Shown: one piece after another, positions 1 through 64,000 of the stretch
Position numbering within the stretch: the first letter of the stretch is position 1
How the letters are laid out: every line of letters begins with the position of its first letter
Origin: Bacilli bacterium
GTDB taxonomy: Bacteria; Bacillota_I; Bacilli_A; RF39; UBA660
Direction of reading: 5' to 3'
DNA: 64,000 nt
Assembly: GCA_017398945.1 (NCBI GenBank)
Contig: JAFQES010000014.1
Location: 2,394 to 66,393, forward strand
Made by a program: the position numbers and the translations under genes
Notes under the pieces: model-generated
What the model was told of the DNA's origin: nothing
The model's input: only the letters and a program-made list of their open reading frames with translations
Database searches by the model: none

Positions 1-627
1 CCCTATATCAATATCTTCATTCATAAATTGTAAGCTTTTTTTGTAAATATATTCATGATCCTGTTTCATTTTTAAAAAGTTTTTGTAGGCATTGGGTAAA
101 TAGATATAGTATTCATTTATTAGATTATTATATATTTCTTCATAATGTTTAAGGTGTTCAATAATATTTACTAAAGTAGATTTGTCAGAATATTTTTTTA
201 TTAAATCTAGAATATTTGTAATCATGGAATATTCCCATTTACTATCACCAACTTTATTAAGCAAATCTATGAAACTTGTAATATCAGAAAAATGATATCT
301 AATAGTATCTTCATTGGATATATATTTAGTAACTATTGAATTAAATTCTCTCTCTAAAAACATTTTTATTTCATCGCTACTAAATATATCTAAACTTTGT
401 TCTATACCATTGAAATATATTCCGTTTTCCATAACTAAATCAATTAGCTTTTTCTTCATTTTAATTTTCAAATCTTCATTAGTTATTTCTTGAATAATTT
501 TATTAATGTCAAATAAATAGATGTTATTGTTATTTAGAGTTTCAGCTGTTGCATCTAAAAATTTCCAATAATCGCCTTCAGGCTCTTCAGATTCTTTGTT
601 GTGAAATGTAAAATTATAAATATGCAT
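1..627 (-). CDS. Hypothetical protein, 3' end runs off the window
   Basis: Manually translated open frame from ATG at 627 (MHIYNFTFHNKESEEPEGDYWKFLDA...) to position 1 without a stop; AAGGTG RBS upstream. Confidence 0.75.
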   Translation of the reverse strand, partial: MHIYNFTFHNKESEEPEGDYWKFLDATAETLNNNNIYLFDINKIIQEITNEDLKIKMKKKLIDLVMENGIYFNGIEQSLDIFSSDEIKMFLEREFNSIVTKYISNEDTIRYHFSDITSFIDLLNKVGDSKWEYSMITNILDLIKKYSDKSTLVNIIEHLKHYEEIYNNLINEYYIYLPNAYKNFLKMKQDHEYIYKKSLQFMNEDIDIG

Positions 628-751
628 ATTCTTCACCTTGTTTATTATATCATATTTTTATAATGGTATATTATTTTTACAAAATGGTAATGTGTATAGA
701 GAAGTATGTTATTTTGTGATTTTTTTTATATTGATTTTGATAAAATATTTT

Positions 752-1521
752 TTATTTTCTTGAATTATTTTTGAGATATTCGTTTTGAATGTCTCCTTCA
801 TGTTTAGCAGTTATGTATCCTTTTAGTTGAAATGAATATTTTTCTGTTAATAGTTCTAATTTTTCTTGGTTTGGTTCATCCAATATTGTAGCATTAAATA
901 TTTCTAAATCTTTCAATGATTCAAAGCGTAAAATGGGTGAAGTGAAATCACCATAGTAATATTGTTTCCCTAAAACCATTGTTTTTGTTGGCTCAGAAGT
1001 ATAATAATATATTGCATAATTATAGTTTTTTAAATCAATATATTTAACATCATAAATAAAAGGAATTTTTCTCTCGTTAAGTATATTTGCTAACTGTTTG
1101 TTGACTAATATTATAAATTCTCTTGGAAAGCTTAAATTATATCTAATATATTTGACGTAACTATATCGTAATCCATCTCAATATCTATTTGAATTTTCTT
1201 CTTACTAGTATTGAAAGATAAGATATTAGCATTTTTGTCTAAAACAAAAGAAAAGCAAAAGCAATCTTTTTCGTTTCTTTCAGATAAACCATAATTTCTA
1301 AAATAGTCTTTTATAAGAATTGAATTTGCACCGTTATTAGACATGTATAATCTAGTGATATTATCTATTATTTTTTGATTATTGGTTATAGGGTCAGAAA
1401 TATAAATGTTTGCAATGTAATTGCCTTTTTCATCAATATCAACGGAAAAAGCATCTTCTCTTACTTTTGTGCCTGGTTTATCTATACTTAGTATTTGTCC
1501 TAAATAACTATTACGTTTCAA
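752..1521 (-). pseudogene. Miniature, degenerate RNB (RNase II/R catalytic) domain gene, frameshifted near 1135-1175
   Basis: SIDKPGTKVREDAFSV..GNYIANIYISD resembles RNB motif TID....D.DDA.S. A second frame continues REFIILVNKQLA..IPFIY and YGDFTSPILRF (cf. EEFM.LAN, YTHFTSPIRRY) into ORF 752..979. GGAGG RBS before the TTG start. Confidence 0.7.
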
Positions 1522-1688
1522 TGTAATCCTCCCCTATCTTTCCTCTATCTTTTTTCTTTTTAGTGATTATTTTTTCTATCTTTTAAAATTATTGATTTGA
1601 TTATAAATCATTATATATATTTTTACAAGTAATTTGTTTTTATGATATTTTACTATTAGTAATTAATACATTTGAATTTTTATGGTTG

Positions 1689-1715
1689 TTAGCACATAAT
1701 ATTGACAAGTGCTAA
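1689..1715 (+). promoter_or_regulatory. CIRCE (HrcA operator) overlapping the htpG -35 box
   Basis: TTAGCACat-N9-aAGTGCTAA vs consensus TTAGCACTC-N9-GAGTGCTAA; TTGACA at 1702-1707 lies inside it. Confidence 0.8.
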
Positions 1716-1752
1716 TTATTTTGGTATACCATTATTAGAAAAGAGTGATAAT

Positions 1753-3636
1753 ATGAAAAAGAAAGAATTTAAATCTTCATCAAAAAGAGTATTAGATTTA
1801 ATGATTAATTCTATTTATACAAACAGGGAAATATTTTTAAGGGAACTTTTATCAAATGCTAGTGATGCAATCGATAAACTTTACTATCAAAGCTTAACAG
1901 ATAAAAATATTGCTATTGAGAAAGATGAATTAAGAATATTGATTGAAGTAGACAAAGAAAAGAGAACTTTATCTATCATTGATAATGGTTGTGGAATGAG
2001 CGAAAAGGATTTAGAAGAGAACTTGGGAACTATAGCTGAATCTGGATCATTAAGATTTAAAGAAGAAAATGATGGTCAAAAAGATGTTGATATCATTGGT
2101 CAGTTTGGAGTTGGTTTCTACTCAGCTTTTATGGTGGCCAAAAAAGTAGAAGTTTTAAGTAGAAACTATGCGAGTGAAGAATCTTACCTTTGGGCTAGTG
2201 ATGGAGCTGATGGATATACAATAGAGAAAAAAGCTAAAGAAGAAGTTGGAACCAAAATAACTTTATATTTAAAAGATGATACTGAAGATGATAATTTTAG
2301 TGAATATTTAGAAGAGTATACAATTAGAAACTTAGTGTCTAAATATAGTGATTACTTAAGATATCCAATTATGATGGAAGTAGAAAATTCTCAGTTAAAA
2401 GATGGCTCTGATAGTGAATATGAAACTGTAAAAGAGATGGCGACTTTAAATAGTATGGTACCACTATGGAAAAAAGATAAAAATAAAATAACTGAAGATG
2501 AATATAACAATTTTTATACTGGTAAATTTATGGATTATGAGAATCCATTAAAAGTTATCCACACAACTATGGAAGGATTAACTACTTATAAAGCATTACT
2601 TTTTATTCCAAGTCATGCACCATATGATTACTATATTAAAGAATATAAAAAAGGGTTACAACTTTATACTAATGGTGTGTTAATTATGGATAAATGTGAA
2701 GAATTACTTCCTGATTATTATAGTTTTGTTAAAGGTATTGTGGATAGTGATGATTTAATGCTTAATATATCTAGAGAAACTTTACAAAATGATAAACATG
2801 TTAAACAAATAGCTAAATCATTAGAAACTAAAATTCATAATGAATTATTAGATATGCTTAAAAATGATTTTGAAAAATATAAAGAATTCTTTAAAGCATT
2901 TGGTAATCAAATTAAATTTGGTGTTTATAACTTATATGGAATGAATAAAGATAAATTAAAAGATTTATTAATATTTTATTCTAGTACTAAAAAAGATTAT
3001 ATAACTTTAGATGAATATGTTAATAACATGAAAAAAGATCAAACAGCTATCTATTATGCATGTGGTGAAACTATTGATAAAATAGATTTAATGCCTCAAA
3101 CTGAGCAAGTTAAAAAGAAAAAGTATGATGTATTATACTTAACTGATTATGTTGATGAATTTGCTTTACAAATGTTAAAAGAATACAATGAAAAAGAATT
3201 TAAAAATGTAAGTGATGAGTCCCTTGATTTAGATTCGAAAAAAGATAAAGAAAAATTAAAGAAAGTTAATGAAGAAAATAGTGAGTTATTAACATTTATT
3301 AAGGATGCATTAGATGGCGAAGTAGAAGAAGTTAGACTTACTAACAAATTAGTAAATCATCCAGTATGTTTAACTACTCAAGGTGCTGTATCTGTAGAAA
3401 TGCAAAAAGTATTAAATGCTATGCCTACTGACGAAAAGATTAATGCTAAGTTGATTTTAGAAATTAATGAAAATCATGATATTTTAAATAAACTAAAGTC
3501 ATTATTTAATGATGATAAAGAAACTTTGAAAAGTTATGCTAAGGTTATTTATTCACAAGCTAAGTTAATTGAAGGGTTATCTTTAGACAATCCAACAGAA
3601 ATCTCTAATATTATTTGTGAATTATTAAGTAAATAA
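1753..3636 (+). CDS. htpG: Molecular chaperone HtpG (Hsp90)
   Basis: REIFLRELLSNASDA, LGTIAESG, IGQFGVGFYSAF, LNISRE motifs; start moved to ATG 1753. Confidence 0.97.
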   Translation: MKKKEFKSSSKRVLDLMINSIYTNREIFLRELLSNASDAIDKLYYQSLTDKNIAIEKDELRILIEVDKEKRTLSIIDNGCGMSEKDLEENLGTIAESGSLRFKEENDGQKDVDIIGQFGVGFYSAFMVAKKVEVLSRNYASEESYLWASDGADGYTIEKKAKEEVGTKITLYLKDDTEDDNFSEYLEEYTIRNLVSKYSDYLRYPIMMEVENSQLKDGSDSEYETVKEMATLNSMVPLWKKDKNKITEDEYNNFYTGKFMDYENPLKVIHTTMEGLTTYKALLFIPSHAPYDYYIKEYKKGLQLYTNGVLIMDKCEELLPDYYSFVKGIVDSDDLMLNISRETLQNDKHVKQIAKSLETKIHNELLDMLKNDFEKYKEFFKAFGNQIKFGVYNLYGMNKDKLKDLLIFYSSTKKDYITLDEYVNNMKKDQTAIYYACGETIDKIDLMPQTEQVKKKKYDVLYLTDYVDEFALQMLKEYNEKEFKNVSDESLDLDSKKDKEKLKKVNEENSELLTFIKDALDGEVEEVRLTNKLVNHPVCLTTQGAVSVEMQKVLNAMPTDEKINAKLILEINENHDILNKLKSLFNDDKETLKSYAKVIYSQAKLIEGLSLDNPTEISNIICELLSK

Positions 3637-3666
3637 TTGTTATAATAATAAGAGAGGATAGTTAGT

Positions 3667-4536
3667 ATGGAAAAGAAGAAAGTTTATTTTACAAAAGATA
3701 TCTCTAGTAAGTCATTATTAAAAATTTATCAAGCTTTAGATAAAGAATTAACTGGTCCAATTGCAGTTAAAGTTCATTCTGGAGAAGCTGGTAATCAAAA
3801 TTTTTTAAGACCAATTTTCTATAAGGACTTAATGGAATATACTAATGGTACAGTAGTGGAATGTAATACTGCTTATGATGGCCAAAGAAATACTTCGGAA
3901 AAACATTTGAAATTGTTAGATAATCATGAATGGACTAAATATTATAAAGTCGACTTATTGGATGAAAAAGGGGAAATGGCTTTAGATATTAATTATGGAA
4001 AATATTTAACAAAGAACTACGTTGGTGAAAACTTAAAAAATTATGAATCATTGTTAGTAGTATCTCATTTTAAGGGCCATCCAATGGGTGGATATGGTGG
4101 AGCTTTAAAAAATATTTCTATTGGTCTTGCTTCATCATATGGGAAAGCTATTATTCATGGAGCAGGGGAACCTGAAAAAATATGGACTGCTGATCATGAT
4201 AGTTTTTTAACTAGTATGGCAGAAGCAGCTAAATCCATTGTAGATTATAAAAAAGACAAAATATTATTTATTAACGTTATGACTAATATGTCAGTAGATT
4301 GTGATTGTTGTGCTAAAGCCAGTGATCCTTGTATGCAAGATATCGGTATTTTAGCTAGTGAAGATCCTGTGGCTTTAGATCAAGCTTGTATTGATTTAGT
4401 ATACAACTCAATTGATCCTGGTAAAGATACTTTGATTGAAAGAATTGAATCAAGAAATGGTTTATTAACAATTAAAGAAGCTGAAAAATTAGGCGTTGGT
4501 ACTACGAATTATGAACTTATTAACATTGATAATTAA
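3667..4536 (+). CDS. DUF362 family protein (Fe-S/Cys-containing)
   Basis: KVHSGE, ECNTAY.GQR, SHFKGH..GYGGALKNISIG, CDC, ASEDPVALDQAC. Confidence 0.85.
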   Translation: MEKKKVYFTKDISSKSLLKIYQALDKELTGPIAVKVHSGEAGNQNFLRPIFYKDLMEYTNGTVVECNTAYDGQRNTSEKHLKLLDNHEWTKYYKVDLLDEKGEMALDINYGKYLTKNYVGENLKNYESLLVVSHFKGHPMGGYGGALKNISIGLASSYGKAIIHGAGEPEKIWTADHDSFLTSMAEAAKSIVDYKKDKILFINVMTNMSVDCDCCAKASDPCMQDIGILASEDPVALDQACIDLVYNSIDPGKDTLIERIESRNGLLTIKEAEKLGVGTTNYELINIDN

Positions 4537-4543
4537 CAAATAT

Positions 4544-4570
4544 AACGATAACTAGTGTTGTCGTTTTTTT
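4544..4570 (+). terminator. Rho-independent terminator
   Basis: AACGATAAC-tagt-GTTGTCGTT followed by a T-run. Confidence 0.75.
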
Positions 4571-4652
4571 GTGAGTCAACATAAATAAATTGCCTTGACC
4601 CCAAAGCTGGGAACGTTATATAATTTATTTGTTAAATAGCATGGAGGAATAT

Positions 4653-5855
4653 ATGAATAATCAAAATAATAATGAAGGTAATGATATGGGAGCTATTAAT
4701 TTAGAAAATTTATCATCGGATCTAGAAGAGGTGGAGTTATTACAACCAACTATAAATAATGATAATCAAACTATTTCTAATATGACGGAAATTCCTGTGC
4801 AAGTGCAAAGTGTTAATTCTCAAAATAGTACAATGTTCCAAGGACAAGCTCTGGATAATAACTCGCCAATGAATGCAAATGTTTCTGATAATAATGCTTC
4901 AAATCATAATGTAAGTTATGATGATGAACGCTTATTAGAAGCTTTTATAGGAAAAAATCAGGAAAAAATCTTAGAAAGTTCTTTTAATTTTGCAGGATTA
5001 TTTTTTGGGCAATTTTATTTGTTTTATCGAAAAATGTTTGTTTACGGTATTTTAATTTTTATAATAAATATTATTTTAGTAACTTTTGCGAAAATGATTT
5101 TTCTAACTTTATTTATTAATTTAGCAGTGGGATTAACTGTTAATAAAATGTATATAAATTTTGCTAAGAAAAAAATCAATAAAATTTTGGTTAATAATCA
5201 AAATAAAAGTCAACACGAATTAGAAACCATTTGTGCTAAAAATGGTGGAACGAGTGTAATTCAATTGTTTTTTGGACTTTTTATCGAATTTGTTATTGCG
5301 TTGGTTATAGTTGTTATTTCAATCATTTTTGGTTTATCAACAATTTTTGGTAGCTTGGTTTCAAATTTAAATGATTTATTTTCAAATTCTAATTTTGAAA
5401 ATAGTGCTTCAAATGGAATTTATGATGGTACTTTTAATTATAATAGTTCAATTATTATTTCTGATGAATTTTCAATAAGTATACCAAGTAATTTTGAAGA
5501 AGGAATGTTTAATGATGAACATATGTATAATTATGAATATAGTTCTAATCAAGGAATGTTTGATAATTGTAGATTTTCTTTAGCTGCTGTTGATAATTTT
5601 AGTGATGCGGAAAATATGGCGGATCAAATATATAATTATTTTAGTAATAGCAATCCGGCGTCGGTATCAAGTATAAAAATTAATAATATCAATTGGTTTT
5701 CACTTTCTTATAGCGATTCTATGGGAACTAACTATTTTTATTTAGCTGAAAAGGATAATAAAGTATATTTATTTGAATATGTAATTGAAGAAAATGCTGA
5801 TAGTAATTGTATTAATTATAAAGATAGAGTTGTTACATCAATAATAGCAAAATGA
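4653..5855 (+). CDS. DUF2628-domain membrane protein with N/Q-rich N-terminus and extracellular PsbP/DcrB-like C-terminal domain
   Basis: FNFAGLFFGQFYLFYRKM is a DUF2628-type motif; TM segments; GGAGG RBS before ATG 4653. Confidence 0.7.
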   Translation: MNNQNNNEGNDMGAINLENLSSDLEEVELLQPTINNDNQTISNMTEIPVQVQSVNSQNSTMFQGQALDNNSPMNANVSDNNASNHNVSYDDERLLEAFIGKNQEKILESSFNFAGLFFGQFYLFYRKMFVYGILIFIINIILVTFAKMIFLTLFINLAVGLTVNKMYINFAKKKINKILVNNQNKSQHELETICAKNGGTSVIQLFFGLFIEFVIALVIVVISIIFGLSTIFGSLVSNLNDLFSNSNFENSASNGIYDGTFNYNSSIIISDEFSISIPSNFEEGMFNDEHMYNYEYSSNQGMFDNCRFSLAAVDNFSDAENMADQIYNYFSNSNPASVSSIKINNINWFSLSYSDSMGTNYFYLAEKDNKVYLFEYVIEENADSNCINYKDRVVTSIIAK

Positions 5856-5897
5856 TTATTTCTAATAATGTTTTTGTAAAATTAGTTCAAAATTAAG

Positions 5898-5925
5898 TTG
5901 CAAAGGCATAATTTTATGATATAAT
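5898..5925 (+). promoter_or_regulatory. SigA promoter of rpmE
   Basis: TTGCAA-N16-TATAAT with TGn extension. Confidence 0.65.
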
Positions 5926-5930
5926 ACTTT

Positions 5931-5974
5931 TGCGTGTAAGCAACTATGTTATGGATTTAGCATGGCGAAAGGAG
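5931..5974 (+). promoter_or_regulatory. Probable L31 ribosomal leader RNA
   Basis: Hairpin CTATGTTA/TAGCATGG directly before CGAAAGGAG SD, as in Firmicutes L31 leaders. Confidence 0.5.
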
Positions 5975-5981
5975 ATTAGTA

Positions 5982-6200
5982 ATGAAAGCAAATATTCATC
6001 CAGAAGTTAAAGATTGTACTGTTACTTGTGCTTGTGGAGCAACATTTACTACAAAATCAATTAAAGATAAAATTGATGTAGAAGTTTGTAATGAATGTCA
6101 TCCATTCTATACTGGTGCACAAGGAAGAGCAAAGAAAACTGGTAAGATTGAAAAATTCAATCGTAAATATGGTTTAGATAAAGACGAAAAAGAAAATTAA
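5982..6200 (+). CDS. rpmE: 50S ribosomal protein L31 (Zn-binding type)
   Basis: [21 protein letters not shown]. Confidence 0.97.
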
Positions 6201-6206
6201 TAAATT

Positions 6207-6230
6207 GACATACGTAGGTATGTCTTTTTT
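6207..6230 (+). terminator. Rho-independent terminator
   Basis: GACATAC-gtag-GTATGTC followed by T6. Confidence 0.8.
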
Positions 6231-6284
6231 CTTTGTTTATTTTTCTTTTTTGATATATTATAATTAGAGTAGGAGATGATAAAG

Positions 6285-6749
6285 ATGAAAGTTTATATTG
6301 GATCAGATCACGGTGCTAAAAATTTAGAGAAAGATTTATATGATTATTTAAAATCTAAAAATATTGATGTTGAAACAATTACTTTAGAAGTAATGGATGA
6401 TAATGATGATTATACTGATTATGCATACCTACTTGGAAAAAAAGTATTAGAAGATAAAGATAATTTAGGTATTTTAATTTGTCGTGATGGAATTGGTATG
6501 AGTATTGTTGCTAACAAAATAAAAGGATTATTATGTGCTCGCGTTTTAAGCGAAAAGGAAGCTGTTAAAGCAAAAAATCATAGTGGTGCTAACGTAATAG
6601 CTTTAGGTAGTGAAAATGGCTTATCATTAGAAGAAAATTATAAAATAGTAGATGCTTTTATAGAAAATGAATATCCGACGGAAGAAAGAAGAATAAGAAG
6701 AAAAAATAAAATCATACAAATAGAAGCTGGAACATATAATGAACTATAG
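6285..6749 (+). CDS. rpiB: RpiB/LacA/LacB family sugar-phosphate isomerase
   Basis: IGSDH, DDY.DY, GILIC..GIGMSIVANK. Confidence 0.85.
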   Translation: MKVYIGSDHGAKNLEKDLYDYLKSKNIDVETITLEVMDDNDDYTDYAYLLGKKVLEDKDNLGILICRDGIGMSIVANKIKGLLCARVLSEKEAVKAKNHSGANVIALGSENGLSLEENYKIVDAFIENEYPTEERRIRRKNKIIQIEAGTYNEL

Positions 6750-6921
6750 GATATATATTTATGTTATTTGTATTTTTATAAGTGCTTTTGCTATTTCTGG
6801 AGCCAACTTTGAAAGTTTATTTAGAAAAAATAAAGTAATTGAAGCAAGAACTTTTTTAATGCTTTGTAGTTTAGCATTGGGTTATCTTGTAGGAAGTTTA
6901 GTGATTGAATTTATTAGTTAG
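6739..6921 (+). CDS. DUF1146 (YwzB-like) small membrane protein
   Basis: Two TM helices, NFESLFRKNK..AR...SLALGYLV, located before spoIID. Confidence 0.8.
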   Translation: MNYRIYIYVICIFISAFAISGANFESLFRKNKVIEARTFLMLCSLALGYLVGSLVIEFIS

Positions 6922-6941
6922 TATTTAAATAAGGAGGCATT

Positions 6942-7847
6942 ATGAAAAACAAAATATTGCTTTTAATTATTTTAGTACTTAGTGTTATTGCAGTAATTAG
7001 TTTCAAAAATAATGGAACTAATTTTAATTTGGGTAAAAATAGAGTTACTTTAAATTTAAAAGATTCGGATACTGGAACGATTTCTAATGTTGAGTTAGAA
7101 AACTATATCATAGGAGTTGTAGCAGCCGAAATGCCAGCTTCATTTAATGAAGAAGCATTAAAAGCTCAAGCGATTGCATCAAGAACTTATGCTATGTATA
7201 AAATTAATAATTCTAAGGGAGAATATGATTTGGTAACAGACGTTTCCAATCAATCTTATATTACGATAGAAGAGATGAAAGATAAGTGGAATGATGATTT
7301 TGATAAGTACTATACTAAAGTAGCTAGTGCAGTAGATGAAACAAAGTCATTAGTAATGAAGTATGATGATGAAATTATTTCGGCTTACTATTTTGCGATG
7401 AGTAATGGTTATACAGAAGATGCTAGTTTAGTATTTAATGAAAGTAAACCGTATTTAAAAAGTATCGAATCTAAATGGGAAGATGAATCTATCAACAATT
7501 TCTCTGTTACTAAGACATTTAATCTTTCAGAATTTTGTATATTATTAAATGTTTCCGAGGAAAATATTGTTATTACAGATGTAATAAGATCTGATACTAA
7601 TAGAGTTAACCAAATAACAATTAATAACCAACCTTTTTCTGGTACAGAGGTAAGAAAACTACTTGGACTGCGTTCAACTGATTTTGAAATTACCGTAACC
7701 GAAACAGAAGTGTTAATAACTACTAATGGCTATGGGCATGGAGTAGGTATGAGTCAATATGGGGCAAATTATATGGCTAAAGAAGGATATACATATGATG
7801 AAATCCTAAAGTATTACTATGATGGTATAGAAATTGGTAAAATTTAA
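6942..7847 (+). CDS. spoIID: Stage II sporulation protein D
   Basis: LENYIIGVVAAEMPASFNEEALKAQAIASRTY; GYGHGVGMSQYGA..MA..GY.Y.EIL.YYY. Confidence 0.93.
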   Translation: MKNKILLLIILVLSVIAVISFKNNGTNFNLGKNRVTLNLKDSDTGTISNVELENYIIGVVAAEMPASFNEEALKAQAIASRTYAMYKINNSKGEYDLVTDVSNQSYITIEEMKDKWNDDFDKYYTKVASAVDETKSLVMKYDDEIISAYYFAMSNGYTEDASLVFNESKPYLKSIESKWEDESINNFSVTKTFNLSEFCILLNVSEENIVITDVIRSDTNRVNQITINNQPFSGTEVRKLLGLRSTDFEITVTETEVLITTNGYGHGVGMSQYGANYMAKEGYTYDEILKYYYDGIEIGKI

Positions 7848-7849
7848 TA

Positions 7850-7878
7850 GTATAAAAACCACATATTTATCCACACTT
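7850..7878 (+). promoter_or_regulatory. Putative forespore (SigF/SigG-type) promoter of spoIIQ
   Basis: GTATA-N17-CACACTT upstream of the AAAGGAAGG RBS. Confidence 0.45.
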
Positions 7879-7900
7879 TAAATAGAAAGGAAGGATAAGT

Positions 7901-8530
7901 GTGGTTAAAAGAAAATTAAAAGGATATGTTTTACCGAGTCTATACTTATTAACTGTAATAACAGTATTTTTAGGAGTAAATTATTTAGTTAAGTTTTTTA
8001 ATAATGATTATTCTAATTATGTATTTGCTACTAAAACATTAAATAAAGATAGTGTATCAGTTGTTTCAACTGAAGGAGAAAAAGATACGATAATAAAACC
8101 ATTCTTAGAAGATAGAGCAGCAATTTCTAAAAATTATTATGATATGAATGATGATGCTGAAACTCAACAAAAATCTTTAATCTATTACGAAAAAACTTAT
8201 ATGGAAAATACCGGGGTATTATATTCGGCTGATGAAACCTTTGATGTAGTTGCTGTATTAGATGGAACTATTAAAGATGTAAAAAGCGATGATATTTTAG
8301 GAAATGTTGTGGAAATAGAACATTCATCTAATTTGATTACTGTTTATTACAGTTTAGGTGAAATTTCTGTTAAAAAAGGAGATAGAATAACTCAAGGGGA
8401 AACTATTGCTACAAGCAGTTCTAATAAATTAGAAAATGAAAAAGAAAATTGTTTATTATTTGAAGTATACCATAAAGGTAACTTAATAGATCCAGAAAAC
8501 TTTTATACAATGAATCCTAATGAACTTTAA
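7901..8530 (+). CDS. spoIIQ: SpoIIQ, degenerate M23/LytM domain with N-terminal TM
   Basis: LPSLYL TM, KNYYD..D.ETQQKSLIYY..TY, FDVVAVLDGT..D.ILGNVVEIEH; lies between spoIID and spoIIID. Confidence 0.85.
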   Translation: MVKRKLKGYVLPSLYLLTVITVFLGVNYLVKFFNNDYSNYVFATKTLNKDSVSVVSTEGEKDTIIKPFLEDRAAISKNYYDMNDDAETQQKSLIYYEKTYMENTGVLYSADETFDVVAVLDGTIKDVKSDDILGNVVEIEHSSNLITVYYSLGEISVKKGDRITQGETIATSSSNKLENEKENCLLFEVYHKGNLIDPENFYTMNPNEL

Positions 8531-8577
8531 CATAAACTAATCTCTTAATAATATAATTATTAGGGGGTTATTTATTA

Positions 8578-8823
8578 GTGGATAGATATATGGCTAGTAG
8601 GGCTAAAGAATTAGGAGAACACTTAGTAAATACTAATAAAACAATAAGAGAAGTAGCAGAAGATTTTAATATTAGTAAAAGTACTGTACATAAAGACTTA
8701 AAAGAGCGTCTACCATTAATTGATAAAGATCTTTATAAAATAGTGGATGAAAAGTTGAATAATCATTTAGCTAGTAGGCACATTAGAGGTGGAGAATCGA
8801 CAAGATTAAAATATAAAGGATAA
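8578..8823 (+). CDS. spoIIID: Sporulation transcription regulator SpoIIID
   Basis: TIREVA..F.ISKSTVHKDL.ERL...RHIRGGESTRLKY. Confidence 0.95.
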   Translation: MDRYMASRAKELGEHLVNTNKTIREVAEDFNISKSTVHKDLKERLPLIDKDLYKIVDEKLNNHLASRHIRGGESTRLKYKG

Positions 8824-8835
8824 CGAGTTGATAAT

Positions 8836-9423
8836 ATGAAAACAAAGGATGTTATAGTCTTTATTTTAAATAACAATTTAGTTGTAAAGAAAGATGAGAA
8901 GATAGAAAAATTAGAACTAGATTCCAAAATTATGAAGTATGGAAGAATCAATGACATAAAAGAATTATTTAAGTTATTTAATAAATCTTCTATCTTAAAA
9001 GCGAGTAACAAAAAAATATTTAGTGATAATTTATATTTTATCTATTTTAGTGACTATACAGACTTAGAACTTAATACTTTAAAAACAACATTTAATGAAT
9101 ATGGTTTTGATAAAGTAAACCTAATTTGCTTTGCTAATTTATTAAAGTATCCAAGATTAACTATGTATCTAGTAAATGATATATCAAAATATTGTATTTA
9201 TACTGTGGATAACTTTGAAGTTATTAACAGTGAATTATTTAAAAATATAGATGATTTAGTTCAATTCTTATTAAGAAAATATAAGTTTAAAGAGTTAATT
9301 TTAATAGATAATAATCACTTGGATTATTTTAAGGAAGTAGAACAAAAATATAAGATAAAATGTTATGTTTTAGATAATGATGAAAATTACATTTTTAAAT
9401 TATTTATGGAGCGCAATTCTTGA
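8836..9423 (+). CDS. Highly diverged, shortened MreB/Mbl-like actin-fold protein
   Basis: Occupies the mbl position after spoIIID; IMKYGRINDI..IFS.NLYFIY..YTDLE...K..F...G.DKVNL parallels Mbl PLKDGVIADF..LFSKPRMLICCP..ITSVE.KAIK...SG.KHVYL. Confidence 0.5.
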   Translation: MKTKDVIVFILNNNLVVKKDEKIEKLELDSKIMKYGRINDIKELFKLFNKSSILKASNKKIFSDNLYFIYFSDYTDLELNTLKTTFNEYGFDKVNLICFANLLKYPRLTMYLVNDISKYCIYTVDNFEVINSELFKNIDDLVQFLLRKYKFKELILIDNNHLDYFKEVEQKYKIKCYVLDNDENYIFKLFMERNS

Positions 9424-9490
9424 TTGCGTTTTTTCATGATTTTCGATATAATTGCTATTAGTTAATATAGAAGAGTGGTTGGTGAAAAGT

Positions 9491-10210
9491 GTGATTAAGT
9501 TTGTAGTGGTTGACGATGAAGAAAGTTGTTTAAATAATGTCAAAGACATAATTAGAGAAGTAACCTTTAATTTGGAAGAAGAAGTTAAGATAGAAACTTT
9601 TACAAAGTATTCAAAAAAGTTAGAAAAAGAAATAAATAATGTTTCCGAAAGAAAAATTTATATTTTAGATATTCAACTAGACGATAAGTTCTCTGGAATT
9701 CAAGTGGCAGAAATGATTAGAAGTGTTGACTGGGAAAGTGAAATAATCTTTATGACTTATCATGATAAAATGTTTGAAACTGTTTACCGAAAGGTTTATG
9801 AAGTTTTTAGCTTTATTGAAAAATTTCACGACTTTCGCGAACGACTTAAAAAAGATTTAAAAACTATATTAAAGAAAAATTGTGATAACAAATTATTTGT
9901 TTATCAAAGTAGAAATGTTGATTTAAAAATTTATTTAAAAAATATTTTGTATATCTATCGAGATAAAGAAGAGCGAAAAGTTGTCATTGTAACTGATAAT
10001 AATAAATTTACGGTTGGACTTGGAGTTCAAGAAATATTAGAGTTTTTAGATTCATCGTTTGCTGTGGTTCATCGAGCTTGTATTGTTAATAAAACAAGAG
10101 TACAAAAGTATCATTGGACTGATAAATATTTTGTTTTGGATACAGGTGAAGAAGTAAATATGTTATCAAAGAAGTATAAGAAAGAAGTGTTATGTGGTAA
10201 TGAGTGTTGA
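9491..10210 (+). CDS. agrA: AgrA-like LytTR response regulator
   Basis: Receiver VVDDE..ILDIQL..SGI..FMT..FIEK; LytTR HRACIVN; GTG start at 9491. Confidence 0.88.
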   Translation: MIKFVVVDDEESCLNNVKDIIREVTFNLEEEVKIETFTKYSKKLEKEINNVSERKIYILDIQLDDKFSGIQVAEMIRSVDWESEIIFMTYHDKMFETVYRKVYEVFSFIEKFHDFRERLKKDLKTILKKNCDNKLFVYQSRNVDLKIYLKNILYIYRDKEERKVVIVTDNNKFTVGLGVQEILEFLDSSFAVVHRACIVNKTRVQKYHWTDKYFVLDTGEEVNMLSKKYKKEVLCGNEC

Positions 10211-11474
10211 GTTTGTGTTGTATAGTTTAGCAACTAGTGTTTGTTATTTTTGTACAAATTGGATATATGGGATATTATCAAAACAAAAGTTTAAACTTAA
10301 TTTACCTATAATTATATTAATTTTTCTTATGGGTACATTAAATACATATATTAATATGCATTTTTCTGTTTCTATTAAAATAGTATATAATTTAATATGT
10401 TATTGTACTTTAACAAAATTGATTTATAAAGATGATATTAAAACTTGGTTATTTTATAGTTTGTTAATTTGGTCTGCTGGTAGTATGTTAGATATGTTAT
10501 TTATGTCTGCAATTTCAGCACTATTGTTTTTTGTTTTAGATAGTATGCCTACAATAGCGATTCCATTTATAACTTTGTTATTACAAGTTGTATATAATTT
10601 TTTGTTTAGAATAAAATTTGTACAAAATTGGATAAATAAATTGAAAGAAAAAATTGAAAAGATTCCTAATATTGGGTGGATATATTTTATAGTAATAATT
10701 CTTTTGGTGTTATTTAGTACTTTAGCATTCAATAATATGAAAAATTTAACAAATGAAATAATGATATTATTTTTAGTTTTAATTGCAATCTCCATTAGTG
10801 TGCATTTAATACATTCTATATATTCAGAAAAAATATATAATGAAGCTTTAAAAAATTTGTTAAATAATAACTTGTATTATGTTGATCTAAATTCTAAAAA
10901 CAGAATATTTAAGCATAATATAATTCATAAATTAGATGGCGTTAAAACTGTTGCTAATGATAAGGTAAAGAAATTAGTTAACGATATTATAAAGGAATAT
11001 AACTTATCAAGTTTGCCAAATAAGGAAATAGATAATTTGCCTAATGGAATTAATGGTTTGATTTGTCAGAAAATTTATAGTAATAAAAGTAAAAAACTAA
11101 ATTTTGCTATAAATAATTATTTAAAAAGTGATTTGTTTGAAATTTTAACCCCTAAAAATTATAATAAATTATGTGAAACTTTAGGTATTTGTCTAGATAA
11201 TGCTATTAATGCATCCTTAAAGACAAAAGATAAGGTATTACAAATTGTTATTTTAGAAAATGATGATAACATTTTTATTAAAATCATCAATACTTTTAAA
11301 TCGGAAATAGAAATAGATAATTTAGGTACACTTAACTATACTACAAAGCGTGAAGGTCATGGTTTAGGACTATATTCGATTTTTATGAAAAAAGGAGTTA
11401 AAATTAAAACTTCCATTATTAATAATTTGTTTGAGAATCAGCTTATTATAAAAAAAAGAAAAGTTAAAGCATAA
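10194..11474 (+). CDS. agrC: AgrC-like membrane GHKL histidine kinase
   Basis: About 6 TM segments, FKHNI H-box, LDNAI N-box, TTK.EGHGLGL G-box. Confidence 0.85.
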   Translation: MVMSVEFVLYSLATSVCYFCTNWIYGILSKQKFKLNLPIIILIFLMGTLNTYINMHFSVSIKIVYNLICYCTLTKLIYKDDIKTWLFYSLLIWSAGSMLDMLFMSAISALLFFVLDSMPTIAIPFITLLLQVVYNFLFRIKFVQNWINKLKEKIEKIPNIGWIYFIVIILLVLFSTLAFNNMKNLTNEIMILFLVLIAISISVHLIHSIYSEKIYNEALKNLLNNNLYYVDLNSKNRIFKHNIIHKLDGVKTVANDKVKKLVNDIIKEYNLSSLPNKEIDNLPNGINGLICQKIYSNKSKKLNFAINNYLKSDLFEILTPKNYNKLCETLGICLDNAINASLKTKDKVLQIVILENDDNIFIKIINTFKSEIEIDNLGTLNYTTKREGHGLGLYSIFMKKGVKIKTSIINNLFENQLIIKKRKVKA

Positions 11475-11507
11475 AAAAATAATCACATTTATCGTGATTA
11501 TTTTTTT
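11473..11507. terminator. Bidirectional terminator between agrAC and agrBD
   Basis: AAAAAAATAATCAC-N7-GTGATTATTTTTTT perfect inverted repeat. Confidence 0.8.
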
Positions 11508-11516
11508 GACATTATA

Positions 11517-11633
11517 CTATAATAATTCTTGTGGACATTCAGGTTCGTCAAAAGCAAACATACATGTTTTGCTTGTTCCAGTTGATGCAACACCAGTAAA
11601 TAGATTAGCTAATAAATTTGCAAAAAAACTCAT
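11517..11633 (-). CDS. agrD: AgrD autoinducing peptide precursor (38 aa; not in ORF track)
   Basis: MSFFANLLANLFTGVASTGTSKT-CMFAF-DEPECPQELL; AAAGGAGG RBS; directly downstream of agrB. Confidence 0.9.
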   Translation of the reverse strand: MSFFANLLANLFTGVASTGTSKTCMFAFDEPECPQELL

Positions 11634-11670
11634 AATTACCTCCTTTTATTCTAGTTTAAATATATTTAAA

Positions 11671-12276
11671 TTAATTTAAACCTTTTTTATAGTTTATATA
11701 ATTATTAAATGGTGTTTTTGTTATCTTATAAAGAAGTGGACATATGCAACTTCCTTCTAACACCAAACTTAAAAATAATGCATTTAGTATAGTTGTATCA
11801 TTCGAAAAATAGATTATTGGATAATACATAGCAATGATTACTAATGATTTAATCTTTAATTTTCTTCTTTTTTCTACTTTGATAATTGGCCTTTTAGGAG
11901 TATCAGCTGGTGCCCATAAAATAAAGAATACTGCAGTTATCATCCATGTGATTGCAATTATAAATTTAGGAATTGCTAGGTATTTTATAAATATTGAGCC
12001 GCCGATATATATTGTTATAGTTGATATCCAGCATGCTATATTGCTTGAAGCGTGAATACCGAATGCATATGTTCTAAGTAATGCATAAAATATTAACAAT
12101 AGTAAAAATTCTTTTGTAGTACCTATAATAATGGATATTAAAAATACAACTAATGTTTTAGTGATTAATGTATATATGCATTCCATTCCATAACGATATA
12201 TTTTTAAATCTGTTTCACTACATACTTTATTCTTTTTTATTAAAGTAACTGTATTATTTATGATTTGCTCTTTCAT
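11671..12276 (-). CDS. agrB: Accessory gene regulator B (AIP-processing peptidase)
   Basis: YRYGME, LRTYAFGIHASSNIAC (catalytic H and C), WAPADTPKRPI. Confidence 0.93.
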   Translation of the reverse strand: MKEQIINNTVTLIKKNKVCSETDLKIYRYGMECIYTLITKTLVVFLISIIIGTTKEFLLLLIFYALLRTYAFGIHASSNIACWISTITIYIGGSIFIKYLAIPKFIIAITWMITAVFFILWAPADTPKRPIIKVEKRRKLKIKSLVIIAMYYPIIYFSNDTTILNALFLSLVLEGSCICPLLYKITKTPFNNYINYKKGLN

Positions 12277-12617
12277 ACTACCTCCGCAAACTAAATAATT
12301 TATTTATCAAAGTTTTTGTTTACTTTGATGAACTAACTATACAACATAAAATAATTTAATAACCAAAAATTTCCTTTAAAGATTATTTTTGTATTTGAAA
12401 CTTGTAATTAATAATTTTGGGTTATGTTAAAAAGTTGTTTTAGACATAAAACTGATATTTTGAAACAATTTAACTTGAAATTTTTTTGTCATTCGTTATT
12501 ATGGTAAAGTCCCCTGCAGACAGGATGTAAGAAGCGAATTTTGTCGACTGGTATTATTTGCTTCTTAAAAAGTAGTTGTGGTAAGTTATAGATGTAAGAA
12601 GAAGGAGAGGTGGAATT

Positions 12618-12830
12618 ATGCAAGGACGCGTTAAGTGGTTCAATAATGAAAAAGGATATGGATTTATTGAATATGAAAACTTAGAAGATATTTTCGTTCA
12701 CTATTCAGCTATAATAAAAGATGGCTACAAGACTTTGAAAGAAGGATCAATAGTAGAATTTAAATTAATCGAAACATCAAAAGGTCTTCAAGCAATTGAA
12801 GTTAAAGAAGCTGCATTAACTACTGTATAG
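12618..12830 (+). CDS. csp: Cold-shock protein
   Basis: [29 protein letters not shown]. Confidence 0.95.
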
Positions 12831-12895
12831 TAGTTTTTTTAAACTTTAAATTACTTAATATATATGTTATAATCTAATTGGAGGATGATGGAAAA

Positions 12896-13429
12896 ATGCA
12901 AATAAATTATAGAGGAGATAAAATTACGGTTACACCAGCGATTAAAGACTATGTAGCAGAAAAATTATCTAGATTAGATCGCTACTTTGAAAACGCTGAA
13001 GGTATTACTGCTTATGTGCTTATAAAAGTAAAATATAAGTTACAAACTATTGAAGTAACTGTACCAACAAGTAGATTTACTTTAAGAGCTGAGGTAAGTC
13101 ATGAAGATTTATATGCTGCAACAGATTTAGTAACGGATGTATTAGAAAGACAAATTAGAAAGAATAAGACAAGACTTAATAAGAGATATAAAGATTCGGC
13201 TGTTATGGAATTTAAATTTGATTATGAAGTAGAAGCTGGAGAAGAAGATAAAAATAAAATTGTTAAACGTAAAAATATTGAAATGAAACCAATGGATGAA
13301 GATGAAGCTATTTTACAAATGAGTTTAATAGATCATGATTTCTTTGTATTTAAAAATCTTGATGAAGAATGTGTTTCTGTTATTTATAAAAGAAAAGATG
13401 ATAGCTTTGGTATCATTAACGTAAAATAA
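12896..13429 (+). CDS. hpf: Ribosome hibernation promoting factor (long HPF)
   Basis: VTPAIKDY..EKL, DLYAA.DLV...LERQIRKNKTR, KPMDEDEAILQM. Confidence 0.93.
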   Translation: MQINYRGDKITVTPAIKDYVAEKLSRLDRYFENAEGITAYVLIKVKYKLQTIEVTVPTSRFTLRAEVSHEDLYAATDLVTDVLERQIRKNKTRLNKRYKDSAVMEFKFDYEVEAGEEDKNKIVKRKNIEMKPMDEDEAILQMSLIDHDFFVFKNLDEECVSVIYKRKDDSFGIINVK

Positions 13430-13448
13430 TAATTATTAACTATTGTAT

Positions 13449-13477
13449 AAAAAGGAGTGAAATGTCACTCTTTTTTT
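13449..13477 (+). terminator. Rho-independent terminator
   Basis: AAAAAGGAGTGA-aatg-TCACTCTTTTTT. Confidence 0.8.
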
Positions 13478-13505
13478 GTTATAATAATAAAATGGAGGTA
13501 TGTAT

Positions 13506-15992
13506 ATGGGACTTTTAAAGAAGTTGTTTGATACAGAATACAAAGAATTAAAAAGGTTTAATGAGATAGCTAATAAGATTGTAGCTATGGAAAGTGATAT
13601 AGAAAAATTATCTGATGAAGAATTAAAAGCTAAAACCGAGGAGTTTAGAAAAGAATTAGCTGAAGGAAAAGATTTAGATGAATTGGTTATTCCAGCTTTT
13701 GCAGTTGCTAGAGAAGCTTGTTTTAGAGCAATTGGAGAAAAACCTTATTTAGTGCAGTTAATTGGTGGACTTGCCATTCATTATGGTAATATTGCGGAAA
13801 TGAAAACTGGTGAAGGTAAAACTTTAACAACAGTGTTACCTGCTTATTTAAATGCGTTAAGCGGTAAAGGTGTTCATGTTGTTACGACGAATGAATATTT
13901 ATCAAGTAGAAATGCTGAATGGATGAAACCAATTTATGATTTATTAGGAATAACTGTTGGAGTTAACTTAAGAGAATTAAGTCCGAAAGAAAAAAGAGAA
14001 GTTTATAATAAAGATATTACTTATTCTACGAATAATGAAATTGGATTTGATTACTTAAGAGATAATATGGTTGTTAAAGCAACTGAGCGTGTTTTAAGAC
14101 CACTTAACTTTTGCATTATCGATGAGGTTGATTCAATACTAATAGATGAGGCTAGGACTCCGTTAATTATTTCTGGCGGACAACTTAATTCAGTTAATTT
14201 ATATGTTAATGCCGATAGAGCTGCTAAAATATGTAAGGAAGATATTGATTATACAATTGATGAAAAAACTAAATCTGTGTCTTTAACAGAAGACGGCGCT
14301 AAGAAAATGGAAAAACATTTTAAATTAGATAATCTTTATGATATGGATAATACAGCTTTAGTTCATTGTTTAAATCAAGCTTTAAAAGCTAACTATGGAT
14401 TTAAAAAAGATGTTGATTATGTGGTTAATGAAGATGAAGTAATTATTGTTGATCAATTTACAGGAAGATTAATGCATGGTAGACAATTTAGTGATGGACT
14501 TCACCAAGCTTTAGAAGCTAAAGAAGGTGTGACTATTAATGCCGAAACTAAAACTATGGCGACGATAACATTCCAAAATTTATTTAGAATGTATAATAAA
14601 TTATCTGGTATGACTGGTACAGCTAAAACCGAAGAAGAAGAATTTAGAAACATTTATAATATGTATGTTATTCAAATTCCAACTAATAAACCAGTTGTAA
14701 GAGAAGATTTGGCTGATTTAGTTTATGCTAATGCTAAAGGAAAATATAAAGCAATTATAAATACAGTTAAACAAATTCATGAAACAGGACAACCAATCTT
14801 AATTGGTACTATTTCCGTAGAAGCTAATGAATATTTAAGTGGTTTGCTTAAAAAAGCGGGATTAAAACATGAAGTTTTAAATGCTAAGAACCATGAAAGA
14901 GAAGCAGAAATTATTGCAAAAGCTGGTGAAAAGGGAGCTATCACTTTAGCAACTAATATGGCTGGTCGTGGTACTGATATTAAATTAGGTGAAGGAATTA
15001 GAGAACTTGGTGGTTTATGTGTTATTGGAACAGAACGTCATGAATCTCGTCGTATTGATAATCAGTTAAGAGGACGTGCTGGAAGACAAGGCGATCCTGG
15101 TATGAGCCAATTCTTCGTATCTTTTGAAGATGATTTAATGCGTCGTTTTGGAACTGATAGAATTAAAATGATGCTTGAAAATATGGGAGTTACCGATGAA
15201 CAAGCAATTCGTTCTAAGGTTTTAACTAAGAGTATTGAAACCGCTCAAAAGAAAGTTGAAGGAAATAACTACGATATTAGAAAAAGCTTACTTGATTATG
15301 ATAATGTTTTAAATGAGCAAAGAGAAATAATTTATAATCGTCGTAATGAAATTTTAGATGAAGAAAGTATTCATGATAAAATATTAGTATCATTTAAAAA
15401 TACAGTTGAAGATTTAGTTAATGCTCATATTGAACCAGAAGGTTATTTAACAGATTATGATTTATCTGAAATCGCTGAATATATGAATACTAATTTCTTG
15501 AAAAATAAAGAAATTAAACTAGAAGAATTAAAAGATAAAAAAGAAACAGATGTTACCGATTGCTTGTATGATTTAGTTGTGAGTGATTATGAAGCAAAAA
15601 TTAAAGATATTCCATATACAGATGAATTTGAAAAAGCAATATCATTAAGAGTAATTGATTCAAGTTGGGTTGACCATATGAACGATATGGAACATTTAAA
15701 AGAAGGTATTGGACTTAGAGGATATGGTCAAGTAAATCCAATTCAAGCTTACACTATGGAAGGATTTGAAATGTTTGATAATCTACTTAGTAAGATAGAT
15801 AGTACAATTGCTAAATTCTTACTTAAAGCAGAAGTAAAACAAAATATTGAAAGAAAACAAACTTTAAAAGGAAATGCCTCTGATGGAAAAGAAACTATTA
15901 AGAAATCTCCTAAGAGAAGTGTAAAAGTTGGAAGAAATGATGCTTGTCCATGTGGCAGTGGTAAAAAATACAAGCAATGTTGTGGAAAATAA
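13506..15992 (+). CDS. secA: Preprotein translocase ATPase SecA
   Basis: AEMKTGEGKT, DEVDSILIDEARTP, ATNMAGRGTDI, C-terminal SEC-C CPCGSGKKYKQCC. Confidence 0.98.
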   Translation: MGLLKKLFDTEYKELKRFNEIANKIVAMESDIEKLSDEELKAKTEEFRKELAEGKDLDELVIPAFAVAREACFRAIGEKPYLVQLIGGLAIHYGNIAEMKTGEGKTLTTVLPAYLNALSGKGVHVVTTNEYLSSRNAEWMKPIYDLLGITVGVNLRELSPKEKREVYNKDITYSTNNEIGFDYLRDNMVVKATERVLRPLNFCIIDEVDSILIDEARTPLIISGGQLNSVNLYVNADRAAKICKEDIDYTIDEKTKSVSLTEDGAKKMEKHFKLDNLYDMDNTALVHCLNQALKANYGFKKDVDYVVNEDEVIIVDQFTGRLMHGRQFSDGLHQALEAKEGVTINAETKTMATITFQNLFRMYNKLSGMTGTAKTEEEEFRNIYNMYVIQIPTNKPVVREDLADLVYANAKGKYKAIINTVKQIHETGQPILIGTISVEANEYLSGLLKKAGLKHEVLNAKNHEREAEIIAKAGEKGAITLATNMAGRGTDIKLGEGIRELGGLCVIGTERHESRRIDNQLRGRAGRQGDPGMSQFFVSFEDDLMRRFGTDRIKMMLENMGVTDEQAIRSKVLTKSIETAQKKVEGNNYDIRKSLLDYDNVLNEQREIIYNRRNEILDEESIHDKILVSFKNTVEDLVNAHIEPEGYLTDYDLSEIAEYMNTNFLKNKEIKLEELKDKKETDVTDCLYDLVVSDYEAKIKDIPYTDEFEKAISLRVIDSSWVDHMNDMEHLKEGIGLRGYGQVNPIQAYTMEGFEMFDNLLSKIDSTIAKFLLKAEVKQNIERKQTLKGNASDGKETIKKSPKRSVKVGRNDACPCGSGKKYKQCCGK

Positions 15993-16033
15993 CTCGCAAA
16001 CCCAGATAATATAAGGGAAAACGCGAGTTTTTT
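15991..16033 (+). terminator. Hairpin/terminator after secA
   Basis: AACTCGC..CCC..GGG..GCGAGTT followed by a T-run. Confidence 0.6.
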
Positions 16034-16087
16034 CTTTGCTAAAAAATTGCGAGTTTATATGCTCTGAGCGACTTTAGATACCTTTTT
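16033..16087 (+). repeat. Imperfect direct repeat, copy 1
   Basis: TCTTTGCTAAAAAATT-N24-TTTAGATACCTTTTT. Confidence 0.8.
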
Positions 16088-16144
16088 CCGTTATTTTTGA
16101 AAGATAAAAAAATATGATATAATTATTTATAGGAGTTGATAATA

Positions 16145-16723
16145 ATGAAAATGGAAACAGAAATTACTGTATTAGTTAAGAGTACTTATAATGACCTAAA
16201 AAAGGAATTAGAAAAGAATGGCTTTCAAATAAAAGAAGAATATGAATTAAGGGATGACTATATGATTAATAATGATATTGACTTATCAAAATTATCAAAA
16301 TTAGAAATTCTTCAAAATTGTATTCTGGTTAGAGATATAGTTAATATAAAAAAAGAATTACTTTATAAATATAAAAAGTATGCTTCTAATGGAGATATAT
16401 TAGAACAAGGTAAAGTAGAATGTCCTGTTACGGATATTGATAAAGCTGTCAAATTTATGGAATCAATAAATTATAAAAAAATATTTAATGTATATGATAA
16501 ATGCATAGTGTTTGCAAATAGAGAAACTGAGCTAGTAGTGCAATTAGTAAATAATAAATATATTTTTATAGAAATGGAATCTGAATGTGAACATATAGAT
16601 AGAAAATATGAATCTGCTGAAGAATTAATGAAAGATTTAAGTAGGTATAATTTACCAATTGATAATTCCAATTATTTTGTAAAAAAAGCTGAATTAATAT
16701 TAAGTGAAACATTAAAAATATAG
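16145..16723 (+). CDS. CYTH-like (class IV adenylate cyclase / triphosphate tunnel) protein
   Basis: N-terminal METEITV (ExE motif), D.Y, LVR, FIEME pattern. Confidence 0.65.
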   Translation: MKMETEITVLVKSTYNDLKKELEKNGFQIKEEYELRDDYMINNDIDLSKLSKLEILQNCILVRDIVNIKKELLYKYKKYASNGDILEQGKVECPVTDIDKAVKFMESINYKKIFNVYDKCIVFANRETELVVQLVNNKYIFIEMESECEHIDRKYESAEELMKDLSRYNLPIDNSNYFVKKAELILSETLKI

Positions 16724-16777
16724 TCTTTGCTAAAAAATTTCGAAAAAGTATTAAAAGAGTATTTTAGATACCTTTTT
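16724..16777 (+). repeat. Imperfect direct repeat, copy 2
   Basis: TCTTTGCTAAAAAATT-N23-TTTAGATACCTTTTT starting immediately after the CYTH stop codon. Confidence 0.8.
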
Positions 16778-16859
16778 AGAACCATTTTTTTCTAAATTTT
16801 TATTAAAATAAAAGAGAATGATTAAACATGTGAAATAATTTATATATAGAAGTTGATAT

Positions 16860-17327
16860 ATGGAATATCAATTAGAAAAAGTTACTTTAGATAAAAAAGA
16901 GATTTTATATAATTTATTATAATTTGCATTATATGATGGAAGTCAATATATAAAAAACGAGTTAAACCAAAAAGGTATGTTTAATTATACTTGGTTTGAT
17001 AATTATTTTACTGACTTAGATAGAGAAGCTTATTTTATAAAAAGTAGTAATAATTATTTAGGATTTGTTATGATAAATGAAAATTTAAAGTTTAATAAAT
17101 CAGGTAAAAGTGTAGCAGAATTTTTAATAATACCACAATATAGAAGAAATCATATAGGTAAAAAAGTAGCTATTGAAATTTTTGATAAGTATAAAGGTTA
17201 TTGGGAAGTTGAACCAATAGAAGGTAGTGAACAGGCATATTATTTTTGGAAAAAAACTATTGAGGAATATACAGAGAATAATTATGAAATAAAAGATAAC
17301 CAAGTTTTTGTATTTGAAAAACTGTGA
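16860..17327 (+). pseudogene. GNAT acetyltransferase with in-frame TAA at codon 21
   Basis: MEYQLEKVTLDKKEILYNLL*FALYDGSQY... in frame with ORF 16977; AEFLIIPQYRRNHIGK motif A; stop at 16920-16922. Confidence 0.85.
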
Positions 17328-17345
17328 AATGATAGGAGGTGTTTC

Positions 17346-17915
17346 ATGACTTTAGAGGAAATAGATAAACAAATACATAATTGTAATTTGTGTGAGGGCA
17401 TGGTAGAAAAGTTTCCAAATAGTAAAACTGTATCTAAAGGTCGAAAAAAGGACATAGTAATATTAGGAGAAGCCCCTGCTAATAATGGATGGAGAAAAAG
17501 TGGTATTGCTTGGTATGATGTAAATCATAAATTATTACCATCAGGAGTAGTTTTGCAGAAACTATTAGATATAATAAATTTAACAATAGAAGATACATAC
17601 TTTTTAGAGGCAATTAAATGTTTTCCTAAAGACAGAAAATATTTAAAGAAATGTAATAATAATTGTAAAAAATATTTACTACAACAATTAAGTGTTATTA
17701 ATCCTAAAGTAGTATTAGCTTTAGGTGATTCAGCAACTAAGGCTATTTTAGACATTAAATATAATAAGTTTAGTGAAATTGTTGGAAAAAAATATTGTAT
17801 TAATAATATTGTGATTATACCAATATATCATCCTAGCCCTATATCTCCAAAAAGTTATAATGGTAATGTAGAAATTTTTGAAAATATAAAAAAGTACATA
17901 GGAGAGATTTATTAG
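17346..17915 (+). CDS. Uracil-DNA glycosylase, family 4/5-like (Fe-S)
   Basis: CNLC, GEAP, IKCFP, C, YHPSP. Confidence 0.85.
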   Translation: MTLEEIDKQIHNCNLCEGMVEKFPNSKTVSKGRKKDIVILGEAPANNGWRKSGIAWYDVNHKLLPSGVVLQKLLDIINLTIEDTYFLEAIKCFPKDRKYLKKCNNNCKKYLLQQLSVINPKVVLALGDSATKAILDIKYNKFSEIVGKKYCINNIVIIPIYHPSPISPKSYNGNVEIFENIKKYIGEIY

Positions 17916-18165
17916 TTGAATTAGAAGAATATATTTTCAATTAATAAAGATAATTTAGCTCAACTACATCCAGAATATAGAGAAAAGATGGCTATATTAG
18001 ATTTGTAAGAGGTAAATAATTGTAATGTCAAATGCTATTTGGCTATTGAAAATAACAAAGCTATTGGTCTTATCATGGATTGATGTATTTGCCTATAATG
18101 AAATAGGTAAGAATTTTTATTCTAAAAATAATTATCATACAAGAGGCGAAATAAGAGTAAAAAAT
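17912..18165 (+). pseudogene. Decayed GNAT acetyltransferase fragment
   Basis: Broken frames give LVELEEYI / KDNLAQLHPEYREKMAILDL* / KCYLAIENNKAIGLIM / IDVFAYNEIGKNFYSKNNYH (GNAT N..A..FY.K motif). Confidence 0.55.
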
Positions 18166-18653
18166 AACAGATTAATATAAAAAAACATGGTGGGGATTGG
18201 ACAATGTTAAAAATTATAAAATTATGTTCTGGAGCTACAATAATATAAATTTTCCCATAAGATTTTATATCATTTTCGTTTTTTGTAGATAAGAACATGC
18301 TAATTTCATGAAATCTTTTGATGAGTTTTAATTTTTAATAAGCTTCTACTTTTAATGGACTGGTCTATAATGTTAGGTTTTTATTTGCTTTTTGTAAAAA
18401 AAACACCTGTTACCTTTTTGAAAGATTGGCAATTATTGATAATAAAACCCAACTTATTGTTTCGATAATATTATTTATTAAACTTTAGTGGAGACAATGT
18501 AAGTGGCTAAAGATACATAATAGAGTAATCTTACAAAGTTTGGCAATGTTTGTTTATGAAATTCATTAATTAAAAAAATAATAATAAGATTAATTGTTTA
18601 TTTATTTGTTTTTTGTGTTAAAATAAGTTTAGTATTGGGTAGAAGGTGTGATT

Positions 18654-19586
18654 ATGAATTTTTTAAATGAAAATAGCGAAAAAGATTTACATTTAGTTTG
18701 TTCAGCTGATATAGGTTTAATTAGTCAATTAATCGATGAAGCTATATCTAATAATGTTAAATCCTTTTATATAAAAGTTTTGTGTGAGGAAAATATATTT
18801 TTAGTAGGATATAAAATGTTAGAAGATAGAATTGATTATTCTATTCGTTGGGATGATTTAGCTTCATTAGGGTTTGCTGCTGCAGAACATATTAGACGTA
18901 ATAGTAAAAATGAAATTTTAAGTTGTTTAAATTTATATGCTCAATCAAATAAATTTATTCTTTTAAGTTTTATGACTGGTGAAAGATCTGTAGAATATTC
19001 ACTTAAAAATAGTAATTTATTAGTTAATAGATTATGTATGAGAACATTTACGGAATATGAAAAGCATTCTATAAAAAAATGCGTGATTCAACAGAATATT
19101 ACTTCTATTTCCCTTACAATGGTATTTTCTGTTATATTTTTGGGGTTGGCTATATTTATAGAAGTTTGTGCATTTATACATGACAAAATTATGTGGGATT
19201 ATATTTTGGGAGGCATTATTTTTCTTGCTTTGGGAATTATTTTATTAATTATGTATTTTAATTTTAAAAATACTACGGTAGAATTTTGCGATAAAAAAAT
19301 AGTAAAAAATACATTTTCTAAAAAAAGAATTATATATAATATAACGGATATAGCTAAAATTGTTAACTATTATGTTGATGGAAGATTAATTAAATGCTAC
19401 ATACATTTGAAAAATAATAAAGTAATAAAGTGTTATATTACGATTTCTCGAGGAAGTGTTTATAAACCACATCTTGATGTTCTAAGAAATATATTAGAAA
19501 CAGTTAGATTTATTGAGTGTCTAGTCAGAATTAACAATGGAATCGTAGAAAATTTAAATACTGTTTCGTTAGTAAATTATAGATAG
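18654..19586 (+). CDS. Hypothetical membrane protein (2 TM plus C-terminal beta/PH-like domain)
   Basis: ORF with two hydrophobic helices. Confidence 0.6.
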   Translation: MNFLNENSEKDLHLVCSADIGLISQLIDEAISNNVKSFYIKVLCEENIFLVGYKMLEDRIDYSIRWDDLASLGFAAAEHIRRNSKNEILSCLNLYAQSNKFILLSFMTGERSVEYSLKNSNLLVNRLCMRTFTEYEKHSIKKCVIQQNITSISLTMVFSVIFLGLAIFIEVCAFIHDKIMWDYILGGIIFLALGIILLIMYFNFKNTTVEFCDKKIVKNTFSKKRIIYNITDIAKIVNYYVDGRLIKCYIHLKNNKVIKCYITISRGSVYKPHLDVLRNILETVRFIECLVRINNGIVENLNTVSLVNYR

Positions 19587-19597
19587 GTGGTATATTT

Positions 19598-20116
19598 ATG
19601 GAAAAAATTTTTAAAAGAGCTACTCGTGATATAAAAAGAGCTTATACTACTGATGTGATAAATAAAATGACATACGATGAAGGAAAATATTGTGGTGGAG
19701 ATGTTGTAGAATTTAAGTTTTCAAAAAGTATTTATTTGTTTTTTTTAGGATCTGCTTTGTTTTTCTTTCTTTTTCCTCCGCTAGTTATTTTTACCGGGGC
19801 TTTGAAGGTTGAATCCCCTAAAGATGGTTTTTATCTTCTTGCAATGTTTTTTGGAATAGCAATCATATGTTTAGTGTGTACTATTATCTTCTTAAAGAAA
19901 ATTATTTATATAAAAAGTCAAAAGGTGTTTGTAATTAGTAATATCTTCAAAAAAAAGACTTTTTATATGTATGACATAGATTATGTGAAAAGTAATCCGG
20001 GCGATGGATATATATTTTATATCAAAGGAAAGAAAGTGTTTAAAATAGGACTTCTGTTGGAAAATTCGGGAGAAGTATTGTTTCTTTTAAAAGAAAACAG
20101 AAAAAAAATAGTATAA
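19598..20116 (+). CDS. Hypothetical membrane protein (2 TM plus PH-like domain)
   Basis: ORF, two TM helices; similar layout to the upstream gene. Confidence 0.6.
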   Translation: MEKIFKRATRDIKRAYTTDVINKMTYDEGKYCGGDVVEFKFSKSIYLFFLGSALFFFLFPPLVIFTGALKVESPKDGFYLLAMFFGIAIICLVCTIIFLKKIIYIKSQKVFVISNIFKKKTFYMYDIDYVKSNPGDGYIFYIKGKKVFKIGLLLENSGEVLFLLKENRKKIV

Positions 20117-20133
20117 AATAGGGAGATATTGTT

Positions 20134-21126
20134 ATGTTAAATGAAAATGTGAACATATCACAAGAAGAACTTTTAAAGTCAACTAATTTATTAAAGTTGC
20201 TTGATAATTATTTTAACGAGAAGATAGTTGGACAAAAGAATCTTGAAATTTCTTTATTAACAGCGTTGTTAGCTAATGGTCATATTTTATTGGAATCAGT
20301 TCCAGGCCTTGCTAAAACTACAGCATCCAAAGTAATGACAGATGCTGTCGCTGGAAAATTTTCAAGAATTCAATGCACTCCTGATTTGTTGCCAAGTGAT
20401 ATAATTGGAACTCAAGTATATAATTATTCTTCTAGTGAATTTGAAACCAAAACAGGACCTGTTTTTGCTAATTTTGTTTTATTAGATGAAATAAATCGGT
20501 CTAGTTCTAAGACTCAAAGTGCTATGTTAGAAGCAATGCAGGAAAAACAGGTAACAATTGGCGGGGAAATTTATAAATTACCCGAGGTATTTATTGTTAT
20601 AGCTACACAAAATCCAATTGAACAAGAAGGTACATATTTATTATCTGAAGCGCAATTGGATAGATTTTTAATTAAAGAAAAATTAAATTATCCAACTATA
20701 TCTGAAGAAATAGAAATATTAAATAGAATTGAAAAAGAAATATTCGATTCTAATAATGCAATTATGAGTTTAGAAGACATAATTTTTTTACAAAACATTA
20801 GAAAGAAAGTTTATATTGATAATAGTATAAAAAAATATATTGCTGATATTATTTATACTACAAGATTTCCTAAAGGAATAATCCCTGATAATTTAGCAGA
20901 GTATATTGAGGCAGGGGCAAGTACGAGAGGAGCTATTGCTTTTATGGAGTGTGCTAAATCAGTTGCTTTACTTAATGGCAGAACTCACGTAATACCAGAA
21001 GATATAAAAACTTTAAGATATAGTGTTTTACGACATAGAATCGCTCTTACTTTTACTGCTTTAGCTGACAATGTATCAGTAGAAAGTATTATTGATGCTA
21101 TTTTTGGAGCTATTCAAACACCATGA
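20134..21126 (+). CDS. moxR: MoxR family AAA+ ATPase
   Basis: GHILLESVPGLAKT, RIQCTPDLLPSD, LLDEINR, ATQNPIEQEGTY.LSEAQLDRF. Confidence 0.95.
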   Translation: MLNENVNISQEELLKSTNLLKLLDNYFNEKIVGQKNLEISLLTALLANGHILLESVPGLAKTTASKVMTDAVAGKFSRIQCTPDLLPSDIIGTQVYNYSSSEFETKTGPVFANFVLLDEINRSSSKTQSAMLEAMQEKQVTIGGEIYKLPEVFIVIATQNPIEQEGTYLLSEAQLDRFLIKEKLNYPTISEEIEILNRIEKEIFDSNNAIMSLEDIIFLQNIRKKVYIDNSIKKYIADIIYTTRFPKGIIPDNLAEYIEAGASTRGAIAFMECAKSVALLNGRTHVIPEDIKTLRYSVLRHRIALTFTALADNVSVESIIDAIFGAIQTP

Positions 21127-21998
21127 AAAAAAGTTATATCAATAGGATAAAAAATAATGTTTCAATTTTTTCTAAAAAATATTCAAAAAACATACTAGAT
21201 GGCAATTATCGGTCAGTTTATAAGGGAAAAAGTTTAAATTTTGATGATTTGCGAGAATATGTGGTTGGAGATAATGTTAGAGATATTGATTGGAAAGCTA
21301 GTGCTAGAAGTAGAAAATTTTTAATTAAGCAGTATATTGCTGAAAAAAAACATAACATAATTATAATTATGGATGCAGACAAGAAAATGTTAGCTGAGTC
21401 AAAAGATGGGGACGAAAAAAAAGATATATCATTAATGACTGCAGGTACAATTGCTTATTTAGCAATAAAAAATGGTGATGAGGTGGGTAGTATTTATAAT
21501 TTAAATAATAAAATAGAATACTTTCCCTTTAAAAATAGTTTTTATCATTTAGAATTAGCTTTAGCCAGGTATGATTTAGATACAAATATTAATAGCACTT
21601 CAAATATAAATGATACAATTAATTTCTTACGAAATCATATTCAAAAAAATTTAATAGTATTTATAATAACGGATATTGATGGGTTAAATAGAATTGATCA
21701 AAAATATATTAAGGAATTATCAATGAGACATGATTTAATGATAATCACTATATCAGATGGCTTTATTTATGGAGATGAAACTTACGATATAGATAGCAAT
21801 GAATACATACCATTATTTATTTCGAAAAATAAAGAACTGTTAAAACTAGAAGAGAAGATTCATCAAGACGTATATTCAACCTTTGTAAATAAATCTAGTG
21901 GGTATAAAATTGGGATGACTGTAATAAATAGTAATGCTGAAATCCCTATGAAAATTATATATTTATTGGAGAGTTATAAGTATGCAAATAGAATTTGA
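21123..21998 (+). CDS. DUF58 domain protein
   Basis: YKGKSLNFDDLREYVVGDNVRDIDWKASAR. Confidence 0.92.
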   Translation: MKKSYINRIKNNVSIFSKKYSKNILDGNYRSVYKGKSLNFDDLREYVVGDNVRDIDWKASARSRKFLIKQYIAEKKHNIIIIMDADKKMLAESKDGDEKKDISLMTAGTIAYLAIKNGDEVGSIYNLNNKIEYFPFKNSFYHLELALARYDLDTNINSTSNINDTINFLRNHIQKNLIVFIITDIDGLNRIDQKYIKELSMRHDLMIITISDGFIYGDETYDIDSNEYIPLFISKNKELLKLEEKIHQDVYSTFVNKSSGYKIGMTVINSNAEIPMKIIYLLESYKYANRI

Positions 21999-22434
21999 GT
22001 TACAACCTTTATTTTCTTTTTCAATAATCCCCGTGTTAATAATTTTAGCTATTTTTTTGAGTATGACTGCTTTTTTTATAAAGAAATTTTTAAAGCCTAA
22101 AGTAGTTGAAAGTAAAAAAACTGTTAAAAATGTTAGCTTAATTAAGTCACAATTTTTAGAAAAAATTAGTGACTTAGAAACAAAATTTGAAAATAAAAAA
22201 TTAACTAGTCGAGAAGCTTATCAAGAACTAAGTTTGTTAATTAGGTTATTTGTTTATGAGCTAACCAGTTTAGAAGTTCACAAATATACTCTTAGAGAAA
22301 TAGAAAAAATAAATATTCCTGTTCTTACAGAACTAATTAAAGAATATTATGATCCGGAATTTTCAAAATTATCAAGAGGAAATATAAAAAATTCGATTGT
22401 AAAAACAAAAGAGGTAATTGAAAAATGGAATTAA
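21982..22434 (+). CDS. Single-TM protein of the MoxR-VWA operon
   Basis: N-terminal TM, LSLLIRLF..T..EI; overlaps both neighbours. Confidence 0.7.
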   Translation: MQIEFELQPLFSFSIIPVLIILAIFLSMTAFFIKKFLKPKVVESKKTVKNVSLIKSQFLEKISDLETKFENKKLTSREAYQELSLLIRLFVYELTSLEVHKYTLREIEKINIPVLTELIKEYYDPEFSKLSRGNIKNSIVKTKEVIEKWN

Positions 22435-23432
22435 GATATAAGTTTGTTTTTGTAATTGGTATAATCTTATTAGTTATATTATGCATTATAAATTTTAAAA
22501 ACAAAAAATATTCATATAAAACAGGCAAAAAAATAGCCAATACAAAGTTTGTTAAAGAGAATAAACAATTTAAAAAGATAGCAAAAAAATATAAACTTTT
22601 TAATTATATGATAACAGGTTTATTTATATTAACAATTTTATTGGGTTTGGTATTATTATCTCGACCAACTTCTATAAAAAAAGTTAAAGAGAATGAGTAT
22701 ACTAGAGATATTTTTTTGTGTATGGATGTATCAATGTCTGTTGTGGAATTAAACGGAAAAATTGTAGATAACTTAAAAGAGACTGTGAAGAATTTAAATG
22801 GAGAGAGATTTGGTATATCAATATTTAATACTAGTTCAGTTACTTTAGTTCCCTTAACTAATGATTATGAATATATTTTGGCTATTTTAGATAAGATTAG
22901 TGTTTCAATAGAAGCCAATCTTAATGCAGATTATTCGTCATTAACAGAGGCTGACTATATAATGGCAGGAACTTTGGAGGGAAATGAACAATATGGTTCT
23001 TCGTTAGTAGGAGATGGGCTTGCAAGTTGTGTAAATAGCTTTCCGGATTTAAAAAATGATCAAGGAAGAACTAGAATAGTTATATTTACTACTGATAATG
23101 ATGTTGCTGGTACACCAGTATTTTCTTTGGAAGAAGCTGGTAATTTTGCAAAGAAAAATAATGTTTTAGTGTATGGGGTTGCTACTCAAAATATTACTTC
23201 TACTAATTTAAGTTTATTTGAAAAGTCTATGAATATCACTGGAGGAAAGCTATATCATGAGGCTTCCGATAATGTTGATAATATTGTAAAAGATATAGAG
23301 AAAACTAGTAAAAGTAAAATTGAAGGAACTGAAAGAACAATTAAAACAGATATTCCATCTATTCCATTTATTCTACTTTTATTTTCATATTTAGGTGTAA
23401 TATTTCTTTTTAAGAAGGTGATATACAGATGA
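22425..23432 (+). CDS. VWA domain membrane protein (BatA-like)
   Basis: MIDAS DVSMS, LVPLTNDY, FTTD; TMs at both ends. Confidence 0.85.
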   Translation: MELRYKFVFVIGIILLVILCIINFKNKKYSYKTGKKIANTKFVKENKQFKKIAKKYKLFNYMITGLFILTILLGLVLLSRPTSIKKVKENEYTRDIFLCMDVSMSVVELNGKIVDNLKETVKNLNGERFGISIFNTSSVTLVPLTNDYEYILAILDKISVSIEANLNADYSSLTEADYIMAGTLEGNEQYGSSLVGDGLASCVNSFPDLKNDQGRTRIVIFTTDNDVAGTPVFSLEEAGNFAKKNNVLVYGVATQNITSTNLSLFEKSMNITGGKLYHEASDNVDNIVKDIEKTSKSKIEGTERTIKTDIPSIPFILLLFSYLGVIFLFKKVIYR

Positions 23433-24370
23433 TTATTAGTCCAATTATACCTATATGGCTAATTATATTTATATTTCCTTTGTATTGGGTTATACGAAGT
23501 AAAAATAAAGTTGCTTTTGTTCGGCATTTTATAATATTATTATTAATGTTTTTAATAAATCTAAGAATAATGACTCCTAAAAATGAAACAAGTATTATGA
23601 CTAATAATTTAGATGTTTTATTAGTATTTGATACAACTGTTAGTATGTTAGCAGCAGATTCAGAAAAGGATATGCCTAGATTAAACAAGGCTAAGGATGA
23701 TAGTATAAAAATATTTGATTATTTTGATGGAGCAAGATATTCTATAATTACTTTTGATAATAAATCAAGAATTTTAGTACCTTTTACGTACGATAAAAAA
23801 ATGGCTATTAGTTCAATTAAGGCATTAAATTCTATTAATAATTTTAATGCGTATGGAAGTTCTTTAAATCTTCCATACGATGATATATATTCCCAAATTC
23901 AAAAATCAAATAAGGAAAAAAGAAAGAATGCTATTTTTATTTTTTCTGATGGCGAAATTACTAATGGGGAATCTTTAAAGTCTTACAAAGAATTAGCAGA
24001 TTTAATTGATATGGGATCTGTTCTTGGGTATGGGACTATTTCTGGAGGGGAGATGTTTGTAGAAGACTATTTTACAGGTGAAAAAGAATATGTAGAAGAC
24101 ACTACTGTATTTCCATATGAAAGGGCTATCTCACGAATTGATGAAAATAATTTAACTAAGCTGGCTACTGATTTAAATATTTCATATATAAATATGAATA
24201 CTTCTAACAACGATATTGATAATAGGTTAGAACAAATGAAAAAAAGTATTTCTTATGATATAAATGAAGTTAACACGATTTCATATGAAGATATATATTA
24301 TATTTTTGTTATTCCGTTATTAGGGTTAATAGTATATGAATTTATAGCTTTTAAAAAGGAGTTTAAATGA
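23429..24370 (+). CDS. VWA domain membrane protein (BatB-like)
   Basis: DTTVSMLA.D, LVPFTYD, FSDGE, LGYGT..GG. Confidence 0.85.
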   Translation: MIISPIIPIWLIIFIFPLYWVIRSKNKVAFVRHFIILLLMFLINLRIMTPKNETSIMTNNLDVLLVFDTTVSMLAADSEKDMPRLNKAKDDSIKIFDYFDGARYSIITFDNKSRILVPFTYDKKMAISSIKALNSINNFNAYGSSLNLPYDDIYSQIQKSNKEKRKNAIFIFSDGEITNGESLKSYKELADLIDMGSVLGYGTISGGEMFVEDYFTGEKEYVEDTTVFPYERAISRIDENNLTKLATDLNISYINMNTSNNDIDNRLEQMKKSISYDINEVNTISYEDIYYIFVIPLLGLIVYEFIAFKKEFK

Positions 24371-25032
24371 AAAAAGGTTTATTAATAATCTATGCTTTTG
24401 TAGTTTTTCTTTTTTTAGAAATAAGTATAACTTTTATTTTAAATACAAAAGTTATACATGATTATAATAGGACAGTATATAACGAAAATCTTTCTAACAA
24501 TTTGATTTCTTTTACTTTGTTTGAAAAATATATATCATATTATAATTATGGTAATATTTTGTATAAAAATCAAAAATACTCAGAAGCAAGAATACAATAT
24601 GAAAAGGCTTTAGTTAGAAATGTTCCTAAAAATAAAGTTTGTGATATAAGAATTAACTTAGTGTTGACAATTATTAAAGATATTGATACCTTTAATATGA
24701 CAGTAGAAAAGCAGTTGGCTACTTTGCAAGAAGCAAGAAAATTATTGTATGAAGATAGTTGTGCAAATATTGACAATGATTTAGGAAATAGTCAAAAAGC
24801 AGAAGATTTAGAGCAAAAAATTAAGGACTTAGAAAAGTCTTTAGGAAGTTCTTCTGATACTAAAGATGAACCTGAAAATAAAAATGAAGATGAAAAAGAA
24901 AATGATATAGAGGAACAAAAAAAAGAAGAGTTAGAAGAAAGAAATAGCACTTCTACTCAGAGTAGGCAAGAAGAATTACAAAATTATGAAACATTAGATG
25001 ATTATCATTATTACAATGGAAAGACTTGGTAA
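24367..25032 (+). CDS. TPR-containing membrane-anchored protein (BatC-like)
   Basis: YYNYGNILYK..KYSEA..QYEKAL TPR; acidic tail ending in W. Confidence 0.75.
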   Translation: MKKGLLIIYAFVVFLFLEISITFILNTKVIHDYNRTVYNENLSNNLISFTLFEKYISYYNYGNILYKNQKYSEARIQYEKALVRNVPKNKVCDIRINLVLTIIKDIDTFNMTVEKQLATLQEARKLLYEDSCANIDNDLGNSQKAEDLEQKIKDLEKSLGSSSDTKDEPENKNEDEKENDIEEQKKEELEERNSTSTQSRQEELQNYETLDDYHYYNGKTW

Positions 25033-25052
25033 ATAAAAGGGAGAAAATAAAA

Positions 25053-25469
25053 ATGAGTAAAAAATTAGTTATTATATTAATACCATTATTAGTTATTTTA
25101 ATTGGCATAGGAATTGGAACATATATGTATGTTTTGAAACAAGGATTTGATGCTGTAGAATATATAGAACTTGATAAAGAGGTTGTTGTTAAAACTTTAA
25201 AATCATATAACATTGGTTCTTCAAATGATACTTTTAAAATCACTACCGAAATACAACCTGTAAATTATCCTAAAGGTACCACTGTTTCATTTAGTCAGCA
25301 TATAAATTATGAAATTGTTGTTGATGAGAAGCTATATGCAGGAAAATTTATTTTTGATTCAAATAAAGGAATTTCTTCTGAAAAAGATAATAATACAAAA
25401 TACGATGTAGATATTACAGGGTATAATAGCAAAAAATCCACTGTAACAGTAACTATCAGTGATAAATAA
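25053..25469 (+). CDS. Hypothetical N-anchored secreted protein
   Basis: N-terminal TM, AAGGGAG RBS. Confidence 0.65.
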   Translation: MSKKLVIILIPLLVILIGIGIGTYMYVLKQGFDAVEYIELDKEVVVKTLKSYNIGSSNDTFKITTEIQPVNYPKGTTVSFSQHINYEIVVDEKLYAGKFIFDSNKGISSEKDNNTKYDVDITGYNSKKSTVTVTISDK

Positions 25470-25667
25470 AAAAGATATTAAGGTGAAAAAATAATGTTGA
25501 AATTACTGTGGCTGGTGAACAATATTATTGTTTTATGTTATATGATGAAAAAATAATTTGGTGTTGGATTATATATAAAAAACAATTTGGTAACTTTTAA
25601 AAAGTAATTAGGTATTCACTAATTATTTTTTTATGTTATAATATAACAGAATAGTAGGGTGATTGTG

Positions 25668-26810
25668 ATGTATTGTCCAAAGTGTGGAGATAAAGTTGAA
25701 GTAAATGAAAGATTCTGTAATAAATGTGGGGCTTTAATACATACAAAATTAGAACCTAAAGAATCAAAAAAAGATACTAAGCTCATGTTGATTTTGGGGG
25801 TTTGCTTAGGATTGATAGTTACAATTATAATTTTTGTGATTATTATTTTAAATAAAAATAATATTACTTATGTTGATGATCCACCAAAGGAAATTATAAC
25901 AGATGTTGATACTCCTCCGGAAAGAAAAGGAAAATATTCAACTATTATAGTAACAGATAACTTTTATGAAGGGGTTTCAATAAAAAACAAAAAAGATATT
26001 AACAAACTAATTATTGAGGATTCTGTTAAGCAAAAAAAATATTGTCCTGAGGAAATTTTGGAAATTGAAAATACAATAATTAAAAAATTTGATATTACTG
26101 CGGTTAATTTATGTGAATTAAGCACTGATTTTTCGAAAGAACTTGTTAATGTTTTGCAGGTCATTTATGATGAATATCCAGAAATAAGAGGAAATTTGAC
26201 TAATTTGACGTTAATTAATACTTCAATAAATGAAAGTTATATTGCTGCATTTGCGATGTATTATAATTTTGCTACTGCTGATACAACATCGACTTATCCA
26301 TGGGGAATAAAAACCCAAATATTTCTTAATACAAAATATTTTTTAAACGAATCTTATTTAGATAGTTCAGTTGAGGCAGGGTCGGCATCAGGGCACTTTA
26401 CTCCAAATGCTACTAAATATTCTGTGGTAGCTCATGAATTTGGGCATTATTTATCGTATATGGCATTGTTAAAATCAAAAAATATAGAGTCAACTCTGTT
26501 GGTTAACGAAAAAAATTTAGATTTAGTATATGAAATAATGGCAAATTATAGCCAAGGAAAATATTCTTTAGATATGATTGAAGAAGCTTATAGAAGATAT
26601 GTAAGAGATACAGGAGATATTATTGGTATTGATGAATGGCGTGGTACTATCTCAAATTATGCTTTAGCTAAAGATGATAGTGGTAAATATATATATGATG
26701 AAACAATAGCTGAATCATTTGCTGATGTATATGCTAATGGTAGTAATGCAACTGCTGCTAGTCGATATGTTGTTGAAGTATTAAAAGAAAGAGTGTCAGG
26801 TGATAGTTAA
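25668..26810 (+). CDS. Zinc-ribbon + TM + extracellular HEXXH metallopeptidase
   Basis: CPKCG..FCNKCG; TM; VAHEFGH...ISNYA...ETIAESFA. Confidence 0.75.
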   Translation: MYCPKCGDKVEVNERFCNKCGALIHTKLEPKESKKDTKLMLILGVCLGLIVTIIIFVIIILNKNNITYVDDPPKEIITDVDTPPERKGKYSTIIVTDNFYEGVSIKNKKDINKLIIEDSVKQKKYCPEEILEIENTIIKKFDITAVNLCELSTDFSKELVNVLQVIYDEYPEIRGNLTNLTLINTSINESYIAAFAMYYNFATADTTSTYPWGIKTQIFLNTKYFLNESYLDSSVEAGSASGHFTPNATKYSVVAHEFGHYLSYMALLKSKNIESTLLVNEKNLDLVYEIMANYSQGKYSLDMIEEAYRRYVRDTGDIIGIDEWRGTISNYALAKDDSGKYIYDETIAESFADVYANGSNATAASRYVVEVLKERVSGDS

Positions 26811-28525
26811 TGAAAAAGATTGGAATACTATTATTAACATTTACTGTTGGATTAATTTCTGTTCTAGCAATTAAGAGTAATTTTAAAATAGAGTTAAATA
26901 AACTTTCTTTTAATAATTCTGAAAAGAAAAATAATGTTTTAAATGACTTTGAACAGCTATATGAACTTAATTATTCTATCAAGGAGGATACTGCTTTAGA
27001 AGATACAATTACTAAATTGTCAAAAAAAACTACAAAACTATTATTAGGAGATTTTAATAATACAAATGAGAGCAGTGAAGAATATTATAAAAGACGTCAA
27101 GAATATATGGCGTTAAGATATAATCCTGAAATACCAAAAGATGAAAATAGTTTTACTGGGTTAGATGAGGATAGTGAGGAATACTTAGATGATATTGTAT
27201 CTGGAATGTCTGTTCCTGGAATATTTAATATGCTTAGTGAATTAGGAGTTATATATAACTCATTTGGAAGTATAAGAATTTCTAACGCTAATGGAATAGT
27301 AATTAGTACTGTAGTTCTACCTAATGTAGGAATAAAAGAAGAAAGTAAAGATAATCCTATGGAATATAAAATGGTAGAAACAAATTTAATAATGTATTAT
27401 TATTTTAAAAGTTTAAATGGAGAATATAAATTATATTATCTTTATGGTGAAACAACTGATGAATTGGAAGATTATATGATTGAAACTGAAGAGAATGAAA
27501 ATGTTATGGGGTTAAATGTTGCTACAACATATGATTCTAATTTAAGAGAAATATATGATTTTTCAAAACTAGATTCCTTAACAGAGACTGAGATTAATAA
27601 TGTTTATGAAAAAAATAAAGATAATATTGTGTATTTAAACTCTTATTACAATAGTTATGTTCAAAATGTTGCAAATGGTTTTTTCATTAAGGATAATTTA
27701 ATTGTAACCACATGGAATTTTATTGAAAAATCATTGATTGATTCGCAACAAATAATTATAAAAGATGTTAATGGAATTGTTTATGAATTCGAGGGAATTG
27801 TAACACTTAATCCAAATAGTGATATTGCAGTTTTAAAGGTTAAGGCAGAAAATAAAGGAATTGATATTGGAAACATTGTACCAGAAATTGAAGATGTAGC
27901 AATTTTACTTGGTTCAAAAATGGGGATTGGTACAACCCTTCAAAAAGGAATTATAATAGCAAATGATGGTTACCTAAAAACAAGTATTCCATTAAGTGAA
28001 TCTAATCAAGGAAGTCCTATTTTTGATAGAAGTGGCAATATGATTGGAATGAATACTTCAAAGTTACTAGGAGCAGGTACATCAATTGCTGTAAATAATG
28101 AAGCTTTAAAAGAAGTATATAATAAGTTTGATAATGTTAATACTGAAAATATTAAAGTTGTTACATTTGATGAATTGAAAAGTAAGTATTATTATCAAAC
28201 ATCTAGTAAAGAAGAAATATTAAATAATATACCAAAATCGAAATGGAATGAATATGCTAAAATTGGAAATATTGAGGAAAGCTTAAATCTAGAATTAGTA
28301 AAAGCTAATTATAAAAAAGGAATAGTTAGTTTAAGGTATAAAAACAGTGTTGCTAACCTTATAGATAGTATGATGTTAATTTCTTCTTTTAAGGATAACT
28401 TGGTAAATGATGGTTATAAATTGATATTAAATGAATCCAAAAAGTTAGTATATGAAAATTCTAAATATCAGATTGTTATTATGGAAGAATTTGATTATGT
28501 AATAATAGTGATGGTGAAATTATGA
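26810..28525 (+). CDS. Secreted/anchored protein with catalytically dead trypsin (HtrA-like) domain
   Basis: NGFFI..IVTTWNF..SDIAVLKV..SESNQGSPIFD..G.MIGMNT; catalytic His replaced by Asn and Ser by Gln. Confidence 0.7.
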   Translation: MKKIGILLLTFTVGLISVLAIKSNFKIELNKLSFNNSEKKNNVLNDFEQLYELNYSIKEDTALEDTITKLSKKTTKLLLGDFNNTNESSEEYYKRRQEYMALRYNPEIPKDENSFTGLDEDSEEYLDDIVSGMSVPGIFNMLSELGVIYNSFGSIRISNANGIVISTVVLPNVGIKEESKDNPMEYKMVETNLIMYYYFKSLNGEYKLYYLYGETTDELEDYMIETEENENVMGLNVATTYDSNLREIYDFSKLDSLTETEINNVYEKNKDNIVYLNSYYNSYVQNVANGFFIKDNLIVTTWNFIEKSLIDSQQIIIKDVNGIVYEFEGIVTLNPNSDIAVLKVKAENKGIDIGNIVPEIEDVAILLGSKMGIGTTLQKGIIIANDGYLKTSIPLSESNQGSPIFDRSGNMIGMNTSKLLGAGTSIAVNNEALKEVYNKFDNVNTENIKVVTFDELKSKYYYQTSSKEEILNNIPKSKWNEYAKIGNIEESLNLELVKANYKKGIVSLRYKNSVANLIDSMMLISSFKDNLVNDGYKLILNESKKLVYENSKYQIVIMEEFDYVIIVMVKL

Positions 28526-30162
28526 AAAAAATAATTGGGTTTTTAAAAAGATATAAATTAATGTTACTTGTCGCACTAGGTATTATAATAATTGGATTAA
28601 TTGGTATGTTTATTTATTTAAGTAAAACTGATAATAGAATATATATAGGTTACAGAAATGATTCATATACTTTTAAATATGACGAAAGATGGAATTTGGT
28701 AGAGGAAACTGATGATAAATTGGTTTTAAATACAAAAGATAGTGTTTTTAGTATATATTTTAAGTATTTAGATGATGAGTATAAGTATTTAGATTTAGAA
28801 GATTTTGTTGAGGAATTATTATATGATATTGAAAATCAAAACAAAGCTTATAAATTGTTAGCAAGAGATGATGAAGTTTCAACAAAACAAAATTATGAAG
28901 GATATAAATTTTTGTTTGAAAATAATGATTTACAAGTTATGATAGCAATTATTAAGTCTAGTGACTTATTAACTTTCTTTGTATATGAAAGTTCTAATGA
29001 ATATTTTGATATTTTGTTGGATAGTGCTCAAAAAATAATTTATAGTTTTGAATATTTTGATGAAAAGCTAGAGTTAACTTATGAACTTAACTTGGAGACT
29101 AGCGATGTTGAGTGGGATACTAATAATGAAATTGCAACAAATTTGAAAAAACAAATTTCTGATGAAATTGCTAGTAATAATTATTTAGTAAATTATACTA
29201 TTCCGGGAAATTTTATCAGAAGTGATTTTAATTCTACTGCAGGGTATTTTAATTATGAGTCTTTAGAGAAAGGAAGTATTACTTTAAGTGCAACTATAAG
29301 AAATATTAATTTATATAAGTTTTTAGATAAAGATGATATTTCTAGTATTTTTAGTAATTATAATTATATTAGAGAAAATAATGAAGCATATATAAATTTA
29401 AAGGAAAATATTGAAAAAATAGATAATGATAAAGTTATAACTTATTTATATAAAAATAGTTATACAAATAAAGGTGGTTTTGGAGATTATTATTATGAAA
29501 ATGTAGAATTAATTTATGAATTAGATTCTAGCCATATATTTTATGTAAAAATAGCAGCAACAAATGTTAATATACCAAAAGAGTTAATTGAAAAAATTGA
29601 AATTAATGATTTTAAAAATTATTCCAGTTATATTAATAGAAAAGTTGTAGATGGTTACATAAATGGAGAAATAAAAGAATATACTGATTACTCTAAAGAA
29701 AAAATTAGAAAAATCCAGATTAAATTACCAGAAAAATATAATGAAATTGATAAAGGAAATAATATTTTTTCAGAAAGAAGCTATGGATTAAATTATGATG
29801 CAAAGAAAAATATGTATGAATATGAATTAGATTATAAGATGCAACTTGATTTAGAAACGGCTTTAGAAACTTTACAAATTGGAATAAAACCTTACAGTAA
29901 TAGAAAAAACTATAAGAGTTTAGCCTACGTTAATGATAAAGTGATAGGTAATAAAACCTTTAAAATATATGAAGCTGGCTATACTGATTATAGTGGATCA
30001 GTTCTTTCTTTAAAAAACAAAGAAGAAGTTTATAAAAAAATTACAATTTTAGTCTACCAATTTGGTGAAAAATGTTTTACAATTAAAATAGTGGGTAATG
30101 GTTACGAAATAAGTGATGAATTGTTAAAAGAAGTGACTACTTTTAACATCGTCGAAGAATAG
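28522..30162 (+). CDS. N-anchored surface protein with about three PsbP/DcrB-like modules
   Basis: TM then recurring starts YTFKYDERW, VNYTIPGNF, IQIKLPEKY about 170-180 aa apart. Confidence 0.55.
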   Translation: MKKIIGFLKRYKLMLLVALGIIIIGLIGMFIYLSKTDNRIYIGYRNDSYTFKYDERWNLVEETDDKLVLNTKDSVFSIYFKYLDDEYKYLDLEDFVEELLYDIENQNKAYKLLARDDEVSTKQNYEGYKFLFENNDLQVMIAIIKSSDLLTFFVYESSNEYFDILLDSAQKIIYSFEYFDEKLELTYELNLETSDVEWDTNNEIATNLKKQISDEIASNNYLVNYTIPGNFIRSDFNSTAGYFNYESLEKGSITLSATIRNINLYKFLDKDDISSIFSNYNYIRENNEAYINLKENIEKIDNDKVITYLYKNSYTNKGGFGDYYYENVELIYELDSSHIFYVKIAATNVNIPKELIEKIEINDFKNYSSYINRKVVDGYINGEIKEYTDYSKEKIRKIQIKLPEKYNEIDKGNNIFSERSYGLNYDAKKNMYEYELDYKMQLDLETALETLQIGIKPYSNRKNYKSLAYVNDKVIGNKTFKIYEAGYTDYSGSVLSLKNKEEVYKKITILVYQFGEKCFTIKIVGNGYEISDELLKEVTTFNIVEE

Positions 30163-30179
30163 GAAAGAGGTCAAAAAAA

Positions 30180-31106
30180 ATGAATTGTAGAAATTGTGGA
30201 TATTTATTATCTAATGAAGATCAATTTTGTAAAAATTGTGGCGCTCCAGTTGCTGGAGAACAAGCGCCAGCTGTTTCTTCTTTTAAAACAGTAGAAACTG
30301 AATCTGAAACTCCAAATGTTAGTCAACAAGGGTTTCAACAACCTATGCAAATGCAGCAACCTGCTATGAGTCAACAACAGATGTCTGCTTCGCAACCATT
30401 TATGTCTGGGCAACAATCATATAATGGAAATCAAATGAATCCATTTAATAGTCAATTTCCAAAAAATGATAATTCAAAATTTATTATTCTTGGAATACTA
30501 GTAACGGTAATTGTTGCGATTATAGGTATAGTAATTGTTTTAGTTTTTAAAAAGGATGGCGGAAATAATGTAGATCCTAATAGTGGAACAAATATTCAAG
30601 CAACTCCGACTACAGATAAAAAAAGTTATGATGTAACTGTAGGTGATTTTACTTTTTCTGTTCCTGAAGATTTAGTTACCGATGAAGGATATGAAGATGG
30701 TTCTGAATATTTATTGATAGGTGATAAGGATGAAACTTGGGTTTCAAAGGTAGTGGTTCTTGAAGGAAGCTATGATATATTAAAAGCAAATAAGGATGTA
30801 TTACAATCAGAACTTATTAGTAAGGGATATAGCGTAGCACCAGTAAAAGTTGCTAGTTATGCTGGATATGAAATGATTACTTTTGAAGTTCAATTTAATG
30901 GTGTTAATCAAATAGGTGGTTATGCAAAAGCTAATTCTAACTATACATTTGTTTTTGAGTTACTTACTGCAGATAATTCTGCTAATTATAAATTATTAGA
31001 TGTTTTGGCTCCAGTATTTAAATCTGCAAAATATAAAGCAAATACAAGTAATATGGAAATTAATTCAGGTATAAATTTTAAAGAAGCTTTTGAAGCTTTA
31101 AAATAA
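30180..31106 (+). CDS. Zinc-ribbon + Q/M-rich linker + TM + PsbP-like ectodomain protein
   Basis: CRNCG..FCKNCG; QQPMQMQQ; TM; FTFSVPEDL. Confidence 0.7.
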   Translation: MNCRNCGYLLSNEDQFCKNCGAPVAGEQAPAVSSFKTVETESETPNVSQQGFQQPMQMQQPAMSQQQMSASQPFMSGQQSYNGNQMNPFNSQFPKNDNSKFIILGILVTVIVAIIGIVIVLVFKKDGGNNVDPNSGTNIQATPTTDKKSYDVTVGDFTFSVPEDLVTDEGYEDGSEYLLIGDKDETWVSKVVVLEGSYDILKANKDVLQSELISKGYSVAPVKVASYAGYEMITFEVQFNGVNQIGGYAKANSNYTFVFELLTADNSANYKLLDVLAPVFKSAKYKANTSNMEINSGINFKEAFEALK

Positions 31107-31117
31107 TAAAATAAATG

Positions 31118-31153
31118 AGGTAGCTGATATCTATGATATTAGCTACCTTTTTT
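31118..31153. terminator. Terminator between convergent units
   Basis: AGGTAGCTGATATC-tat-GATATTAGCTACCT followed by a T-run. Confidence 0.75.
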
Positions 31154-31674
31154 GCTTTTTACGTGTGATTTTGGTTTAGTAGTATGACCAGGAAGTCCTA
31201 CAACTGTGGTATTTTCTTCAACATTTTTTAATATAACAGCATTGGCTCCTATTTTAACATTATCTCCAATGGTGATATTTCCAAGTATTTTAGCTCTACT
31301 ACCTATAAAAACGTTATTACCAATAGTAGGATGTCTTTTACCTTTTTCTTTACCGGTACCACCTAGAGTTACGCCGGGAAATGAAACCACATTATCTCCT
31401 ATTTCTGCAGTTTCTCCAATTACTACGCCTATGCCATGATCGATAAATAGATATTTACCAATCTTTGCTCCTGGATGTATTTCTATTCCGGTTTTTCTTT
31501 TAGCTTTTTAATAATATATCTAGCTATTATGAATCTTTCTTTTTGATAGAAATAATGAGCTATTTTATAATAAATTTGCGCTTTAAATGAGGGATATAAA
31601 AATATTTCTATAGTGGATTTTATTGCAAGGTCATTGTCTTTTATATTTTTAATTTGTTCTTTAATAAAATACAT
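31139..31674 (-). pseudogene. cysE: Serine O-acetyltransferase, frameshifted near 31505-31515
   Basis: N-part LYP..A...YKIAH; second frame [49 protein letters not shown]. Confidence 0.9.
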
Positions 31675-31903
31675 AAGTACCTCCTGAAGTTTATTTGTAA
31701 TAGTTTATAAAAAAATATATTTTTTGTATAATGGTTTTATCATGTAATGTTTTATCAAATCTAATAAATTATGTTATTTATGCACTATAAATAATGTATG
31801 TATTCCGTTATTATCGGCCGAATTTATTGTATGCTAATATTTGTTTATAGAATACGGTAACGTTTGTTATTTTTGTGTTAAAAATAAAAAATCTAAGAAG
31901 TAG

Positions 31904-32803
31904 TTAGTTGTTACTTTTTAGATTTTTTTTAAGTAAATCAATGAATTTCTTTACTTTAATATCATTATTGTTTCTTTGAACGCATTTAATATATCTTTTT
32001 TCAATATTAAAATTAACATTTAATTCAACTAATTCGTTATTGTCAAAGTAGGGTTGAACATATTGTTTAGTAGCAAAACCAATTCCCAAACCAGCTTTAA
32101 CAAATTCAATAATTAGGCTGTGTCTGTCTAATTCAATAGTTGGTTTAAGTTGAATGTTGTTTTTTAAACAGATTAAATTAAGAAAGGTTCTTGTGTCATA
32201 TTTTTCGTTTTGAACAATTAGTGATTCAGATAATATTTGTTTTAAATTAGTAATATTTTTAATTTTATTATAGTGGGTTGGAGTAGTGAAAAAACAATCT
32301 TCAATACTCAGTAATTTAAAACTAGGATATTTCTTCTCGTTAATAACGATTGTTGAGTTAATAAAGATTAAATCGACTTTGCCATATCTTAGATAATTAT
32401 ATAATTCCTCAGAACTTAAATTTAATATTTCTATTGCAATCCCTGGATGAAGTTTTTTATAATCAATAATGGTTTGTGCTAAAATATTTTTGGTAACTGA
32501 TTCACCAGCTCCAATACGTAGTTTGCCGACTTCAATTAAGTTAATGTTTTTTGCAAGTAATTCAACATTATCTAAGGTATTAATTGAATCTAAAATATAA
32601 CGATATAGATTTTTTCCTTGGTCAGTTAAGAGGACTCCCTTTTTCTCGCGAACAAATAAAGTCATATTAAGTAGGTCTTCTAATTTTTTTATGGACTTTG
32701 TAATGGATGGTTGAGTAACACACAATATTTTAGCGGCTTTGCTAATGCTTTCATATTGAGCCACTATTTTAAATGTTCTTAAAAGATCAAAGCTAACATT
32801 CAT
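31904..32803 (-). CDS. LysR family transcriptional regulator
   Basis: LRTFKIVA..SISKAA..LCVTQPSITKSIKKLE..L...LFVR; start ATG 32803 with AGGAGG RBS. Confidence 0.93.
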   Translation of the reverse strand: MNVSFDLLRTFKIVAQYESISKAAKILCVTQPSITKSIKKLEDLLNMTLFVREKKGVLLTDQGKNLYRYILDSINTLDNVELLAKNINLIEVGKLRIGAGESVTKNILAQTIIDYKKLHPGIAIEILNLSSEELYNYLRYGKVDLIFINSTIVINEKKYPSFKLLSIEDCFFTTPTHYNKIKNITNLKQILSESLIVQNEKYDTRTFLNLICLKNNIQLKPTIELDRHSLIIEFVKAGLGIGFATKQYVQPYFDNNELVELNVNFNIEKRYIKCVQRNNNDIKVKKFIDLLKKNLKSNN

Positions 32804-32925
32804 ATATTCCTCCTGGTTATAACATGTATAATAAATATTCATACTAATTATAACTTTTTTTAAGGCTTTTGTATAGATTAAGTTTTTTAATAATGTTAAC
32901 ATGAGTTTGGAAAGGAGGAAAAGAA

Positions 32926-33861
32926 ATGAAAATAGCTTGTATTGGAAATGCGACATTTGATTGTACTCTTAGTAAGGAAGGATTTATCATTGAAGATGCT
33001 AGAAATAGTTTTGATAATATTAGCTTTACTCCAGGGGGGCCAGCTTCAAATGCTGCCAGTGTTATTGCAAAATTTGGTAGTAAGGTGGATTTTTACAGTC
33101 AACTTGGAAATGATGTATTTGGTAATTTTGTTTATGAGAGCCTAATTGCAGAAGGTATCAATGTTGAAAATATATCTTTTTCTAAAGCTGTCCATACTCC
33201 TTATAGTAATGTTTTGATAAATACCTTGGAAAGTACAAGAACAATTTGTACAGCAAGATCTAAAGTAGATTATGTCAGTCCTAAATTAGAAAAGTTTAAT
33301 TATCAAACTGATTATGATTTTATTTTAACAGACGGTAAATATGCTGAGGATTCTATTGAATTAATTAGAGCAAACCTTAATGCAATATCAATAATTGATG
33401 CCGGACGCGCTAATGATAATGTTATAAGTGTGTGTAGAGAAGTTGATTATATTATCTGTTCTCAAAACTTTGCTGAGGAAGTAACTGGATGCGTTTTAAC
33501 AGAGGATTATCAAAATAATGTGATGGTTTATCAAAAATTATGTTCTTTATTTCCAAATGCTAAAGGAATCACTATTACTGTTGGTAAAAGAGGTTATATT
33601 TGTGCTAAAGATAATGAAGTATTAATAAATTCATCATATGATAGTGGACTTCCTGCAATAGATACAAATTGTGCTGGAGATATATTTCATGGAGCATTTA
33701 CTTATGCAATAGCGAATGGATATGATTATTATGAAGCATTAGAGTTTGCAAATGTTACGGCTTCGTTGTCTACAACTAAAACCGGAGGAAGAAATTCTTG
33801 CCCTAATTTAAGTGAAGTAAATAAAGTTATGAATAATTATTCTAGAAAACGTATTAATTAG
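32926..33861 (+). CDS. PfkB family carbohydrate kinase
   Basis: GGPASNAA, LGNDVFG, ITVGKRG, DTNCAGDIFHGAF. Confidence 0.9.
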   Translation: MKIACIGNATFDCTLSKEGFIIEDARNSFDNISFTPGGPASNAASVIAKFGSKVDFYSQLGNDVFGNFVYESLIAEGINVENISFSKAVHTPYSNVLINTLESTRTICTARSKVDYVSPKLEKFNYQTDYDFILTDGKYAEDSIELIRANLNAISIIDAGRANDNVISVCREVDYIICSQNFAEEVTGCVLTEDYQNNVMVYQKLCSLFPNAKGITITVGKRGYICAKDNEVLINSSYDSGLPAIDTNCAGDIFHGAFTYAIANGYDYYEALEFANVTASLSTTKTGGRNSCPNLSEVNKVMNNYSRKRIN

Positions 33862-33922
33862 TTGAGATTTAAACTTAAATTTTATATAATGAATTTGAGT
33901 TTAATGAAAGTAGTCGGTTAAT

Positions 33923-35044
33923 ATGAAGAAAAAGTGGATTATTGGATTATTATTATTTTTAGTTATTATTTCTTTTGGAATTATACTTTTACATTTTTAC
34001 CAAAAAAGAAATAAAAATAATTTAAAAGACAATAATCCTCTTTTTAATTATAGTAATTTTAAGTCCAAAGATTTATTTTTTGAGAACTTTGGTAAAATAA
34101 AAAATGTATTAGATGAATTTGAATTACAAACTAATGTAACAATTTCTGCTGTTGGCGATTGTACAATTGGTTATGATGATGATTTTGGTTATAACAATAG
34201 TTTTAATCATGAGTATGATAAACATGGTGCTGGTTACTTCTTTGGCGGAGTAAAAAGTATTTTTGAAGAAGATGACATTACAATTGCTAATTTGGAATCT
34301 ACATTTACGGAGTATAATGTAAAAAGAGAAAAAAAGTTTAATTTTAAGGCGCCTACTGGTTATGTGGAAATATTAAATGAAGGGGACATTGAAGTAGTTA
34401 ATATTGCAAACAATCATAGTCATGATTATGGTGATATAGGGTATCAAGATACATTAAACACATTAAGTGATGCTAACATAAATTATTTTGGAAATAGTGA
34501 ATATTATATTTATGAGAAAAATGATGTAAAAATTGGTTTTGCTGGAATTTTTTGTATTGAATATAGGTGTACAAAGTTGGTGGATAAAGCTATTTCTAAT
34601 TTAAAAAGTTATAATGTAGATGCGATAGTATTATCTTTTCATTGGGGAATTGAAAAAGATTATCAACAAAGTAGTACTCAAGAATATGTTGGAAGATATG
34701 CGATAGACCAAGGAGCTGACTTGGTTTTAGGTCATCACCCTCATGTCCTACAAGGAATTGAAAAATATAAAGATAAATATATAGTTTATAGTCTAGCTAA
34801 TTTTTCTTTTGGGGGAAATAAAAATCCGGCTGATAAAGATACGATGATTTATCAGATTCGATTTACTTTTAAAGACGGAAATATTGTAGATGATGCTATA
34901 AAAATTTATCCTGTAAGTGTATCCAGTACAAATAAGCGAAATGATTATCGTCCGACCTTATTAAATGGGGATGATGCAACTAGAGTGTTAGAAAAAATAC
35001 AAAGATATAGTACTGGAATTAATTTGTATGAAACATTTAAATAA
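33923..35044 (+). CDS. CapA family metallophosphoesterase-fold protein
   Basis: AVGD, ANLE, ANNHSHDYG, FHWGIE, GHHPHV.Q.IE.Y, YSLANF. Confidence 0.9.
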   Translation: MKKKWIIGLLLFLVIISFGIILLHFYQKRNKNNLKDNNPLFNYSNFKSKDLFFENFGKIKNVLDEFELQTNVTISAVGDCTIGYDDDFGYNNSFNHEYDKHGAGYFFGGVKSIFEEDDITIANLESTFTEYNVKREKKFNFKAPTGYVEILNEGDIEVVNIANNHSHDYGDIGYQDTLNTLSDANINYFGNSEYYIYEKNDVKIGFAGIFCIEYRCTKLVDKAISNLKSYNVDAIVLSFHWGIEKDYQQSSTQEYVGRYAIDQGADLVLGHHPHVLQGIEKYKDKYIVYSLANFSFGGNKNPADKDTMIYQIRFTFKDGNIVDDAIKIYPVSVSSTNKRNDYRPTLLNGDDATRVLEKIQRYSTGINLYETFK

Positions 35045-35115
35045 TTTTAAATATTTTTTCTTGATTTGAAATGTTTAATAAAATATACTTATATCCAGAA
35101 AGTGAAGTAATTAGT

Positions 35116-35823
35116 ATGAAGCATTATTTTGGACAAACAAGTAATTTTTCCTTGAGTTTTTTTGGGCCTGTTCATTTATTGTTGATATTAGGAACAATAT
35201 TAGCAATATTTGGTATATATAAATATCGTGATAAGTTAAAGAAATATAAAATAGTAAAAACTATAATTCCCATTATTTTATTTAGTAATATGGTTATTTA
35301 TATTGCTGGGGCAATGTTAGCAGGTATTTATGATATAAAAATTCATTTACCAATTCATTATTGCTATATTACGGGTTTTGCTTTTATGTATATGTTAATC
35401 AAAGATAAAAAGAATTGGTTTAATATGTTATATTACGCTATTTTCTTTTGTACTATAACTGTAATTATATTCCAAGACCCAAATATTACTTATGATAGAT
35501 ATGAATTTTTATTGTTAGTAATTAGTCATCATTTTTTGTTGTTAAGTAGTTTCTATACTTTATATGTTTTAGATTATCCTGTCAATAAAAAAGGTTATAA
35601 GCCATTCTTAATTTATACTTTAATTGTTTATTTAGTGGTATTTGGATTAAATAGAATTTTAGGAACTGATTATATATTTAATGATTCTTTTCCGTTATTC
35701 ATATATGATTGTTTTCCTTTTATAAAAATGTTTCCACCAATAGTATGGCTATTTTTATTAAGTATTCCGTTACTTATTTGTGCTTATATGCCAGTAAGGT
35801 ATAAAAATAGAAATGTTAACTAA
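35116..35823 (+). CDS. YwaF-like integral membrane protein
   Basis: FGPVHL, LPIHYC, SHH, N..LGTDY.F; multiple TMs. Confidence 0.7.
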   Translation: MKHYFGQTSNFSLSFFGPVHLLLILGTILAIFGIYKYRDKLKKYKIVKTIIPIILFSNMVIYIAGAMLAGIYDIKIHLPIHYCYITGFAFMYMLIKDKKNWFNMLYYAIFFCTITVIIFQDPNITYDRYEFLLLVISHHFLLLSSFYTLYVLDYPVNKKGYKPFLIYTLIVYLVVFGLNRILGTDYIFNDSFPLFIYDCFPFIKMFPPIVWLFLLSIPLLICAYMPVRYKNRNVN

Positions 35824-35829
35824 ATTTAG

Positions 35830-35858
35830 TTGACTTTTTTTGTTATTAATGATATTTT
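35830..35858 (+). promoter_or_regulatory. SigA promoter of the leader peptide / ABC unit
   Basis: TTGACT-N17-TATTTT with TGn. Confidence 0.5.
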
Positions 35859-35890
35859 GTAAGTGAATTTAAAGAGAAAGGAGTGGAAAT

Positions 35891-35980
35891 ATGAAGAAGT
35901 TAAATTCAAAAGTTTTTAATAATATTATGGTAGCTGATAATAGAAATGTGAGGAAACTTCTTTGTTTTTTCACTAACTAA
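35891..35980 (+). CDS. 29-aa leader peptide (uORF)
   Basis: MKKLNSKVFNNIMVADNRNVRKLLCFFTN*; AAAGGAG RBS. Confidence 0.65.
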   Translation: MKKLNSKVFNNIMVADNRNVRKLLCFFTN

Positions 35981-36003
35981 ATACTCTGACTTTTAATTAT
36001 TTT

Positions 36004-36036
36004 GAGGCTACTATTTATTATAGTAGTTTTTATTTT
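36004..36036 (+). terminator. Attenuator terminator upstream of the ABC exporter
   Basis: GGCTACTAT-ttatt-ATAGTAGTT followed by TTTATTTT, just before the AAGGAGG SD. Confidence 0.65.
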
Positions 36037-36049
36037 ATAAGGAGGTCAT

Positions 36050-37780
36050 ATGAAAAATTTAAAAGAATTTAAACCTCTAATAAAATTGATTGATAAAGAT
36101 AAATATAAACTTATTATTGCTAGTATTTTAATTTTTATCTCCGGAATTTTTGGGATATTTACAGGATATTTAAATGGAGCAGCTGTTGAAGCAATTACTA
36201 AGTTACACGTTAAAATGGCTTTAATTTATTTAGGTATTTATTTTGTAATTGAAATATCATTTTGTGGAGCTATTCAACATATTGCAACCTCAATGCTTCA
36301 TAAAGTAGAAAGTGCTTTAACTAGAAAGTTAGGCTATTTCACTTATAAAAAAGCCCTTAATTTACCAGCAGCAGCATTTGAAAAAATGTCTTCTGGAGAA
36401 ATTATTAATCGAATTACAAACGATGCTGATTCTATTAGCTTTGCATTTGGTAGATTATTAAATATGTTTTCATCATTAGTGGCAGCAATAATTATAATTT
36501 TTTATATTTTTTTAAATTCTTGGATTATAGGATTAGAGATTATTATTTTATTATTAGTGCTTTTCTTAGTAATAAAAAAATATAGTCCTAAATTAAAAAA
36601 TATTCACAAAGAAAGAAAAGTGGAGCAAGATAAATTTACATCTTTATCAACAGAATCTATTAGAGGTATTAGAGAAATAAAAACTTTAGGAATTAAATCT
36701 AGTTTAATTCATGATATAACAGATATTATAAAATTAATTTATAATAAATCAGAAAAAGAAATAAATATCCAAAAAGAATTCAACATTATTACAAGATTTT
36801 TAAAAACTTTGTTAGAAGTTGGTGTATTTGTTACATGTATAATATTATTATATTATAATCAAATTACTTTAACTTTTTTTATCGCAATGACTTATTATGT
36901 TTATAGATACATGTGGTTAATAGAAAATATAAATGATTTAACCCAAACTTATCAAAAAGTAGTGGTTGCTATTACGAGGGTTAATGAAATATTAGAAAAT
37001 AGACTTTATCAAGATGAATATTTTGGGAAGGAAAAAATTAAAAATATTCAGGGAGTTATTAAATTTGAAAATGTAGTTTTTTCGTATCCAGATGAGTCTG
37101 TAACATTAAATAATTTTAGTTTAACAATTGAACCTAATAAAAAGCTTGCTATTGTAGGAAAGTCTGGTCAGGGAAAATCAACTTTATTCAATTTAATTAC
37201 AAGAATATTTGATGTTGATAAAGGAAGTATTACATTAGATAATATTAATATAAAAGATTTAAGCGAAGAAGAGTTAAGAAAGCATATCTCAATTATTAGA
37301 CAAGAGCCTTTTATTTTTAATAAATCAATTAAAGATAATTTTAAGATATTAAATAATAAAGTAACACTTAAAGAAATAAGAAAATATGCTAAAATGGCTT
37401 ACATAGATGATTATATAATGTCATTACCTAAAAAATATGATACTGTTTTAGGTGAAGGCGGAATTAATCTAAGCGGAGGTCAAAAACAAAGGTTGGCTAT
37501 TGCTAGAACCTTTTGTAAAAAAAGTAAAATAATCTTATTTGATGAAGCAACAAGTGCTTTAGATAATGGGTCACAACATTATATTAAAGAAGCAATTGAT
37601 AATATTGTGAAAGATCATACAGTTGTTATTGTCGCACATCGATTGTCAACTATTATGGATGCGGATATTATTCATATTGTTGATGAAGGGAAATTAGTTG
37701 CTTCTGGCAAACATGAAGAATTATTAAAAAACAATGAAATTTATAAAACTTTATATGAAACTGAATCTTTAAATTCATAA
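36050..37780 (+). CDS. ABC exporter (fused TMD-NBD, multidrug type)
   Basis: GKSGQGKST, LSGGQKQR, LFDEATSALD, AHRLST. Confidence 0.93.
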   Translation: MKNLKEFKPLIKLIDKDKYKLIIASILIFISGIFGIFTGYLNGAAVEAITKLHVKMALIYLGIYFVIEISFCGAIQHIATSMLHKVESALTRKLGYFTYKKALNLPAAAFEKMSSGEIINRITNDADSISFAFGRLLNMFSSLVAAIIIIFYIFLNSWIIGLEIIILLLVLFLVIKKYSPKLKNIHKERKVEQDKFTSLSTESIRGIREIKTLGIKSSLIHDITDIIKLIYNKSEKEINIQKEFNIITRFLKTLLEVGVFVTCIILLYYNQITLTFFIAMTYYVYRYMWLIENINDLTQTYQKVVVAITRVNEILENRLYQDEYFGKEKIKNIQGVIKFENVVFSYPDESVTLNNFSLTIEPNKKLAIVGKSGQGKSTLFNLITRIFDVDKGSITLDNINIKDLSEEELRKHISIIRQEPFIFNKSIKDNFKILNNKVTLKEIRKYAKMAYIDDYIMSLPKKYDTVLGEGGINLSGGQKQRLAIARTFCKKSKIILFDEATSALDNGSQHYIKEAIDNIVKDHTVVIVAHRLSTIMDADIIHIVDEGKLVASGKHEELLKNNEIYKTLYETESLNS

Positions 37781-37830
37781 TACTATTGTTATAATTATAA
37801 AAAGAAATTAAAATGAAGATGGTGAAAAAA

Positions 37831-38343
37831 ATGAAAATTAGAATAAATGATTTGAGATGTATTAATCAAGATATTAATTTGGATAAATATATTGAGTTTA
37901 GAACTTTGGTAAAGAAATCTATGCCTTTTCCTGAGTGGCTAGGAGATTTTAGTAAAGAAGAATTAAATGATAATATTATAAATAATGATGGAAAAATATG
38001 GGTATACTATGATGATGAAATTCCCGTTTGTTCGATGATGCTTATTCCTAGCACAGAAAAGTCAATAAAAAAATTTGAACTTAGTTTAGATTTTAAGGAT
38101 GTTATTGATTATGGACCTATGTTTGTTAATCCAGAATATGTTGGAAACGGATTACAATATCAAATGTTAACAGAAATTGATAATTATGCTAGGACGTTAG
38201 GATATAAATATGCTGTTGGTACTATTCACCCTGATAATATTTATTCTATTAATAATTTATTAAAAGATAATTTTGAATTACATGGTACAAAAGTATTTAA
38301 TCGAGGTTTAAGAAATATATATATTAAAGATTTGAGAGGTTAA
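37831..38343 (+). CDS. GNAT acetyltransferase
   Basis: FVNPEYVGNGLQ; TIHPDN.YS. Confidence 0.8.
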   Translation: MKIRINDLRCINQDINLDKYIEFRTLVKKSMPFPEWLGDFSKEELNDNIINNDGKIWVYYDDEIPVCSMMLIPSTEKSIKKFELSLDFKDVIDYGPMFVNPEYVGNGLQYQMLTEIDNYARTLGYKYAVGTIHPDNIYSINNLLKDNFELHGTKVFNRGLRNIYIKDLRG

Positions 38344-38346
38344 ATA

Positions 38347-38682
38347 ATGAAAAAATTTATATTATTTATTCTTATTTTAACAATAAGTGGTTGTCATACT
38401 AAGCAAATTATTGATTATAAAGAATTAATGAAAGACAATGAATATGTTATTATTGATGTAAGAACTCTAGAAGAATATAATGAATCTCATATAGTTGGGG
38501 CAATAAATATACCTTATGATCAAATAGATAACAATGTTGATCTAGATAAAGAAAAAATAATATTGGTTTATTGTAAAAGTGGAAATAGAAGTGGTATAGC
38601 AGCTAAAATGTTAACTAATTTAGATTATAAAGTTTATGATTTAGGAGCTTTTGCTAAAATAGATTTACCAAAAGAAATATAA
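38347..38682 (+). CDS. Rhodanese-like lipoprotein
   Basis: Lipobox ISGC; IIDVRT.EEY..SHI.GAINIP; YCKSGNRS. Confidence 0.88.
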   Translation: MKKFILFILILTISGCHTKQIIDYKELMKDNEYVIIDVRTLEEYNESHIVGAINIPYDQIDNNVDLDKEKIILVYCKSGNRSGIAAKMLTNLDYKVYDLGAFAKIDLPKEI

Positions 38683-38700
38683 CAATAGTAATTTATAATA

Positions 38701-38736
38701 AGTCACTATTTCATAATGAAATAGTGGTTTTCTTTT
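38701..38736 (+). terminator. Rho-independent terminator
   Basis: CACTATTTCA-taa-TGAAATAGTG followed by a T-rich tract. Confidence 0.75.
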
Positions 38737-38776
38737 TATAGACGTGTTAAAATAGATTAATGAAAGGAAACTTTTT

Positions 38777-39863
38777 ATGAACAAAGATAATTTAATTATT
38801 GAATTAGAAAATTATAAACAAAGAATTGAAGAATTAGGGAGGTCTCTTTGACTTATCCTCAAAATTAAAAGAAGTAGAAAGTTTAGAGTTAGAAGTTAAT
38901 AAAGATGATTTTTGGCAAGATATAACTAATGCTAACAGTATTAATAAAAGATTGGCAAACTTAAAAAAGGAAATCAATGATTATAATATTATTAGAAGTC
39001 AAGTGTTGGATGGTTTAGAATTGTTACAATCTAGTGATGATGAAGAGTTAATAGCTATAGTTATTGATGAAATGAATAGTTGGAAAGAAAGATTAGAAGA
39101 TTTAGAAAATTTAGCTTTTTTGAGTGGAGAGTTTGATTTATCTAATTGTTATTTAGAAATCCATCCAGGAGCTGGAGGTACAGAATCTTGTGATTGGGCT
39201 GCGATGTTGTATCGGATGTATACAAGATTTGCCGAAAAATATGGTTATGATTATGAAGTTGTTGATGAATTAAAAGGTGAAGAAGCAGGTATTAAAAGTG
39301 TTACTTTAAAAATAATTGGTGATAAAGCCTATGGCTATTTAAAACGCGAAAATGGTGTTCATCGCCTTGTAAGAATATCTCCATTTGATTCCAATAAAAG
39401 AAGACACACCTCATTTGCTTCTGTAACTGTAATCCCTGAAATTAATAAAGATATCAACATAGAAGTTAAAGAAACTGATATAAAAATAGATGTTTATCAT
39501 AGTAGTGGAGCGGGAGGACAATCAGTAAATACATCTAATTCAGCGGTAAGAATTACCCATTTGCCTACGAAAACAGTTGTTACCTGTCAAAATGAACGTA
39601 GTCAATTAAAGAATAAAGAACAAGCTATGAAACTTTTGAAAAATAAATTATATTTGTTAGAGTTAGAAAAACAAAATAGTGAGATTAATTCTTTAAAAGA
39701 TAATAGTGTTAGTATCAATTTTGGCAGTCAAATAAGAAGTTATGTTTTAGAACCATATAAATTGGTAAAAGACAATCGTAATAATTATGAAGATACTGAT
39801 CCAGAAAAGATATTAGATGGTGAAATATTAGAACTTATCAAATCTTTGTTGAAAGTTAAATAA
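38777..39863 (+). CDS. prfB: Peptide chain release factor 2 with programmed +1 frameshift
   Basis: ATG 38777..AGGGAGG-TCT-CTT-TGA-C at 38846-38852; SPF and GGQ motifs. Confidence 0.97.
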
Positions 39864-39895
39864 AAATGAGTAAAATATTACATTGAGGAATAATT

Positions 39896-41215
39896 ATGCA
39901 AAGTTGTAAGAAAATAATATTAGAAAATGTAAAAAAGGGATCAACTGTAATTGTATCTTGTTCGGGTGGTCCTGATTCAATGTGTTTGTTAAAAAATGTT
40001 ATCGATTTAAAAGATAAATTAGATTTAAAAATTATTGTTGGACATATTAATCATAATGTAAGAGAAGAGTCATTAGAAGAAGAGCTTTTTGTTAAAGATT
40101 ATGTTTTAAAAAATAATTTAATTTTTGAGAGCATGACTATCAAAAAATATACGAAGGAAAACTTCCATAATGAAGCTAGAATTATACGTTATGATTTTAT
40201 GAAAGATTTGATTAAAAAATATCAAGCTAGCTATTTGTTTACAGCTCATCATGGTGATGATTTAATGGAAACTATTTTGATGAGAATTGCTAGAGGAAGT
40301 AATTTAAAAGGATATGCCGGATTTAGAATGGTAATGCCTCAAGACAGATACGTTGTAATTCGTCCTTTGATATTAACTACTAAAGAAGAAATTATCAAAT
40401 ATAATAATGAAAATGGTATTTTGTTTGCTATTGATAAAACTAATGCTAGTGATGATTATACAAGAAATCGTTATCGTAATCATGTGTTACCTTTTTTAAA
40501 AGCCGAAAATAGTGATATTCATTTAAAATATTGGCTATATAGTGAAAGGTTAAATGAAAATAACGAATTTGTCGAAAAATATGTTCAAAATATTGAACAA
40601 AAAATAATTGTGGATAACAAGTTAATAATTAAAGGTTTTAGAAATTTGGAGCCACTAATTCAAAAAAGAATTATCGAAAATATGCTCTATAAAATTTATT
40701 TAGATGATTTATATACAATTGGTTTAAAACATGTTAGTATAATAATTGAGTTTATTTTAAAAAATAAAAATGGATCTTTAAATTTACCTGGTAATTATAT
40801 GGCGGTGTGTGAGTATGGCTATTTTTATATCAAAGTATTTAAAGAAAATAAAGAATATTGCTATGAAATAGAAAATGTTGTATATTTACCAAATAATTAT
40901 AAATTAAGTTTAACTAATGAAGTTGGTAATAGCAATTATTATTTAAAATTAAATTCTAAAGAAGTTAAACTTCCCTTATATGTGCGTAATAAAAAAGAGG
41001 GCGATAAAATAGAGGTAAAACATTTAAATGGAACTCAAAAAGTAAAGAAAATTTTTATTGATTATAAGATTAATAAAGATAATAGAGTTAGTTGGCCAAT
41101 TGTAGTTGACAGTAGTGATACGCTTTTATGGGTTCCAGGACTTAAAAAGTCAAAATTTGATAAAGAAAATAATGAAATATATGATATAATAATAAAGTAC
41201 GAGGAGGAAAAATAA
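39896..41215 (+). CDS. tilS: tRNA(Ile)-lysidine synthase
   Basis: [26 protein letters not shown]. Confidence 0.95.
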
Positions 41216-43185
41216 TGAATAACAAAAATCAAGGATATTTAAAAAATTCATTTCCATATTTAATATTAATGTTCATAGTTGTAGGAACTTTACTATTATT
41301 AAATTTATCTGGAAATAAAGTTAATGAATTATCAACAGGTGATTTATTAAAAGAAATAAAAAATCAAACTGTTACAGAAATTACTGTAACACCAAAAAGT
41401 AGCGAAAGTGTTTATTATATTGAAGGTAAGTTAAAAGATTATAAAGAAAATGAATCTTTTAAAACTAAAGTTGTTGAAGCTGAACTTAATTCAATTATAG
41501 AATATGCTGATGCTAATGAATTAAAAGTATATGAAACAGAAAGTGATCCAGGAAGTAGTGCGTTTTTATATATTTTAGTTAATGTATTACCATTTGTTTT
41601 AATGATTGTAGCTTGCTATTTCTTTTTGGCCAAGATTTCAAATACTAATAAAGGTAGTATGGATTTTGGAAGAAGTAGAGCTAAGCTTAGTGATGGTAAT
41701 TTTAAAGTTAAATTTAAAGATGTTGCTGGATTGAAAGAAGAAAAAGAAGAAGTTGCAGAACTTATTGATTTCTTAAAAAGCCCAAAGAAATTTCAAAAGT
41801 TGGGTGCTAGAATTCCAAAGGGAGTTTTATTAGTAGGACCTCCAGGAACGGGTAAAACATTACTTGCTAAGGCTGTTGCTGGAGAAGCTAATGTACCTTT
41901 CTTCTATATCAGTGGTTCTGATTTTGTTGAATTATTTGTTGGTGTAGGAGCAAGCCGTGTACGTGATATGTTCAAAGAAGCTAAAAGAAACGCACCTTGT
42001 CTAATTTTTATCGATGAAATTGATGCTGTAGGACGTCAAAGAGGTACTGGTTTAGGCGGAGGGCACGATGAACGTGAACAAACATTAAATCAGTTATTAA
42101 CAGAAATGGATGGATTTGGAGCTAATGAAGGTATTATAATTATTGCTGCGACAAATAGACCTGATGTATTAGATCCAGCTTTACTTCGTCCAGGAAGATT
42201 CGATCGTCAAGTTACAGTTAGTCTTCCGGATTCGAAAGAAAGAGAAGCAATTTTAAAAGTTCATGCTAGAAATAAAGTTTTAGCTAAAGAAGTAAACTTA
42301 ACTAATGTTAGTAAACGTACTCCAGGATTTAGTGGAGCAGATTTAGAAAACTTATTGAATGAAGCTGCCTTACTAGCTGTAAGAAGAAATAAAGAGGCTA
42401 TTTCAATTGATGAAATTGATGAAGCTACTGATAGGGTATTAATGGGACCTGCTAAAACTAGTCGTAAGATTACCGAAAAGGAAAAACGTTTAGTTAGTAT
42501 TCATGAAGCAGGCCATGCTGTAATTGGATTAAAATTAGAGCACGCTAATGAAGTTCATAAAATAACTATCATTCCTCGCGGAGTTGCTGGTGGTTATACA
42601 ATGATGTTACCTAAAGAAGAAAAAATAGGTATTATGACTAAGAATGAATTAGAAGCAGCTATAGTAGGTTTATTAGGTGGCCGTGTAAGTGAAGAATTAT
42701 TTTTAAAGGAACTTACTACAGGTGCATCAGATGACTTTAAACGAGCTACAAATATAGCTAGAAGTATGGTTACAGAATATGGTATGAGTGATTTAGGGCC
42801 AATGCAATATGAACAAAAAAGTGAAGGAGTATTCTTAGGTAGAGATTATGCTAAGAGTAAAAATTTCTCTGATCATGTAGCTCATGAAATTGATCAACAA
42901 ACTCGTAAAATTATTGAAGATTGTTATGCTAAAGCTAAAAAGATAATTAAAGAAAATGAGGATTTGGTTAAATTGTTAAGTGATTCTTTAATGGAAAATG
43001 AGACTTTAACAAAAGAACAAATTGAATGCTTAGTTAAAACGGGAAAAATAACAGAAGATATTGATGATGTTGATTTAAAGGATTTAAGAAGTAAAGCAAA
43101 AGAATTAAAGATTAAAGGTTATACTAAAATGTCTAAAGAAGAACTTGATGCTGAAATAACTAATTTAGAAGAAAAAGGTGAATAG
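41215..43185 (+). CDS. ftsH: ATP-dependent Zn metalloprotease FtsH with C-terminal Rho_N-like extension
   Basis: [20 protein letters not shown]; tail [24 protein letters not shown]. Confidence 0.97.
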
Positions 43186-43197
43186 TCACCTTTTTTT
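43172..43197 (+). terminator. ftsH terminator
   Basis: AAAAAGGTGA-atag-TCACCTTTTTTT. Confidence 0.8.
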
Positions 43198-43213
43198 GTG
43201 GGTTAATTTTAAC

Positions 43214-43237
43214 AAAAAAAATAGCCTTTTGGCTATT
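43214..43237 (-). terminator. Terminator of the WXG100 operon
   Basis: AATAGCC-tttt-GGCTATT with an A-run on its left (U-tail on the minus strand). Confidence 0.75.
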
Positions 43238-43619
43238 AATTTTGTCCATCTAAAATGGCTTTAACACTTTTACAATAATCAGCTAATAGTTTATCAATGC
43301 ATTCTTCTTCTAAGGAAGATAAAGTACCTTCTTTTAGATCAATTCCCTTTTGTTTAGCTGATATTTCAATGCTACCGCCTGATGCTTTATAATAATCTTT
43401 TACCATGCATTGTAATAATTTAATATGTGTTCTTGTTAAAACTCCTGGCTCTTCTGTTTGGTCAACGTTTTTTAATATTTCTTCAGTAGAAGGCATTTTT
43501 AATTTTGCTAAATAATCATTTATCATTCTTTGTAACATATAATTAGTTTGTTTATCATTGGTCATTGTAGCAATTTTTTCAAAAGTTTCATCACTATTTA
43601 ATATATTGTCAGTTCCCAT
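43236..43619 (-). CDS. Small acidic helical hypothetical protein (candidate immunity/chaperone)
   Basis: AAGGAG RBS; last gene of the WXG100 operon. Confidence 0.65.
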   Translation of the reverse strand: MGTDNILNSDETFEKIATMTNDKQTNYMLQRMINDYLAKLKMPSTEEILKNVDQTEEPGVLTRTHIKLLQCMVKDYYKASGGSIEISAKQKGIDLKEGTLSSLEEECIDKLLADYCKSVKAILDGQN

Positions 43620-43639
43620 TATTATTCTCCTTTACTAAA

Positions 43640-44353
43640 TTAACTATTTAAGAATCCTGCTAGTTCTGAAAGTCCATTACCAAAAGCGTTAAAAATTGTA
43701 CTTATTGTTGTACTTGAACTATTATCACCAGCATATCCAAATAACGTTTTAATAGTACCTACAGCTTGGTTAGTAACATCAGCACCGATTTCTGATAGGT
43801 TTTTTCCTGTTGTACTTTTTATATATGTTCCAGTATTTCCAAACATTTTTGCAGTTTCGCCAACTATGGTTCTTGTTGCTCCAGAAATATTTAGTGCTGA
43901 AGATTTTATATCATTTATATAACTTGAAGTGTCATATGATCCTTGTTTAGCTTGTGAATTAACTCCTTCATTGATTTGTGTTACAACTCCTTTTACTGTT
44001 GCTCCCCATGCTGTAATTTCTTGATTCATTTGGCTATCAGCTGAAAGGAATGCTTGTGCGACATTTATCAGGAATCCTCCTAAGTTTGTAATGCTTGTTT
44101 GATATTTTTCTAAATATCCTTTAATATCGTCCATGCCTGTTATTAAAGCAGTACCGGCTTCGCTATCAAATCCGGCATTATTATGAAGGTCTTTAACGGT
44201 GTTATATATTATAGTTAGAGAATCCATAATAGCATTAGCGATTACTTTTGTATTTTCTCCTAATTGCTCCATAGCTGCAGTATCAACTAAAGTGCCATCA
44301 CCAGCAGCTTCAGCTAATAATTGGATGTTTAATTTTAATAAATTTTCTTTCAT
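43640..44353 (-). CDS. WXG100-like domain protein with N-terminal LKLNIQLLA leader and amphipathic G/A/S/T-rich C-terminal extension
   Basis: VDTAAMEQLG...helix-GFDSEAG-helix...FL..VAQAFLSAD (Y/FxxxD signal). Confidence 0.65.
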   Translation of the reverse strand: MKENLLKLNIQLLAEAAGDGTLVDTAAMEQLGENTKVIANAIMDSLTIIYNTVKDLHNNAGFDSEAGTALITGMDDIKGYLEKYQTSITNLGGFLINVAQAFLSADSQMNQEITAWGATVKGVVTQINEGVNSQAKQGSYDTSSYINDIKSSALNISGATRTIVGETAKMFGNTGTYIKSTTGKNLSEIGADVTNQAVGTIKTLFGYAGDNSSSTTISTIFNAFGNGLSELAGFLNS

Positions 44354-44646
44354 TATAAATTACCTCCGTTTTGAGCTGCGTTTTGACTGTTAGTATCAAT
44401 ACTATTAGCACATTTGTCTAGAATATTTGCTAAATTATCCATTTGTTCAACTAATTTAGCTACATTTAATTTTTTTTCTTCAACTTTTTGAATATATTTG
44501 CTGGTAGAGCTATCTTTCCAAGAAGATTGAACATTAGTACAAAGTTCATTCAGCTTTGTTATATTACCATTAATATTTGCTATTTCGGTTCTAATAGTAC
44601 TAGCAGCACTTCTTATTTTTGAACTGTTATATTTTAAAGTTGCCAT
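44353..44646 (-). CDS. WXG100/ESAT-6 family protein (WxD variant)
   Basis: 97 aa; LKYNSSKIRSAASTI..central SSWKD..LANILDKCAN. Confidence 0.75.
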   Translation of the reverse strand: MATLKYNSSKIRSAASTIRTEIANINGNITKLNELCTNVQSSWKDSSTSKYIQKVEEKKLNVAKLVEQMDNLANILDKCANSIDTNSQNAAQNGGNL

Positions 44647-44826
44647 TTTTCATTTTCCCTTCTACTATTATATTCATATGTATAATAACATTTTGGTAAC
44701 TATTTAGCAATATTTTTTGAATTAAAAATTTAAAAAACTAAAAAAGTAAAAATTAGTAAAGACAAAACATTTTTATTATGTTAAAATAATTTTGACATTA
44801 GATTGAGTAATAAGAGGTGGCTATAT

Positions 44827-45612
44827 ATGGCAAAAGTAATTTCGTTAGTAAATCAAAAGGGTGGAGTTGGTAAAACTACTACCAGTATAAATTTAGCTGC
44901 CGCTTTGGGTAAAGAGGGAAAAAAGACTCTTTTGGTGGATCTTGATCCTCAAAGAAATGCTACTACTGGTTTAGGTTTTAGTAACGGAGATTATAAACAT
45001 GATGTTTATGAAGTTATGACTGGTAGATGTGAAATAACTGAGGCTATCGTAAAAACAAAATTTACGAATTTATCTATTTTGCCTTCTACAATTAATTTAG
45101 CGGGAGTAGATGTTGAATTTGTTAAAAATATGTTAGATAATACAGAATTTAAACAAAATGAACAATTAAAGCTAGCTATAGATCAAATCCGTAGTAAATT
45201 TGATTATGTTATTATAGATTGTCAACCTGCTTTGGGAATGGCTACAATGAATGCTTTAGTTGCATCAGATTCAGTTATTATTCCTGTGCAATGTGAATTT
45301 TTTGCATTAGAAGGAATCACTCAACTTTTAAATTCAATAATTATGGTTCAAACAAGTTTAAATCCAAATCTTCGAATTGAAGGAGTTTTGCTAACTATGT
45401 TAGATGGTAGAACTAATATTGGTTTAGAAGTTATTGAAGAAGTAAGAAAATATTTTAAAGATAAGGTATTTAATACATTAATACCAAGATTAGTAAGGTT
45501 AGTAGAAGCTCCTTCTCATGGAAAACCAATTAATGAATATGATCCAACTAGTAGAGCGACACTAGCATATGCTAATTTAGCAAAGGAAGTGATAAGTCGC
45601 GATGGAAACTAA
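44827..45612 (+). CDS. soj: Chromosome partitioning ATPase Soj/ParA
   Basis: NQKGGVGKTT, IIDC.P, IPVQCEFFALEG, LVEAPSHG. Confidence 0.95.
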   Translation: MAKVISLVNQKGGVGKTTTSINLAAALGKEGKKTLLVDLDPQRNATTGLGFSNGDYKHDVYEVMTGRCEITEAIVKTKFTNLSILPSTINLAGVDVEFVKNMLDNTEFKQNEQLKLAIDQIRSKFDYVIIDCQPALGMATMNALVASDSVIIPVQCEFFALEGITQLLNSIIMVQTSLNPNLRIEGVLLTMLDGRTNIGLEVIEEVRKYFKDKVFNTLIPRLVRLVEAPSHGKPINEYDPTSRATLAYANLAKEVISRDGN

Positions 45613-46489
45613 GAAAAAAGCATTAGGGAAAGGTTTAGAACAATTATTTTCTAATTCCGTAATTGATTTTAATAATTTTGAGAAAGAAGTTACAGAGGAA
45701 GCTCAAAATAATGGTGATGTTACAGAAATTGAATTAGGTAAAATAATAAGTAATCCTTATCAACCGAGAAAAGTTTTTGATGAAGAAGCTTTAGAAGAAT
45801 TAGCTGCATCAATTAAAGAGTATGGAATAGTTCAACCTATTATTGTTAAGAAAAGTGTTTCAGGGTATGAATTGGTTGCAGGAGAACGCCGTACAAAAGC
45901 AGCTAGGCTTGCTGGTTTAAAAACTATTCCAGCAATTATAAAAGAATTTAATGATCAAGAAATGATGGAGATAGCTTTAATTGAAAATATTCAAAGAGAA
46001 AATTTAAATCCGATTGAGGAAGCTATTAGTTACGAAAATATTATTAAATTGCGTGGATATACTCAAGAAGAATTTGCTAAGAAATTTGGTAAAAGCAGAA
46101 GCCATGTAACCAATTTATTAGGATTATTATCTCTATCAGAAAAAGTAAAAGAAATGGTTGCTAAAAAACAACTTACAATGGGACATGCTAGAGCTTTAAG
46201 TAAAGTAGCTGACGAAGAAAAGGTTATTGAATTAGCTAACAAAATAGTTAACGAAGGCTTGAGTGTAAGAGAAATTGAGAAAATTTTAACTAATCAAGAT
46301 ATGCCAAAAAGAAATAAAATAAAGACTAAAGAAGTAGATTATCATTATACAATGTATGAAAATATTTTAAGAGAGAAAATTGGGACAAAAGTTAAAATTG
46401 CCAAAAACAAAGTGGAAATACCGTTTGATTCTCTAAAAGATTTAGAAAGAATATTGGAAATTATAAATATAGATTTAGATAATGATTAA
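45602..46489 (+). CDS. spo0J: ParB/Spo0J
   Basis: LGKGL, NPYQPRK.F, AGERR, ALIENIQRENLNPIEEA. Confidence 0.95.
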   Translation: METKKKALGKGLEQLFSNSVIDFNNFEKEVTEEAQNNGDVTEIELGKIISNPYQPRKVFDEEALEELAASIKEYGIVQPIIVKKSVSGYELVAGERRTKAARLAGLKTIPAIIKEFNDQEMMEIALIENIQRENLNPIEEAISYENIIKLRGYTQEEFAKKFGKSRSHVTNLLGLLSLSEKVKEMVAKKQLTMGHARALSKVADEEKVIELANKIVNEGLSVREIEKILTNQDMPKRNKIKTKEVDYHYTMYENILREKIGTKVKIAKNKVEIPFDSLKDLERILEIINIDLDND

Positions 46490-46503
46490 TTATAGGGGAT
46501 ATA

Positions 46504-46695
46504 ATGGAAAAGAAATATAAATTAAATGATCAAGTGATTTTAAAAAAACCACACGCTTGTAAAACAAATCTATGGACAATAATCAGATTAGGTGTAGATA
46601 TAAAATTAAAATGTGTAGGTTGTAATCATGAAGTTATGTTAGATAGATTAGTTTTCGAAAAAAAATTAAAGAAAATTGTTGGAGATGACAAATGA
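46504..46695 (+). CDS. DUF951 (YyzM-like) protein
   Basis: LKKPHAC..N.W.I.RLGVDIKLKC.GC. Confidence 0.9.
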   Translation: MEKKYKLNDQVILKKPHACKTNLWTIIRLGVDIKLKCVGCNHEVMLDRLVFEKKLKKIVGDDK

Positions 46696-48233
46696 AAAAA
46701 AGTTTAAAAGAAAGAATGACTCTTCATCCGATAATGACAATACTTATAATGGTTTTAATTACAATTGTTTTAAGCGGTTTTTTATCATTCTTAGGGATTA
46801 GTTCGACTTATAATACAATTAATGAGGGGATTTTAGATTATAGTCCGGTGACTATATCTGTTAAATCCTTATTTAGTTTAAGCGGACTTAAATATATTTT
46901 TACGAATACTGTTAAGAATTTTGTTAATTTTGTGCCTTTAAGTAGTTTGATTATTATCTTAATTGGTATAGGAGTTATGGAGAAGAGTGGTTTTTTAAAG
47001 ACTGCTATAACCTTATTAACAAAAAAAGCAAAGAAAAATACGGTTACATATTTTATTGTTTTAATTTCAATGATTGCAAGTATCGTAGGAGATTTATCTT
47101 ACGTTGTATTAATTCCAATTAGTGCATTAATATTCTTGTATGGAAAAAGGAATCCAAGTTTAGGTATAATTGCATCATTTGCGGGTCTTACATGTGGTTC
47201 AGGGCTCAGTATTTTAATAACTAGTATTGATAGTTCGATGTTATCACTAACAGCTTTAGCTGCTTCAGTTATTGATAAAAGTTATTCTATTTCCAATTTT
47301 AGTTTTTTAGTAATTATGTTGTTTGCAATAATTATTTTGTCTTTTGTTATAACTAAAATAACCGAAGAACACATTGCAAAAAAACTACCTAAATATGAAT
47401 TTGAGGAAAGTTCTTTAGAAGAGGATATATCAATCGGAAAAAAAGAATTACGAGGTTTAGTTATTAGTTTAGGAATGGGGATTATTTATTTATTAATCTT
47501 TATTTATAATATAATTCCTGGACTTCCTTTTTCAGGTAATTTATTAGATTATAGTCAAAATTTCTATATTGATAAACTTTTTAGTTATAATTCATTTTTT
47601 AGTAATGGATTCGTCTTTATTGTGACAATGCTTTTTATAATTTTAGGTTTGTTTTATGGAATTGGAGCAAAAACAATAAAGAACAATAAAGACTTTTGCG
47701 AAGATTTAGGTCATTCTTTAGATGGCGTAGGAAATATTATGGTGTTAATTTTCTTTGCTTCTCTCTTTATAAGTGTTTTTAAATATACGCAAATTGGTAC
47801 TTTGATAGTTAGTGCTTTAACAAGTATATTAAGTTCTTTTGAATTAACAGCGTTTCCAGCAATTATAGTACTATTTATTATAGCAGCTCTATCAACAATT
47901 TTTGTACCGTCATCATTATCAAGTTGGAGTATTACTTCAGGCGTGGCGGTGCCAGTTTTAATGAATAGCGGGATTAGTCCAGCATTTACGCAGGTGATTT
48001 ATCGCTTTGGAGAGTGTATGACATTAGGTTTAACTCCATTGTTTGCATATTTTGTTATTTATTTAGCATTTTTAGAAAAATATAATCAAAAGAAAAAACC
48101 AATAAGTTTATTTACAACTTTAAAATATCAATTACCATATGCTTTGGCGGCTGGAGCTATACTATTAATTTTATTAATTATATGGTTTATAATTGGGGCA
48201 CCAATAGGTATTGGAGCTTATCCAAAAATTTAG
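46692..48233 (+). CDS. AbgT family transporter
   Basis: HP, VKSL.S.SG, NFVNF.PL, G.GV.EKSG, YR.GE..T...TPL, PIG. Confidence 0.85.
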   Translation: MKKSLKERMTLHPIMTILIMVLITIVLSGFLSFLGISSTYNTINEGILDYSPVTISVKSLFSLSGLKYIFTNTVKNFVNFVPLSSLIIILIGIGVMEKSGFLKTAITLLTKKAKKNTVTYFIVLISMIASIVGDLSYVVLIPISALIFLYGKRNPSLGIIASFAGLTCGSGLSILITSIDSSMLSLTALAASVIDKSYSISNFSFLVIMLFAIIILSFVITKITEEHIAKKLPKYEFEESSLEEDISIGKKELRGLVISLGMGIIYLLIFIYNIIPGLPFSGNLLDYSQNFYIDKLFSYNSFFSNGFVFIVTMLFIILGLFYGIGAKTIKNNKDFCEDLGHSLDGVGNIMVLIFFASLFISVFKYTQIGTLIVSALTSILSSFELTAFPAIIVLFIIAALSTIFVPSSLSSWSITSGVAVPVLMNSGISPAFTQVIYRFGECMTLGLTPLFAYFVIYLAFLEKYNQKKKPISLFTTLKYQLPYALAAGAILLILLIIWFIIGAPIGIGAYPKI

Positions 48234-48249
48234 AAAGCGGGGGATTTAG

Positions 48250-49350
48250 ATGGCTTTAAAAGCAGGAATTGTTGGACTTCCTAATGTTGGTAAGTCAACA
48301 CTATTTAATGCAATTACGAAAAAAAATATTTTAGCAGCTAACTATCCATTTGCAACAATTGATCCTAATGTGGGGATGGTTACTGTTCCAGATTCAAGAT
48401 TACAATTTTTAGAAGATTTATATATTCCTGAGAGTACTGTTCCAACATCATTTGAATTTACTGATATAGCCGGATTAGTAAAAGGAGCTTCTCGTGGTGA
48501 AGGACTAGGAAATAAATTTCTATCTCACATTAGAGAAGTAGATGCTATTGTAGAAGTAGTTAGATGTTTTGATGATGTTAATATTACTCATGTTGAAGGA
48601 AAAACAGATCCAATTAGAGATATCGAGATAATTAATTTAGAACTTATCTTTGCTGATTTAGAAATAGTTGAAAATAGACTTTCTAAAATTGAAAAGAAAG
48701 CCCAAACAACTAAAGATAAAGAGAGTTTAATTGAAGTAAGTGCTCTATCAAAGAGTAAGGAAGCTTTGATGGCAAGTAAGCCGCTTCGTTATGTTGATTA
48801 TACCGATGAAGAAAAAGCAAGCATAAAAGCTTTTAACTTCATTACTTTAAAACCATTAATTTATTTAGCAAATGTTGATGAAGAAAGTTTTATTCATGGG
48901 GAAAATGAGTATACTAAAAAAGTAAGTGAATATGCAGAGGCTGAAAATTCTGGGGTAGTTGTAATGTGTGCTAAGCTAGAAAGTGAATTATCAGAAATGA
49001 ATATTGATGATAAGAAACAACTATTGAGTGAATTAGGAGTAAACTCTAGTGGAATGGATAGATTGATCTTCCAAACATATAATTTATTAGGACTAGCAAC
49101 GTTTTTTACTGCTGGTCCGAAAGAAGTTAGAGCGTGGACATTTAGAAAAAATATGAAGGCTAAAGAATGTGCGGGAATTATTCACAGTGATATTGAACGA
49201 GGATTTATTAAAGCTGAAGTAATGAAATTTGATGATCTTGAAACTTATAAAGATGAGAAAAAAGTTCAAGAAAATGGTAAATTAAGATTAGAAGGAAAAG
49301 ATTATATTATGCAAGACGGTGATATAGTTTATTTCCGTTTTAATGTTTAG
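48250..49350 (+). CDS. ychF: Redox-regulated ATPase YchF
   Basis: GLPNVGKST, ANYPFATIDPN, DIAGLVKGAS.GEGLGNKFL, FRFNV. Confidence 0.97.
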   Translation: MALKAGIVGLPNVGKSTLFNAITKKNILAANYPFATIDPNVGMVTVPDSRLQFLEDLYIPESTVPTSFEFTDIAGLVKGASRGEGLGNKFLSHIREVDAIVEVVRCFDDVNITHVEGKTDPIRDIEIINLELIFADLEIVENRLSKIEKKAQTTKDKESLIEVSALSKSKEALMASKPLRYVDYTDEEKASIKAFNFITLKPLIYLANVDEESFIHGENEYTKKVSEYAEAENSGVVVMCAKLESELSEMNIDDKKQLLSELGVNSSGMDRLIFQTYNLLGLATFFTAGPKEVRAWTFRKNMKAKECAGIIHSDIERGFIKAEVMKFDDLETYKDEKKVQENGKLRLEGKDYIMQDGDIVYFRFNV

Positions 49351-49363
49351 AAAGGAGTAAAGA

Positions 49364-50005
49364 GTGTATATGAATAATAATATTTTGTCTAAATCATTTT
49401 TGTGGATGTTTATTGGACTATTAGTAACATTTGTTACTGGATATGCAGTATGTACAAATTATGAAATCATGTATGCGATTTTTGCTAAGAATGGCTATAT
49501 CTTCTTAATGATTGCTGAACTTATATTAGTTATATTTTTATCAGCAAGAATCTTTAAGATGAAACCAACGACAGCCAAGGTAATGTTTTTACTATATTCG
49601 TTTGTTAGTGGGTTAACATTCTCATCTATATTTGTGGCATATAAACTATCATTTGTAATGTATGTGTTCTTAATAGCAGCAGCCGTATTTGGATTATTTG
49701 GTTTCTTAGGATATGTAACAAAAGCTGATTTATCTAAAATTGGAACATTTTTAATGATGGGACTTTTAGGTGTAGTAATCTGTTCAATTGTCAATATCTT
49801 TATTGGTGGAGATGCATTTAGTTTAATTATCTCAATAATTTCATTAATTGTATTCTTAGGAATTACAGCTTTTGATGTTCAAAAAATCAAAAATTTGCCA
49901 ATAGATAATGATAATGGTGCAATATATGGAGCATTACAACTATATTTAGACTTTATTAACATTTTCTTAGATTTATTAAGAATATTAAGTAGAAATAGAG
50001 ATTAG
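49364..50005 (+). CDS. Bax inhibitor-1/YccA family membrane protein
   Basis: 7 TM; GALQLYLDFINIFL. Confidence 0.92.
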   Translation: MYMNNNILSKSFLWMFIGLLVTFVTGYAVCTNYEIMYAIFAKNGYIFLMIAELILVIFLSARIFKMKPTTAKVMFLLYSFVSGLTFSSIFVAYKLSFVMYVFLIAAAVFGLFGFLGYVTKADLSKIGTFLMMGLLGVVICSIVNIFIGGDAFSLIISIISLIVFLGITAFDVQKIKNLPIDNDNGAIYGALQLYLDFINIFLDLLRILSRNRD

Positions 50006-50104
50006 AAATTAATTTCTATTTTTTTTTAGATAATAATATAGTTTATTATGTAGTCTTTTAAATTTATTATTTACACTTTAAAATAAATTTGTTATACTAC
50101 AAGA

Positions 50105-50160
50105 CGAGTAAAGAAATTACTCCTTGCTTCTTAAGTGAAGCCAATAGACCATAAGGAGGT
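50105..50160 (+). promoter_or_regulatory. S6:S18 ribosomal leader RNA
   Basis: CTCCTT pairs with the AAGGAG SD, inner CTTC/GAAG hairpin, CCA motif adjacent to the SD stem. Confidence 0.75.
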
Positions 50161-50167
50161 GGAATGA

Positions 50168-50458
50168 ATGAGTAAATACGAAATTATGTTTATTGTTAAA
50201 GCAACTATGGAAGCTGATATGGTAGCTAGTACTGCTAAAGATATGCAAGCTTTAATCGCTGACAATAAAGGTAAAGTATTAGAATTCAAGGAATTAGGTG
50301 AAAAAAAATTAGCTTATCCAATTAAGAAAGAACTTAATGGATATTACTATGTAATGCAAGTAGAAGCTAATCATGAAACAGTTTCTGAGTTTGATCGTAA
50401 AGCTTTACTAAATGAAAATGTTTTAAGACATTTAGTAATTAGAATTGATGAGGATTAA
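50168..50458 (+). CDS. rpsF: 30S ribosomal protein S6
   Basis: KYEIMFI..G.KKLAYPIKK..GYY. Confidence 0.97.
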   Translation: MSKYEIMFIVKATMEADMVASTAKDMQALIADNKGKVLEFKELGEKKLAYPIKKELNGYYYVMQVEANHETVSEFDRKALLNENVLRHLVIRIDED

Positions 50459-50459
50459 T

Positions 50460-50912
50460 ATGAATAAAGTTATATTAGTTGGAAGACTTACAAAAGATCC
50501 TGAAATGAGAACAACTGGTTCAGGAGTTGCTGTTACATCATTTACAGTTGCCGTAAATCGTCCTTACTCTGATCAAAGTGGAGAAAGACAAACTGATTTT
50601 ATCAACTGTGTTATATGGCGTAAACAAGCAGAAAATGTAGCTAGATACTGTAATAAAGGTAGTCTAGTTGCTGTAGAAGGTCGTATTCAAACTAGAAGTT
50701 ATGATCATCAAGATGGATCAAAAAGGTATGTAACAGAAGTTGTTTGTGATAATGTAACTTTCTTATCTTCTAAAAATAGTGGTTCAACTAGTGAACCAAT
50801 GAGTTTTGGGGGAAATATGAGTGAAGATATTGCTACTACAGATGTTACAGATGATCCTTTTAAAGATTTTGGTGATGAAATCGCTTTAAGTGAAGATGAC
50901 CTACCATTTTAA
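50460..50912 (+). CDS. ssb: Single-stranded DNA-binding protein
   Basis: NKVILVGRLTKDPE..DDLPF. Confidence 0.97.
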   Translation: MNKVILVGRLTKDPEMRTTGSGVAVTSFTVAVNRPYSDQSGERQTDFINCVIWRKQAENVARYCNKGSLVAVEGRIQTRSYDHQDGSKRYVTEVVCDNVTFLSSKNSGSTSEPMSFGGNMSEDIATTDVTDDPFKDFGDEIALSEDDLPF

Positions 50913-50927
50913 TAAGGAGGAATAATA

Positions 50928-51143
50928 ATGGCAGAATTTCATCGTAAGAAAAAGAAAATATGTCAAATGTGTGCAGGAAAAAGCGTTGATTATAAAGACG
51001 TTATGATTATAAATAAATATATTACTGAAAAAGGTAAAATTATGCCTCGTCGTATGACAGGTGCTTGTGCAAAACATCAAAGACATATTGCTCAACAAAT
51101 TAAATACGCAAGATTTATGGCTTTAATACCATATGTTAAGTAA
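50928..51143 (+). CDS. rpsR: 30S ribosomal protein S18
   Basis: C..C..VDYKD..GKI.PRR.TG.CAKHQR. Confidence 0.97.
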   Translation: MAEFHRKKKKICQMCAGKSVDYKDVMIINKYITEKGKIMPRRMTGACAKHQRHIAQQIKYARFMALIPYVK

Positions 51144-51165
51144 TCACAAAAGTGGTTACTTTTTT
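51138..51165 (+). terminator. Terminator after rpsR
   Basis: AAGTAATCAC-aaaa-GTGGTTACTT followed by a T-run. Confidence 0.8.
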
Positions 51166-51216
51166 ATTTGATATTATCCTTCTTATTAGATATAATAAGA
51201 ATAATTAGGAGGGTTT

Positions 51217-53076
51217 ATGGGAAACGAAGAATTAAAAAAATTGATGAAAATTTTAGAAAGACACGATTTAATATATTGGAAAAATATTTTATCAAAATAT
51301 AACATAAGTTATGAAGTGTTACAAAAAATACTTTCTTTAGATAAAGAATTAACTGACAGAAAAATAATGTGGTTTGGTAAATTTATAGAAGATATTAGTA
51401 AATATATTGAGCTTGATAATGATATTTTAATTACTTTTTTAGAACATTATCCAAATGGTAATCGGTATAATATTTTAATATCTAAAATAGAGACTCTTAA
51501 AAATGAGTATACATTAGAGAAAAAAGATGTAATTATGTTAACAAAATGTCCTTTTGGTTTTTTAGAGATGAATGAATTTTTTAATTATATGTACATACAT
51601 TATAATCAAAACTCATGTTCAGATTTGCTAAAAGAATATGTAGAATTTGCTTGCTCTGGTAAATGTATTTGTTCATATTTAACTCTTGAATCTCTTTATC
51701 GTAATAAGTGTCCATTTAATTATCTAAATTTATTGCAAAAAGTTGATATTTATTTTCTGCGTGAAGTTTTAACTTTTATAAAAGCTAAAATTGAATTATG
51801 TTATTTGGAAAAGATTGTTGATAAGTTAATAAAATTTCCGCAAGAGGAAAAGTATAGATCAAAATTAAGATATATTGTTTCTCGTGGGTTAACCGGAGAA
51901 GAAATATTAGTATTATTAAACCATCATTTTACCGATGAACAAATAATTTATTTAAGAAATTTAATACAAGATAAATTAGATTTGTCTATTGTTCAAATAA
52001 TAGCTCGTCCTAAATACTCTTTGGAAAAAATGCGTTATTTAGTAAAACTTTTTCATATGGGATATGATATAAATAAATATAAGAAATTTAATCAAGAACA
52101 ATTAAAATATATTATATTAGGTTTGGATAAGAAATTGGATGTATCTATATATGTTAATTCGCATTTTGATGCTAAACAAATGGAACTAATATATTATGGA
52201 TTATTAAACAACGATGACGTTTCAAAAGTAGCTAATACTAATTATAGTTATGAACAAATGGAATTCTTATTGATGGTTGAAAACTTTAAAAAGGAAAATA
52301 AAACTTTAAATGTTTCATTTGAAAAACTTTTTAATCCTAGTTATGATTTAAAATACATGGAAACCATGTTTTCGATTCTTTCTGATTACGAATTAACAAA
52401 AAAAGAACAGGATTTTATATTTAACCCTAAATTTGCACCGTTTGTAAATATGAGTTATAAAAGTGATTCTTATATGAATTTATTAGTTAGAGCTCTAAAA
52501 CTTAATGGTTTATCTAAATTAAGAGAACTTATAACTGACAAAAAATCTAATAAAATAATTAGTTTGTTAGTGCTTGGATTAGCAAATGGTTTTAATGATG
52601 AAAAAATAGAATTTTTACAACAACATCATTATTTGTTGGAAGAACAACTTAATGAGATAGTTAGTGGATTAATTGAAGGTTTGAGTGTATCACAGGTTTT
52701 TGTATATGCTAAACTACATGTTGATGCTAAAAAAATGAATATTATAAAAAAATTATTGCTTAATGGAGTAGATAATAATTTAGCTGGAATTTTAATTCAA
52801 AGTGGGCTTAGTCATAATAATATTTATGAATTACAAAATTATATCAATGCAAACTATACTTATGATCAGCTTAATTGTTTAGCTAGTTATATGCGAACTG
52901 GTTGGTTTGAAGATGATATTAAACAAGTGAATAATCTACTTAATGCTGGTGTAGATGAGGAAGTAATCCAAAATTTAGTCAATCCTAATGAAAGGTTACA
53001 ATATTCTCAAAGTACTATTTATCAAGAGGTTTTAATGGATGATTTTCAAGCTTTGTTATTAGCAAAAAAACAATGA
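51217..53076 (+). CDS. Hypothetical protein with ~24-27 aa helical repeats
   Basis: Recurring [FY]xxEQ[MLI]xxIxxGLxxxLDVSxY units. Confidence 0.7.
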   Translation: MGNEELKKLMKILERHDLIYWKNILSKYNISYEVLQKILSLDKELTDRKIMWFGKFIEDISKYIELDNDILITFLEHYPNGNRYNILISKIETLKNEYTLEKKDVIMLTKCPFGFLEMNEFFNYMYIHYNQNSCSDLLKEYVEFACSGKCICSYLTLESLYRNKCPFNYLNLLQKVDIYFLREVLTFIKAKIELCYLEKIVDKLIKFPQEEKYRSKLRYIVSRGLTGEEILVLLNHHFTDEQIIYLRNLIQDKLDLSIVQIIARPKYSLEKMRYLVKLFHMGYDINKYKKFNQEQLKYIILGLDKKLDVSIYVNSHFDAKQMELIYYGLLNNDDVSKVANTNYSYEQMEFLLMVENFKKENKTLNVSFEKLFNPSYDLKYMETMFSILSDYELTKKEQDFIFNPKFAPFVNMSYKSDSYMNLLVRALKLNGLSKLRELITDKKSNKIISLLVLGLANGFNDEKIEFLQQHHYLLEEQLNEIVSGLIEGLSVSQVFVYAKLHVDAKKMNIIKKLLLNGVDNNLAGILIQSGLSHNNIYELQNYINANYTYDQLNCLASYMRTGWFEDDIKQVNNLLNAGVDEEVIQNLVNPNERLQYSQSTIYQEVLMDDFQALLLAKKQ

Positions 53077-53079
53077 GTT

Positions 53080-53114
53080 AAAAGGTAATCGCTTAACTTG
53101 GCGGTTACTTTTTT
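53080..53114 (+). terminator. Terminator resembling the rpsR terminator
   Basis: GGTAATCGC-N8-GCGGTTACT followed by a T-run. Confidence 0.75.
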
Positions 53115-53195
53115 AGTTTATAAAGTACTATTATTTACTATCTTTTTTTTATGATAACTGATATAATATAAATTGTATTTAAGGAGGTTTATATA

Positions 53196-53636
53196 ATGAA
53201 AGTAATTCTACTTAAAGATGTAAAAAAACAGGGGAAGAAAGATGATATAATTGATGTATCAGATGGTTACGCAACTAATTATCTAATAAAAAATAAGTTG
53301 GCTGTTGCATATTCAAAGAAAAGTGCTGAAGTATTAGATAGTCAAATTGAAAAAAGAAATGACGAAGAACAAAAATTAGTTGATAGCTATAATGAAATAA
53401 AGAAAAAATTAGAAGATAAAGAAGTAGTTTTTCAAGTAAAAACTGGTAAAGATGATAGAGTATTTGGAACTATTTCTAGCAAACAAATATCTAGTGAATT
53501 AGAGAAAATGGGCTATAAAATAGATAAAAAGTGTATTTTATTAGATCATGCTATTGATTCATTAGGAACGCATAATGTAATGGTTAAATTACATAAAAAG
53601 GTGGAATTTAAAATTAAAGTATTACTTAAAAAGTAG
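53196..53636 (+). CDS. rplI: 50S ribosomal protein L9
   Basis: [23 protein letters not shown]. Confidence 0.97.
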
Positions 53637-53644
53637 GTGATAGT

Positions 53645-54988
53645 ATGGCTTCAAGAAGTATGCCCCAAAATAATGATGCTGAAATGAGTGTTTTAGGTGT
53701 TGCTTTTTTAGACGAAAGGCTAATAAGTAAGATATGTGAAGAAGTTAACAAAGATATGTTTTTTAATGAAAAAAATCAACATATTTTTGATGCAATAGTT
53801 AATCTTTATAAAAATAAAATACCTATTGATATAATGACTATTAAAGATGAACTGGATAAAAAGAAAGCTTTGAAGTCTATTGGGGGAATTGAGTATTTAA
53901 GCGAGATTATTGATTCGGTTGTTACAACAGCTAATTTAGAATACTATATCAAAATATTAAAAGAGAACGCAATTAGAAGAAATTTAATCGATACAGCAAC
54001 TAATATAGTTACAGAAGCTTATGATGAAGAAGATATAAATTCTTTACTTGATAATGCGGAAAGAAATATTTTAAATACGATAAAGGTACGTCAAGCTAGT
54101 GAGTTTTTACCAATTGGAGAAGTATTAAGAAAAGCGCAAGAAAATTTGGAAATGCTTGCTAAAAATAAAAGACCTGTTACAGGTTTATCAACAGGATTTT
54201 ATGATTTAGATAAAATCACAGCAGGACTTCATGGTGGTGAAATGATTATCTTAGCAGCTCGTCCAGGTATGGGAAAAACAGCTTTTGCTTTAAATATTGC
54301 TACTAATGCAGCTAGTACGACAAATAAAGCTATTGCAGTATTTAACTTGGAAATGTCAGCAGAAATGTTAGTGAATCGTATGATTTCGTCAGTTGGGCAA
54401 ATAGATTCTTATAAATTACAAACTGGTCGTTTAGAAAATAATGATTGGAAAAGATATAACGAAGCATTAAGTCAACTTGCTGAAACTAATATTTATATTG
54501 AAGATAACGCTGGTATTACAAGTTCCGAAATTAGAGCAAAATGTCGTCGCTTAGCACAAAAACCAGAAGGACTAGGCTTAGTTGTAATCGACTATTTACA
54601 GCTTGTTACAACTGGTAACAAACGGGTTGAATCAAGACAAGTTGAAGTATCAGAAATTTCCCGTAGTTTAAAGACAATGGCTTTAGAATTAGATGTTCCA
54701 GTAATTGCGTTAGCGCAATTATCACGTAGTGCAGAAAAACGTGAAAACTCTCAACCAATGCTAGCTGACTTACGTGAGTCAGGATCGTTAGAACAAGATG
54801 CCGATATGGTTTTATTTATTAATCGTAAAGACTATTATGAAGCCAAAACAGATAAAAGGGAAAATATTGTTCCAGCTGAATTAATAATCGCAAAACATCG
54901 TAAGGGTTCAACGGGATTAGTAAATTTAATATTTGAACTTAATATGAGTAATTTTAGAAATTATATGAAAGCAGATAATGAGAATTAA
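53645..54988 (+). CDS. dnaB: Replicative DNA helicase
   Basis: AARPGMGKT, IDYLQL, DLRESGSLEQDAD. Confidence 0.97.
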   Translation: MASRSMPQNNDAEMSVLGVAFLDERLISKICEEVNKDMFFNEKNQHIFDAIVNLYKNKIPIDIMTIKDELDKKKALKSIGGIEYLSEIIDSVVTTANLEYYIKILKENAIRRNLIDTATNIVTEAYDEEDINSLLDNAERNILNTIKVRQASEFLPIGEVLRKAQENLEMLAKNKRPVTGLSTGFYDLDKITAGLHGGEMIILAARPGMGKTAFALNIATNAASTTNKAIAVFNLEMSAEMLVNRMISSVGQIDSYKLQTGRLENNDWKRYNEALSQLAETNIYIEDNAGITSSEIRAKCRRLAQKPEGLGLVVIDYLQLVTTGNKRVESRQVEVSEISRSLKTMALELDVPVIALAQLSRSAEKRENSQPMLADLRESGSLEQDADMVLFINRKDYYEAKTDKRENIVPAELIIAKHRKGSTGLVNLIFELNMSNFRNYMKADNEN

Positions 54989-55000
54989 AAAGGAGATATT

Positions 55001-56491
55001 ATGAATAGTAAACAAAAAATAATTACATTTTTGTTAGTTGCAATTACTGTTGTAATACTATTTTTATATGGATTAGTTGATAAAGAATACAATATAGCTA
55101 AAGAAGTTTATCAAGTTTATTTAAATGGTGAAGCAATTGGTACAATAGCTGATGAAGATAAATTATATGATTTAATTGATAATAATCAACAATTAATAAA
55201 AGAAAAGTATAATGTTACTAATGTATATCCACCTAATAACTTTGAGATTATAAAAAAATATACTTATGATGAAAAGTTAACTACTGCAGAGGATATCTAT
55301 AATAAAATTGAACAATTGGAAGATTTTACAATAAAGGGTTATGTGATTACAATTAATCCAAATGATCCTGAAAAAGAAGCGTTTACGATAAATGTTACAG
55401 ATAAAAAAATATTTGAAAGTGCAATAAATAAATTTATTAATACATTTGTTGATGAAGAAGTTTTTATTGATTATATGAATGGTACGCAAAAAGATATAGT
55501 TGATACTGGTAGTATCATTGAAAATATGGGATTTAATGAGACTTTTAAAATTAAAGAATCTTTAATTAGTGTTAATGAAAAAATATTTACAGATGAGATT
55601 TCGTTAAGTCAATATTTGCTCTTTGGGGATCAAGAAGAAACGAAGTATTATACCATTAAAGCAGGAGATACGATAACAAGCGTTTCTGAAGAAAATAAAC
55701 TGAATACGGAAGAATTTTTAATTGCTAATCCAAAATATGAAAGTGAAGATAGTTTGCTGGCAATTAATGATCAAGTAAATGTTACCTTGATTAAACCGAT
55801 GATTTCTTTAACTTATCAACTTTATAGTGTTAGTGATGAGGAACAATACTTTGAAAAGAAAATTGTTTACGATAAATCTAAACCATCATCATATAGTCAA
55901 ATAACACAATCTGGAGTTACTGGTTTAACAAGACTTACAGAGCGTTATACTGTTACTAATGGAGAACAAAGTCAAGGTTCAGAAGTTATTAGTAAAGAAG
56001 TACTAAGAGAAAAAGTTGACCAAATTACTACTAAAGGACGCAGATATTATGGTGTAACAGGAAATTATATTGATGCTGGTACAGGATGGGCATGGCCAAC
56101 TAACAGTGGTTATAGAATTACAAGTCCATATGGATATCGTTGGGGTGCTATGCATAATGCTATTGATATTTCTGGTACTGGATTTAATTCACCAATATAT
56201 GCTGCTAATGATGGAGAAGTTGTTGTAGCCAATAAACAATGTAAAAATTGTTCATATTGGTCACTAGGACACTATGTTGTTATTAAACATGCTAACAATT
56301 ATTATACTTTGTACGCTCATATGAATAGTTTAAATGTTTCAGTAGGACAGACGGTTTCTAAAGGGACAATTATTGGAAAGATGGGGGAGACTGGACGAGC
56401 AACAGGTGTTCACTTACATTACTCAGTTTCAATTGGGCAACCTTATTCTGAAAGTTATAGATATATTAATCCTCTAAATTTATATCGCTAA
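55001..56491 (+). CDS. LysM + G5 + M23 peptidase (cell-wall endopeptidase-like)
   Basis: YTIKAGDT LysM; HNAID, YAHM, HLH intact Zn ligands. Confidence 0.9.
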   Translation: MNSKQKIITFLLVAITVVILFLYGLVDKEYNIAKEVYQVYLNGEAIGTIADEDKLYDLIDNNQQLIKEKYNVTNVYPPNNFEIIKKYTYDEKLTTAEDIYNKIEQLEDFTIKGYVITINPNDPEKEAFTINVTDKKIFESAINKFINTFVDEEVFIDYMNGTQKDIVDTGSIIENMGFNETFKIKESLISVNEKIFTDEISLSQYLLFGDQEETKYYTIKAGDTITSVSEENKLNTEEFLIANPKYESEDSLLAINDQVNVTLIKPMISLTYQLYSVSDEEQYFEKKIVYDKSKPSSYSQITQSGVTGLTRLTERYTVTNGEQSQGSEVISKEVLREKVDQITTKGRRYYGVTGNYIDAGTGWAWPTNSGYRITSPYGYRWGAMHNAIDISGTGFNSPIYAANDGEVVVANKQCKNCSYWSLGHYVVIKHANNYYTLYAHMNSLNVSVGQTVSKGTIIGKMGETGRATGVHLHYSVSIGQPYSESYRYINPLNLYR

Positions 56492-57255
56492 TGAAAATTT
56501 GTGTTTTAGCTAGTGGTTCTAAAGGGAACGTAACATACGTAGAAACTAAAAAACATAAGATTTTGCTTGACGTTGGAAAAAATTATAAATATATAAAAGA
56601 GCAATTACAAAGTATAGATGTTGATATAAAAGAAATTGATTATGTACTTATTAGTCATTTACATGATGATCATATTTCTGCTTTAGAAACATTGGTAAGA
56701 AGAGTTAAACCAACTATTTGTTTAACTAGACCAATGTTTCTTGAACTTCCAGATTTAAATGCTTATGAAAGAATATTGATTTATGAAGATGATATTTATT
56801 TAGATGATGTAGTCGTAAAAAGTATAAAATCTTCTCATGATGCAACCGATTCAAGAAACTTTCTTATTGAAGAAGGAGATTCATCGGTTGTATATATAAC
56901 AGATACAGGATATGTTAAAGCTAAGAATTTTGCAATAGTAGCTAACAAAAATATTTATTTAATGGAAAGCAATCATGATATTGAAATGCTAAATAATGGT
57001 CCATATCCAAAGTGGTTGAAGAAAAGAGTATTAAGCGATTATGGCCATTTATCTAATAATGCTGCTAGTTTTTACTTAACAAAATTAATTGGCCCTAATA
57101 CCAAAAAAGTTGTATTAATGCACTTAAGTGAAACTAATAATTCTAAAGATAAATCTTTATTGACTTTAACCGATACATTTAAAGAATATGAAGTTGATTT
57201 TAAAAATGTTATTATAAGTGATCAAAATGAAAAGTCGGAAGTGATTGAAGTATGA
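56491..57255 (+). CDS. walJ: WalJ/YycJ metallo-beta-lactamase nuclease
   Basis: LASGSKGN, SHLHDDH, SHDA, TDTG, ESNHD..ML..GPYP..LK.R, GHLSN, HLSETNN. Confidence 0.9.
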   Translation: MKICVLASGSKGNVTYVETKKHKILLDVGKNYKYIKEQLQSIDVDIKEIDYVLISHLHDDHISALETLVRRVKPTICLTRPMFLELPDLNAYERILIYEDDIYLDDVVVKSIKSSHDATDSRNFLIEEGDSSVVYITDTGYVKAKNFAIVANKNIYLMESNHDIEMLNNGPYPKWLKKRVLSDYGHLSNNAASFYLTKLIGPNTKKVVLMHLSETNNSKDKSLLTLTDTFKEYEVDFKNVIISDQNEKSEVIEV

Positions 57256-57686
57256 TTACAATAATTTGTGTTGGTAAAATAAAAGAACATTATTTAAAAG
57301 ATATGATAGATGATTATTTAAAAAGAATTAGTAAATATCATAAAATTAACATTATTGAGCTAAAAGACTCTAATATTAAAAATGAAGAAGGGGAAATATT
57401 AAAAGTATTAAAGCCTAATGCGTATAATATAGCTTTAGATATAAATGGAAATAGTTATAGCAGTATAGAATTAGCAAGTAAAATTGATCGTTTATTTACA
57501 ATAAATAGTAATATATGCTTCATAATTGGAGGCAGTGATGGTATAGGAGAAAAAGTTAAGAAGTCATGTCAAGAACTACTGACATTTTCAAAACTTACTT
57601 TTCCTCATGGGTTATTTAGGGGAATACTATTAGAACAAATTTATCGAAGTTTTAAAATTATCAATAATGAAACTTATCATAAGTGA
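57252..57686 (+). CDS. rlmH: 23S rRNA pseudouridine-1915 N3-methyltransferase
   Basis: VGKIKE, FIIGGSDG, TFPH, LEQIYR, YHK. Confidence 0.95.
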   Translation: MITIICVGKIKEHYLKDMIDDYLKRISKYHKINIIELKDSNIKNEEGEILKVLKPNAYNIALDINGNSYSSIELASKIDRLFTINSNICFIIGGSDGIGEKVKKSCQELLTFSKLTFPHGLFRGILLEQIYRSFKIINNETYHK

Positions 57687-57695
57687 GGTTAAATT

Positions 57696-58883
57696 ATGAA
57701 TAAACAAGTAAAATTAATACTATTATCATATATCTTTTTTTCTTTATCTTGTGGAATATTTTATAATTTTCAAGAGTTATGGATGGCATCAAATGGCTTA
57801 AGTCTTAAAACAATTGGAATAGTTTATTCTTTGTGTGCATTGCTGTCTGTGTCTATAATTTTTTTGTTTTCTAATTTGATTGGTCAAGAAAAGTTAAAAG
57901 ATTTTACCTGTTTATTGTTAGTTTTAAAGTTTTGTACATTATTTTTGTTATTTATTTTAAATAATTCTAATAATTTATTTTTAATTAAGTTTATTGTAAT
58001 GATTGATTATGTCTTAAAAGTTGTTGTTTCTGCATGTATATATCCTCTTCTTAGTATTTTTGATAAAAGTGATAAATTATTTGCTGCTAAGACTTTAATT
58101 TATAGTTGGTTATATTATTTAGGAATATTTTTTACAAGTTTTCTTTTAGGCAAAACTTTAGGAAATGTAAAAATTGAATACAATTCTTTTTGTTTGATTG
58201 GGGCTATTTTAATAACTATTAGTTTTTTAATTTTAAGAAATGTAAAAATCGATAAAAAAACAAGAAATAAAATAGATAATAATGTAATGTTTAAAATTAC
58301 AAATAAAATCAAAAATGATAAAATTACTTTGAATTATTTAGGATATTTATTTACTAATGAAATTGCATATTCATGTGTTACAAGATTAATTATAACAATA
58401 TTTGTAACTACAATGGGATTTTCTGATATCCAGGCTTCTAATTTAAATTTAGCGTTATGTGTTTTATCTGCTTTTTTAGGAACAATAATATTAGCTAAAT
58501 TTACTATGAAAAACAATTATATTAATTTTGCCATAAAATACTTTGGTAGATGTTTATTTTATTTTTTAGCGTTTTTATTTGGTACTAAATTGTTCATGTT
58601 AATTGCTACAATATACACTATGATATTATCTGATTCATATGTAAATGTAACTGATGCTCCGTATGTAAATCGTTTTTCTAAAGAGGAACAATTAGCTTTT
58701 TCTAACTTAAAAGAAATGATTTCATACATAGCTGTTGCTATTGGCATGTTAATATGTTCTATAACGCTTCAATTTAACTTTAAATACAATTTTTTAGTAG
58801 CAACCATATTTATAGTAATCGCTACTTTATTTGGCTTTAATGCGATACGATTACATAATATTGAAAAGGAAAATGAGAAATGA
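57696..58883 (+). CDS. MFS-type transporter
   Basis: About 12 TM segments in two halves. Confidence 0.7.
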   Translation: MNKQVKLILLSYIFFSLSCGIFYNFQELWMASNGLSLKTIGIVYSLCALLSVSIIFLFSNLIGQEKLKDFTCLLLVLKFCTLFLLFILNNSNNLFLIKFIVMIDYVLKVVVSACIYPLLSIFDKSDKLFAAKTLIYSWLYYLGIFFTSFLLGKTLGNVKIEYNSFCLIGAILITISFLILRNVKIDKKTRNKIDNNVMFKITNKIKNDKITLNYLGYLFTNEIAYSCVTRLIITIFVTTMGFSDIQASNLNLALCVLSAFLGTIILAKFTMKNNYINFAIKYFGRCLFYFLAFLFGTKLFMLIATIYTMILSDSYVNVTDAPYVNRFSKEEQLAFSNLKEMISYIAVAIGMLICSITLQFNFKYNFLVATIFIVIATLFGFNAIRLHNIEKENEK

Positions 58884-59539
58884 TAGGTAACGATTGGGAT
58901 AATATATTAGGGAATATTTGGAATAGTTCTGGATTTAAAAATTTTTACAATATCATTTTAAATGAATATAAAACTAAAACAATCTATCCTTTATTACCAG
59001 ATATATTTAATGCACTTAAATTAACACCTTTTAAAGATGTTAAAGTAGTTATTGTGGGACAAGATCCCTATCATGGAGAAGGGGAAGCACACGGACTTGC
59101 TTTTTCGGTTAATGATGGAGTTACTATTCCGCCATCTTTAAAAAACATTTATAAAGAACTTCATAATGATTTGGGAATAGAAATTCCTAAGTCTGGTAAT
59201 TTAACTAAATGGGCTCAAAATGGAGTGCTTCTTTTGAATAATTCATTAACTGTGGTAAAAGATACTCCTAATTCTCATCAAAAGATCGGGTGGCATTTAT
59301 TAACAGATTATATAATAAAGAAAATTAATGAAAAAGATGAGCCAGTAGTATTTATTTTATGGGGAAATAATGCTAAGCAAAAGGTTCCTCTAATAAATAG
59401 TGATTTTCATAAAATTATAACTAGTTCTCATCCATCACCGTTTTCGGCTAATTATGGATTTTTTGGAAGTAAGCCATTTTCTCGGGCTAATAAATTTTTG
59501 TTAGAAAAAAAACGCCTTCCCGTAGATTGGCGTCTATAA
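58880..59539 (+). CDS. ung: Uracil-DNA glycosylase family 1
   Basis: GQDPYH, PPSL.NIYKEL, GVLLLN, HPSP. Confidence 0.96.
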   Translation: MIGNDWDNILGNIWNSSGFKNFYNIILNEYKTKTIYPLLPDIFNALKLTPFKDVKVVIVGQDPYHGEGEAHGLAFSVNDGVTIPPSLKNIYKELHNDLGIEIPKSGNLTKWAQNGVLLLNNSLTVVKDTPNSHQKIGWHLLTDYIIKKINEKDEPVVFILWGNNAKQKVPLINSDFHKIITSSHPSPFSANYGFFGSKPFSRANKFLLEKKRLPVDWRL

Positions 59540-60070
59540 TTTAAAATCATCGATTATATCATCTTGCATATCTTTTCCATCAAAGTAAGGCTTAATTTTA
59601 TAATTTAGCAATTTAGCTACAATAGTTGATGGGAATTTTCTGATTAGATGATTAGATTCAGTAGTGTTTTTATTATAATAGGTTTTTCCAGACACTAACT
59701 TTTCATCGTAATCTTTTATTTGATATAACAATTCAGTTATATCTTTATTTTTAATTAGAACATCATGATCATTAACTAAATCATTAATAATATTCATTGC
59801 ATCAATTAAACGACGATCAAAATCAAAATTACTAATTTTTTCATCTTTAATATTAATTATATCTTTTAGATATTCTTTTTTTGTTTTTAATTCTTTTTTT
59901 ATGATACTATTAATCTTAATTATTACATCATATTTATTTCTTAAAGCTTCATCTATTACGTTTTCTGCTTGTTCTATTTTAGTTTTTAAATATTGTAAGT
60001 TATTATAACTATTTATATAAACGATTGCTAAAATACCAACGATTACTATTATTATTAAAAATATTGTCAT
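59534..60070 (-). CDS. lemA: LemA family protein
   Basis: N-terminal TM, YNNL, YYN..N..IRKFPSTIVA. Confidence 0.8.
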   Translation of the reverse strand: MTIFLIIIVIVGILAIVYINSYNNLQYLKTKIEQAENVIDEALRNKYDVIIKINSIIKKELKTKKEYLKDIINIKDEKISNFDFDRRLIDAMNIINDLVNDHDVLIKNKDITELLYQIKDYDEKLVSGKTYYNKNTTESNHLIRKFPSTIVAKLLNYKIKPYFDGKDMQDDIIDDFKL

Positions 60071-60187
60071 TTCTTATTCACCTATATATAAATATAACAA
60101 ATTTGAATTTATTACGCAACTAAAGGTAGGTTAATTTGACATATTTAAAAAACGTGCTATAATATTTACTCAATTTGAGGGGTTGCT

Positions 60188-61006
60188 ATGGAAAAACTAT
60201 ATAATGAAATTTATAAGGTTGTTTGGGATTATGAAAACCAAAGTAAAGAAATTGATATACACTTTGTTGAAAAAATTAAGGAGATTTATGTAACATATAA
60301 TTCTTTAAGTAACTATGTAAAAAGAATTTTTTTTGGACATATTGATGGAAAAATTGTAGCGAAATATAATTCTCTTAATTCATCAATAACAGTAGATATT
60401 GAACGTTGGTATAGTTACTATAACAATATAGTTAAGCTATATAATATTAATGAACCTTTTTATAAATATTTATTGTTTGTACGTATAATAGTTCACGAAT
60501 TAGAACACGCAAATCAACGTAATACAGCTTGGCATAAAGAAGGAATTGAATCTGATATTATTTTTAATACAGATTATTTATATTATGTGTTTTCTGATAA
60601 AATAAAAGATGAAGATATAAAACAAGCATTTATTCGTCAAAAGCAAGTTTATTTTAAATATTATAATTATTGTCCAGTGGAAAGATTAGCAGAATATAGT
60701 TCTAATTTGTTATGTGAAAAATGTGCTAATATTTATGCAAATGAAACTGGAAATCATATTCAAAAAATAGAAGATTATTTTGGTTTTAAACGATTAAGTG
60801 TGTTAGCTGATGCTTATTTAAAAATGGATTTTCCAACAAAGTTTTATATGGAACAGTTAGGAACAGGTGATTGTTATCCAATGATTGAGTCGCAAGCAGA
60901 AAAACTATCTTTAGTGGATAAGGCTCGATATGGTTTTCCTTTATGTGATGAAGAAAAAAATTATTTAGTAGAACAAAAAGAAATAATAAGAGCAAGATTG
61001 CAATAA
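60188..61006 (+). CDS. Hypothetical HEXXH zincin-like protein
   Basis: IVHELEHANQ...YNYCPVERLA; TTGACA-N17-TATAAT promoter upstream. Confidence 0.6.
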   Translation: MEKLYNEIYKVVWDYENQSKEIDIHFVEKIKEIYVTYNSLSNYVKRIFFGHIDGKIVAKYNSLNSSITVDIERWYSYYNNIVKLYNINEPFYKYLLFVRIIVHELEHANQRNTAWHKEGIESDIIFNTDYLYYVFSDKIKDEDIKQAFIRQKQVYFKYYNYCPVERLAEYSSNLLCEKCANIYANETGNHIQKIEDYFGFKRLSVLADAYLKMDFPTKFYMEQLGTGDCYPMIESQAEKLSLVDKARYGFPLCDEEKNYLVEQKEIIRARLQ

Positions 61007-61048
61007 ATTAAATGTTTTGTTATAATAGTTTGTTGAGGAGAAGATGTT

Positions 61049-61654
61049 ATGAAGAATGTTTTAAAAGGATTGTTAGTAACTTTAATTTCTTTTGTGTTAA
61101 TAAATGCAAATGTTAATGCGATTGAAAAACCAGAGGTTACTGATCATGAAAAAATCAATGTTTATATATTTAGAGGAAATGGCTGTGGACACTGTCATAA
61201 TGCAGTTACTTATTTTTATGGCTTAGGTGATGAATTTAAAGATTATTTCAATGTTGTTTTGTATGAAGTTTGGTATAATGAAGCTAATGCTTCACTTGGA
61301 AAAGCCGTAGCAACTGAATTAGGTAAAACATTTAGTGGAGTACCTTTCATTGTTGTAGGTGATACAAGTTTTGGTGGCTTTGGAGAAGGAACTGGTTTAG
61401 AAATTATTGAGGAAGCATTAGAGTCTTATCAAGATGATAAGTATAAAGATATTGTAGCTAAAGTTCAAAAAAGTAAAAAATTTGATATAAAGGAAGAAAC
61501 CATTGAAGAAGCTGCTTACAATGAAGGAATTACTGATGTAGAACCAACTATTATTGAAGAGGAAAGTTCAAATGATACAGTGGTTGTAATTGTAATATTT
61601 TTAGTATTTATTGGCGGTTTTGGTGCTTTAATTTATTCATCAAGAAAAAAATAG
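61049..61654 (+). CDS. Exported glutaredoxin/thioredoxin-fold protein with C-terminal TM anchor
   Basis: Signal peptide ..VNA, CGHC, GVPFIVVG, C-terminal TM plus RKK. Confidence 0.75.
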   Translation: MKNVLKGLLVTLISFVLINANVNAIEKPEVTDHEKINVYIFRGNGCGHCHNAVTYFYGLGDEFKDYFNVVLYEVWYNEANASLGKAVATELGKTFSGVPFIVVGDTSFGGFGEGTGLEIIEEALESYQDDKYKDIVAKVQKSKKFDIKEETIEEAAYNEGITDVEPTIIEEESSNDTVVVIVIFLVFIGGFGALIYSSRKK

Positions 61655-61729
61655 GAAGAAATTCCTTTTTTTTAATTGGTAAAATAAATATATTATGTTA
61701 TAATCATCTTAAGAATAAGAGGGTGTATT

Positions 61730-63409
61730 ATGACATTAGAAGAAGCATATAGTGTTGGAAAAAAATATGGCTTTACATTTAATGGTATTGGGCCTTCTTT
61801 TAGTTTAATTAATAATAAGGTTGGAATATGTTTAAATCTTTTAGATCAAAAGTATGGGTATTTAAAAAGAAATTTTAGTTTTGAGAATCTTAATGAATTA
61901 GATGATTTTTTAAAAAAGTATAGCTTTTATTTAAGAAATAAAGATAAAGATAATATATATCTTTTACTAGATAATTATGAAATAGAAAACCCTATTATTC
62001 ATTATAGTTTTGATATTATTAGAAAGAGTAAAGAACAAGTTGAAAATTATAATAAAAATGTGCTTTTAGCTGACATAAAACAGTTTTTAAACAGTTTTTA
62101 CTTAGAGTTTGATAAAGTAATAAATAATGTTAAGGAAAAACTTTTAATAGAGCAAGATTACTATACAAAATTTAATTATTATAAGAAGTTATTATATAGA
62201 TCTTACAATCAAGAAATAAATGATAATATTATTAAAGTTGATGATACTATTAAGGCTAAAATTGCTAAAATATTTGAGACTTTTAAAAAAGAACAATTGT
62301 TATTTCTTAACGCTTTTGCTTCTGAAGATAAAAGCATTGAAGAAGTTGAAAATTGGTATAAACAATTAATTTTTAGATGTCAGGAAGTTTTAATTGAAGA
62401 AGAAATTATTAAAGTTTTTTATGAAAAAAGAAAGTTTGAGGAAAATACTGATACCTTAAATAAGATGATAGACTATCTTCTTAATAATTCTGAAACAACT
62501 GAAATTGCTCAAAAAAAATTACAACAAATTAAAGATTCAGCTATTTTAGTAGAATCATATGATACATTTGTTAATGATTATAAAAGTAAAATAAAAGAAA
62601 AATACTTAACTTTAGATTTGAATGATGTATTAAGTTATAATCCATCGATATATGGAACTAAAAGAATAGAGTACAAAGTCTACCATGAAGAAAAAATTAT
62701 TAATAATGATATAACTGAAATTAAACCTTTATATTATGCTTTGTCTGAAGAAAGTAAAATTGCTCTGACGCTTTTATATTCGCCGTTAAAGCCTATTTTA
62801 AATTATATAATTGAGCAAGCTTATCGAAAAAATACATCCTTTAATTTTAACACTCGTGAATTTAAAAATATATATCAAAAATTAATAAAATGTTTAGATA
62901 ATAGTGAAAATTTGGTGGTTAAGTTAAAATATTTTAAACCAGTTATGTTGGAAAACTATGATTTGTTTATAAAATCATTGGTTAAGATTGCTAAAATAAT
63001 TTGTTCTAGCTATTTAAAGTTACCTTTTGATTTAAAATTATATTCTTTAAATTTTGATGATTGCTTTATTACTGGTAGTGATAGAGTTATTCAAAATGGT
63101 GATAGTGTTGTTAAGATAGTTGATGCAAAAGCAAATAGTTTTATAATTTATAGTCCTGTAAAGATAAATCTTAATTCTAAAAATAATTTGTTTGAATTAG
63201 AGAATAATAATAATGTTATTTATTTTCCTAATTTTAACAATAAATGTATTGATAGTGATATTGTTACAAATGTGGCCATTTTTGAAGAAGGTTATAATGT
63301 TATTAATGTAGCTGGTGATAATCTGTTAGTTGTTACTAATTTTAGTTTACAAAATAAACTATTATTTATAGATACAGTAATGTCAGGAATATCAAAAGAT
63401 GAAAAATAA
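61730..63409 (+). CDS. Hypothetical protein (coiled-coil-rich)
   Basis: 559-aa ORF with RBS; no recognised motif. Confidence 0.6.
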   Translation: MTLEEAYSVGKKYGFTFNGIGPSFSLINNKVGICLNLLDQKYGYLKRNFSFENLNELDDFLKKYSFYLRNKDKDNIYLLLDNYEIENPIIHYSFDIIRKSKEQVENYNKNVLLADIKQFLNSFYLEFDKVINNVKEKLLIEQDYYTKFNYYKKLLYRSYNQEINDNIIKVDDTIKAKIAKIFETFKKEQLLFLNAFASEDKSIEEVENWYKQLIFRCQEVLIEEEIIKVFYEKRKFEENTDTLNKMIDYLLNNSETTEIAQKKLQQIKDSAILVESYDTFVNDYKSKIKEKYLTLDLNDVLSYNPSIYGTKRIEYKVYHEEKIINNDITEIKPLYYALSEESKIALTLLYSPLKPILNYIIEQAYRKNTSFNFNTREFKNIYQKLIKCLDNSENLVVKLKYFKPVMLENYDLFIKSLVKIAKIICSSYLKLPFDLKLYSLNFDDCFITGSDRVIQNGDSVVKIVDAKANSFIIYSPVKINLNSKNNLFELENNNNVIYFPNFNNKCIDSDIVTNVAIFEEGYNVINVAGDNLLVVTNFSLQNKLLFIDTVMSGISKDEK

Positions 63410-63665
63410 ATGTATAAATTTTTTAAAAGACTTTAATAAGTCTTCTTTTAATTATAAGTTGTTCTTTATTATTAAGAGTTTAATATTTCTGTTTTTTTTA
63501 TTTCTATTAAAAGTTCCTGTGATTTTGATTAGAGAATTAGCTTTGGATTTAATTTTAGAGATATTTAAATTAAATATAGTTATAAAAATTTTCTATTGGT
63601 TATTTGAGGTATTATATTATCTTATAATATTAGTAGCGATAAAAAAATTAATATCAGAAGAATGA
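63399..63665 (+). CDS. Small hypothetical membrane protein
   Basis: Hydrophobic 88 aa, overlaps the upstream stop. Confidence 0.5.
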   Translation: MKNKCINFLKDFNKSSFNYKLFFIIKSLIFLFFLFLLKVPVILIRELALDLILEIFKLNIVIKIFYWLFEVLYYLIILVAIKKLISEE

Positions 63666-63736
63666 AACATTAATTTAGACTTGATAAAAGTGCTGTTTTG
63701 GTGTATTCTTTTTTGTATGTCAAGGAAGTGGTTTTT

Positions 63737-64000
63737 GTGGAAAAAATTATTAATATTGCAGTTGTTGCACACGTTGATGCAGGTAAAAGTACTTTAGTAG
63801 ATGCTTTATTAGAACAAAATGGAGTTTTTGATTCACATCAAGAATTAGTTGCTTGTGTAATGGATAGCAATGATATAGAAAGAGAAAGAGGAATAACAAT
63901 ATATTCTAAAAACTGTGCTATTAGATATAAAGATTATAAAATTAATATTGTTGATACTCCAGGCCATGCTGATTTTTCCTCTGAAGTTGAAAGAGTTATC
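63737..64000 (+). CDS. typA: Translational GTPase TypA/BipA (5' part)
   Basis: GTG start; [43 protein letters not shown]. Confidence 0.92.

What the first reader, a model, noticed from the sequence alone, without database searches (positions are those of the whole stretch)
44300..44353. Prp-protease-like cleavage leader (LKLNIQLL|AE) on a WXG100-like secretion substrate
Seen: the 237-aa protein begins MKENLLKLNIQLLAEAAGDG, ahead of the WXG100-like fold. Established: Firmicute ribosomal protein L27 carries the extension MLKLNLQFF|A removed by the cysteine protease Prp, and some staphylococcal phage capsid and scaffold proteins use the same motif (KLKLNLQHF|A). I know of no T7SS substrate described with this leader. 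Inference: the ribosomal-protein protease of the producer or the target cell could act as a maturation or activation switch for secretion, assembly or toxicity. Caveat: P1 is Leu here rather than the usual Phe.
Basis: partly seen in the sequence, partly recalled or inferred. Interest (0 to 1): 0.78.

Follow-up and report, generated by a model that had tools for sequence, protein, structure and literature searches.

The report
Ribosomal-protease leader on a secreted WXG100-like protein
A fast-evolving secretion-type protein of an uncultured gut bacterium begins with a conserved copy of the short leader that a dedicated protease normally trims from ribosomal protein L27, which suggests that this protease also matures a secretion substrate.

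Summary
The 237-aa ORF (43640..44353, minus strand) starts MKENLLKLNIQLLA|EAAGDG. It has a GGAGGT ribosome-binding site 8 nt upstream, and its start overlaps the stop of a 97-aa WXG100 gene by 1 nt.

This genome's own L27 starts MKFMILNIQLF|AHKK and sits next to a prp gene with the catalytic His, Asp and Cys. Among 1853 ORFs, only L27 and this protein carry the motif at the N-terminus (about 0.0004 expected for the exact motif).

The leader is the most conserved 8-residue stretch of a rapidly diverging family: 30 of 33 members have it, and 26 of those 30 have the canonical Phe at P1. The family lies in one conserved three-gene cassette between ftsH and parA. Its N-terminal half is WXG100-like, and the genome encodes EssC.

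My best reading is a Prp-cleaved propeptide on a T7SSb-type substrate. Cleavage itself is untested. This copy has Leu rather than Phe at P1. What the cleavage achieves is inference only.

I found no paper linking Prp to type VII secretion. I rate it a new variant of a known kind, of moderate to high interest.

In passing: ribosomal protein bL32 in related genomes carries the same leader.

The parts
44315..44353 (-). Leader, residues 1-13 (MKENLLKLNIQLL). The predicted Prp cut lies between Leu13 (44317..44315) and Ala14 (44314..44312).
   Evidence: Matches own L27 MILNIQLF|A. It is the most conserved 8-residue window of the family. The motif is present in 30 of 33 members.
43640..44353 (-). Whole 237-aa ORF including the stop codon: leader, WXG100-like hairpin, then a Gly/Ser/Thr-rich C-terminal region.
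   Evidence: Homologues. Family alignment A2.
44033..44287 (-). WXG100-like helical hairpin domain, residues 23-107.
   Evidence: Pfam WXG100 at 24.8 bits, below the 27.3 cut-off. Two homologues score over the cut-off. The family profile hits ordinary WXG100 proteins of about 100 aa, including the one beside this genome's EssC at E = 1.6e-9. The AF2 model has helices at 25-59 and 65-102 with pLDDT about 60-69.
43643..43996 (-). C-terminal region, residues 120-237. It is helical and rich in Gly, Ser and Thr, and carries the conserved motif S..TR.IV.E...M..NTG...KS.TGK....GT.KTLF. Function unknown.
   Evidence: Invariant W116, S157 and G183 in A2. Composition is G, T and S at 13% each, and the maximum 19-residue hydropathy is 1.16, so no transmembrane segment.
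44362..44367 (-). Shine-Dalgarno GGAGGT, 8 nt upstream of the ATG, lying inside the last codons of the upstream gene.
   Evidence: Read.
44353..44646 (-). 97-aa WXG100 partner gene. Its stop overlaps the leader gene's start by 1 nt (TAATG).
   Evidence: Pfam WXG100 at 38.6 bits, over the 27.3 cut-off. The same 1-nt overlap occurs in 6 of 8 loci examined, by the ORF coordinates.
43236..43619 (-). 127-aa conserved third gene of the cassette. No known family. Candidate T7SS accessory or chaperone protein.
   Evidence: No Pfam, NCBIfam or PHROG hit. It is 72-94% identical across loci in which the leader protein is only 29-52% identical. A distant homologue (26% identity, E = 1.3e-5) lies directly beside EssC in another genus.
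44682..44710 (-). Promoter-like site (TTGCTA, 17 nt, TATTAT, with TG) upstream of the WXG100 gene.
   Evidence: This is a consensus match only; the region gave 19 such sites against 10.6 expected.
43220..43237 (.). Bidirectional terminator-like hairpin between the 3' end of the cassette and the 3' end of ftsH.
   Evidence: 2 sites found against 0.6 expected, the same hairpin read on both strands.

Best explanation
The 237-aa protein is the larger member of a translationally coupled WXG100-type pair, a substrate class of the Firmicute type VII secretion system (T7SSb). It is made as a pro-protein.

Its first 13 residues end in KLNIQLL|A, which copies the site at which the cytoplasmic cysteine protease Prp trims this organism's ribosomal protein L27 (ILNIQLF|A). 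Prp is encoded in the rplU-prp-rpmA operon. I propose that it removes the leader in the producer's cytoplasm, leaving a mature protein that starts AEAAGDG just ahead of helix 1 of the WXG100 hairpin.

By analogy with L27 and with phage capsid and scaffold proteins, the leader would hold the protein in an immature state until cleavage. Candidate effects are on pairing with the 97-aa partner, on recognition by EssC, or on activity of the C-terminal region.

Shown here: the motif, its position, its lineage-specific match to L27, its conservation, an intact prp gene, the WXG100 homology, the gene pairing, and EssC.

Inferred: cleavage itself, the compartment where it happens, secretion, and any gating role.
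For: 1. Motif match. Own L27 is MKFMILNIQLFAHKK and prp lies immediately upstream of it. The protein has LNIQLLA at residues 8-14. These are the only two N-terminal matches among 1853 ORFs, against 0.0004 expected for the exact motif.

2. Same pattern in relatives. In four other genomes of the genus, a DNA pattern for the motif matched 7 places: 4 L27 genes, 2 family genes and 1 antisense chance site. The reversed control pattern matched 0.

3. Intact protease. Own Prp aligns with S. aureus Prp (4PEO/7KLD, E = 8.5e-11) with GHA and DIVCA conserved. G15, H16, D25 and C28 are invariant in 37 Prps of related genomes.

4. Family conservation. Of 33 unique members, 30 have a leader (21 match the strict motif). 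P3 is Gln in 28 of 30, P1 is Phe in 26 and Leu in 4, and P1' is Ala in 21, Ser in 5 and other in 4. These are the positions that passages of PMC9261936 and PMC12324487 name as decisive: P1-P3 buried, P3 essential, P1' small.

5. Selection on the peptide. Residues 7-14 form the most conserved 8-residue window of the family, at 0.73 against a mean of 0.41 elsewhere. Pairwise codon differences in the 7-codon core are 54 synonymous to 52 non-synonymous, against 17 to 167 in the next 7 codons (8 related loci, not independent). So the peptide is under selection, not a DNA or RNA element.

6. Lineage-specific version. The leader uses Ile at P4 and Leu at P2, as this genus's L27 does.

7. T7SS link. 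WXG100 hits appear. The A2 profile finds ordinary WXG100 proteins in 25 other genomes, and this genome's own WXG100 genes, including the one beside EssC. The partner gene is coupled. EssC scores 1081.7 bits against a cut-off of 778.4. A distant relative of the third gene sits beside EssC in another genus.

8. Complex prediction, Prp dimer plus residues 1-60: weak support.
- Score 0.37; best of 3 controls 0.01.
- The mark was reached by 58 of 80 solved complexes and 2 of 110 mismatched pairs.
- At 0.60 or under, it was reached by only 7 of those 80 and by both mismatches that passed.
- The runs agree in at least 45% of contacts, and the partner's pLDDT is at least 41.
- A like complex (S. aureus Prp with peptide, 7KLD) is solved, so this pass may come from the model's memory.
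Against: - No cleavage, expression or secretion data exist for this protein.
- This copy has Leu, not Phe, at P1. In pneumococcal L27, F12A at P1 abolished both binding and cleavage (PMC12324487, passage). Phe-to-Leu was not tested in the passages I read.
- Every L27 in the genus keeps Phe.
- Prps can be narrowly specific: C. difficile Prp did not cut an S. aureus-type substrate (PMC9261936, passage).
- Three of 33 family members lack the leader. No DNA was available to check their gene starts.
- Of the canonical T7SSb apparatus, only EssC was detected. YukC, EssB, EsaA N-terminal and YukD models gave no hit at E <= 0.1 in a 95%-complete genome.
- The WXG100 score of this copy is below Pfam's cut-off, and the turn has no W-x-G (and the sequence).
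- None of the ordinary WXG100 genes in the 29 loci examined has a leader, so the leader is not a general T7SS feature.
- The complex prediction gives only weak support.
Confidence: 0.6

Rival explanations
1. The leader is ancestral to the family and is cleaved in the Phe-type members. In this particular copy and its closest relatives, which have Leu at P1, it is no longer cut or is cut only slowly. The protein would then keep its N-terminal extension, or act as a slow substrate or competitor of Prp.
For: P1 is Leu in 4 of 30 leader-bearing members, all within the long-leader clade P0001, P0002, P0006 and P0007. L27 of the same genomes keeps Phe. F12A at P1 abolishes binding in pneumococcus (PMC12324487, passage). 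P1 is Phe in the published L27 motif (PMC9405229, passage).
Against: In the Leu-type copies the rest of the leader (K-L-N-I-Q-L and the small P1') remains fully conserved. G000 and G002 differ by 4 synonymous and 0 non-synonymous changes in the 7-codon core. That argues for continued function. Leu is a conservative replacement for Phe in a hydrophobic pocket, unlike Ala.
Confidence: 0.2
2. The conserved N-terminal peptide is not a Prp site. It would be a different signal, for example for a chaperone, for the 127-aa protein, for EssC, or for co-translational pairing, that merely resembles the L27 leader.
For: Cleavage is untested. The leader is hydrophobic and could bind a partner. T7SS substrates use short linear signals.
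Against: The resemblance is position by position (P6 Leu, P5 Asn/Asp, P4 Ile, P3 Gln, P1 Phe, small P1'). It sits at the same distance from the N-terminus as in L27 (8-13 residues removed). It follows the lineage's own L27 variant. The same leader stands on bL32 and on prophage capsid and tape-measure proteins, and on a candidate scaffold gene, in related genomes. None of the ordinary WXG100 genes in the 29 loci examined has it.
Confidence: 0.1
3. The protein is a domesticated phage structural protein, scaffold-like or tape-measure-like, that kept its Prp leader. It would have nothing to do with type VII secretion.
For: In related genomes the leader followed by an acidic residue occurs on prophage capsid and tape-measure proteins and on a candidate scaffold gene. 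The family profile gives a weak hit to a tape-measure protein, 28.9 bits in a set of 80. P0016 has a weak PHROG tape-measure hit at E = 0.007.
Against: The tape-measure alignment is carried mainly by the leader: a leader alone scores 12.6 bits, and the first domain scores 19.9. PHROGs gives no hit for the window protein. All 8 loci examined have no phage genes and share one chromosomal site, ftsH | 127-aa gene | leader gene | WXG100 gene | parA. WXG100 homology is seen by Pfam and by profile.
Confidence: 0.06
4. Chance resemblance or a wrongly called start: the real protein begins downstream and the leader is not translated.
For: AT-rich genomes give many Leu/Asn/Ile-rich peptides. An in-frame Met28 exists.
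Against: The chance expectation is 0.0004. A strong ribosome-binding site and a stop/start overlap mark the first ATG. The leader is conserved at protein level across homologues of 29-60% identity, with synonymous changes. Met28 is not conserved.
Confidence: 0.02

Closest known systems
Pre-L27 and the Prp protease of Firmicutes (S. aureus, S. pneumoniae)
   Same: An N-terminal extension of 8-13 residues ends in L-N-[IL]-Q-x-F|A. A prp gene with the catalytic His and Cys lies in the rplU-prp-rpmA operon of the same genome. The published motif is MLxx(D/N)LQ(F/L)F'A(S/H)KK (PMC9405229, passage).
   Different: The carrier is not a ribosomal protein but a WXG100-like secretion-type protein. P1 is Leu in this copy. 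The residues after the cut are acidic (AEAAGDG) rather than basic (AHKK).
Host-Prp-cleaved capsid and scaffold proteins of staphylococcal phage 80alpha (gp46, gp47)
   Same: A non-ribosomal protein borrows the host's L27 leader so that host Prp processes it (PMC9261936, passages; PMC5744158, abstract only). In relatives of this genome the same leader, followed by Asp or Glu, stands on prophage capsid and tape-measure proteins and on a candidate scaffold gene.
   Different: There is no phage context here. The gene sits at a fixed chromosomal site in every genome of the genus examined.
WXG100 (EsxA/EsxB-type) pairs and LXG-type effectors of T7SSb
   Same: A helical-hairpin domain homologous to WXG100, a small WXG100 partner gene immediately upstream and translationally coupled, EssC in the genome, and rapid divergence of the pair against conserved flanks.
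   Different: The protein is 237 aa, not about 100. There is no W-x-G in the turn, no Pfam LXG hit and no recognisable toxin domain. The N-terminal propeptide is not found in the ordinary WXG100 genes of the 29 loci examined. My searches found no paper describing it for T7SS substrates.
FlhB N-terminus as a proposed Prp substrate
   Same: It is another export-related protein in which an L27-like N-terminal motif was noted by bioinformatics (PMC9405229, passages).
   Different: FlhB is a component of the flagellar export gate, not a secreted substrate. Its cleavage is also unproven.

Membership tests
Prp substrates (L27-type N-terminal propeptide) | Motif L-(N/D)-(I/L)-Q-x-F followed by a small residue, within about the first 15 residues | tested here: inconclusive
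   LNIQLL|A lies at residues 8-14. All positions fit except P1, which is Leu instead of Phe. 26 of 30 leader-bearing family members have Phe.
Prp substrates (L27-type N-terminal propeptide) | A functional prp gene in the same genome | tested here: met
   PF04327 scores 63.4 bits against a cut-off of 27. The gene lies between rplU and rpmA. The His, Asp and Cys align with those of S. aureus Prp and are invariant in 37 relatives.
Prp substrates (L27-type N-terminal propeptide) | The motif matches the host's own L27 variant (Prp and L27 co-evolve) | tested here: met
   L27 of the five genus genomes is [IN]LNIQLFA, and the family consensus is KLNIQLFA.
Prp substrates (L27-type N-terminal propeptide) | Demonstrated cleavage at F|A by Prp | not testable with these tools
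   Only a complex prediction with weak support is available: 0.37 against a best control of 0.01.
WXG100 family (PF06013) | Profile match over the curated cut-off | tested here: inconclusive
   This copy scores 24.8 bits, under the 27.3 cut-off. Of 10 homologues scanned, 2 are over the cut-off, 2 below it and 6 have no hit. The partner gene scores 38.6 bits. The family profile finds WXG100 proteins at E down to about 1e-9.
WXG100 family (PF06013) | About 100 residues with a W-x-G turn between two helices | tested here: not met
   The protein is 237 aa. The turn reads NNAGFDSEAG with no Trp. The invariant Trp is at position 116, after helix 2.
WXG100 family (PF06013) | Paired genes and a T7SS ATPase (EssC/EccC) in the genome | tested here: met
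   A coupled partner gene is present. EssC scores 1081.7 bits against a cut-off of 778.4.
Canonical T7SSb apparatus | EssB/YukC, EsaA, and EsaB/YukD alongside EssC | tested here: not met
   PF10140, TIGR03926, TIGR03929 and PF08817 give no hit at E <= 0.1 in a 95%-complete genome. The 83-aa ORF after essC has no Pfam hit. Divergent components cannot be excluded.
LXG polymorphic toxins | An N-terminal LXG domain plus a C-terminal toxin domain and a cognate immunity gene | tested here: not met
   No LXG or toxin family appears among the Pfam or NCBIfam hits. No longer fused forms were found, which is weak evidence. The downstream 127-aa gene is far more conserved than the putative effector, which is unlike an allele-specific immunity gene.
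Phage scaffold, capsid or tape-measure proteins with a Prp leader | Homology to a phage structural family, and a prophage context | tested here: not met
   PHROGs gives no hit. There are no phage genes in the 8 loci. The tape-measure hit is carried mainly by the leader.

The most novel reading that the evidence does not exclude
In this lineage of small-genome gut Bacilli, the L27 leader is a portable tag meaning 'cut me with Prp', and several unrelated proteins that join large assemblies or machines have acquired it. These are L27, bL32, prophage capsid and tape-measure proteins (and a candidate scaffold protein), and a hypervariable T7SS substrate.

On the T7SS substrate it would act as a true propeptide. 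It would keep the WXG100-type protein from pairing with its partner or from being recognised by EssC until the essential ribosomal protease removes it. Export of a fast-evolving secreted factor would then be tied to the state of the cell's ribosome-maturation machinery.
Probability: 0.3. Interest if true: 0.8.

Novelty: new variant of a known kind. Interest (0 to 1): 0.62.

Why it matters
L27 and a few staphylococcal phage proteins are the only shown substrates of Prp. Passages of a 2025 preprint state that it is unknown whether Prp cleaves other substrates (PMC12324487).

A conserved, lineage-matched Prp leader on a secretion-type protein would widen the protease's cellular substrate range. 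It would also add proteolytic N-terminal maturation to the known biology of Firmicute type VII substrates.

The test material comes ready-made. Natural Phe and Leu variants at P1 exist, and three family members lack the leader.

Prp has been proposed as an antibiotic target (PMC9405229), so additional cellular substrates bear on what its inhibition would do.

The side observation of the same leader on ribosomal protein bL32 points the same way and may be of equal interest.

Tried and rejected
Structure. An AlphaFold2 model from the 30-row alignment is all-helical but of low confidence (mean pLDDT 60.4, residues 1-21 under 50). A Foldseek search of the PDB with it gave no match at E <= 0.001. 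I draw nothing from its weak rows.

Wider relatives.
- A3 found no relative in genome contigs: 394 pattern matches, none confirmed.
- A3 found 3 loci in metagenome contigs.
- A search for longer fused forms found none among 6359 candidates, which the tool itself calls weak evidence.

ESM Atlas. The best rows are unnamed clusters at 0.90 and 0.89. WXG100 and T7SS_signal clusters appear only at 0.83-0.85, which is lead level. There was no usable hit for the 127-aa protein.

Expression. No RNA holder was listed for the operon, so I did not lay reads.

Membrane-toxin idea for the C-terminal region. There is no hydrophobic segment (maximum 19-residue hydropathy 1.16) and no GxxxG, so I dropped it.

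Immunity-protein idea for the 127-aa gene. It is much more conserved than the putative effector and has no membrane segment. I regard it as a candidate accessory protein or chaperone instead.

DNA-level borrowing of the leader from rpmA. The two leaders share no more than their codons imply.

Supplementary files of the Prp papers could not be seen, and they might list further motif-bearing proteins.
Full report
WHAT IS THERE

On the minus strand, three closely spaced genes lie between ftsH (41215..43185, plus strand) and parA/soj (plus strand, from about 44803):
- a 97-aa ORF (44353..44646)
- the 237-aa ORF of the finding (43640..44353)
- a 127-aa ORF (43236..43619)

A promoter-like site (44710..44682) precedes the first gene. 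A hairpin followed by a T-run (43237..43220) follows the last gene (consensus matches only).

Reading, GGAGGT lies 8 nt before its ATG, and that ATG shares its A with the TAA stop of the 97-aa gene. This is a classic translationally coupled pair.

IS THE LEADER MORE THAN CHANCE?

The window's genome has 1.21 Mb in 35 contigs and is 95% complete. It encodes L27 on contig C5 within an rplU-prp-rpmA operon. L27 begins MKFMILNIQLFAHKKG, so the host's own Prp site is ILNIQLF|A. The finding's protein has KLNIQLL|A, which is identical at P6 to P2 and at P1'.

A six-frame scan gave 8 matches to a loose motif. Only two sit at the start of long frames: L27 and this protein. Among 1853 ORFs of 60 aa or more, the expected number of N-terminal matches is 0.0004 for the exact motif and 0.06 for the loose one. 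Two were observed.

In four other genomes of the genus, a DNA pattern for the motif matched 7 places: 4 L27 genes, 2 family genes, and 1 site antisense to a repeat-protein gene. The reversed control pattern matched none.

THE PROTEASE

The prp ORF (97 aa) scores 63.4 bits on PF04327 against a cut-off of 27. It aligns with S. aureus Prp (4PEO/7KLD, E = 8.5e-11) with the GHA and DIVCA segments conserved. G15, H16, D25 and C28 are invariant in an alignment of 37 Prps from related genomes.

THE FAMILY AND ITS LEADER

A word-indexed search found 4 further near-length homologues at 62-88% identity. An exhaustive HMMER search of 1.84 billion representatives found 23 proteins at E <= 0.001, of which 12 were at E <= 1e-10.

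With the genus and metagenome loci, the set holds 33 unique members of 199-262 aa. Of these:
- 21 carry the strict motif L[ND][ILV]Qx[FL][AGS] in the first 25 residues, and 30 carry a looser version.
- 3 have none (P0009, P0025, P0026). Their gene starts could not be checked.
- Among the 30, P3 is Gln in 28; P1 is Phe in 26 and Leu in 4; P1' is Ala in 21, Ser in 5, Asn in 2, Thr in 1 and Gly in 1.
- 8 to 13 residues would be removed.

Most members simply begin MKLNIQLFA[DE].

In the 30-row alignment, residues 7-14 are the most conserved 8-residue window of the whole protein. The mean share of the commonest residue is 0.73, against 0.41 for the rest.

Across 8 loci, pairwise codon differences in the 7-codon core are 54 synonymous to 52 non-synonymous. 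In the next 7 codons they are 17 to 167 (the loci are related, so these are not independent counts).

- Motif not conserved in homologues: not met.
- Translation starts at AAMEQ: not met. Met28 is Leu in 22 of 30 members.

Passages of the Prp literature name the same positions as decisive:
- P1-P3 are buried, P3 Gln is required, and size at P1' is limited (PMC9261936).
- F12A at P1 abolishes binding and cleavage in pneumococcus (PMC12324487).
- The published motif is MLxx(D/N)LQ(F/L)F'A(S/H)KK (PMC9405229).

IS IT A TYPE VII SUBSTRATE?

- Pfam WXG100 matches residues 23-107 at 24.8 bits, under the 27.3 cut-off. The upstream 97-aa protein scores 38.6 bits. NCBIfam's WXG100 model is below its cut-off for both.
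- Of 10 homologues scanned, 2 exceed Pfam's cut-off, 2 are below it and 6 have no WXG100 hit.
- The family profile was searched in 399 scored genomes of the class. It matched 26 genomes, including the window's own. Outside the genus nearly all hits were frames of about 100 codons, matched over profile positions 11-106, which is the WXG100 part only. The WXG100 gene next to this genome's EssC matched at E = 1.6e-9.
- None of the WXG100 genes in those 29 loci has a leader, so the leader is specific to this family.
- The genome encodes EssC (1541 aa; 1081.7 bits on TIGR03928, cut-off 778.4), followed by an 83-aa ORF and two WXG100 genes. It holds 8 WXG100 matches in all.
- Against a canonical apparatus, models for YukC, EssB, the EsaA N-terminus and YukD found nothing at E <= 0.1.
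- The AlphaFold2 model is of low confidence (pLDDT 60.4). It is all-helical, with a hairpin at 25-59 and 65-102 and a disordered 1-21. Foldseek found nothing significant.
- PHROGs has no hit for any of the three proteins.

LOCUS EVOLUTION

The cassette ftsH | 127-aa gene | leader gene | WXG100 gene | parA is present in all 5 genomes of the genus and in none of the 56 other relatives searched with the single protein. It appears in the same arrangement in 3 metagenome contigs that carry a distant subfamily.

Identity to the window's copies:

| Gene | Identity to the window's copy |
|---|---|
| FtsH C-terminus | 80-93% |
| ParA | 87-98% |
| 127-aa protein | 72-94% |
| Leader protein | 29-52% |
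| WXG100 partner | 26-73% |

The pair is thus a hypervariable island at a fixed site, and the leader is its most constant part.

The 127-aa protein has no family. A distant homologue (26% identity, E = 1.3e-5) in another genus of the family lies between a 257-aa LXG-like protein and EssC. This ties the 127-aa protein to T7SS. Because it is conserved, I think an accessory or chaperone role is more likely than immunity.

The C-terminal half of the leader protein is rich in Gly, Ser and Thr. It has no hydrophobic segment, and its function is unknown.

WHERE ELSE THE LEADER OCCURS

Of the 80 loci returned:
- 61 are L27.
- 15 are ribosomal protein bL32 (MKLNIQLFA|VPFRK...). Two of these were confirmed by Pfam, with the L32 profile starting at residue 9.
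- 4 are others.

Requiring an acidic residue after Ala left 5 stretches, all prophage genes:
- two tape-measure proteins
- two capsid genes (one confirmed by Pfam, the other a truncated frame read by likeness)
- one gene I read as a scaffold by its position only (no significant Pfam hit)

This fits the known borrowing of the leader by phage 80alpha (PMC9261936, passages; PMC5744158, abstract only).

The weak hit of the family profile to a tape-measure protein is carried mainly by the leader.

HOW IT MOST LIKELY WORKS

Prp is cytoplasmic and is needed for L27 maturation, so the producer cell always holds the enzyme. The simplest reading is a propeptide that Prp removes in the producer, exposing Ala14 just ahead of helix 1.

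By analogy with L27 and with phage capsid and scaffold proteins, where removal accompanies assembly, the leader may delay pairing with the co-translated partner, recognition by EssC, or activity. This last step is inference.

A complex prediction of a Prp dimer with residues 1-60 gave weak support:
- Score 0.37; best control 0.01.
- The mark was reached by 58 of 80 solved complexes and 2 of 110 mismatches.
- At 0.60 or under, it was reached by only 7 of those 80 and by both mismatches.
- Contacts agree in at least 45%, and the partner's pLDDT is at least 41.
- A like complex, 7KLD, is solved, so this pass may come from the model's memory.

The main weakness is Leu at P1 in this copy and its three nearest cluster relatives. 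I put cleavage of the Phe-type family members at about 0.8 and of this copy at about 0.6.

NOVELTY

Three full-text searches found no paper that links Prp or the L27 leader with type VII secretion: Prp + L27 + 'type VII secretion'; 'ribosomal-processing cysteine protease' + WXG100; and Prp + L27 + Esx. The third search returned 2 unrelated papers.

The 2022 review lists L27, the 80alpha proteins and, as a proposal, FlhB (passages). [quoted passage not shown] Supplements were closed, and most subscription papers are not in the library.

I rate this a new variant of a known kind: a known protease tag on a new class of carrier.

VERDICT

The mechanistic role is open. Interest 0.62.

Noticed in passing
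L118:136-339 (-), L120:6506-6712 (+), and 13 more loci among L052-L131 (L060, L064, L065, L067, L074, L075, L076, L079, L090, L115, L122, L124, L131): In 15 of the 80 loci returned, ribosomal protein bL32 carries the same leader (MKLNIQLFA|VPFRKVSKT...). Cutting after Phe would give the usual mature AVPFR N-terminus. Pfam's L32 profile starts at residue 9 in the two I checked. The window's own L32 has no such leader (MKKMAVPFRR). A search for Prp + L27 + L32 + 'N-terminal extension' found no paper describing this.
   Followed up: partly
L116:1980-3845 (-), L172:2638-3180 (-), L123:2636-3655 (-), L173:1-349 (-), L174:2939-3802 (-): Prophage tape-measure proteins (Pfam TMP_3) carry the leader followed by Asp or Glu. 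So do a capsid protein (Pfam Phage_capsid_4), a truncated capsid-like frame in L173, and a gene I read as a scaffold by position only (no significant Pfam hit). In L173 a 309-aa ORF directly upstream of the capsid-like gene has a Prp-like N-terminus (GHAGY...DIVCAGAS), which suggests a phage-borne Prp. That was read by eye and not scanned.
   Followed up: partly
L184 (G012:C8:23060-26374): A T7SS effector locus in another genus of the family reads: WXG100 (95 aa), a 107-aa helical protein, a 257-aa LXG-like protein with a Ser-rich linker and a Gly-rich C-terminus, a 124-aa distant homologue of the window's 127-aa protein, then EssC. None of these has a Prp leader, and the motif pattern found nothing in that genome.
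   Followed up: partly
G000 contig C25 (L003:829-6419): The apparent T7SS locus of this genome is minimal: EssC (1541 aa), an 83-aa ORF with no Pfam hit, and two WXG100 genes. EssB/YukC, EsaA and YukD models find nothing in the genome.
   Followed up: partly
G000 contigs C3 and C13 (L011:690-2719; L009:1480-3249): Two further WXG100-led effector-type loci are present. One has a 368-aa protein with a WXG100-like N-terminus and a Thr/Pro-rich linker. The other has a WXG100 pair followed by coiled-coil proteins. None has a leader.
   Followed up: no
window 38774-39863 (+): prfB (release factor 2) shows the classic programmed +1 frameshift site CTT TGA C at 38846. The short upstream frame reads MNKDNLIIELENYKQRIEELGRSL*, and the main frame continues DLSSKLKEVE... 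This is ordinary and well known.
   Followed up: yes
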